Source of the DNA: Kineococcus radiotolerans SRS30216 = ATCC BAA-149
GTDB taxonomy: Bacteria; Actinomycetota; Actinomycetes; Actinomycetales; Kineococcaceae
Direction of reading: 5' to 3'
Assembly: GCF_000017305.1 (NCBI RefSeq)
Contig: NC_009664.2
Coordinates: 2,670,001 to 2,702,000, forward strand
Length of the DNA: 32,000 nucleotides
The translations under genes were made by a program, and so were the position numbers. Under the pieces are notes generated by a model, which was not told where the DNA came from, searched no databases, and was given only the letters and a program-made list of their open reading frames with translations. Of this stretch, positions 1 to 32,000 are shown in pieces; position 1 is the first letter of the stretch; each line of letters begins with the position of its first letter.

Positions 1-158
1 GAGCGGGCGCGGTCGCCTTCCAGCAACGTCACCGACACCTCCTCCGCCCCCGGCACGCACTCCTGGGCGAGCTGGGCCACCCGGGCCAGGACCTGGCTGA
101 GGGGGGTCTCGCCCACGACGAGCGTGCTCAGCTCGGCGAACGCGTCCTGGGGGTCCAT
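1..158 (-). CDS. Partial CDS, N-terminus only (gene continues past the window start). GAF-domain-like N-terminus of the kind seen in actinobacterial GAF/ANTAR regulators.
   Basis: Reverse-strand ATG at 158. Translation: MDPQDAFAELSTLVVGETPLSQVLARVAQLAQECVPGAEEVSVTLLEGDRAR. Nearly every codon ends in G/C. Absent from the ORF track because it runs off the window edge. Family call is from sequence resemblance only. Confidence 0.5.
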   Translation of the reverse strand, partial: MDPQDAFAELSTLVVGETPLSQVLARVAQLAQECVPGAEEVSVTLLEGDRAR

Positions 159-210
159 CAGCTCCCCCGCCGGCGGTGGGGTCGCCACAGCCGGTTCGAC
201 CGGTTCGGGC

Positions 211-270
211 GGGGACGCGGGGGTCGGGGACGCGGGATCTGGGGACACGGGATCTGGGGACACTGGAGCT
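211..270. repeat. Four tandem 15-bp units: GGGGACGCGGGGGTC, GGGGACGCGGGATCT, GGGGACACGGGATCT, GGGGACACTGGAGCT. Preceded by a CCGGTTCG duplication at 191..208.
   Basis: Read directly. The GGGGAC(G/A)C cores start at 211, 226, 241 and 256, an exact 15-bp phase. The array is intergenic, 53 to 112 nt upstream of the ATG at 158 on the minus strand. Confidence 0.8.
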
Positions 271-306
271 CCTCCACACGGGGCGCGGAGCTCGACGCCC
301 CGCAAC

Positions 307-339
307 GGTTCCCGCCGCTGCAGAAGCGGTGACGGAACC
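307..339 (-). terminator. Candidate stem-loop downstream of the C-N hydrolase gene. No U-tract.
   Basis: GGTTCC (307..312) pairs with GGAACC (334..339). Inner CCGCT (315..319) pairs with AGCGG (325..329), with a 5-nt loop. It lies about 90 nt after the stop at 427 on the minus strand. Confidence 0.25.
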
Positions 340-426
340 TGCGAGAGCTGTGGGTCCAACCCGGGCCGCGACGCTCTCCCCCCTGGCCGGGGGGACGGAG
401 CGCGGCAGTGGCGCAGTGGTCCCAGC

Positions 427-1242
427 CTACGCGTGTTCGGCGGTTCCGGGGGTCCGGAAGGAGCGGCGGTTCTCCAGGACGGGCAGCGCGGCCCGGGCGC
501 GGGCCACCCGCTCCAGGTCCAGGTCGACGACGAGGTGCCCGCGCTCGGCGCCCAGGGCGGCGACGACGTCGCCGAGGGGGCCGACGACCCGGCTGTGCCC
601 GACGCCCAGCGGGGCGGTCGACCCGCCGGCGAGCTCGCCCGGGTCGGCCTGGCCGCAGGCCACGACGAACGAGGTGCAGTCCAGGGCCCGCGCCCGCGCC
701 AGCAGCTCCCACTGCTCGACCTTGCCCGGTCCCGCCCCCCAGGAGGCGGCCACCACGACGACCTGCGCCCCCCGGTCGGCGAGGGCGGTGAACAGGTCGG
801 GGAACCGCAGGTCGTAGCAGGTCGCGAACCCCACCCCGACGCCGTCGACGTCGACGACCACCGGGTCCGTCCCGGGTTCGACGCTCTCGGACTCGACGAA
901 GTCGAACGCGTCGTAGAGGTGGATCTTGTCGTAGTCGGCGTGCACCCCGGCGCCGCGCACCAGCAGGGTGTTGCGCACCCGGTCCCCGCCGCCGGGGGAG
1001 AACGCCCCGGCGACGACGGTGATCCCCGCCGCGTCGGCCAGCGCCGCCAGCTCCCCGGCCCAGGGCCCGTCGACGGGTTCGGCGACCGGGCCCAGCGGCA
1101 CCCCGAAGCGGCACATCGTGGCCTCGGGCAGGACGAGGAGGCGGGCCCCCCGCCCGGCGGCGCGGGCGACCTCCTCCGCAACGAGGTCGAGGTTGGCGGC
1201 GGGGTCGTCGGTGCTGTTGATCTGGGCCAGGGCGATGCGCAC
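427..1242 (-). CDS. Carbon-nitrogen hydrolase (nitrilase superfamily) amidase/hydrolase.
   Basis: Glu-Lys-Cys triad contexts are present: LVLPEATM, YDKIHLYD, FATCYDLRFP. GTG at 1242 is preceded by GAGGAG 5 nt upstream. The longer track ORF start at 1287 has poorer third-position GC. Confidence 0.85.
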   Translation of the reverse strand: MRIALAQINSTDDPAANLDLVAEEVARAAGRGARLLVLPEATMCRFGVPLGPVAEPVDGPWAGELAALADAAGITVVAGAFSPGGGDRVRNTLLVRGAGVHADYDKIHLYDAFDFVESESVEPGTDPVVVDVDGVGVGFATCYDLRFPDLFTALADRGAQVVVVAASWGAGPGKVEQWELLARARALDCTSFVVACGQADPGELAGGSTAPLGVGHSRVVGPLGDVVAALGAERGHLVVDLDLERVARARAALPVLENRRSFRTPGTAEHA

Positions 1243-1279
1243 GGGGGCTCCTCGGTCGTGCTCGGCGGGTGGTCCGGTG

Positions 1280-1287
1280 GTGTACAC
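1280..1287. promoter_or_regulatory. Perfect palindrome GTGTACAC in the very short divergent region between the hydrolase and GntR genes. Candidate GntR operator.
   Basis: GTGTACAC is its own reverse complement and fits the GT-N-TA-N-AC / GT..AC style cores described for GntR-family operators. It lies 8-15 nt upstream of the called GntR start at 1295 and overlaps the alternative GTG candidates at 1277 and 1280. Confidence 0.4.
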
Positions 1288-1294
1288 ATGTCGT

Positions 1295-1942
1295 GTGCCA
1301 GGACGGTCGACAGGTCGGGAACGGGCTTACCAGTACCTCCGCGACGAGGTGCTCGTGGACCCCTCCGTCCAGGGCACCTTCCTCAACGAGCTGGATCTCG
1401 CGACGCGGGTCGGCGTCTCCCGGACCCCGGTGCGCGAGGCGCTGCTGCTGCTGGTCTCGGAGGGCCTGGTGGAACTGGTGCCCCAGCGGGGAGCCTACGT
1501 CCCGGTGCTCACCGGGCGGCAGGTCAGCGAGCTCATGGACCTGCGCGGCGCGTTGGAGCGGCACGCCGCCACCCGGACGGTGGCGGCGGGGACCGTCCCG
1601 TTCGCGGCCCTGGAGGAGGCGCTGGACCAGCAGCGCCTCCTCCTGGGCGGCGGGGGCGGAACGGATGCCGCCCGCCGGTTCATCGAGTGGGACCGGGTGT
1701 TCCACTCGGTTCTCGTCGACGCCGTCGGCAACGGGTTGCTGTCCTCCACCTACGCGAACCTGCGGGTGCGGCAGGTGCGCATCGGCGTTCAGGCCCTGTA
1801 CTCCGCCGCCGGCCGTCAGGAGACGGTGTGCGAGGAGCACCGGCGCATCGTCGACGCGCTGGCCGCCGGGGACGTGGCCGAGGCGCACGCGGCGATCGAC
1901 GAGCACCTGCAGGTCACGCTGCGCGTCCTGCTGGCCGCTTAG
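1295..1942 (+). CDS. GntR-family transcriptional regulator, FadR subfamily (winged HTH plus FCD domain).
   Basis: ERAYQYLRDEVL...LNELDLATRVGVSRTPVREALLLLVSEGLVELVPQRGAYV is a GntR HTH. The C-terminal helical region ends ...EEHRRIVDALAAGDVAEAHAAIDEHL, typical of FCD domains. In-frame GTG candidates at 1277, 1280 and 1295, so the start is uncertain. The 3' end overlaps the convergent MFS gene by 29 nt. Confidence 0.85.
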   Translation: MPGRSTGRERAYQYLRDEVLVDPSVQGTFLNELDLATRVGVSRTPVREALLLLVSEGLVELVPQRGAYVPVLTGRQVSELMDLRGALERHAATRTVAAGTVPFAALEEALDQQRLLLGGGGGTDAARRFIEWDRVFHSVLVDAVGNGLLSSTYANLRVRQVRIGVQALYSAAGRQETVCEEHRRIVDALAAGDVAEAHAAIDEHLQVTLRVLLAA

Positions 1943-3260
1943 CCGCGTTCTCCGCCAGCAGCGCGTCGTCCTCGGCGGGGTCGGGGTCGCGCCCGAGGGC
2001 GAGCCCGACGAGCGTCACGACCGCGGCCACGGCGATGTAGACGGCGATGGCGGTCCCGCTCCCGGTCGCGTCGAGCAGGGCGGTGAACGCCAGCGGCGCG
2101 AGCGCCCCGCCGAAGATCCCGGCGATCGTGTAGGCCAGCGAGGAGCCCGTGTAGCGCAGCCGGGGCGAGAACTGCTCGGTCACGAACGCGGCCTGGGGCC
2201 CGTACATGCAGGCGTGGATGGCCAGGCCGACGACGACGCCGACCGTCAGCGCCACGTGGGAACCGCCGTCGACGAGGGCGAAGAACGCGAACGGCCACAC
2301 GATCGCGCACACCGCGCCGATCGCGTACAGCAGGCGCCGGTTGACCCGGTCGGACACCGCGCCGGCCAGCGGCATGAGGAACAGCTGGCAGGCGGACCCG
2401 ACGAGGACGGCGGCCAGGACCTGACCGCGGGAGAACCCGACGACGGTGGTGCCGTAGGTCAGGACGAACACCGTGAACATGGCGTAGAGGACGTCCGGGC
2501 CGACGCGGGAGCAGATGGCGGCGACCAGCCCGCGCGGGGACGTCCGGAACACCTCGCGCACCGGGGCCGAGGGGGCGTCGCCGCGTTCGGCGATGGCCTG
2601 GAACACGGGGGTGTCCTCCAGCTTGAGCCGGATCCACAACCCGAAGGCGACGAGCAGTGCGGAGAGCAGGAACGCGATGCGCCAGCCGCCGCCCTCGAAC
2701 GTCTCCTCGCTCATCGTCACGGTGAGCAGGCCCAGGACGCCGTTGGCGAGCAGGTTGCCCGCCGGCGGCCCGACCTGGGCGGCGGAGGAGTAGAACCCGC
2801 GGCGGCGGGGGTCACCGAACTCGGCGGAGAGCAGGACGGCCCCGCCCCACTCGCCCCCGACCCCGACGCCCTGGGCGAAGCGCATGAGCACCAGCAGGAC
2901 CGGGGCGGCGACGCCGATGGTGGCGTAGGTGGGCAGCAGGCCGATGACGAAGGTCGCGATCCCGATGAGCAGCAGCGTCGCGACGAGGACCTTCTTCCGT
3001 CCGATCACGTCGCCCAGCCGCCCGAACAGGATCCCGCCCAGCGGGCGGGCGACGTAGCCGACGGCGTAGGTCGAGAACGCCAGCAGCGTCCCGGTCAGCG
3101 GGTCGGAGGAGGGGAAGAAGAGCTGCGGGAGGACGAGGGCCGAGGCGCTGGAGTAGACGGCGAAGTCGTACCACTCCAGCGAGGTCCCGGTGAGGCTGGC
3201 GGCGTAGGCCTTGCGGACCGAGGCGCGGGACACGCCCGTCGCCGGTGCTGCGGCGTCCAT
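1914..3260 (-). CDS. MFS transporter, metabolite:H+ symporter (MHS) type.
   Basis: GTSLEWYDFAVYS and GRLGDVIGRKK motifs, with about 12 hydrophobic segments. ATG at 3260 is preceded by GAGAGGAA. The longer ORF-track N-terminus (to 3533) is R/S/T-rich and unlike a protein. Confidence 0.9.
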   Translation of the reverse strand: MDAAAPATGVSRASVRKAYAASLTGTSLEWYDFAVYSSASALVLPQLFFPSSDPLTGTLLAFSTYAVGYVARPLGGILFGRLGDVIGRKKVLVATLLLIGIATFVIGLLPTYATIGVAAPVLLVLMRFAQGVGVGGEWGGAVLLSAEFGDPRRRGFYSSAAQVGPPAGNLLANGVLGLLTVTMSEETFEGGGWRIAFLLSALLVAFGLWIRLKLEDTPVFQAIAERGDAPSAPVREVFRTSPRGLVAAICSRVGPDVLYAMFTVFVLTYGTTVVGFSRGQVLAAVLVGSACQLFLMPLAGAVSDRVNRRLLYAIGAVCAIVWPFAFFALVDGGSHVALTVGVVVGLAIHACMYGPQAAFVTEQFSPRLRYTGSSLAYTIAGIFGGALAPLAFTALLDATGSGTAIAVYIAVAAVVTLVGLALGRDPDPAEDDALLAENAAKRPAGRAA

Positions 3261-3319
3261 GGTGTTCCTCTCGTGCGTCGTGCGGGACCGGACGGGATGT
3301 CCCGACGGTAGTGCATGCG

Positions 3320-3352
3320 AGGTGTATGCAACAGGTGTTAGCGTCGACACCT
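3320..3352. promoter_or_regulatory. Cluster of AGGTGT half-sites in the MFS/DUF2848 divergent intergenic region.
   Basis: AGGTGT at 3320..3325 and 3333..3338, and inverted ACACCT at 3347..3352. The last two form a 6-bp inverted repeat with an 8-nt spacer. A TGCAT/ATGCA inverted repeat lies at 3312..3330. This is the locally most AT-rich stretch between the two start codons. Confidence 0.4.
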
Positions 3353-3375
3353 CCGACGAAGCGACAGGAGCACCC

Positions 3376-4116
3376 GTGTCCGTCCCCACCACCGTCCCCC
3401 GCGCCGCCGTCCCCGCCCACCTCGGCCACCTCGACCTCGAACTGCCCGACGGCGAGGTCCGCTCCGTCACCGTCGCGCGCCTGCTCAACGCCGGGTACGC
3501 CGGACGGGACCAGGCCGAGGTCGCCCGGCACATCGCCGAGCTCGCCGAGCTGGGGGTACCGGCCCCCGCGACGACGCCCGCCCTCTACCCCGTGTCCCCC
3601 TACCTCGCCGCGCAGGCCGACGTCGTCCCCGTGCAGCACGAGCGCACCTCCGGCGAGGCCGAGTGGGCGCTGGTCGTGTCCGGGCCCGACCCCGAGGACG
3701 TGCTGCTGACCGTCGCCTGCGACCACACCGACCGCGCCCTGGAGGTTCACGGGGTCGCGTGGAGCAAGAACGCGAGCCTCGACGTCCTCGGGCGACGGGC
3801 CTGGCGGCTCGTCGACGTCGAGGACCACCTGGACCAGCTGCGCCTGCGGGCCTGGGTCCACGCCGGCGACGGCCCCGGGACCCTCGTCCAGGACGCCCCC
3901 CTCGCCGCGCTGCTGCCCCCCTCGTACTGGCTGGACGCGCTGCGCGCGCGCGGTCTCGCGACCCCGGGGACGGTGCTGCTCAGCGGGACGGTCGCCATGG
4001 TCCCGGGGGTGGACCAGTTCGCCCGCCGCTGGAGCGTCCGGCTGGAGGACCCGGTGCGCGGGGACGCCCTCGAGCTCGGCTACCGCGTCGACGTCCTGCC
4101 CGCGGCCGTGGGCTGA
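3376..4116 (+). CDS. Conserved protein of unknown function, DUF2848-like.
   Basis: GTG at 3376 is preceded by ACAGGAG 5 nt upstream. Strong GC3. Sequence such as LLNAGYAGRDQAEVARHIAELAELGVPAP resembles the DUF2848 family as I recall it. Family assignment is unverified. Confidence 0.7.
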   Translation: MSVPTTVPRAAVPAHLGHLDLELPDGEVRSVTVARLLNAGYAGRDQAEVARHIAELAELGVPAPATTPALYPVSPYLAAQADVVPVQHERTSGEAEWALVVSGPDPEDVLLTVACDHTDRALEVHGVAWSKNASLDVLGRRAWRLVDVEDHLDQLRLRAWVHAGDGPGTLVQDAPLAALLPPSYWLDALRARGLATPGTVLLSGTVAMVPGVDQFARRWSVRLEDPVRGDALELGYRVDVLPAAVG

Positions 4117-4123
4117 GGCGGCG

Positions 4124-4498
4124 GTGGGCACCGGGCGGGCGCGACCCGCGCAGGAGTTCGCCGAACCCGCCGGGCCGTGGGTCCCGGCCCCCGCCCCCGC
4201 GCGCGGGGTGTGGAACCGGGTGCTCGGCGGGGAGGGCGACGACGCGGCGCTGCTGCAGCGCTACGAGCCCGGCGGGACCAGCGGGACGGAGGTGCTGCGG
4301 CACGAGCACTGGGAGGAGGTCTACGTCCTCTCCGGTGCGCTCACCGACCTCACCAGCGGGGTGGTCGCGACGGCCGGCACGTACGCGTTCCGCCCGCCGG
4401 GCATGCCGCACGGCCCGTACCGCAGCGAGGGCGGGTGGGAGGCGCTCGTCACCACCTGCCCGGCTGCCGCCACCACCCGCCCGGCTGCCGCCGACTGA
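4124..4498 (+). CDS. Small cupin-domain protein.
   Basis: HEHWEEVYVLSGAL...GTYAFRPPGMPHGP matches the two-motif cupin pattern (H-x-H...E, then P-x-G-x-x-H). GTG lies 7 nt after the upstream stop, with GAGG upstream. Strong GC3. Confidence 0.7.
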   Translation: MGTGRARPAQEFAEPAGPWVPAPAPARGVWNRVLGGEGDDAALLQRYEPGGTSGTEVLRHEHWEEVYVLSGALTDLTSGVVATAGTYAFRPPGMPHGPYRSEGGWEALVTTCPAAATTRPAAAD

Positions 4499-4543
4499 GG
4501 CCGGGCGTCGGCGACCGCTCCCGCCAGCGGGGATGATGGGGGG

Positions 4544-6178
4544 GTGAGCACCGCCGAGACCGAGACGCTGGAGACGACCGCCGAGGTCGCGCGAGCCACG
4601 GCCGCGCAGGTCCTGGCCGAGGCCTCCCGCCGCCGCACCATCGCCGTCATCAGCCACCCCGACGCCGGCAAGTCCACGCTGACCGAGGCGCTGGCCCTGC
4701 ACGCCAACGCCATCCGCGAGGCCGGGCACGTCCACGGCAAGGCGGGCCGGGCCGGGGTCGCCACCGACTGGCAGGACATGGAGAAGCAGCGCGGCATCTC
4801 GATCAGCTCCGCGGTGCTGCAGCTGGACCACCGCGGGATGGTCGTCAACGTCGTCGACACCCCCGGTCACGCCGACTTCTCCGAGGACACCTACCGCGCC
4901 CTCACCGCCGTCGACGCGGTGATCATGCTGGTGGACGCGGCCCGCGGCATGGAGGTCCAGACCCGCAAGCTCTTCGGCGTCTGCAAGCAGCGCGGCCTGC
5001 CCGTGATCACCGTCGTCAACAAGTGGGACCGCCCCGGGCAGGAGGCGCTCGCCCTGCTCGACGAGATCGAGTCGGTGACCGGCCTCAAGCCCACGCCGAT
5101 CACCTGGCCCGTCGGGATCGCCGGCGACTTCCGGGGCCTGCTGGAGCGCGGCAGCGGCGAGTACGTGAAGTACACCAAGGCCCCCGGCGGCGCGACGCGC
5201 GCCCTGGAGCAGCGGATGAGCGCCGCGGACGCCGCGGCCCTGGAGGGCCCGTCGTGGCAGCAGGCCCTGGAGGAGCACGAGCTGCTCTCCGAGACCGGCG
5301 CCGACCACGACGAGGAGGAGTTCCTCGCCTTCCGCACGACCCCCGTCTACTTCACCGCCGCCGTGGCGAACACCGGCGTGGGGCAGGTCCTCGACGCCCT
5401 CGTCGACGTCGCGCCCTCCCCCCACGACCAGCGCGACGTCGCGGGCGCGACCCACACCCTCGCCGAGGGCTTCAGCGCGCAGGTGTTCAAGACCCAGACG
5501 GGGATGAACCCCGCCCACCGCGACCGCCTCGCCTTCGCGCGGATCCACTCCGGGGTGTTCCACCGCGGCATGACCGTCCGCGACGACCGCAGCGGGCGGC
5601 CCATGGTGCTCAAGCACGTCCAGACCGTCTTCGGCGCCGACCGCTCCACCGTCGACGTGGCCTGGCCCGGCGACGTCATCGGCCTCGTCAACGCCCGCCA
5701 CGTCGTCGTCGGCGACACGCTCTCCGAGAACGGGCGGATCTCCTACCCGCCGCTGCCGGTGTTCGCCCCGGAGCACTTCCGCACCGTGCGCCCCGCCGAC
5801 CTGCGCGTCGGCAAGCAGTTCCGCCAGGGGCTGCGCGAACTGGACGCCGAGGGCGTGGTGCGCGTCCTGACCTCCGACTCCCGCGGCGACGGCGAGCCCG
5901 TCGTGAGCGCGGTCGGCGCGCTGCAGTTCGACGTCGTCCAGTACCGGATGACCCACGAGTTCCGCTCGCCGGTGCTGTTCACCGAACTGCCCTACACGAC
6001 GGCCCGGATCATCGACGCCGCTGACGCCCCGCTGCTGCGGGCCCACCGCGGCACCGAGGTCGTCCACCACACCGACGGGCGCACCTTCGCCCTCTTCACC
6101 GACGAGTGGCGCGTCCGCAGCTTCGAGCGCGACAACCCCGGCGTCCGGCTCGAGGAGCTCGTCGCGACGAGCTCCTGA
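4544..6178 (+). CDS. prfC: Peptide chain release factor 3 (translational GTPase).
   Basis: G motifs SHPDAGKST, DTPGHADF and NKWD. Full-length (543 aa) similarity to the RF3 architecture. Confidence 0.95.
   Translation: MSTAETETLETTAEVARATAAQVLAEASRRRTIAVISHPDAGKSTLTEALALHANAIREAGHVHGKAGRAGVATDWQDMEKQRGISISSAVLQLDHRGMVVNVVDTPGHADFSEDTYRALTAVDAVIMLVDAARGMEVQTRKLFGVCKQRGLPVITVVNKWDRPGQEALALLDEIESVTGLKPTPITWPVGIAGDFRGLLERGSGEYVKYTKAPGGATRALEQRMSAADAAALEGPSWQQALEEHELLSETGADHDEEEFLAFRTTPVYFTAAVANTGVGQVLDALVDVAPSPHDQRDVAGATHTLAEGFSAQVFKTQTGMNPAHRDRLAFARIHSGVFHRGMTVRDDRSGRPMVLKHVQTVFGADRSTVDVAWPGDVIGLVNARHVVVGDTLSENGRISYPPLPVFAPEHFRTVRPADLRVGKQFRQGLRELDAEGVVRVLTSDSRGDGEPVVSAVGALQFDVVQYRMTHEFRSPVLFTELPYTTARIIDAADAPLLRAHRGTEVVHHTDGRTFALFTDEWRVRSFERDNPGVRLEELVATSS
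6153..6176. terminator. 24-bp perfect palindrome AGGAGCTCGTCGCGACGAGCTCCT at the prfC 3' end. Candidate bidirectional terminator for the convergent prfC and HAD-operon transcripts.
   Basis: Checked base by base as self-complementary. It encodes the last residues EELVATSS and reaches the first base of the TGA stop. The convergent HAD gene stops at 6195. There is no U-tract. Confidence 0.4.
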
Positions 6179-6194
6179 CGAGCCGGACGGGACC

Positions 6195-6932
6195 TCAGCC
6201 CAGCAGGTCCGCGATCTCCGCCCAGGACGACACCACGACGACGACCCCGGCCTCCCGCAGCGCCTCGCGGCGGGCGTCGCGCTCGGCCTCGGCGACGAAC
6301 TGCACCGTCCCGATCGTGGGGAACCCGGCGGCGACCGCGGACAGGGCGCCGTTGAGGGAGTCCTCGACCGCCACGGCCTCGTCGGGGGTGACCCCGAGCT
6401 CCTTCCCGGCGAACGCGTAGACCGCCGGGTCCGGCTTGCTCGTGGGCACGTCGAGGGAGTCCTCGGCGCTGAAGCGGCGGGCGGGGTCGAACAGCTCCGC
6501 GAGGTCGGTCACGTCCAGGCAGGCCCCCAGGCGCGAGGTCGCGCTGGAGGTCACCGCCGCCAGCGAGAACCGCCGGGACAGCGCCACCAGGGGGTCGCGG
6601 ACGGCGGGGTCCGGGCGCAGGACCGTGCGCAGGTGCGCGGTCACGACGTCCTTCTCCTCCTCGACCCAGGCGTCCAGGTCCGCGGCGCCCAGGTCGCGGC
6701 CGTAGCCGCGGGCCAGCTCCTGCGCCGCGGCCCGGAAGTTCTTCCCGTTGGTCATGCCCTGCAGCTCCTGGGGGCTGAAGGGCCGTTCGGCCCCCAGCTC
6801 GGCCAGGAACCGGTTCGTGACGTCCGCGGACGCCGCGTAGGCCGGTTCCTCCGAGGGGAACATCGTGCCGTCGGCGTCGCAGAGCAGGGTCGTGATCCGC
6901 GCGGGTTCCAGCGGGACGGGGCGGGTGCTCAC
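6195..6932 (-). CDS. HAD-superfamily hydrolase (beta-phosphoglucomutase-like sugar-phosphate phosphatase subfamily).
   Basis: HAD motifs: I LLCDADGTM, II AAVTSS, III SKPDP, IV VEDSLNG. GTG at 6932 overlaps the upstream stop (GTGA). Confidence 0.85.
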   Translation of the reverse strand: MSTRPVPLEPARITTLLCDADGTMFPSEEPAYAASADVTNRFLAELGAERPFSPQELQGMTNGKNFRAAAQELARGYGRDLGAADLDAWVEEEKDVVTAHLRTVLRPDPAVRDPLVALSRRFSLAAVTSSATSRLGACLDVTDLAELFDPARRFSAEDSLDVPTSKPDPAVYAFAGKELGVTPDEAVAVEDSLNGALSAVAAGFPTIGTVQFVAEAERDARREALREAGVVVVVSSWAEIADLLG

Positions 6933-8491
6933 CGGGCGGCCCCCGCGGTCGCGACGTCCGCGCGGTCGGTCACGTCCAGCTCCACGTCCAGGTCCCTCTC
7001 GACGTTCAGTCCCAGGTACAACGCGATGACCTCCCGCGGTCCTTGTTCCTCCAGCGCCCGCAGCGCCACCTCGACCCCGGCCACGAACCCCGCGTCGTCG
7101 CCCAGGCCGCCGAACACGCTGCGCTCGGTGAGCAGCGCCTCCGGCTCCGTCAGCCCCTCGCGGGCCAGCTCGACCAGCCGCTCGGACAGCGGCCCCGAGA
7201 CCGGCACGTCGTTCCCGGCGTAGTCGTAGCCCCGCAGGAACCTCATCCAACCGGCCACCGCGAGCAGCAGCAACTGGTGGGGGCGGCCGGCCTCGATCGC
7301 GGCCGACACCGAGGGGAAGACGTAGTCGGGCATCTTGGTGGACCCGCGCCGGCCCAGCCGGCCGAGCTGGTCGCCCATCTTGGGGTTGGAGAAGCGCCGG
7401 ACCAGGCTGCGCCGGTAGTCCTCGAGGTCCACCCCGGGCACCGGGGGCAGCAGCGGCGCGATCTCGTCGTCCATGAGGTGTTCCAGGTAGGCGCGGAACG
7501 TGTCGTCGGCCAGGACCTCGTCGATGGTCGAGAACCCGGCCAGGATGCCCAGGTAGGCCAGTGCGCAGTGGCTGGCGTTGAGCATCCGGGTCTTCATGGC
7601 CTTGTAGGGGGCCACGTCCTCGACGAACTGCACGCCGACCCGGTCCAGCGGGGGCCGGCCGTTGCAGAAGGAGTCCTCGACGATCCACTGGGTGAAGGGC
7701 TCGGTGATCACCGGCCACCGGTCGTCGACCCCGGTCGCCGCGGCGATCGCGTCGCGCTCCTCCGGGGTGGTCGTCGGGGTGATCCGGTCGACCATGCTGC
7801 CCGGGAACGCGACCTCGGCCTCGATCCAGTCCGCCAGCTCCGGGTCGCGCAGCCGGGCGAAGGACGCGACCGCGGTGCGGGCGGCCGCGCCGTTGTCGGG
7901 CACGTTGTCGCAGGACAGGACCGTGAACGGCACCAGACCCGCCCGCCGTCGCCGGTTCAGGGCCTCGGCCAGGAACCCGAACACGGTCCGCGGCGCCGCC
8001 GGGTCCGCCAGGTCGGCGCGCACGTCGTCGTCGTCGGCGTCGAACTCCCCGGTGTGGGGGTCGATGCGGTACCCCGTGCCCGTGATGGTCAGGGTGACCA
8101 GCCGGGTCTCCTCGTCGGCCAGCGTCCGCAGCACCTCCTCCGGGTCGTCGGGGGCGAACAGGTAGCGGTCGACGACGCCGACGACGCGGGCCCGGTCGGC
8201 GTCGTCCCCGCGCTCGACCAGCAGGTACAGGCGGTCCTGGTCGGCCATGACCTGCCCCATCTCGGGGCTGCGCAGACCGACCCCGACCAGACCCCAGCCG
8301 GTCTCACCGGTGCGGGCCAGGTCGTCGAGGTACACGGCCTGGTGGGCGCGGTGGAAACCCCCGACCCCGATGTGGACGATCGCGGGCCGCAGGGCGGACC
8401 GGTCGTAGCCGGGGACGGCGACGTCGGCGGGCAGGTCGCCGAGGTTCTCCTCGCGCAGGGCGACGGGGCGCGGAGGGGTGGGCGCGCTCAC
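6929..8491 (-). CDS. Long-chain mannitol 2-dehydrogenase family polyol/aldonate oxidoreductase. Motifs intact.
   Basis: IVHIGVGGFHRAHQAVY, FTVLSCDNVPDNG, SMVDRITP and KTRMLNASH (K-x4-N-x2-H) are all present. GTG at 8491 overlaps the upstream stop (GTGA). The ORF-track extension to 9361 is an off-frame read of the upstream gene. Confidence 0.9.
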   Translation of the reverse strand: MSAPTPPRPVALREENLGDLPADVAVPGYDRSALRPAIVHIGVGGFHRAHQAVYLDDLARTGETGWGLVGVGLRSPEMGQVMADQDRLYLLVERGDDADRARVVGVVDRYLFAPDDPEEVLRTLADEETRLVTLTITGTGYRIDPHTGEFDADDDDVRADLADPAAPRTVFGFLAEALNRRRRAGLVPFTVLSCDNVPDNGAAARTAVASFARLRDPELADWIEAEVAFPGSMVDRITPTTTPEERDAIAAATGVDDRWPVITEPFTQWIVEDSFCNGRPPLDRVGVQFVEDVAPYKAMKTRMLNASHCALAYLGILAGFSTIDEVLADDTFRAYLEHLMDDEIAPLLPPVPGVDLEDYRRSLVRRFSNPKMGDQLGRLGRRGSTKMPDYVFPSVSAAIEAGRPHQLLLLAVAGWMRFLRGYDYAGNDVPVSGPLSERLVELAREGLTEPEALLTERSVFGGLGDDAGFVAGVEVALRALEEQGPREVIALYLGLNVERDLDVELDVTDRADVATAGAAR

Positions 8492-9468
8492 CGGGCCCAC
8501 CGCGCGCGCAGGGCCAGCAGGGCCTCGCCCGGGCGGGGGAGGCGCGCGGAGAGGGTGGTGAACAGGTCGCGACGGATCAGGTGGCCGGCGTGCTCGCCGT
8601 GCACCTGCCCGGGGCCGGGGGTGGGAGTGCTCACGATGTCCGTTCCGTTGTCGGGTCGGCGACTGGTCTGCATGCGGCGGCCGACGAGGCTGAGGACCAC
8701 GTCGGTGAGTCCGGGGTTGAACTTCTCCCCGAGGATGAAACCCAGCGAGGCCCCGCCCACGACGGCCTGGCGCCGGGGGTGGGTGGCCATCCGGACGACG
8801 ACGTCGGCCACCAGCTCGGGGGCGTAGGGCGGCGGCGGGGGCTTGGTCAGGTGGCTGGTGCGGTTGCGGGAGTTCTCCCAGAACGGGGTCCCGATCCCGG
8901 CCGGCAGGATCGTGCTGACCGCGACCGGGGAGCCGGCGTGGGCCAGTTCCACCCGCAGGGCGTCGTAGAAGGAGCGGGCGGCGAACTTCGACGCCGTGTA
9001 GGGGGCGTGGAAGGGCAGCGAGCGGACCCCCTCGACGGAGGCCATGCCGACCAGGACACCACCGCCGGAACGTTCCAGCGCGGGCACGGCCACCTTCGCC
9101 GCGGCCACGTGCCCGAGGTAGTTCACCTCCGCGACGCGGCGGAACTCCTCCAGCGGGATGTCGTCGACGGTCCCGTAGACGCTGACCCCGGCCATCGTGA
9201 CCCAGGTGTCGACGCGGCCGTGGGCGCTCTCCGCGGCCGCGACCAGCGCCTGCAGGTCCTGGACGCGGGTGATGTCGGCCCGGAACGCCTGCGCCCGGCC
9301 CCCGGCGGCGGTGATCTCCTCGACGAGGGTCCGCAGCGCCTGCTCCCCGCGGGAGGCGCACACGACCGTCGCGCCCCGGCGGGCGAACTCCAGGGCGGTG
9401 GCGCGGCCGATGCCGCTGGAGGCGCCGAGGACGACGACCACCTGCTCCGCGACGTCTCGCCTGGTCAC
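8488..9468 (-). CDS. Short-chain dehydrogenase/reductase (classical SDR) with an extra C-terminal region of about 75 aa.
   Basis: VVLGASSGIGRA (TGxxxGxG-like), NYLG, and S...YTASK catalytic residues. GTG at 9468 overlaps the upstream stop (GTGA). Confidence 0.85.
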   Translation of the reverse strand: MTRRDVAEQVVVVLGASSGIGRATALEFARRGATVVCASRGEQALRTLVEEITAAGGRAQAFRADITRVQDLQALVAAAESAHGRVDTWVTMAGVSVYGTVDDIPLEEFRRVAEVNYLGHVAAAKVAVPALERSGGGVLVGMASVEGVRSLPFHAPYTASKFAARSFYDALRVELAHAGSPVAVSTILPAGIGTPFWENSRNRTSHLTKPPPPPYAPELVADVVVRMATHPRRQAVVGGASLGFILGEKFNPGLTDVVLSLVGRRMQTSRRPDNGTDIVSTPTPGPGQVHGEHAGHLIRRDLFTTLSARLPRPGEALLALRARWAR

Positions 9469-10763
9469 GGGGTCTCCTCCGGTGCGTCGGTGGGGCGGGG
9501 GTCGAAGGTGCCGGCGGCGAGCAGCACGAGCGCCTCCTGCAGTTCGGCGGTCAGGTGCGGGTCGTCGGCGAGGGTCCCGAGCAGCGCGTGGTGCTGCCGC
9601 AGCATCGTCCTCGCGTCGCCGCCGCTGCCCGGCAGCGTCAGGAGCCAGACGGCGACCGCGAGGACGAGGTGGCGCCGGGGGCGGTAGTGGTCCAGCGCCT
9701 GGCGCAGGGAGGGCAGCACCACGGCCGACACCGCCGCGGACCCGCTGCGCGGCAGCGGCTCGTCCGCCCCGGCGAGGCGGGCGAGGACCGCGGCCCGGTA
9801 CCCGGGGAGGTCGACGCCGGGGACGTGCAGCAGCGACGACGCCGCCTCCTCCAGGAAGCCGCCGAGGAAGGCCCGCACCCGCGGGTCGGCCAGGGCCTCG
9901 GCGGTGGTCCGGGCCCCCGCGGTCCCCCCGACCAGGCCCAGCGCGCAGCGGGCCCCGTCGAGCAGGTGCATCCGCAACTGCTCGTGGGGCGCGGTGTGCG
10001 TCACCAGGTGAGCGCCGGCCTCCTCCAGCGGGGGACGGCCGTGGCCGAAGTCGTCCTCGACGACCCAGCGGAACGGCAGGGCGGACCCGCCCGGCAGCGT
10101 CGGGTCGACCAGGCTGCCGGGGAACCGGACGTCGCGCCCGATCCAGTCCGCGAGCAGGGGGTCCGTCCGCCGGGCCAGTTCGAGGACGGCGTCGCGGGTG
10201 CGGGCCCCGTTGCGCGGCACGGGGTCGCAGGAGAGCACCGTGAAGGGGGGAAGGCCCGCGTCCCGCCGGCGGGCCAGGGCCCGCACCAGGTAGCCGTGGG
10301 CGATCCGGGCGGCGGGGTGCTCGGGTGCCGCGCAGAGGCCGAAGAACTCCTGCTCCTCGGAGACCCGCAGCGTGACCAGCCTCGTGGCGGGGTCGGCCAG
10401 GACGTCGAGGACGGCGGCGGAGTCGTCGGCGGAGGTCGTGAACTCGGTGAGCACCTCGACCTCGCGGAACTCCGGGGAGGACGTCCCGGGCAGCTGCACG
10501 CGGTGGTCGCGCTCGCGGTCCAGGCGGATCAGCCCGTCCTCGCCCGGGGGGCGCAGCTCCACGTGCACCAGCCCCCAGTCGTCGCTGAGGCGCCGTCGCA
10601 CGACCTCGTGCAGGCAGACCGCGTGGTGCGCCAGCCGCAGGCCGCCCACCCCGAGGTGGACGACCGCGGGGGTGCGCAGCCCCCGGTCGCCGGCGACGGC
10701 GGGCTCCGGGGTCTCGGTGGGGGTGGATCGGAGGGGGGTCTCGTCGGACCAGGTGGTGCTCAT
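9465..10763 (-). CDS. Divergent mannitol-dehydrogenase-family paralogue with all recognisable catalytic and cofactor motif residues substituted. Predicted non-canonical or pseudoenzyme.
   Basis: Homologous blocks against 6929..8491: VVHLGVGGLRLAHHAV, PFTVLSCDPVPRNG, FPGSLVDPTLP, RMHLLDGARCALGLVG. Intact ORF with strong GC3. ATG at 10763; alternative GTG at 10781. Confidence 0.8.
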   Translation of the reverse strand: MSTTWSDETPLRSTPTETPEPAVAGDRGLRTPAVVHLGVGGLRLAHHAVCLHEVVRRRLSDDWGLVHVELRPPGEDGLIRLDRERDHRVQLPGTSSPEFREVEVLTEFTTSADDSAAVLDVLADPATRLVTLRVSEEQEFFGLCAAPEHPAARIAHGYLVRALARRRDAGLPPFTVLSCDPVPRNGARTRDAVLELARRTDPLLADWIGRDVRFPGSLVDPTLPGGSALPFRWVVEDDFGHGRPPLEEAGAHLVTHTAPHEQLRMHLLDGARCALGLVGGTAGARTTAEALADPRVRAFLGGFLEEAASSLLHVPGVDLPGYRAAVLARLAGADEPLPRSGSAAVSAVVLPSLRQALDHYRPRRHLVLAVAVWLLTLPGSGGDARTMLRQHHALLGTLADDPHLTAELQEALVLLAAGTFDPRPTDAPEETP

Positions 10764-10871
10764 GGGGTGCCTGACTGCCACCGGGGCATCGGGAGAGCGA
10801 CGTCGTGGGACGGGGTCTCCGGGGGGCGGCCGCCAGTTCGACCGGCTGCGCGGGGACCACCCGCGCAGGAC

Positions 10872-10891
10872 CCAGCCGGTTCCCCGGCTGG
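10872..10891 (-). terminator. GC-rich hairpin CCAGCCGG-TTCC-CCGGCTGG between the AraC gene and the polyol operon.
   Basis: Perfect 8-bp stem with a 4-nt loop, 67 nt downstream of the AraC stop on the minus strand. No U-tract. Confidence 0.3.
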
Positions 10892-10957
10892 CGGTTCCAG
10901 TCCACCACCGGAGCCGGGACCCGGCAACCCGGCGCCCGGCGCCGCCTCGGCGCCGCC

Positions 10958-11746
10958 TCAGCGCCCGGCGAACCGGCCCGGGGTCGTCCCCAGCACGCGG
11001 CGGAAGTGCCGGTTCAGGTGGGACTGGTCGTGGAAGCCGGCGAGGACCGCGGCCTCGGCCGGACGGTGACCGGCGAGCAGCAGCCGGCGGGCCAGGTCGA
11101 CCCGCCGGGTCGTGAGGTAGGCGTGCGGCGGCATCCCGACCTCCCGGGTGAACGTGCGCACCAGGTGCGCGCCGGTGACGCCGAGCTCGTCCGCCGCGCG
11201 CGCCAGCGCCAGGCCCTCGACCACGTGCGCGTCCAGCAGCGACCGCAGCCGACGCGCCAGCGGCTGGTCGCGCGCCGGCGCCGCGGGCGCGCGGGAGAGG
11301 TGGGCGCCGACGGCGTCGACCAGGACGGCGGCCCGCGACTGCACCTCCAGCGGCTCGCGCCCGTCCAGCAGACCCGCGTGCAGCTGCCGCACCGCCGCGG
11401 CCAGCCGCGGGTCGGGCAGTTCCGGGGCGTCGGCGGCCCGCCCGGCCAGGGCCGGGGGCAGCGCGTCGCCCTCCAGGTAGAGGACCCGCTTGCGGAACCC
11501 CGCGCTCGTCGCGGCGCGCCCGTCGTGGGGGACGTGCGGGGGCAGCACCGTCACCAGCGAGCCGGTGCCGTGCGCGCGGTGGCCCAGGTCGTAGCGGACC
11601 GCGCCCGCGTCCACCAGCAGGACCGTCCAGGTGTCGTGGACGTGCAGGGGGTAGGCGTGCGCCACGAACCGCGCGTGCAGGACCTCGGCGATCCCGGGCA
11701 CGTCCGGGCGCCAGCTGCGGACGAGGTCACCACCGGCTGCTCCCAC
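10958..11746 (-). CDS. AraC-family transcriptional regulator (N-terminal cupin-like sensor plus C-terminal dual HTH).
   Basis: C-terminus LARAADELGVTGAHLVRTFTREVGMPPHAYLTTRRVDLARRLL...AGFHDQSHLNRHFRRVLGTTPGRF is a classic AraC HTH. N-terminal HAYPLHVHDTW cupin motif. Start is GTG at 11746, with TTG at 11761 as the alternative. The track start at 11944 is in a low-quality region. Confidence 0.85.
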   Translation of the reverse strand: MGAAGGDLVRSWRPDVPGIAEVLHARFVAHAYPLHVHDTWTVLLVDAGAVRYDLGHRAHGTGSLVTVLPPHVPHDGRAATSAGFRKRVLYLEGDALPPALAGRAADAPELPDPRLAAAVRQLHAGLLDGREPLEVQSRAAVLVDAVGAHLSRAPAAPARDQPLARRLRSLLDAHVVEGLALARAADELGVTGAHLVRTFTREVGMPPHAYLTTRRVDLARRLLLAGHRPAEAAVLAGFHDQSHLNRHFRRVLGTTPGRFAGR

Positions 11747-11795
11747 CTCAGGAACGTACAAGACCCGGCGGGGCGCGGACCCGGACGATCGGCCC

Positions 11796-12260
11796 GTGAA
11801 CGACCACGACCACGGCCACGACCGGGAACACGACCACGACCCCGCTCCCGTCCGCTTCGACACCAAGACCGCCGTCCTGGTCCGCGACGACCTCGCGACG
11901 TGGCAGCGGCTCAACGTCGCCGCGTTCCTCGCCAGCGGGATCACGGCCGCCCACCCCGACCTCGTCGGGGAGCCCTACGCCGACGCCGACGGCGCGGCCT
12001 ACCTCGCGCTGCTGGGCCGGCCCGTCCTGGTCCTCGAGGGCGACCGCGACGTGCTGCGGACCGCGTGCACCCGCGCCGCGGGACGGCGGCTGCCGGTGGC
12101 GGTCTTCACCGCGGACATGTTCACGACCGGCCACGACGCGGCCAACCGGGCCGCGGTGGCCGCGGTCGCCGGGGCCGACCTCGACCTCGTGGGGCTCGCC
12201 CTGCACGGGCCGAAGAACGCCGTCGACAAGGTCCTCAAGGGCGCCCACCCGCACCCGTGA
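11796..12260 (+). CDS. DUF2000-like protein with a His/Asp-rich N-terminal tail.
   Basis: GTG at 11796. Tail: NDHDHGHDREHDHD. The body (KTAVLVRDDLATWQRLNVAAFLASGI...) resembles DUF2000 as I recall it. Divergent from AraC across 49 bp. Confidence 0.65.
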   Translation: MNDHDHGHDREHDHDPAPVRFDTKTAVLVRDDLATWQRLNVAAFLASGITAAHPDLVGEPYADADGAAYLALLGRPVLVLEGDRDVLRTACTRAAGRRLPVAVFTADMFTTGHDAANRAAVAAVAGADLDLVGLALHGPKNAVDKVLKGAHPHP

Positions 12261-12282
12261 GGCGCGGGCTACGGTCGCGGGC

Positions 12283-12900
12283 GTGACCCCGACCGACCCC
12301 TCGCCCCGGCTCGACGTCCTCGACTGGCGCCGGCGCGTCGGCGCCCTCTACGCCGACGTGCGCGCCGCCGCCGACCCCGCCGAGGGGCACGCCCGGTGGG
12401 TGGCCGGCCGCGACGAGCTGTTCGCCACCCACCCCGCCAGCCCGCTGCTGCCCGCCGACCGGGCCGCGTTCACCGGTCTGCCCGTGGCCCCCTACGACCC
12501 GGCCGCGCGCTTCGTCGTCCCCGTCGAGCCCGCCCCGCCGCTGACCCGCGAGGCCGCCACCGGCACCGACGGCACCGTCTCCTTCGAACGCGTCGGGACC
12601 GTCGCCCTGGCCGGCGTCGGCACCCTCGACGTGTGGTGGCTGGACCAGTACGGCGGGGGCCTGTTCCTGCCGCTGAAGGACCCCGGCCCCGGCTACGGCG
12701 GCGGGCGCTACGTCCTGGACACCGTCAAGGGCGCCGACCTCGGCAGCACCGCCGCGGGCCTCGTCGTGGACCTGAACTTCGCCTACCCGCCCAGCTGCGC
12801 CTACGACCCGGCGTGGGCCTGCCCGCTGCCCGCGCCCGGCAACACCGTCGCGGTCGCCGTGACGGCCGGGGAGGCCGCCGGGGACTGGGCCGCGCGCTAG
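12283..12900 (+). CDS. DUF1684-like protein.
   Basis: YGGGRYVLD...DLNFAYPPSCAYDPAWACPLPAPGNTVAVAVTAGE matches the conserved C-terminal signature I associate with DUF1684. It lies 22 nt downstream of the DUF2000-like gene. Confidence 0.7.
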   Translation: MTPTDPSPRLDVLDWRRRVGALYADVRAAADPAEGHARWVAGRDELFATHPASPLLPADRAAFTGLPVAPYDPAARFVVPVEPAPPLTREAATGTDGTVSFERVGTVALAGVGTLDVWWLDQYGGGLFLPLKDPGPGYGGGRYVLDTVKGADLGSTAAGLVVDLNFAYPPSCAYDPAWACPLPAPGNTVAVAVTAGEAAGDWAAR

Positions 12901-12901
12901 G

Positions 12902-13465
12902 TCAGTCCAGCCCGCCGCCCTGGGCCGGGACCGCCGCCGCCAGCCGCTCGCGCAGGTCCAGGGTGCGCGGCGCCCGTCCCCGCCGCCACGCGCCCAGCAG
13001 CTGCTCGGTGGCGTCGTCGTCGCCGGCGCAGCGGAACATCCCCAGCGTGTAGATGCGGGAGGCCTCCTCGGCCTGGCGGTGCCAGGAGAACTCCTCGCCC
13101 AGGTGCAGGTAGACGTCGACGTCGTCGCCGCGGCTGTCGAGGACCTCGTCGGCGAGGACCACGGCCTCGCGCAGGTGCCCGCACACCAGCAGCGCCGAGA
13201 CGACGTAGCAGCGGGTGTCGGGGGCGACGACGTCGCCGGTGGCCAGGGCCTGCCGCGCCAGGCGCAGCGCCCGGCTCGCGTCCCCGGCGAAGGCGGCGTG
13301 CTCGCTGGCCGCCACCAGCAGCCGGCCGCGCGAGACGGAGTCCCCCGGGACCGCCCGCCGAGCCCAGGACTGCAGGAGGTCCGCGACGGCTCGTTGGCCC
13401 CGGGCGTCGTTCGCCGCGTTCAGTTCGACCCGCTCGAGGTCGTCGCAGCTGACAGGTGCTCGCAC
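12902..13465 (-). CDS. Hypothetical alpha-helical (TPR-like?) protein downstream of xthA.
   Basis: Strong GC3 from about 13450 downward. Codons between 13531 and 13466 are A/T-ending (CCT, CGA, CTT, ACT, AGA, CCA), so I prefer GTG at 13465 over the GTGA-overlapping GTG at 13531. I recognise no family. Confidence 0.55.
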   Translation of the reverse strand: MRAPVSCDDLERVELNAANDARGQRAVADLLQSWARRAVPGDSVSRGRLLVAASEHAAFAGDASRALRLARQALATGDVVAPDTRCYVVSALLVCGHLREAVVLADEVLDSRGDDVDVYLHLGEEFSWHRQAEEASRIYTLGMFRCAGDDDATEQLLGAWRRGRAPRTLDLRERLAAAVPAQGGGLD

Positions 13466-13527
13466 CGTTGGGAATCTAGTGAGGGGAAGGGTCCGCGTCG
13501 CCCCCGCGGAGGCCGTTCGGGCAGGGT

Positions 13528-14328
13528 TCACGCGTTCGGCGCAAGCTCCACCACGACGGGGGCGTGGTCGGAGGCGCCCTTGCCCTTGCGCTCCTCGCGG
13601 TCGATGGTCGCCCCGCTCACCCGCGCCGCCAGCGCGGGGGAACCGAGGACGAAGTCAATCCGCATGCCCTGCCGCTTGGCGAAGCGCAGCTGCTGGTAGT
13701 CCCAGTAGGTGTAGGTGCCCGGACCGGGGGCGTGGGGGCGCACCACGTCGGCGAACCCGGCCTCCACCAGCGCGGTGAACGCCGCCCGCTCCGGGGCGGA
13801 CACGTGCGTGGCGCCGGCGAAGGCCTCCGGGTCCCACACGTCCTCGTCGGTGGGGGCGATGTTGAAGTCGCCCACCAGCGCCACCTGGGCGGCGGGGTCC
13901 TGCGCCAGCCACCCCCGCCCGGCCTCGCGCAGCCGCTCCAGCCACTCCAGCTTGTAGGGGTAGTGCGGGTCCTCCAGCCCGCGCCCGTTGGGCACGTACA
14001 GGCTCCACACCCGCACCCCGCCGCACAGCGCGCCGACCGCGCGGGCCTCGACCACCGGCGGCTCCCCGAAGCGCGGGACGTCGGGGGAGAAGGCCGTGCT
14101 CACGTCCTCCAGGCCGACCCGGGAGAGCAGGGCCACCCCGTTCCACTGCGACAGCCCGTGGTGGGCCACCTCGTAGCCGAGGTCGCGGAAGGCCTGCTCG
14201 GGGAACTGCTCGTCCTTGCACTTGGTCTCCTGCAGCGCGACGACGTCGACGTCGCTGCGGTCGATCCAGGCCAGGACCCGGTCCAGGCGGGCGCGGACGG
14301 AGTTCACGTTCCAGGTGGCGAGGCGCAC
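13528..14328 (-). CDS. xthA: Exodeoxyribonuclease III (AP endonuclease, EEP fold).
   Basis: MRLATWNVNSVRAR, VVALQETK, GDFNIAP and SDHAPVVVEL motifs across the full length. Confidence 0.93.
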   Translation of the reverse strand: MRLATWNVNSVRARLDRVLAWIDRSDVDVVALQETKCKDEQFPEQAFRDLGYEVAHHGLSQWNGVALLSRVGLEDVSTAFSPDVPRFGEPPVVEARAVGALCGGVRVWSLYVPNGRGLEDPHYPYKLEWLERLREAGRGWLAQDPAAQVALVGDFNIAPTDEDVWDPEAFAGATHVSAPERAAFTALVEAGFADVVRPHAPGPGTYTYWDYQQLRFAKRQGMRIDFVLGSPALAARVSGATIDREERKGKGASDHAPVVVELAPNA

Positions 14329-14372
14329 GCGCCGGACGTTACCGCGCGCCCCGCGGAGCGCCCCCCCGGGCG

Positions 14373-14387
14373 AGTCGTCAGACGACT
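14373..14387. promoter_or_regulatory. Perfect 7-1-7 palindrome AGTCGTC-A-GACGACT. Predicted operator of the adjacent GntR/FadR-type regulator.
   Basis: Self-complementary by direct reading. Fits the FadR-subfamily pattern T-N-G-T-N3-A-C-N-A. Centred between the xthA start (14328) and the GntR start (14430). Abuts a TANNNT-type hexamer, TACGCT, at 14387..14392. Confidence 0.55.
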
Positions 14388-14429
14388 ACGCTCGGGCCCC
14401 CGACGGCAGCACACCCCTGGAGGCCCCCC

Positions 14430-15170
14430 GTGCCCAGCGAGCCCCCCGCCGGGGTGGCGGACCCCGCCCCGGCGCGCACCCCGCCGCCCCCGCCCTCCCA
14501 GACGGACGTGGTCGTCGAGGGCATCAAGTCGATGATCTTCGACGGGACCCTGGGACCGGGCCAGCGCCTGCCCGTCGAGGCCGACCTGGCCCGGACCCTG
14601 GGCGTCTCCCGCGGCCCGCTGCGCGAGGGGGTCCGGGCCCTGTCCCACCTCGGCGTCCTGGAGACCCGCCAGGGCGCGGGCACCTACGTCACCGCGCTGG
14701 ACCCCTCGCTGCTGCTGGCCCCGATGGCCTTCCTCGTCGACCTGCAGCAGCCGGGTGGTTCCCCCGCCCTGCACGCCGTGCGCCGCGTGCTGGAGACCGA
14801 GGCGGCGGCGCTGGCGGCCCGCTCCATCGACGACGAGGCCCTGGCGGCGGCCGAGGAGGCCCTCGCCGCGGTGTCCGGCCCGGAGCCGGTGGACCCGCGG
14901 GAGTTCGTCGAGGCCGACATCCGCTTCCACCAGGTCATCGCCCGGGCCTGCGGCAACCCCGTGCTGGCGGTGCTGGTGGAGGCGTTCGCCGGCCGCACGG
15001 TGCGCGCCCGGGTGTGGCGGGCCGTCGCCGACGAGCAGGCCGTGGCCCGCACGACCGAGGAGCACCGCGCGATCCTCGCCGCGCTGCGCGACCACGACCC
15101 CGACCGGGCGCGGCTGCGGATGGGTCACCACCTGCTGGCCGTGGAGGACTTCCTGGCCGGGCACGCCTGA
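14430..15170 (+). CDS. GntR-family transcriptional regulator, FadR subfamily (FCD domain). Predicted regulator of the L-fucose locus.
   Basis: LPVEADLARTLGVSRGPLREGVRALSHLGVLETRQGAGTYV HTH, followed by a helical FCD-like C-terminus (EEHRAILAALRDHDPDRARLRMGHHL). GGAGG lies 6 nt upstream of the GTG. Confidence 0.88.
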   Translation: MPSEPPAGVADPAPARTPPPPPSQTDVVVEGIKSMIFDGTLGPGQRLPVEADLARTLGVSRGPLREGVRALSHLGVLETRQGAGTYVTALDPSLLLAPMAFLVDLQQPGGSPALHAVRRVLETEAAALAARSIDDEALAAAEEALAAVSGPEPVDPREFVEADIRFHQVIARACGNPVLAVLVEAFAGRTVRARVWRAVADEQAVARTTEEHRAILAALRDHDPDRARLRMGHHLLAVEDFLAGHA

Positions 15171-15213
15171 GGGTGGGCGTGCGCCGGCGCGCGGCGGCCC
15201 GCACGATGCCCGG

Positions 15214-16080
15214 GTGACCCCCGCCCCGCCGCCCACCCCATCGCCCGCCCCGCCGCTGCGGGGGCGCACCGTCGTCGTCACCGGCGCCAGCTCCGGCATC
15301 GGGGCCGCCGCCGCGCGCCGCTTCGCACGGGCCGGTGCGCGGGTCGTGCCCGTCGGCCGCGACCCCGAGCGCACCCGGGCGCTCGCCGCGGAGCTGGGGG
15401 TGGAGCCGCTGCTGGTGGACGCCGCCCGCCTCGACGACGTCCGCCGCCTCGCCGGCGACCTGCTGGAGCGGTGCGACCGGATCGACGTGCTGGCCAACAA
15501 CGCGGGGGGCTCCAGCGCGCGCCGGACGGAGACCCCGGACGGTCACGAGACGACGTTCCAGGTCAACCACCTCGCGCCGTTCCTGCTGACCGCGCTGCTG
15601 CGGGAGCGGATCGAGGCGACGCCGGGGGCCCGGGTCGTCACCACCTCCAGCGCCGCGAACCTCCTCGGGCGCGTCGACCTCGACGACCTGGACTCGCGCC
15701 GGGGCCGGTACCGGGGCTTCCGCGTCTACGCGACGACGAAGCTGGAGAACGTCCTCTTCACCCGGGCCCTGAGCCGGCGCCTGGGGGGCACGGCGACGGC
15801 CTCGTGCTTCCACCCCGGGGTGGTGGCCACCCGCTTCGCGCGGGACTCGGTGGTGGCGGGGGTCCTGTACCGGACACCGCTGCGGCGCGTCCTGGCCGTC
15901 ACGCCCGAGGAGGGGGCCGAACCGCTGTGGCGGCTGGCGGTGCGCCCCGACCCGGAGACGGTGGACGGCGCCTACCTGGACCGGCTGGCCCCGGGACGGG
16001 TGAACCGGCAGGCCGACGACGTGGAGCTCGCGGAGCAGCTGTGGGTCCGGTCGGCGCAGCTGGTCGGCGTGCCGGCCTGA
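15214..16080 (+). CDS. SDR-family oxidoreductase (retinol-dehydrogenase-like subgroup).
   Basis: VVVTGASSGIGAAAA, NNAG, and S...YATTK catalytic motifs. GTG at 15214. The track ORF start at 14755 is an off-frame overlap with the GntR gene. Confidence 0.85.
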   Translation: MTPAPPPTPSPAPPLRGRTVVVTGASSGIGAAAARRFARAGARVVPVGRDPERTRALAAELGVEPLLVDAARLDDVRRLAGDLLERCDRIDVLANNAGGSSARRTETPDGHETTFQVNHLAPFLLTALLRERIEATPGARVVTTSSAANLLGRVDLDDLDSRRGRYRGFRVYATTKLENVLFTRALSRRLGGTATASCFHPGVVATRFARDSVVAGVLYRTPLRRVLAVTPEEGAEPLWRLAVRPDPETVDGAYLDRLAPGRVNRQADDVELAEQLWVRSAQLVGVPA

Positions 16081-16096
16081 CGCCCGCCCGGGCCGG

Positions 16097-17134
16097 TCAC
16101 CGCCGGTCCGCGCCCCCGGGCTCCGGCGGCAGCTCCGGCAGCGGCGTCCGGGGGTCGACCAGCCCCTCCGCGCGGACCGCCGCCCACACCTCCGCCGGCA
16201 CGTCGGCGCCGAGCAGCCCGACGTTGCGCGCCACCTCCTGCGGGCTGCGCACCCCCACGACGGCGGCGGCCACCACGGGGTGGGCCAGCACCGCCTGCAG
16301 GGCCAGAGCGGGCAGCGTCGTCCCGTGCTCGCGCGCGATGTCGGCCAGGCGGCGGGCGCGGGCCAGGACGTCCGCGGGGGCGGGCCGGTAGCGGTAGGTG
16401 GCGTCGTCGCCGGGGCGGTCCACCGCGAGGACCCCGGACCCGAACACCCCGCCGAGGACGACCGACGTCCCGCGCTGCGCCGCGGCGGGGAGCAGGTCGT
16501 CGAGGGCGGACTGGTCCAGCAGGTCGTAGCGCCCGGCGACGAGGACGACGTCGAGGGGGAACTCCCGCACGAACCGCGTCAGCGGTGCGGTGGCGTTCAT
16601 CCCCGCCCCCACCGCCCGCACCAGGCCCTCCTCGCGCATCCGCAGGAGTTCCGGGAACGCCCCGGCGCGGGCCTCGTCCTCGTGATCGTCCGCGTCGTGC
16701 ACGAGCAGCACGTCCACCGCGTCCAGGCCGAGCCGTTCCAGGCTCTCCTCCAGGCTGCGCCGGACCCCCGCCGCGGTGAAGTCCCACACCCGCCGTCGGT
16801 GCGCGGGGACGTCGAAGATCCCGTCGCGCCCGTGCGGCGGGGGTTGCGGGACGAGCAGCCGGCCCACCTTGGTGCTCAGCACGAAGCTCTCGCGCGGCCG
16901 GGTCCGCAGCACCGCGCCCAGGCGTTCCTCGGACAACCCCAGCCCGTAGTGCGGCGCGGTGTCGACGTAGTGGACGCCGGCGTCCAGCGCGGCCCGCACG
17001 GTGGCGGCGGCGACGTCGTCGGGAACCGCGGCGTAGAGGTTCCCGACGCCGGCGCCGCCGAACCCCAGCACCGGGACCCGGAGCCCGGAACCCCCCAGCG
17101 GACGGGTGGGCAGGTCGGGAGCGGCGGCGGTCAC
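16097..17134 (-). CDS. Aldo-keto reductase, L-fucose (D-threo-aldose) 1-dehydrogenase-like.
   Basis: LGFGGAGVGNLY, VHYVDTAPHYGLGLSEERLG and VLSTKVGR motifs of the AKR fold. Last gene of the fucose operon. GTG at 17134 overlaps the upstream stop (GTGA). Confidence 0.85.
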   Translation of the reverse strand: MTAAAPDLPTRPLGGSGLRVPVLGFGGAGVGNLYAAVPDDVAAATVRAALDAGVHYVDTAPHYGLGLSEERLGAVLRTRPRESFVLSTKVGRLLVPQPPPHGRDGIFDVPAHRRRVWDFTAAGVRRSLEESLERLGLDAVDVLLVHDADDHEDEARAGAFPELLRMREEGLVRAVGAGMNATAPLTRFVREFPLDVVLVAGRYDLLDQSALDDLLPAAAQRGTSVVLGGVFGSGVLAVDRPGDDATYRYRPAPADVLARARRLADIAREHGTTLPALALQAVLAHPVVAAAVVGVRSPQEVARNVGLLGADVPAEVWAAVRAEGLVDPRTPLPELPPEPGGADRR

Positions 17135-17916
17135 GCCCGCACCGTAGGGGGAACGCGCAGGCCGTGCATCCCGCCGTCGACCGCGACCACCGCCCCGGTC
17201 ACCGCGCCGGAACGGCGGTCGGCGAGGTGGACGATCTCGTGGGCGACCTCGTCGGCCTCCACGAGCCGCCCGCCGGGCTGGCGCGCGGCCAGCGCGGCGA
17301 GCTCCGCCGCGGGGTCGTCGGCGGCGTCGAGGAGGCGCTGGACCCACGGGGTGCGCGCGGTCCCGGGGTTCACGCAGTTCACCCGGATCCCCTCGGCGAG
17401 GTGGTCGGCGGCCATGGCCAGGGTGAGGGCCTGCACCGCGCCCTTCGTCGCGGAGTACAGCGCCCGCTGCGGCAGGCCCGCCCACGCCGCGATGGAGCAG
17501 GTGTTGACGATCGCGGCGTGCGGGGACGCCCGCAGGGCCGGCAGCGCGGCGCGGGTGGCGCGGACGGCGCCGACGACGTTGACGTCGAACACCCGGTGCC
17601 ACTCGGCGTCGTCGTTGTCGGCGACCGTGCCCCGCGCCCCGGTGCCGGCGTTGTTGACGAGGACGTCGAGCCCGCCGAGGCCCTCCACCGCCGCCGCCAC
17701 CGCGGCCCGCACGGCGCCGTCGTCGGTGAGGTCGGCCACGACGGCGAGCGCGTCGCCCGGCACGGCGGGGGAGTCCTCGAAGACCCGGTCCAGGACCGCC
17801 ACCCGCGCCCCCTCGGCGAGGAAGCGCCGCACGGTCGCGGCGCCGATCCCGGAGGCGCCGCCGGTCACGAGGACCCGCAGGCCGGCCACCCCCGCGCCGC
17901 CCGCCGCGCCGTTCAC
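17131..17916 (-). CDS. SDR, 2-keto-3-deoxy-L-fuconate 4-dehydrogenase-like.
   Basis: [17 protein letters not shown], and S...YSATKGA motifs. Positioned between the fuconate dehydratase and the AKR. GTG at 17916 (GTGA overlap); alternative GTG at 17889. Confidence 0.8.
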
Positions 17917-19274
17917 CGCGCCACCTCCTCGGCGTGCGGCCCGGCCGGGGAGGGGACCGCGACCGGGACCCCCGCCCACTCCGCCCCGCCGGGGAAGACG
18001 TGGCGCAGCAGCGACTCCCGGCGGATCTCGGCGGAGTACCCGGGTGCGGTGGGGGCGAGGTAGTTCCCCCGCGAGAGCCGCACCGGGTCCACGAAGTGCT
18101 CGTGGAGGTGGTCGACGTGCTCGACGACCCGGTCCTCGGTGGTCCCGGTGAGGGCGACGAAGTCGAACATCGACAGGTGCTGCACCAGTTCGCACAACCC
18201 CACCCCGCCCGCGTGCGGGCACACCGGGACCCCGAACTTCGCGGCCAGCAGCAGGATCGCGACGTTCTCGTTGACGCCCGCGACGCGGGCCGCGTCGATC
18301 TGCACGACGTCCAGGGAACCCGCCTGCAGCAGCTGCTTGAACACCACGCGGTTGTGCGCGTGCTCACCGGTGGCGATCTTCACCGGCGCCACCGCGCGGC
18401 GGATCGCGGCGTGGCCCAGGACGTCGTCCGGGCTCGTCGGTTCCTCCACCCACCACGGGTCGTGGGGGGCGAGGGCGCGGATCCACTCCACCGCGGGGCC
18501 GACGTCCCAGCGCTGGTTGGCGTCGACGGCGATGCGCACGTCCGGCCCCACCGCCGCCCGGGCCAGCCGCATCCGGCGCACGTCGTCGTCGACGTCGGCG
18601 CCGACCTTGAGCTTGATCTGGCGGAACCCCTGGGCGACGGCCTCGCGGGCCAGCCGCACGAGCTTCTCGTCGGAGTAGCCCAGCCAGCCCGGGGTCGTGG
18701 TGTACGCGGGGTAGCCCTCGCGCAGCAGTTCCGCCCGCCGCCGGGCCCGGCCGGGGACGGCGGCCCGCAGCAGTTCCAGCGCGTCCTCGGGGGTGAGGGC
18801 GTCGGTGAGGTAGCGGAAGTCCACCAGCGCGACGAGTTCCTCCGGGGACATCCGCGAGAGCAGGTCCCACAGCGGCAACCCCGCGCGCTTGGCCTTGAGG
18901 TCCCACAGCGCGTTGACGACGGCGGAGACGGCCATGTGCATGACGCCCTTCTCCGGGCCCAGCCACCGCAGCTGCGAGTCGTCGGCGAAGGACCGCCAGG
19001 TGGCGCCCATGTCGCCCAGGACCTCCTCGACGTCGCGGCCCAGGACGTGGCCGGCGAGGGCCTTGATCGCGGCGACCTGCACGTCGTTGCCGCGGCCGAT
19101 GGTGAAGGCGAAACCGTGCCCCTCCGGTGATCGCGGGTCGTCGGTGCCCAGGACGAGGTAGGCGGCGGAGTAGTCCGGGTCGGGGTTCATGGCGTCGGAA
19201 CCGTCGAGGTGGCGGGAGGTGGGGAAGCGCACGTCGAGGGTCTCGAACCGGGTGAACCTCTCCGGCCCCGCCAT
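17913..19274 (-). CDS. fucD: L-fuconate dehydratase (enolase superfamily, mandelate racemase subgroup).
   Basis: N-terminal [16 protein letters not shown], characteristic of FucD-type dehydratases. IKLKVG (KxK), [24 protein letters not shown] and PHAGGVG are metal and acid/base motifs. ATG at 19274 shares 1 nt with the upstream stop (GTGATG). Confidence 0.88.
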
Positions 19275-20119
19275 CACGCGGCCGCCGCGACGTTGCGGGT
19301 CCGGCCCAGGCCGTCGATCTCGCACTCGACCACGTCCCCCGGGCGCAGGTAGGGCTTGGGGTCCGGCTGCCCCAGCGCCACCCCCGCGGGGGTCCCGGTG
19401 TTCACCAGGTCCCCGGGTTCGAGGACGGTGAACCAGCTGAGGTAGCGGATCACGTCCGCGACGCCGAACACCAGGTCCGCCGTGGACCCGTCCTGGCGCA
19501 GTTCCCCGTTGACCCACGTCCGCAGACCCAGCGCGCCGACGTCGGCGACCTCGTCGGCGGTGACGAACCAGGGCCCCAGCGGGTTGAACGTCTCGCAGCT
19601 CTTGCCCTTGTCCCACTGCCCGCCGCGTTCGAGCTGGAACTCGCGCTCGGACACGTCGTGCGACACCACGAACCCCGCGACGACCTCCAGCGCGGCCTCC
19701 GCGCTCTCCAGGTAGCGGGCCCGGGCGCCGAGGACGACGCCGAGCTCGACCTCGTAGTCGGTCTTGGAACTGCCCCGGGGGATGAGCAGCGTGTCGTGGG
19801 GGCCCACCACCGTCGAGGACGACTTGAGGAACACGACGGGTTCGGTCGGCAGCTGCGCGCCGGTCTCCGCCGCGTGGTCGCGGTAGTTCAGCCCGATGCA
19901 CACGATCGTGCCGGGGCGGGGGAGCGGTGCGCCCACGCGGCGACCGGTGAGGTCCAGGGCGGGCAGACCGGCGCGGACGGCGGAGGCCGCGCGGTCGAGG
20001 TCCGCCGCCGACCACGGCCGGTGGGCGTCGAGGACCCCGGTGAGGTCGACGGCCGATCCGTCCGGCAGCAGGGCCGCGGCGGTCTCCTCACCCGGGGGGC
20101 CGGTGCGCAGGATCTTCAC
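19274..20119 (-). CDS. FAH-family hydrolase, 2,4-diketo-3-deoxy-L-fuconate hydrolase-like.
   Basis: [38 protein letters not shown] and [10 protein letters not shown] are fumarylacetoacetate-hydrolase-fold motifs. GTG at 20119 is preceded by GAGAGGAGAGGAA and overlaps the GH95 stop (GTGA). Confidence 0.85.
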
Positions 20120-22542
20120 GGGGTTCCTCTCCTCTCCCGGGCGCTCGGGCCCGGGGTGTCGCGGACGGGGGGAGCGGCGAGGGGCACGTCGTGCTCGTCG
20201 CCGGTGGTTCCGGAGGTCTCGGCCAGGACGGTGCCGCCGAACGTCAGCCGCACCGTCGAGGGCCGCAGGTACCGCAGCCGGACGGAGACCGGCGCGGAAC
20301 CGGACCAGGTGAGGTCGACCTCGACGCCGGCGCGGGTCCGCAGCCCGCGCACCCGCCCCTCCGGCCACTGCGGCGGCAGGGCCGGCAGCAGGTCGACGCG
20401 GTCCGCGCCGGACTGCACCAGGACCTCGGCCACCGCGGCCGCGAAGCCGAGGTTGCCGTCGACCTGGAAGGGCGGGTGGGCGGAGAACAGGTTCGGGTAC
20501 AGCCCGCCCCGGTGCGCCGCCCCACCGCCGGTGCCGTGCCCGTCGGTCGCCGGGCGCAGGCAGCGCCGCACGAGGTCGCCGACGGCGGCCCCGTCGCGCA
20601 GCCGGGCCCGCAGCGCCGTCCGCCAGGCCAGGGCCCAGCCGGTGGACTCCGGTCCGCGCAGGTCCAGCGACCGGGCCGCGGCCGCCGCCGCGGAGGTCCC
20701 GGCGGCGATCGTGCCCAGCGGGTACAGGCCCACGAGGTGGGAGGTGTGCCGGTGCTCGGGTTCGGCCTCGGCCAGCTCCGCGTGCCACTCAAGCAGCTCC
20801 CCGCGCGCCCCGGTGCCCGGGTGCGGCAGGCCGGCCAGCGCCGCCTCCACCTCCGCCCGCAGGTCCGCCGGGACTGGGGCGTGCGTCTGCCTCCCGGCCC
20901 ACCGCGACCAGCCGGTGAGCAGCCCGCGGGTCAGTTCCAGGTCGCAGGTGCTGGAACGTTCCACGGCCTGCGCGTTCCCCGCGGCGTCCAGCCAGTGGTT
21001 CTCCGGCGACGTCGAGGGGGCGGTGCCGAGGGTCCCGTCGGGCAGCACCACCAGCCGGTCCAGGCAGAACCGCACGGCGCCCTCCACGACGGGCAGCACG
21101 CGCCGGGCCAGGGGTCCGGGGTCGGCGGCGAAGTCCAGGGCGTCCAGCAGGTTCAGGCTCAGCCAGACCCCGCCGTAGGGCCACGCCGACCACGCCGGGT
21201 CGTTCCAGCCGCCGCCGACGCTGCGGGTCTGCGCCCAGCCGTCGCTGTTGTGGTGGGCGACCCAGCCCCGGGCGCCGTACATCTCCGCGGCGGTGGCCGT
21301 CCCCGCCGCGGCGAGGCGCTCGGCGAAGGCCAGCAGCGGCTCGGCGCACTCCGGCAACCCCCACGGCTGGACCGGCCAGTAGGCCATGGGCAGGTTCACG
21401 TTGAGGGTGTAGTTGCTGCTCCACGGCGGTTGCAGCTCCTCGTTCCAGATGCCCTGCAGCGTCAGCGGCAGGGTTCCCGGCCGCGAGCCGGTGACGAGGA
21501 GGTAGCGGGCGTGGGCCACGGCGAGCGCGGCCAGCACCCGCGCGGCGTCCTCGTCGTGCTCGGCCAGCCCCACCAGGGCGTCGGTCGTCGTCCCCGCCGG
21601 GACCCGCCCGCCGAGGTCGAGGTCGCTGCGCCCGAACAGCTCGGCGTGCTCGCGGCGGTGGCGCTCGCGCACCGCGCCCGGGTCGGCCACCGCGGCGGCG
21701 GCCCGCGCCGCGGCGGCCTCGACGTCGGGGCGGCCGGTGGGGTCGGTGGCGGGGTCGGGGGTCTCCACGGCCACGACGACGTGCGCCTCGCGCACCCCGT
21801 CCCAGGCGGGGCCCTCCACCGGGCCGGCGGGGTCCGGCGCGGCGCGGGGGGTCCCGTCGCAGCGGACGCGGACGACGACGGCCACCTGCCGCGACGGCGT
21901 ACCGGGCGCGGCCCACCGCACCGGGTCCTCGTGCTGGTCGGGGTGCCAGGGGTGGACGTCCTCGGGCAGGTCCAGCAGCGTGCGCCACTCCAGCCCGCCC
22001 GGGTCCCCGTCGGGGACGCGGAGGGTGGACCCGGCCGGGCGCAGCGGGGAGGCGAGGGCCAGGCGCAGGCCGGTCCCCGCCCCCGGGGCGGTGACGCGGT
22101 GCACGAGGACCCCGGCGCCGACGGAGGTCTCGTGCCGGACGGTGCCGCCCGGGACGGGCCGCTGCGACCACGCCGTCGCGGTGCCCAGGTCCAGGCCCCG
22201 GACCACGCCGGGCGCGGCGGCCGCGGCCGTCGTGACCAGCAGGTCCCCGACGGGCAGGAACGCCTGGGTGTGGTGGACGACGGGTTCCAGCAGCTCGCCC
22301 GCCCGGGTGGGGTCGCCGGCCAGGACGGCGGCGCGCGCGGCCTCCACCCGGTCGGGGTGGTCGGGCGGGGTGGGGTGGTGGGGGCCGCCGACGGGCCCGG
22401 ACCAGGCCCGGTCGTCGTTGAGCGAGAGCCGTTCGCCGTCGGCCAGGCCCCAGCACACCGCGCCCAGGCGCCCGTCGCCCACGGGCAGCGCCTCCAGCCA
22501 CGTCGTGGCGGGGCCCTCGTAGCGCAGCCGGTGCGCGGGCAT
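20116..22542 (-). CDS. Glycoside hydrolase family 95 (alpha-L-fucosidase / alpha-L-galactosidase type). No signal peptide.
   Basis: LQGIWNEEL, SNYTLNVNLPMAYW, WVAHHNSDGW, STSPENHW, HRHTSHLVGLYP and NLFSAHPPFQVDGNLG match the GH95 signature blocks as I know them. ATG at 22542 shares 1 nt with the upstream stop. Confidence 0.88.
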   Translation of the reverse strand: MPAHRLRYEGPATTWLEALPVGDGRLGAVCWGLADGERLSLNDDRAWSGPVGGPHHPTPPDHPDRVEAARAAVLAGDPTRAGELLEPVVHHTQAFLPVGDLLVTTAAAAAPGVVRGLDLGTATAWSQRPVPGGTVRHETSVGAGVLVHRVTAPGAGTGLRLALASPLRPAGSTLRVPDGDPGGLEWRTLLDLPEDVHPWHPDQHEDPVRWAAPGTPSRQVAVVVRVRCDGTPRAAPDPAGPVEGPAWDGVREAHVVVAVETPDPATDPTGRPDVEAAAARAAAAVADPGAVRERHRREHAELFGRSDLDLGGRVPAGTTTDALVGLAEHDEDAARVLAALAVAHARYLLVTGSRPGTLPLTLQGIWNEELQPPWSSNYTLNVNLPMAYWPVQPWGLPECAEPLLAFAERLAAAGTATAAEMYGARGWVAHHNSDGWAQTRSVGGGWNDPAWSAWPYGGVWLSLNLLDALDFAADPGPLARRVLPVVEGAVRFCLDRLVVLPDGTLGTAPSTSPENHWLDAAGNAQAVERSSTCDLELTRGLLTGWSRWAGRQTHAPVPADLRAEVEAALAGLPHPGTGARGELLEWHAELAEAEPEHRHTSHLVGLYPLGTIAAGTSAAAAAARSLDLRGPESTGWALAWRTALRARLRDGAAVGDLVRRCLRPATDGHGTGGGAAHRGGLYPNLFSAHPPFQVDGNLGFAAAVAEVLVQSGADRVDLLPALPPQWPEGRVRGLRTRAGVEVDLTWSGSAPVSVRLRYLRPSTVRLTFGGTVLAETSGTTGDEHDVPLAAPPVRDTPGPSARERRGTP

Positions 22543-23471
22543 CAGAACCGCACCCCGCCGGCGGTGAGGCCGGAGCGCCAGAAGCGCTGCAGCCCCAGGA
22601 ACACCGCGACCACGGGGACGACGGAGACCAGCGAGCCCGTCACGACGAGCACCTGCAGCCCGGGGATCGTGATGGAGGACTGGCTCCACCCGGTCAGGCC
22701 GACGGTCAGCGGCACGAGCTCCTGGTCGGTGAGGACCAGCAGCGGCAGCAGGTAGTTGTTCCAGCTGCCCAGGAAGGCGAACAGCAGCACGGTCACCAGC
22801 CCGGTGCTCATCAACCGCAACCCGATGGAGACGAAGATGCGGAGTTCCCCCGCGCCGTCGAGGCGAGCGGCCTCCAGCAGCTCGCGCGGTACCGAGGACT
22901 GGGCGAAGACCATGCACAGCAGCACGCCGAAGGAGTAGACCAGGGACGGCAGCAGCACCCCGGCGTAGGTGTTGTTCAGGCCGAGCTGGACGACGAGGAG
23001 GTAGGTGGGCTGGGCCAGCACCGTGCCCGGCACGAGCAGGCTGGCGAGGATCGCGCCGACGACGACGCGCTTGCCGCGGAACTCGTACATGGCCAGCGCG
23101 TACCCGCAGGCCGCGCAGACCAGGACGGTGAGCACCGAACCCACCACGGAGTAGACGACGGTGTTGAGGACCCAGCGCCAGAAGATCCCGTCGTCGTAGC
23201 CGGACAGCTCGGCGAGGTTGTCCAGCAGCTGGGGTTCGGCGAACGAGAACCCCGGGGTCGTGAACAGCGAGCTGGCCGACTTGGTCGAGGCGACGACCAG
23301 CCAGTAGACCGGGGCGAGGAAGTACACCGCGGCGACGACGACCGCGACCATCGCCAGGAGCCGCACCGGTAGCGAGGGACGTTCCCCGCCCGTCGTCGGC
23401 CGGGACGCGCTCCGCCGCCGCGAGGGCGGGCGCACGGGGACGACCCGGTCCACGAGGTCTCGTCCGCTCAC
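22542..23471 (-). CDS. Carbohydrate ABC transporter permease (MalG-like).
   Basis: Six hydrophobic segments. EAA-loop-like LLEAARLDGAGELRIFVSIGLRL. GTG at 23471 overlaps the upstream stop (GTGA). Confidence 0.9.
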   Translation of the reverse strand: MSGRDLVDRVVPVRPPSRRRSASRPTTGGERPSLPVRLLAMVAVVVAAVYFLAPVYWLVVASTKSASSLFTTPGFSFAEPQLLDNLAELSGYDDGIFWRWVLNTVVYSVVGSVLTVLVCAACGYALAMYEFRGKRVVVGAILASLLVPGTVLAQPTYLLVVQLGLNNTYAGVLLPSLVYSFGVLLCMVFAQSSVPRELLEAARLDGAGELRIFVSIGLRLMSTGLVTVLLFAFLGSWNNYLLPLLVLTDQELVPLTVGLTGWSQSSITIPGLQVLVVTGSLVSVVPVVAVFLGLQRFWRSGLTAGGVRF

Positions 23472-24418
23472 GAGAGCGCTCCGTTCCGGCGGTTGGAGAT
23501 CCGCATGAGGACCAGGGACAGCACGAGGGTCGCGAGGCCGAGCAGGACGGCCATGGCCGCGGCCAGGTTCGGGTCCTGCCCCTCGGAGGAGGCCGAGTAG
23601 ATGGCCATGTTGGGGGTGTAGTCGCTGGTGATGTTCGAGGTCACGTTGCGCAGCACGCTGGGTTCGCTGAACAGCTGCAGCGTCCCGATGACCGAGGACA
23701 GGGTCGTCAGCAGCAGGGCGGGCGCGATGAGGGGCAGCTTCACGCTCAAGGCGATCCGCGCCTCGCCCGCGCCGTCCATCCGGGCGGCCTCACCCACCTC
23801 GGTCGGGACCGACTGCAGCGCCGCGAAGAGGATGATCATGTTGATGCCCGTCGAGGACCAGACCCCGATGTTGGCCAGCGACCACAGCACCGTGCCGGGG
23901 GCGAGGAAGTCGGCGTCGACCCCGAGGCCGGCGAGGAACCCGACGAAGGGGCTGACCCCGGGCTGGTAGAGGAAACCCCACAGCAGGGCCGCGATGACGC
24001 CCGGGATGGCGAACGGGACGAAGACGGCGGCCTGGAAGAACTTCCGGAACCGGACGGCCGCGGAGTCGAACAGCAGCGCCAGTCCGAGGGCCAGCAGCAG
24101 CATGACCGGGACCTGGACGACGCCGTAGAGCAGGACCCGGCCGAAACCGGCGACGAAGTCGGAGTCGGTCAGCGCCGTCGCGTAGTTGGACAGCCCTGCG
24201 AACACCGTGCGCGTCGACCCGCCGAAGCCCAGCCCGCCGGCCGACTTCCGCGCGAAGAGGCTGGTGCCCAGGGCGAGGAGGATCGGGGCGACGAGGAACA
24301 CCAGGAACAGGACCGCGAACGGCGCGACGAACAGGTAGGGGGCGACCCGCTGACCGGCCCGGGCCGCCGTCCGGCGGCCCGGGCCGGGGTGGCGGGCCGT
24401 CCCGGTGGTGGAGCTCAT
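23468..24418 (-). CDS. Carbohydrate ABC transporter permease (MalF-like).
   Basis: EAA loop VGEAARMDGAGEARIALSVKLP, with multiple TM segments. ATG at 24418 shares 1 nt with the upstream stop. Confidence 0.9.
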   Translation of the reverse strand: MSSTTGTARHPGPGRRTAARAGQRVAPYLFVAPFAVLFLVFLVAPILLALGTSLFARKSAGGLGFGGSTRTVFAGLSNYATALTDSDFVAGFGRVLLYGVVQVPVMLLLALGLALLFDSAAVRFRKFFQAAVFVPFAIPGVIAALLWGFLYQPGVSPFVGFLAGLGVDADFLAPGTVLWSLANIGVWSSTGINMIILFAALQSVPTEVGEAARMDGAGEARIALSVKLPLIAPALLLTTLSSVIGTLQLFSEPSVLRNVTSNITSDYTPNMAIYSASSEGQDPNLAAAMAVLLGLATLVLSLVLMRISNRRNGALS

Positions 24419-25782
24419 CAGCTGCCCACCACGTCCAGCCCCGCCTTCTGCAGCCGCGCCACGGCCGCGGCGTCGGCGTCGGCGAGCACCTGGGCGAAGG
24501 TGGTGCCGCCGGTGGCGACCTTCCCGAACCCGTCGGTGAGGTCGGAGTCGACCTGGCCGTTGGCGGGCCCGTCGGTCCACGTCGCGGGCGTGACGTCGGC
24601 GGCGTCGCGGTAGACGTCGTAGATGGCCTGGTCGCCGAAGTAGGGGAACTTCTCGGCCAGGGCGGGGTCGTCGAAACCGGACTTCGCGGTGGGGAAGATG
24701 CCCCCGACCGAGATGAGCTCGGTCACCGAGGCGGGGTCACCGTTGAGCCAGCGGATGAACTTCGTGGCGCCCTCGAGGTCGGTGGCGCCGGCGAGCACGA
24801 CGTTGGCCGCGCCACCGCTGTCACCGGCCACCGGTTCGCCGCCGGCGGTGGGCTGGGGAGCCACCTTCCACTTCCCGGCCAGGTCGGCGCAGTTCTCGAT
24901 GAGCTGCACGGGGAACCAGGCGGCGTAGGTGATGGTCGCGATCTGGCCGGCGTTGACGGCGGCCCAGTAGTCGGGGGTCCACATCTCGGTCACCTTGAGC
25001 AGGCCGGCGTCGAGCAGGCGCTGCCAGCGGGCGGCGACCTCCTGGCTGGCGGGGCTGTCGACGACCACGTCCCACGCCTGGCCCTCGATGCCGAAGTAGG
25101 AACCGCCGGCCTGCGAGACGTCCTGGACCCACTGCCCGATCTCGCTGGGGGAGAACCCCGCCAGGTAGACGTCCGGGTCGGCGGCGTGCAGGGCCGCGGC
25201 CGCGGCCTCGTACTCGGCGTAGGTGGTGGGTACGGCGATCCCGTGCTGCTGGAGGATGTCCTCGCGGTACATCATCGCCGTGGGGCCGCTGCCCTGCGGC
25301 AGGCCGTAGACGTCCTCGCCGACGGTCACCGACTTCCAGGAGGCCGGGGTGTAGAGGTTCTCATCGTCGCGGACGAACTCGGTGATCGCCTGGACGCGCT
25401 CGTTGATCACGTAGTCGGGCAGCCCGTGGGTCGACAGCTGCACGATGTCCGGTCCGGCGCCCGCGTCCACGGCCGCCTCGACCTTCTTGCCGTCGTCGCC
25501 GGTCATGCGGTGGAACTCCACGGGGACGTCGGGGTTCGCGGCGTTCCAGGTCGCGACGAGGTCCTCCAGACCGGGCACCCACCCCCAGAACTGCAGGGCC
25601 TCGCTCTTCGAGCCGCCGGAACCGCCGTCCCCGCTGCTGCCGTCCCCGCTGCTGCAGGCTCCCAGGAGCCCGCCCGCCCCGAGGGCCGCTCCGAGGGCGG
25701 TGAAGGAGCGGCGGGTCGGACCCGCCGCGCTGCCGGGTCGGTCTGCTGCGCGGTCGTCGTCCGCGTCGACGGTCCTGGTCAT
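24418..25782 (-). CDS. Extracellular solute-binding lipoprotein of a carbohydrate ABC transporter (family 1 SBP).
   Basis: ATG at 25782 is preceded by GAGGGGA. Twin-arginine-like TRRSF is followed by the lipobox LLGAC, then a Gly/Ser linker. The SBP-like body contains FWGW. Confidence 0.88.
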   Translation of the reverse strand: MTRTVDADDDRAADRPGSAAGPTRRSFTALGAALGAGGLLGACSSGDGSSGDGGSGGSKSEALQFWGWVPGLEDLVATWNAANPDVPVEFHRMTGDDGKKVEAAVDAGAGPDIVQLSTHGLPDYVINERVQAITEFVRDDENLYTPASWKSVTVGEDVYGLPQGSGPTAMMYREDILQQHGIAVPTTYAEYEAAAAALHAADPDVYLAGFSPSEIGQWVQDVSQAGGSYFGIEGQAWDVVVDSPASQEVAARWQRLLDAGLLKVTEMWTPDYWAAVNAGQIATITYAAWFPVQLIENCADLAGKWKVAPQPTAGGEPVAGDSGGAANVVLAGATDLEGATKFIRWLNGDPASVTELISVGGIFPTAKSGFDDPALAEKFPYFGDQAIYDVYRDAADVTPATWTDGPANGQVDSDLTDGFGKVATGGTTFAQVLADADAAAVARLQKAGLDVVGS

Positions 25783-25866
25783 CGTGTCCCCTCGGAGTTC
25801 GTCGTGGCCGTGGCCACCGCGCGGCCGCTGTGCCGCGCCCCCGACGATGACCCCCTGCGTCGAGGG

Positions 25867-25890
25867 TGTCAAGATAATCGTCTGACGAAT
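25867..25890. promoter_or_regulatory. Divergent promoter core with operator AATCGTC-T-GACGAAT between the fucose operon and the CE7 esterase gene.
   Basis: TCGTCTGACGA (25878..25888) has perfect 5-1-5 symmetry and the same core as the 14373..14387 site. Adjacent AT-rich hexamers: GATAAT on the plus strand (25873..25878), and TTGACA on the minus strand (complement of 25867..25872). This is the most AT-rich spot in the window. Confidence 0.55.
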
Positions 25891-25942
25891 CGTGAGCTGC
25901 GGGCGCTGTCGCCGGCCCGCAGCACGGACGAAGGAGTTCGGC

Positions 25943-26929
25943 GTGGCCCTGTCCGACCTGTCCCTGGAAGACCTCGAGAAGCTCGACCTGACGCTGCACG
26001 AGCCCGCGGGCCTCGACGAGTTCTGGGCCCGCACGCTGTCCGCGGCCGACGCCCACCCCCTCGACGTCCACCGGGAGCCCGTCGTCACTCATCTGACGAC
26101 CCTGCGCCACGAGGACCTGTCCTTCGCCGGCTACGACGGACACCGGATCAACGCCTGGCTCGTGCTGCCGGCCGGCGCCGAGGGCCCGCTGCCCGCGGTC
26201 GTGGAGTTCGTCGGCTACGGCGGCGGCCGCGGCCTGCCCCAGGACCGGCTCACCTGGGCCAGCGCCGGCTACGCCCACCTCGTCGTCGACACCCGCGGTC
26301 AGGGCGCGGCCTGGGGCAGCGGCGGCGCCACCGCCGACCCCGTCGGCTACGACGTCTCCACCCCCGGCTTCATGACCCGCGGCATCCTCGACAAGGACAC
26401 CTACTACTACCGGCGCGTCTTCACCGACGCCGTGCGCGCGGTGCGGGCCGCCCGGTCCCTGCCCGAGGTCCGCGCCGACGCCGTCTGCGTGGCCGGCGCC
26501 AGCCAGGGCGGCGCGATCGCGCTGGCCGCGGCCTCCCTCTCGCCCGACGTGCGCGCGGTGATGGCCGACGTCCCGTTCCTGTCCTGGTTCCGCCGGGCCC
26601 TGCAGATCACCGCGGTCGAGCCCTACACCGAGGTCGTCCGCTACCTCAGCGTCCACCGCGACCACGTCGAGCGGGTGCTCGACACCCTCGACCACTTCGA
26701 CGTCGCCCACCTCGTCCCGCGCGCCACCGCCCCCGCGCTCATCTCCCTCGCCCTGATGGACCGGGTGTGCCCGCCCTCGACCGTGTGGGCCGCCTACCGT
26801 CGCTACGGCGGGCCCGCGGAGCTGTCGGTGCACCCCTTCAACGACCACGAGGGCGGGCAGACGCACCAGTGGCGCCGCCAGCTGGAGTGGCTCTCGGCGC
26901 TGCTCACGGCACCGGGGGCGAGCGCCTAA
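25943..26929 (+). CDS. Carbohydrate esterase family 7 acetyl esterase (acetyl xylan esterase / cephalosporin-C deacetylase type).
   Basis: CE7 signature motifs RGQG, GASQGG (GxSQG) and DHE, plus LMDRVCPPSTV. GTG at 25943 is preceded by AAGGAG 6 nt upstream, and is preferred over the track start at 25892. Confidence 0.88.
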   Translation: MALSDLSLEDLEKLDLTLHEPAGLDEFWARTLSAADAHPLDVHREPVVTHLTTLRHEDLSFAGYDGHRINAWLVLPAGAEGPLPAVVEFVGYGGGRGLPQDRLTWASAGYAHLVVDTRGQGAAWGSGGATADPVGYDVSTPGFMTRGILDKDTYYYRRVFTDAVRAVRAARSLPEVRADAVCVAGASQGGAIALAAASLSPDVRAVMADVPFLSWFRRALQITAVEPYTEVVRYLSVHRDHVERVLDTLDHFDVAHLVPRATAPALISLALMDRVCPPSTVWAAYRRYGGPAELSVHPFNDHEGGQTHQWRRQLEWLSALLTAPGASA

Positions 26930-26939
26930 GCTTCGGGCC

Positions 26940-27515
26940 GTGACCACCCCCGCCCCCGACACCTCCCGTCTGGCCGAGCTCATCGCCACCAAGGCCGTCG
27001 TGCGGGGGGCGGTGACGCTCTCCAGCGGGGAGCAGGCCGACTACTACGTCGACCTGCGCCGCATCAGCCTCGACGGCGAGGCCTCCGCGCTCGTCGGGCC
27101 CGTCCTGCTCGACCTCGTCGCCGACTGGGACTTCGAGGCCGTCGGCGGGCTGACCATGGGGGCCGACCCCGTCGCCCTCGCCATGGTCCACGCCGCCAAC
27201 GCCCGCGGCTGGGCCGCCGCCCACGGCGGGAAGCCGCTGGACGCGTTCGTCGTGCGCAAGGCCGAGAAGACCCACGGGCTGCAGCGGCGCGTCGAGGGCC
27301 CCGACGTCGCCGGGCGCCGGGTGCTCGCCGTGGAGGACACCTCCACCACGGGCGGTTCCGTGCTCACCGCCGTCGAGGCGCTGCGCGCGGCCGGGGCCGA
27401 GGTCGTCGGGGTCGCCGTCATCGTCGACCGCGACACCGGCGCCAGGGAGAGGGTCGAGGCCGAGGGCGTGCCCTACCGCCACGCCTACGGCCTCGCCGAC
27501 ATCGGGCTCGCCTGA
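26940..27515 (+). CDS. pyrE: Orotate phosphoribosyltransferase.
   Basis: PRPP-binding loop VLAVEDTSTTGGS. LSSGEQADYYVDLR N-terminal motif. Length is typical of the short actinobacterial PyrE. Confidence 0.93.
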   Translation: MTTPAPDTSRLAELIATKAVVRGAVTLSSGEQADYYVDLRRISLDGEASALVGPVLLDLVADWDFEAVGGLTMGADPVALAMVHAANARGWAAAHGGKPLDAFVVRKAEKTHGLQRRVEGPDVAGRRVLAVEDTSTTGGSVLTAVEALRAAGAEVVGVAVIVDRDTGARERVEAEGVPYRHAYGLADIGLA

Positions 27516-27895
27516 TGGGCACCGCCGGGACCGTCGTCCTGATCGTCGTCGTCCTGCTCGTCCTCGTCGTCGCCCTCTGGTCGGTCGCCACCCGCGCGGC
27601 CCTGGTCCGGATGCGCGACCTCGCCGTGGAGGCCGGGGCGCTGGCCGAGCAGCGGCGCAGCCGCCTCGCCGACCTCTCCGCCCACCTCGCCGCGCAGGAG
27701 GCGGCGGAGGCCCCCGCCGACCCGCAGACGGTGCGGGCCCTCGCCGACGCCGAGCACCGCCTCGCCGGCGACATCGCCTTCCACTCCGCCGCCGTGCGCG
27801 CCTACGACCGGCGCCTGTCCGCCGTGCCCGCCTCCTGGGTCGGGACCCTGACCGGGCTGCACCCCCTCGGCGCGGCCGCCGAGCAGCAGCGCTGA
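27515..27895 (+). CDS. Small single-pass membrane protein, LemA-like (short form).
   Basis: N-terminal TM VVLIVVVLLVLVVALW. The C-terminal FHSAAVRAYDRRLSAVPASWVGTLTGLHP resembles the LemA C-terminal YN..V..YN...FP motif. ATG overlaps the pyrE stop (TGATG). Confidence 0.45.
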   Translation: MGTAGTVVLIVVVLLVLVVALWSVATRAALVRMRDLAVEAGALAEQRRSRLADLSAHLAAQEAAEAPADPQTVRALADAEHRLAGDIAFHSAAVRAYDRRLSAVPASWVGTLTGLHPLGAAAEQQR

Positions 27896-28707
27896 ACGCC
27901 CTCGCCGCGGTCCTGCCCGCCCTGCGCTGCCCCGTCTGCGCCGGCGGGCTGGACCTGGCCGGGCGGACCCTCGGCTGCGCCGCCGGGCACCGCTTCGACC
28001 TCGCCCGCCAGGGCTACGTCAACCTCGCCGTGGGCTCCGCGGCGGCCGGGGACACCCCCGCCATGGTCGCCGCCCGCGAGGGGTTCCTCGCCGCGGGCCA
28101 CTACGCCCCGGTCGCCGCCGCGCTCGCGGACCGCGCCGTGCCGGGGTTCGTCGTCGACGTCGGGGGCGGCACGGGCCACTACCTCGCCGCCGTGCTCGAG
28201 CGCACCGGCGGGTCCGGCGTCGTCGTGGAGGCCTCCACCGCGGCGCTGAAGCGGGCCGCGCGCGCCCACCCGCGGGCGGCGGCCGTGGGGGCCGACGTGT
28301 GGCGGGGGCTGCCCCTCGCCGACGCCTCCGCCGACCTGGTGACCACGGTCTTCGCCCCCCGGGCGGTCGCCGAGGTCGCCCGGGTCCTGCGCCCGGGCGG
28401 GCGGTGGGTGGTGGTGACGCCCCTGCCCGAGCACTTGGAGGAGGTCCGCGGCCCGCTGGGCATGGTGGGGGTGGAGGAGCGCAAGGCCGAACGCCTGCAC
28501 GCCGACCTCGCCGGGTTCGAGGCCGTCGCCGAGGACGAGCTGCGCGTCCCGCGCCCGCTGCGGCGCGAGGACCTGCGCGCCCTGGTCCTCATGGGCCCCA
28601 GCGCCCACCACGTGGACCCCGCCGAGCTCGACCGGCGCCTCGCGGGGTTCCCCGGGGAGGTCCCCGTCACCGTCGGGGTGCGCCTCACCGTCGTGCGCCG
28701 CCCCTGA
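27892..28707 (+). CDS. rlmA: 23S rRNA (guanine-N1)-methyltransferase, RlmA family. N-terminal zinc ribbon plus class I SAM methyltransferase. Proposed non-canonical CTG start.
   Basis: In-frame translation upstream of the first canonical start (GTG at 28030) reads NALAAVLPALRCPVCAGGLDLAGRTLGCAAGHRFDLARQGYVNLAVGS. This parallels E. coli RlmA (CPLC...CPQRHQFD..KEGYVNLL). Downstream DTPAMVAAREGFLAAGHYAPV and VVDVGGGTGHY match the family. Function confidence is high. The start coordinate is uncertain. Confidence 0.75.
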   Translation: MNALAAVLPALRCPVCAGGLDLAGRTLGCAAGHRFDLARQGYVNLAVGSAAAGDTPAMVAAREGFLAAGHYAPVAAALADRAVPGFVVDVGGGTGHYLAAVLERTGGSGVVVEASTAALKRAARAHPRAAAVGADVWRGLPLADASADLVTTVFAPRAVAEVARVLRPGGRWVVVTPLPEHLEEVRGPLGMVGVEERKAERLHADLAGFEAVAEDELRVPRPLRREDLRALVLMGPSAHHVDPAELDRRLAGFPGEVPVTVGVRLTVVRRP

Positions 28708-28709
28708 GG

Positions 28710-29333
28710 TCAGGCGGGCCGGACCGCGCGGCCCAGGACCGCGGTGGGGACCTCCAGACCGGCCCCCGCCAGCCGCGCCCGGAACGCCTCGACCTCCCCG
28801 GCCGCGACCGGGACGACCGCGCGCCAGCCCGTCCCCGTCCACGTCACGTCCTCCAGGGCGTGCTCGCGCCGCAGCGCCGCCTCGACCCGGCCCCCTCCGC
28901 CGGGACCGGTGCGGACCTCGACGAGCTCGACGTGGCGGCGGGGCACGACCCCGGCCTCGGCCAGCGCCCCGGACACCGCGCCGCCGTAGGCGCGCACCAG
29001 CCCGCCGGTGCCCAGCAGCACCCCGCCGAACCACCGGGTGACGACGGCGACGACCCCGGTCACCCCCGCCCCCCGCAGCGCCGCCAGCATCGGCGCCCCG
29101 GCCGTGCCGGCGGGCTCCCCGTCGTCGGAGGAGCGGCGCCGCTCGCCGTCCTCGCCGAGGACGGAGGCGGTGCAGTGGTGGCGGGCGCCGGGGAACTCCC
29201 GCCGGACCCGGGCGAGCACGGCGTCCAGCGCCGCGTCGTCGTCGACGGGTTCCAGGGTGGTGAGGAAGCGCGACCGCTCGACGACGGTCTCGGTGCGCAC
29301 CGCCCGCGCCGGCACGGGCAGCGGGGCCCTCAC
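28710..29333 (-). CDS. IMPACT/YigZ family protein (UPF0029).
   Basis: RSRFLT...ARHHCTASVLG...SSDDGEPAGTAGAPML...VVAVVTRWFGGVLLGTGGLVRAYG matches the YigZ N-terminal domain signature. GTG at 29333 overlaps the DedA stop (GTGA). Confidence 0.8.
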   Translation of the reverse strand: MRAPLPVPARAVRTETVVERSRFLTTLEPVDDDAALDAVLARVRREFPGARHHCTASVLGEDGERRRSSDDGEPAGTAGAPMLAALRGAGVTGVVAVVTRWFGGVLLGTGGLVRAYGGAVSGALAEAGVVPRRHVELVEVRTGPGGGGRVEAALRREHALEDVTWTGTGWRAVVPVAAGEVEAFRARLAGAGLEVPTAVLGRAVRPA

Positions 29334-29953
29334 GACCGGGGCCGCCGGGTCCGCCGGCGCAGCCAGGACACCAGGGGCGCCAGGACGGAGAAGAGGACCG
29401 CGACCCCGGCGATGGAGTAGGCGAGGGTCCGCACCCACGGCAGGGAGTCCGCGGCGTAGCCGGCGAGGACGAGCATCGCCCCCCAGCACAGGGCGCCCAC
29501 GACGTTGGCGGAGAAGAACTTGGCGTAGGGCATGGCCGCGGTGCCGGCGATGATCGGGGTGAAGGCCCGCAGCCAGGGGATGAACCGGCAGGCCACGACC
29601 GCGAACCAGCCGTACCGCGCGTAGAAGGCCTCGGCCCTCGGCAGGTGGTGGGCCGCCTTCCCGGCCCGGCGCAGCAGCCACGGCCGGCCCAGCCGGCGCC
29701 CGGTCCAGTACCCGACGGTGTCGCCGAGGATCGCGGCCAGCGTCACCCCGACGACGAGGACGGGCAGCGAGACCGGTGACCCGTCGCGGGCGGCGACGAG
29801 ACCGGCGGTGAAGAGGACGGTGCTGCCCGGGAGCCAGAAGCCGACGAGGGTGCCCGTCTCGGCGAAGACGATCCCGAAGACCAGGACGTACAGCCCGAGC
29901 GCCCCGAGGTCCTCGAGCCGGGGGTCGGAGAGCTGCGCGAGCCAGTCGGACAC
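29330..29953 (-). CDS. DedA-family (VTT/SNARE-associated domain) membrane protein, copy 1.
   Basis: FAETGTLVGFWLPGSTVLFTAG, GDTVGYWTGRRLG and ACRFIPWLRAFTPIIAG are DedA motifs. Confidence 0.85.
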   Translation of the reverse strand: MSDWLAQLSDPRLEDLGALGLYVLVFGIVFAETGTLVGFWLPGSTVLFTAGLVAARDGSPVSLPVLVVGVTLAAILGDTVGYWTGRRLGRPWLLRRAGKAAHHLPRAEAFYARYGWFAVVACRFIPWLRAFTPIIAGTAAMPYAKFFSANVVGALCWGAMLVLAGYAADSLPWVRTLAYSIAGVAVLFSVLAPLVSWLRRRTRRPRS

Positions 29954-29987
29954 CCGGCGATCCTGTCAGACGGCGCCGCGGCGACCC

Positions 29988-30413
29988 TCAGGGAGCGAGG
30001 GCCGCCAGCCGGGCCCGCTCCTCGGCGCCGAGGCGCCGCGGCCGGCCGGTGGCGAAGTCGTAGGCGACGCAGACCGTCGTGGCGCGCACGTAGGTCCGCA
30101 GCTCACCGACGGCGGACTCGTCGGGTTCGAGGACCTCGTAGCCGACCTCGAAGCTGGCACCACCCGTTCGGCCGATCCACAGGTCCACGGCGACCGGGGC
30201 GAGGCGGTAGTCCAGCGGGGCGAGGTACTCCACGGTGTGCTTGGCCACGACCATCCCCGTCGCGAGCATCGGGGCGGAACCGTCGGGGGAGGCGATCCCG
30301 AAGGCCCGCACGCGGGCCTCCTCGAGGACCCTCAGGAGCTCGACGTTGTTGACGTGCCGGTAGGCGTCCATGTCCCCCCACCGCAGGGACAGGAGCAGAC
30401 GCTGACGGGCCAC
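29988..30413 (-). CDS. Hotdog-fold acyl-CoA thioesterase (4HBT/YbgC-like).
   Basis: LRWGDMDAYRHVNNVELLRVLEEARV is the typical N-terminal motif (D..GHVNN). 141 aa. Confidence 0.8.
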   Translation of the reverse strand: MARQRLLLSLRWGDMDAYRHVNNVELLRVLEEARVRAFGIASPDGSAPMLATGMVVAKHTVEYLAPLDYRLAPVAVDLWIGRTGGASFEVGYEVLEPDESAVGELRTYVRATTVCVAYDFATGRPRRLGAEERARLAALAP

Positions 30414-30437
30414 CGGGGCATCCTGCCCGGTGGCGGC

Positions 30438-31178
30438 TCAGCGCTGGGTCTCGGGGGTCTTGCCGGCCCCGCCGGCCTGCGCGGGCAGGGTCGCGGGGCG
30501 GTGGTGGTCCTTCCCGCGGTTGCGCAGGTACTCGATGCCGACGGGGATCAGCGACAGCACGACGAGCAGCAGCAGGCCGAGTTCGAGGTTCTCCCGGATG
30601 AGCCGGATGTTGCCCAGCGCGTAGCCCAGCAGCGTGATCCCGGTGGCCCACAGGACGGCGCCGATCGCGGAGAACGTCAGGAACGTCCTGCGCGGCATGG
30701 CTCCCGCGCCCGCGGCGAGGGTGATGAAGGTGCGCACGACGGGGACGAAGCGGGCCAGGATGATCGCCCGGGCGCCGAAGCGGTCGAAGAACTTGCGGGT
30801 CTGCGCGATGCGCTGGGGGGTCAGCAGCTTGGAGCCCGGCCGGTCGAACAGGGCCGGCCCGGCCTTGTGCCCGATCTCGTACCCGACGACGTTGCCGAGG
30901 AACGCCGCGACCGACAGCAGCAGGCAGGAGACCCAGAGCGGCTCCTTCAGCACGTCGGAGTGGGTGAACAGCCCGACGGTGAACAGCAGGGAGTCGCCGG
31001 GCAGGAAGAAGAGGAACAACCCGCACTCGACGAACACGATCGCGATCGAGACCCACAGCGCGGCCGGGCCGAGGGCGTCCAGGAAGTGCTCCGGGCTGGC
31101 CCACTCGGGCAGCAGGGCGGGAGCGGCCGCCGGCATCGACGTGGTCAGCGCGGTGGTGAACTCGGCGAGCAGGGGCAC
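30438..31178 (-). CDS. DedA-family membrane protein, copy 2.
   Basis: FVECGLFLFFLPGDSLLFTVG, GNVVGYEIGHKAG and ARFVPVVRTFITLAAG. GC3 is high from GTG at 31178; alternative ATG at 31136. Confidence 0.85.
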   Translation of the reverse strand: MPLLAEFTTALTTSMPAAAPALLPEWASPEHFLDALGPAALWVSIAIVFVECGLFLFFLPGDSLLFTVGLFTHSDVLKEPLWVSCLLLSVAAFLGNVVGYEIGHKAGPALFDRPGSKLLTPQRIAQTRKFFDRFGARAIILARFVPVVRTFITLAAGAGAMPRRTFLTFSAIGAVLWATGITLLGYALGNIRLIRENLELGLLLLVVLSLIPVGIEYLRNRGKDHHRPATLPAQAGGAGKTPETQR

Positions 31179-31273
31179 GTGCTCCAGGGTAAGTCCCCCT
31201 CGGACGCCCGCGGGCGCCCCGGCCCGGAGATCAGCCCAGAGGATGACCCGTGCTCCCCGGGGTCAGCCCATCG

Positions 31274-31305
31274 GCCGACCCCGGGCCCGGGGGCCCGGGG
31301 TCGGC
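31274..31305. promoter_or_regulatory. 32-nt perfect inverted repeat GCCGACCCCGGGCC-CGGG-GGCCCGGGGTCGGC in the DedA/ankyrin divergent region.
   Basis: A 14-bp stem was verified pair by pair (31274..31287 with 31305..31292), with a 4-nt loop. It lies 48 nt upstream of the ankyrin GTG at 31353. Confidence 0.5.
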
Positions 31306-31352
31306 GCCGCCGCCGGCACCCCTCCCGCGGCGGCGCTCGTTAGGATCCGGCG

Positions 31353-31751
31353 GTGACCGATGCCCTCACCGAGGGGGAGCTGCGCTTCCTCCAGCAGACC
31401 TTCGAGCTGGCCCGCGAGGGCGACACCGCCGAGCTGACCGCCCGCCTCGACGCCGGCGTGCCGGTGAACCTCACCAACTCCGGCGGGGACACCCTGCTGA
31501 TCCTCGCGGCGTACCACGCGCACGCCGGGACGGTCCGGGCCCTGCTCGAGCGCGGGGCCGACCACGGGCGGGTCAACGACAAGGGCCAGACCGCCCTGGG
31601 GGCGGCGGTGTTCCGCCGGGCCGCCGACATCGTCACCGCGCTGCTGGACGCCGGGGCCGACCCGGAGCTGGGGCGGCAGTCCGGGGTCGCCGTGGCGCAG
31701 GTGTTCGACCTGCCCGAGATGGCGGAGCTGCTGCGCACGCACCGCCCCTGA
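31353..31751 (+). CDS. Ankyrin-repeat protein (about 3 repeats).
   Basis: GDTLLILAAYHAHAGTVRALLERGAD...DKGQTALGAAVFRRAADIVTALLDAGADP is the canonical ANK consensus (G-TPLH-AA..GH...V..LL..GA). AGGA lies 7 nt upstream of the GTG. Confidence 0.8.
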   Translation: MTDALTEGELRFLQQTFELAREGDTAELTARLDAGVPVNLTNSGGDTLLILAAYHAHAGTVRALLERGADHGRVNDKGQTALGAAVFRRAADIVTALLDAGADPELGRQSGVAVAQVFDLPEMAELLRTHRP

Positions 31752-31807
31752 CCGCAGCTGCGGCGTCCGGCCCCCCTCCCGGCCGCAGGTGCGGTTAGAG
31801 TCGGGGG

Positions 31808-32000
31808 GTGCCGCTGTACCGGGTCCGTGACGCCGCCGACCTGCTCGGCGTCTCCGACGACACCGTCCGCCGCTGGGTCGACGCCGGGTCGCTGCCGAGC
31901 ACCCGGGACGGCAGCGGGCGCAGCGTCGTCGAGGGGGCCGACCTCGCCCGGTTCGCCGTCGAGCACGCCGCCTCGGCCGCGACCGACACCACCGCCGTGG
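31808..32000 (+). CDS. Partial CDS (runs off the window end). MerR/excisionase-type HTH DNA-binding domain, possibly the N-terminus of a ModE/TOBE-type regulator.
   Basis: GTG at 31808. Translation: VPLYRVRDAADLLGVSDDTVRRWVDAGSLPSTRDGSGRSVVEGADLARF. High GC3. Not in the ORF track because there is no stop in the window. Confidence 0.55.
   Translation, partial: MPLYRVRDAADLLGVSDDTVRRWVDAGSLPSTRDGSGRSVVEGADLARFAVEHAASAATDTTAV

Follow-up and report, generated by a model that had tools for sequence, protein, structure and literature searches.

What is the role, if any, of a dehydrogenase gene that has lost the catalytic residues of its family and still has an intact reading frame? The question is raised by a mannitol-dehydrogenase-family paralogue, here called the dead MDH (ABS05666.1 = WP_012086041.1 = UniProt A6WFS7), in a stretch of 32,000 nucleotides of the Kineococcus radiotolerans SRS30216 genome (the window, to which all coordinates refer). 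Loss of catalytic residues in an intact gene under weak selection leaves two main readings, a non-catalytic helper or a slowly eroding leftover. We give roughly an even chance to the former, a folded, non-catalytic accessory protein made together with the enzymes of its operon. The genes and signals of the locus are as follows.

10958..11746, minus strand: AraC-family regulator with cupin and HTH domains, about 190 bp upstream of the dead MDH; its position is conserved in all full loci
10764..10957, minus strand: intergenic region of about 190 bp and conserved length, with two GC-rich hairpins (10872-10891 and 10846-10868)
9465..10763, minus strand: catalytically dead PSLDR/mannitol-dehydrogenase-family paralogue, 432 aa (from the ORF, its translation, Pfam and the alignment with 1LJ8)
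9465..9480, minus strand: dead MDH/SDR junction, with a GGAGGAG Shine-Dalgarno sequence (9474-9480) in the 3' end of the dead gene and a GTGA stop/start overlap (9465-9468)
8488..9468, minus strand: classical SDR oxidoreductase, 326 aa, PRK07109-type with a C-terminal extension; TGxxxGIG and YxxxK are intact
6929..8491, minus strand: intact long-chain mannitol-2-dehydrogenase-family enzyme (MDH), accession ABS05668, 520 aa, with all catalytic residues present
6195..6932, minus strand: HAD-IA sugar-phosphatase-like hydrolase, 245 aa, with a GTGA overlap between its start and the stop of the MDH

The dead MDH is read from an ATG at 10763 to a TGA at 9465-9467. An upstream GTG at 10781 would extend the product to 438 aa; the ATG is favoured because M-S/T-T opens every orthologue. 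Both family domains pass their Pfam cut-offs, though weakly (PF01232, 67.5 bits with a cut-off of 27; PF08125, 42.4 bits with a cut-off of 30.7); the scores of the intact MDH are 168 and 177 bits. The two operon proteins are 38% identical over 450 columns (BLASTP, E=3e-69), and PDB chain 1lj8_A matches the dead MDH with E=3.5e-42 (HMMER against PDB chains). Three internal deletions, of about 15, 21 and 24 aa, take out segments beside the active-site cleft and account for most of the protein's 88-aa shortfall relative to the operon MDH. The initial annotation had described an intact ORF of roughly 432 aa at the head of a polyol operon, similar block by block to the intact MDH, about 90 aa shorter, and overlapping the GTG of the next gene with its TGA; each of these points holds, and the gene is the first of four overlapping cistrons. 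An AF2 model built from the full alignment had a pLDDT of 86.6 and a pTM of 0.86, and a model from the eight clade sequences alone had the same topology (pLDDT 70.9). The best Foldseek matches to the predicted structure were 4im7, 7rk4, 5itg and 1lj8 (TM 0.69-0.76), and the models indicate that the two-domain PSLDR fold is retained. Databases name the protein "mannitol dehydrogenase" or "mannitol-1-phosphate/altronate dehydrogenase".

The catalytic and binding motifs, numbered for catalytic positions after PfM2DH (PDB 1LJ8), were compared with 93 canonical relatives in a MAFFT alignment. They lie in the following segments.

10626..10658, minus strand: HLGVGGLRLAH, residues 36-46, once the dinucleotide-binding loop; the K. 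radiotolerans copy retains the GVGG glycines
10206..10244, minus strand: FTVLSCDPVPRNG, residues 174-186; the equivalent of Asn191 (oxyanion hole) is Pro, SCDN having become SCDP
10092..10115, minus strand: SLVDPTLP, residues 217-224, with the Asp retained and Pro in place of Arg; a deletion of about 21 aa follows directly
9948..9974, minus strand: RMHLLDGAR, residues 264-272, a degenerate KxxxxNxxH (Lys295 to Arg, Asn300 to Asp, His303 to Arg)
9726..9752, minus strand: PRSGSAAVS, residues 338-346, in place of the canonical substrate-binding RRGSTK (Arg373/Lys381 region)

In the PSLDR family, Lys295 is the catalytic base and Asn191 and Asn300 form the oxyanion hole (PMC3307286); KxxxxNxxH is the catalytic signature (PMC4022671). 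The columns of Lys295, Asn191, Asn300 and His303 are 100% conserved in the canonical relatives (93/93), so their loss in the dead MDH goes far beyond chance. BLASTP, HMMER against PDB chains and the MAFFT alignment with the 93 relatives agree on the substitutions. Three changes that had been read from the sequence alone, Asn to Pro in the SCDN loop, SMVDRITP to SLVDPTLP and KTRMLNASH to RMHLLDGAR, were recovered in this alignment with characterised family members. The replacement of RRGSTK by PRSGSAA is an addition to that list. The statement that every motif residue is replaced was too strong: the catalytic Lys/Asn/Asn/His are gone, but the GVGG glycines and the Asp of the VD motif remain. 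Similarly, the change from HIGVGGFHRAH to HLGVGGLRLAH does remove Phe and Arg (F to L, R to L), with H to R as a further change and GVGG kept. No alternative KxxxxNxxH was found anywhere in the dead MDH, and, judged from these residues, a role as an ordinary polyol dehydrogenase should be impossible; the protein would neither oxidize nor reduce polyols. That it is an ordinary active enzyme with its catalytic residues elsewhere in the sequence is very improbable indeed: family membership speaks for it and nothing beyond, and the three alignment methods agree against it.

Dead copies form a small monophyletic clade on a long branch and are found only in Kineococcus. A recent tandem duplication of the co-operonic MDH was ruled out, the nearest canonical relatives being P0015, P0013 and P0009 (P0013 and P0015 are Kineococcus-type MDHs). 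The dead state is old, because P0006, which branches early and is full-length, is catalytically dead too and likewise stands ahead of the SDR gene. Orthologues range from 489 down to 368 aa, and the copy in strain DK001 lacks 62 residues of the Rossmann sheet. A second, stand-alone dead copy occurs in K. aurantiacus, with an intact ORF, nothing coupled downstream and a destroyed glycine loop; no orthologues of this copy were found. Independent signature-less PSLDRs were detected in Spirosoma and in one metagenomic lineage; Spirosoma and P0181, which are independent lineages, both carry SCDD at the Asn191 position. A scan of metagenome contigs for unannotated or frameshifted orthologues returned only canonical relatives (30-37% identity), as its patterns were tailored to the K. 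radiotolerans sequence.

Of the 134 near-invariant canonical columns, the dead clade retains 54 and has lost 42. Residues of the former active site vary from one orthologue to another (Asn191 to P, A or E; Asn300 to D, H or G; His303 to R, F or Q), and positions 181, 221, 269 and 272 are all variable within the clade. Arg at the Lys295 position is invariant across the clade, and Thr257 and Glu69 are fixed too. A clade-specific fixed state was observed at only six high-conservation columns, with no excess over retained ancestral changes, and no new conserved motif or clade-specific surface was detected in the dead clade. In four orthologues, which is half of them, GVGG is replaced by GTHG, GLHG, GAHG or RPSG. 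NAD binding is probably not a clade-conserved property.

The order AraC, dead MDH, SDR, MDH, HAD was found at every locus with sufficient flanking DNA. Synteny and the 4-bp overlaps are common to six genomes and three metagenome contigs, and the dead MDH/SDR overlap is kept in L001, L002, L003, L008, L009 and L012. The upstream intergenic region (10764..10957) carries the conserved boxes GGGTTGCC, GGTCGAAC and GGCAGTCAGGCACCCC directly ahead of the ATG; no sigma-70-like promoter, terminator or Rfam match stood above chance in these 190 bp. The MDH and HAD genes overlap without a dead gene in L006 and L007, and a natural MDH-HAD fusion protein exists (P0151). K. vitellinus, Kineococcus sp. DK019 and Paractinoplanes carry SDR homologues unaccompanied by a dead MDH. 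A second assembly of K. radiotolerans (L010), and likewise the Logan assembly L011, has a frameshifted SDR gene alongside an intact dead MDH. Upstream of the stand-alone SDR homologue of K. vitellinus (L014), six-frame profile HMM searches and permissive tblastn for a decayed remnant of the dead gene gave noise only; that region codes for a CobW-type GTPase.

Is the gene under selection? Its third-position GC is 0.977 (0.81/0.53/0.98 by codon position), as near to saturation as the initial annotation had stated. The open frame and the high GC3 are weak evidence, however, because the genome has 77% GC and, in every gene here, non-coding frames +2 and -0 (two of five) are nearly stop-free. Spurious ORFs of 800 aa are present in the ORF list. 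Selection is argued here from dN/dS, from indels that keep the frame and from which positions stay conserved. In four independent pairs dN/dS was 0.48-0.72, and every bootstrap confidence interval lay below 1 (NG86). Omega was 0.59 in the folded domains vs 0.8-0.9 in the disordered tails; constraint was otherwise uniform over the protein, and no domain or patch stood out. About 17 indel events among orthologues were all in-frame, and neither stops nor frameshifts were found in the dead MDH at nine orthologous loci, the orthologue set having been ascertained through predicted proteins; about 60 single-base changes per gene could make a stop. Clade-invariant positions are enriched at canonically conserved columns (odds ratio 2.8, p=2e-5). 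The dead MDH is also the least constrained of the 10 genes in the neighbourhood, with omega 0.48-0.77 vs 0.12-0.45 and dN 0.35-0.44 vs 0.04-0.19. In a branch-specific comparison for DK001, counts in the N-domain beside the 62-aa deletion (non-synonymous/synonymous, 21/16 vs 8/14) point towards relaxation but are too small to establish it. The selection results show weak purifying selection that has preserved the dead MDH intact from before the split of the sampled Kineococcus species. The earlier view of a selected gene, not a decaying pseudogene, is supported in part: the confidence intervals and in-frame indels support it and the proposed check for frameshifts in orthologues came out in its favour, but the selection is weak and dN/dS is the highest of the neighbourhood.

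A plain unexpressed pseudogene, with an ORF open by chance in very GC-rich DNA, would account for the large deletion in one orthologue, and the stop-poor +2 and -0 frames with their 800-aa spurious ORFs mean that an open frame proves little. We consider it quite improbable, since the dN/dS intervals exclude 1 in all four pairs, the indels are all in-frame, the codon-position periodicity of GC is fully retained, fold-core positions are kept preferentially, and the start region and SDR overlap are conserved. An enzyme with different chemistry, one of the readings proposed initially, is likewise improbable. It would use a remodelled pocket (Arg264, Asp269, Arg272, Glu69), for example for an anionic sugar, with or without NAD. 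The invariant Arg at the Lys295 position, the fixed Thr257 and Glu69, the retained VD-motif Asp and CD of the CDN loop, and the SCDD shared by Spirosoma and P0181 are consistent with such a pocket. The unconserved GVGG loop, destroyed in four orthologues and in the stand-alone K. aurantiacus copy, and the absence of 62 Rossmann residues in one orthologue argue against both this reading and clade-wide NAD binding; moreover, the former active site holds no clade-wide polar constellation (181, 221, 269 and 272 vary), three deletions lie next to its cleft, and dN/dS is far above that of every enzyme nearby.

The serious rival, left out of the initial list of readings (which did include an accessory role), is a translated relic without a function of its own, its frame held open because a stop or frameshift in this first cistron would lower SDR-MDH-HAD expression, by uncoupling translation or by Rho-dependent polarity. 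Foldability would be kept only against toxic misfolding, and in-frame deletions would be tolerated, hence slow shrinkage. The top-ranking dN/dS, the relaxation spread evenly across both domains, the purely in-frame indels that took the protein from 489 to 368 aa (including the Rossmann deletion in DK001), and a glycine loop and former active-site residues that drift differently in each orthologue all fit this explanation. So do the conserved 4-bp overlaps with the SDR Shine-Dalgarno sequence in the last dead-gene codons, the restriction of the clade to one genus, and an apparently conserved functional core of MDH-HAD, which overlap without the dead gene (L006, L007) or are fused (P0151). Set against this, just 10-25% of the length has gone over a dS of about 0.6-0.7, and free-living bacteria usually lose non-functional DNA much more quickly. 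Conservation favours the fold core, and omega is lower in the folded part than in the tails; the SDR has a strong Shine-Dalgarno sequence of its own; the stand-alone K. aurantiacus copy is intact though nothing is coupled downstream; and the SDR frameshift in L010/L011 would be equally polar on MDH-HAD. On balance we regard a relic as somewhat unlikely.

For the accessory protein, the mechanism would be as follows. The dead MDH would be the first cistron to be translated from dead MDH-SDR-MDH-HAD; its stop overlaps the SDR start, and its last codons house the SDR Shine-Dalgarno sequence. It may serve the SDR, the MDH or the AraC regulator as partner, scaffold or ligand-binding subunit, with low sequence requirements, and in-frame deletions would be trimming the gene. 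For such a role count the lost catalysis in a kept fold, the signs of selection, the shared synteny and overlaps, the age of the dead state, the intact stand-alone K. aurantiacus copy, the independent signature-less PSLDRs and the precedent of BbsC (below). Against it are a constraint that is the weakest among the 10 genes and uniform over the protein, the small number of clade-specific fixed columns, the divergent former active-site residues, the Rossmann deletion in DK001, the SDR homologues that occur without a dead MDH and the L010/L011 SDR frameshift beside an intact dead MDH. PSLDR enzymes are typically monomers, which would make a heteromer with the MDH less likely from the outset. A bolder version, which we hold to be rather doubtful, is a functional pseudo-dehydrogenase, a ligand- or partner-binding subunit controlling the SDR, the MDH-HAD pair or the AraC regulator and belonging to a recurrent undescribed class; such a class is proposed because signature-less PSLDRs arose independently in Kineococcus, Spirosoma and an uncultured lineage.

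In the literature searched, no paper joined "mannitol 2-dehydrogenase" with "pseudoenzyme" and none mentioned the dead-MDH accessions, in line with the initial statement that no role was described for such a paralogue. Kineococcus is a desiccation- and radiation-tolerant actinobacterium; on this topic the K. radiotolerans genome paper states only the respiration of mannitol and sorbitol. If the non-catalytic role is true, the dead MDH would be the long-chain polyol dehydrogenase family's first described pseudoenzyme and an entry point to the control of a mannitol-type module (MDH and HAD phosphatase) in Kineococcus. If it is a relic, it would be a clear case of operon architecture (overlapping cistrons, polarity) keeping the frame of a dead gene open over the timespan of a genus while in-frame deletions whittle it down. 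Whether accessory protein or relic, a name of the "mannitol dehydrogenase" type misleads metabolic reconstruction.

Compared with P. fluorescens M2DH (1LJ8/1M2W), E. coli YdfI fructuronate reductase (4IM7), A. fumigatus M2DH (7RK4) and G. oxydans sorbitol dehydrogenase (5ITG), the dead MDH is homologous over both Pfam domains, has a predicted two-domain fold (TM 0.69-0.76) and shares the motifs ALxRRRxxGxPPFTVLSCD, FPxS, WxVEDxFxxGRPPL and LPSLRQA. Unlike these PSLDR enzymes, it lacks KxxxxNxxH, Asn191, the Arg of VDR and RRGSTK, has three internal deletions, is about 60-90 aa shorter and evolves three to four times faster at non-synonymous sites. An inactive dehydrogenase subunit is known in BbsC, part of the heterotetrameric BbsCD alcohol dehydrogenase (von Horsten et al., 2021, FEBS J, as cited in PMC10818641). 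As summarized there, BbsC resembles the dead MDH in being an inactive dehydrogenase paralogue that shares an operon with an active one, which makes it a working model for a partner role. By the same summary, the paralogues BbsC and BbsD are both SDRs, are encoded side by side and have been shown to form a heteromer, whereas the dead MDH has a PSLDR fold, neighbours a non-homologous SDR and is a candidate partner at most; the active MDH is two genes away and is not its closest relative.

NmrA and HisZ are dehydrogenase-fold or otherwise enzyme-derived regulators or regulatory subunits that have lost catalysis and reuse the scaffold, with defined partners and conserved binding surfaces. The dead MDH is likewise an enzyme scaffold without catalysis, always adjacent to an AraC-family regulator; unlike in NmrA and HisZ, no conserved clade-specific surface or motif was detected in it. 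With bacterial unitary pseudogenes it shares lost catalytic residues, a raised substitution rate and lineage-specific deletions, but it differs from them in having no frameshift or stop in nine lineages, an omega significantly below 1, codon periodicity and persistence across species. By its sequence, the dead MDH appears to combine the marks of a pseudoenzyme, catalytic loss in a recognizable fold and (weak) purifying selection across species, and it is a further example of this known kind.

The degenerate long-chain mannitol dehydrogenase (PSLDR) paralogue of K. radiotolerans lies in a chromosomal cluster of strain SRS30216 whose three central proteins match ABS05666.1 (the paralogue itself, A6WFS7), ABS05667.1, and ABS05668.1 (the intact MDH) exactly.

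Features of the gene cluster (window coordinates)
10958..11746, minus strand: AraC-family regulator
10846-10868 and 10872-10891, minus strand: two adjoining GC-rich hairpins in the region between the AraC gene and the paralogue
9465..10763, minus strand: degenerate paralogue, 432 aa, separated from the AraC gene by a 190-bp gap
8488..9468, minus strand: classical SDR
6929..8491, minus strand: intact long-chain mannitol-dehydrogenase-family enzyme (MDH)
6195..6932, minus strand: HAD-IA phosphatase-like hydrolase (HAD)

The paralogue, SDR, MDH, and HAD genes are connected consecutively by GTGA stop/start overlaps, and the Shine-Dalgarno sequence of the SDR gene (GGAGGAG) is embedded in the final codons of the paralogue. 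The hairpins upstream read CCAGCCGG-GGAA-CCGGCTGG and CTGCGCGGG-TGGTC-CCCGCGCAG; equivalent palindromes, some with compensatory changes, are present in orthologous loci, and the same gap holds the conserved boxes GGGTTGCC, GGTCGAAC, and GGCAGTCAGGCACCCC. Neither a T-tract nor a sigma-70 or Rfam match was found in this gap. The hairpins could represent a factor-binding site or a terminator devoid of a T-tract.

The paralogue is 38% identical to the intact MDH across its whole length, and both Pfam family domains are recognised in it, though weakly: they score 67.5 and 42.4 bits, whereas the MDH reaches 168 and 177 bits. Lys295 is the catalytic base of P. fluorescens mannitol 2-dehydrogenase, with Asn191 and Asn300 forming the oxyanion hole (PMC3307286), and KxxxxNxxH is the PSLDR catalytic signature (PMC4022671). 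Substitutions were located in two alignments, one with the P. fluorescens enzyme (PDB 1LJ8) and one with 93 canonical relatives, all of which (100%) carry the Lys, both Asn residues, and the His. Both alignments agree with the motif positions assigned in the initial annotation: Asn191 is replaced by Pro (SCDN to SCDP), and KxxxxNxxH has become RMHLLDGAR (Lys295 to Arg, Asn300 to Asp, His303 to Arg). The substrate-binding segment RRGSTK is also gone. The claim that every motif residue is replaced was too broad, since the VD motif keeps its Asp, although the Arg of VDR has become Pro; likewise, the dinucleotide loop is altered (F to L, H to R, R to L), but the GVGG glycines are kept. The protein, described as about 90 aa shorter, lacks 88 residues, about 60 of which fall in three internal deletions. 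The initial observation is borne out, and its interpretation is supported in part.

Relatives were sought twice: 5.8 billion proteins were searched through a word index, and 1.84 billion cluster representatives were searched exhaustively with an HMM. In both searches, the degenerate form was confined to Kineococcus. Its members come from K. radiotolerans, species GCM10028916, SYSU DK001, DK002, and DK003, K. aurantiacus, and four metagenome sequences, and the weakest full-length member scores 553 bits versus 435 bits for the best canonical enzyme. The members form a monophyletic group on a long branch; the co-operonic MDH is not its closest canonical relative, that place being taken by MDHs from other Kineococcus species (P0013, P0015). 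The Lys295 position is Arg in all members; Asn191, Asn300, and His303 are lost throughout, with replacement residues differing among members. The glycine loop is destroyed in four orthologues (GTHG, GLHG, GAHG, RPSG), and, judged with high confidence from these sequences, NAD binding is not conserved across the clade. Orthologues measure 489, 445, 444, 432, 427, 421, 407, and 368 aa. The earliest-branching member, P0006 (489 aa), already appears catalytically dead and already lies directly upstream of SDR, but retains two of the three insertions, which places the apparent loss of catalysis before the deletions; judged by its residues, this loss is old. In the DK001 orthologue an in-frame deletion of 62 aa cuts through the central part of the Rossmann sheet. 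In this copy (L009:8001-9107) helix A and several strands are removed (window residues ~47-109) and the glycine loop reads RPSG; the remaining ORF and the SDR overlap are intact.

The order AraC, 190 bp, paralogue, SDR, MDH, HAD, with 4-bp overlaps, is the same in all loci with sufficient flanks. The SDR is not obligately linked to the paralogue. Solitary homologues with 54-75% identity are found in Paractinoplanes, in Kineococcus sp. SYSU DK019, and in K. vitellinus, where the gene follows one of CobW type. The DK019 homologue (L015:6604-7389, 75% identical) is N-terminally truncated and is probably a decaying copy: ~65 residues are missing from its start, among them the TGxxxGIG NAD motif, GC3 is lower (0.91), and no MDH gene adjoins it. 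Overlapping MDH-HAD pairs without paralogue or SDR were found at two other loci (L006:3828-6213, L007:97-2482), and in P0151, a 799-aa protein from a Logan assembly, an intact MDH is fused to a HAD domain closely similar to the window HAD (LLCDADGNLFPSEEPAF). Since the two occur both as pairs alone and fused, MDH-HAD looks like a conserved functional core, possibly a route from sugar phosphate via fructose to mannitol. In another assembly of K. radiotolerans (GCA_014191015.1) the SDR gene (L010:9296-10275) has a 1-bp deletion near L010:9641 (GTGAAC to GTG-AC, codon ~116) that breaks the frame, so that gene calling yields a fragment of 206 aa; the same deletion is seen in the Logan assembly of SRR10145199 (L011:9261-10240), although the two assemblies may share the same reads. 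The paralogue upstream is intact in both. The SYSU DK001, DK002, and DK003 genomes carry a gene for a STAS-domain protein (anti-sigma-factor-antagonist-like) flanked by DUF1684 and DUF2000 (L002:6202-6537, L008:6186-6539, L009:6180-6533); it is absent there in K. radiotolerans and GCM10028916.

The open frame and GC-rich third positions had been taken as a sign of selection, but in this 77% GC region both the open frame and the GC3 of 0.98 carry little weight. For every gene, two of its five non-coding frames are nearly stop-free; frames +2 and -0 contain 0-3 stops in every cluster gene, so ORF length alone is unreliable as coding evidence in this genome. The SDR frame is open for 806 codons (window 8488-10908, minus strand), back across the entire paralogue. 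Other tests of selection were therefore applied. Nei-Gojobori dN/dS was 0.61, 0.48, 0.55, and 0.72 in four phylogenetically independent pairs, with every bootstrap confidence interval below 1; as an internal control, the folded part gave 0.59 versus 0.8-0.9 for the disordered N- and C-terminal tails. About 17 indel events inside the clade are all in-frame. Approximately 60 single-base changes per gene could create a stop codon, with ~20 hits expected per unit of neutral divergence (Jukes-Cantor); none was found in any lineage compared. Clade-invariant positions are enriched at canonically conserved columns (odds ratio 2.8, p=2e-5), and therefore selection acts on the amino-acid sequence and fold, not on frame continuity alone. 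This selection is weak. Among ten neighbourhood genes compared over the same species pairs, the paralogue is a clear outlier (dN 0.35-0.44 versus 0.04-0.19; omega 0.48-0.77 versus 0.12-0.45), with even constraint across both domains.

A structural model from the full alignment (pLDDT 86.6, pTM 0.86) matched 4IM7, 7RK4, 5ITG, and 1LJ8 in Foldseek (TM 0.69-0.76). A model from eight clade sequences only reached a pLDDT of 70.9 with the same topology; its definition was poor at residues 77-101 and 138-146. These predictions agree with retention of the fold. A second, stand-alone copy is present in K. aurantiacus GCA_013409345.1 (L044:8001-9158; P0311, 385 aa, intact ORF). It is derived from the degenerate clade (42-45% identical), lacks the glycine loop and the beta-hairpin region, and has codon-position GC of 0.86/0.61/0.96. 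It is surrounded by genes of stress type (Mn catalase, OsmC, DUF4383, TetR) rather than polyol genes, and nothing is coupled downstream; no orthologue was found in other species.

The window protein belongs to PSLDR by homology and fold, yet fails the PSLDR catalytic signature. It is highly improbable that it acts as an ordinary enzyme, and from its residues we conclude with high confidence that it does not work as a polyol dehydrogenase; the fitting label is PSLDR-derived pseudoenzyme, not mannitol dehydrogenase. An enzyme with new chemistry is unlikely. Clade-specific fixed states occur at only six well-conserved columns (G69E, V257T, K264R, P312L, L326V, F330L), a number not above that expected from retained ancestral changes, and nothing indicates that the clade as a whole shares a new catalytic or ligand site. 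An unexpressed pseudogene is quite unlikely; with high confidence, the gene is not decaying freely.

The main rival, which we regard as possible but less likely, is a translated relic: any stop or frameshift would exert polarity on SDR-MDH-HAD, whereas in-frame deletions would be tolerated. Uniform relaxation across the protein, purely in-frame erosion, and drift of the former functional sites speak for it. We favour, at about even confidence, a non-catalytic folded accessory protein that would be produced in step with the operon enzymes, because length loss is only 10-25% over genus-level divergence (dS ~0.6-0.7), fold-core residues are preferentially kept, the K. aurantiacus copy is intact with no gene coupled to it downstream, and inactive dehydrogenase paralogues acting as subunits have precedent in BbsC.

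Our literature search found no description of a catalytically dead PSLDR paralogue of this type. The 150 top-ranking representatives from the exhaustive search include two more PSLDRs without the KxxxxNxxH signature, both with intact ORFs: a Spirosoma oryzicola protein (CP089538.1, L045:8001-9386; WP_232562071; SCDD, LQQRFQNASY), whose gene stands alone between SusC/SusD loci, and P0181, a 487-aa metagenome protein (SCDD, TKLYLVDATR). Because these two lines are independent, signature-less PSLDRs are not unique to Kineococcus and have arisen more than once. The Kineococcus protein would add a lineage-restricted, weakly constrained member to the pseudoenzymes. As cited in PMC10818641 (von Horsten et al. 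2021), BbsC of BbsCD is an inactive dehydrogenase paralogue serving as a subunit; by analogy, the Kineococcus paralogue, likewise inactive by its residues, may have a subunit role.
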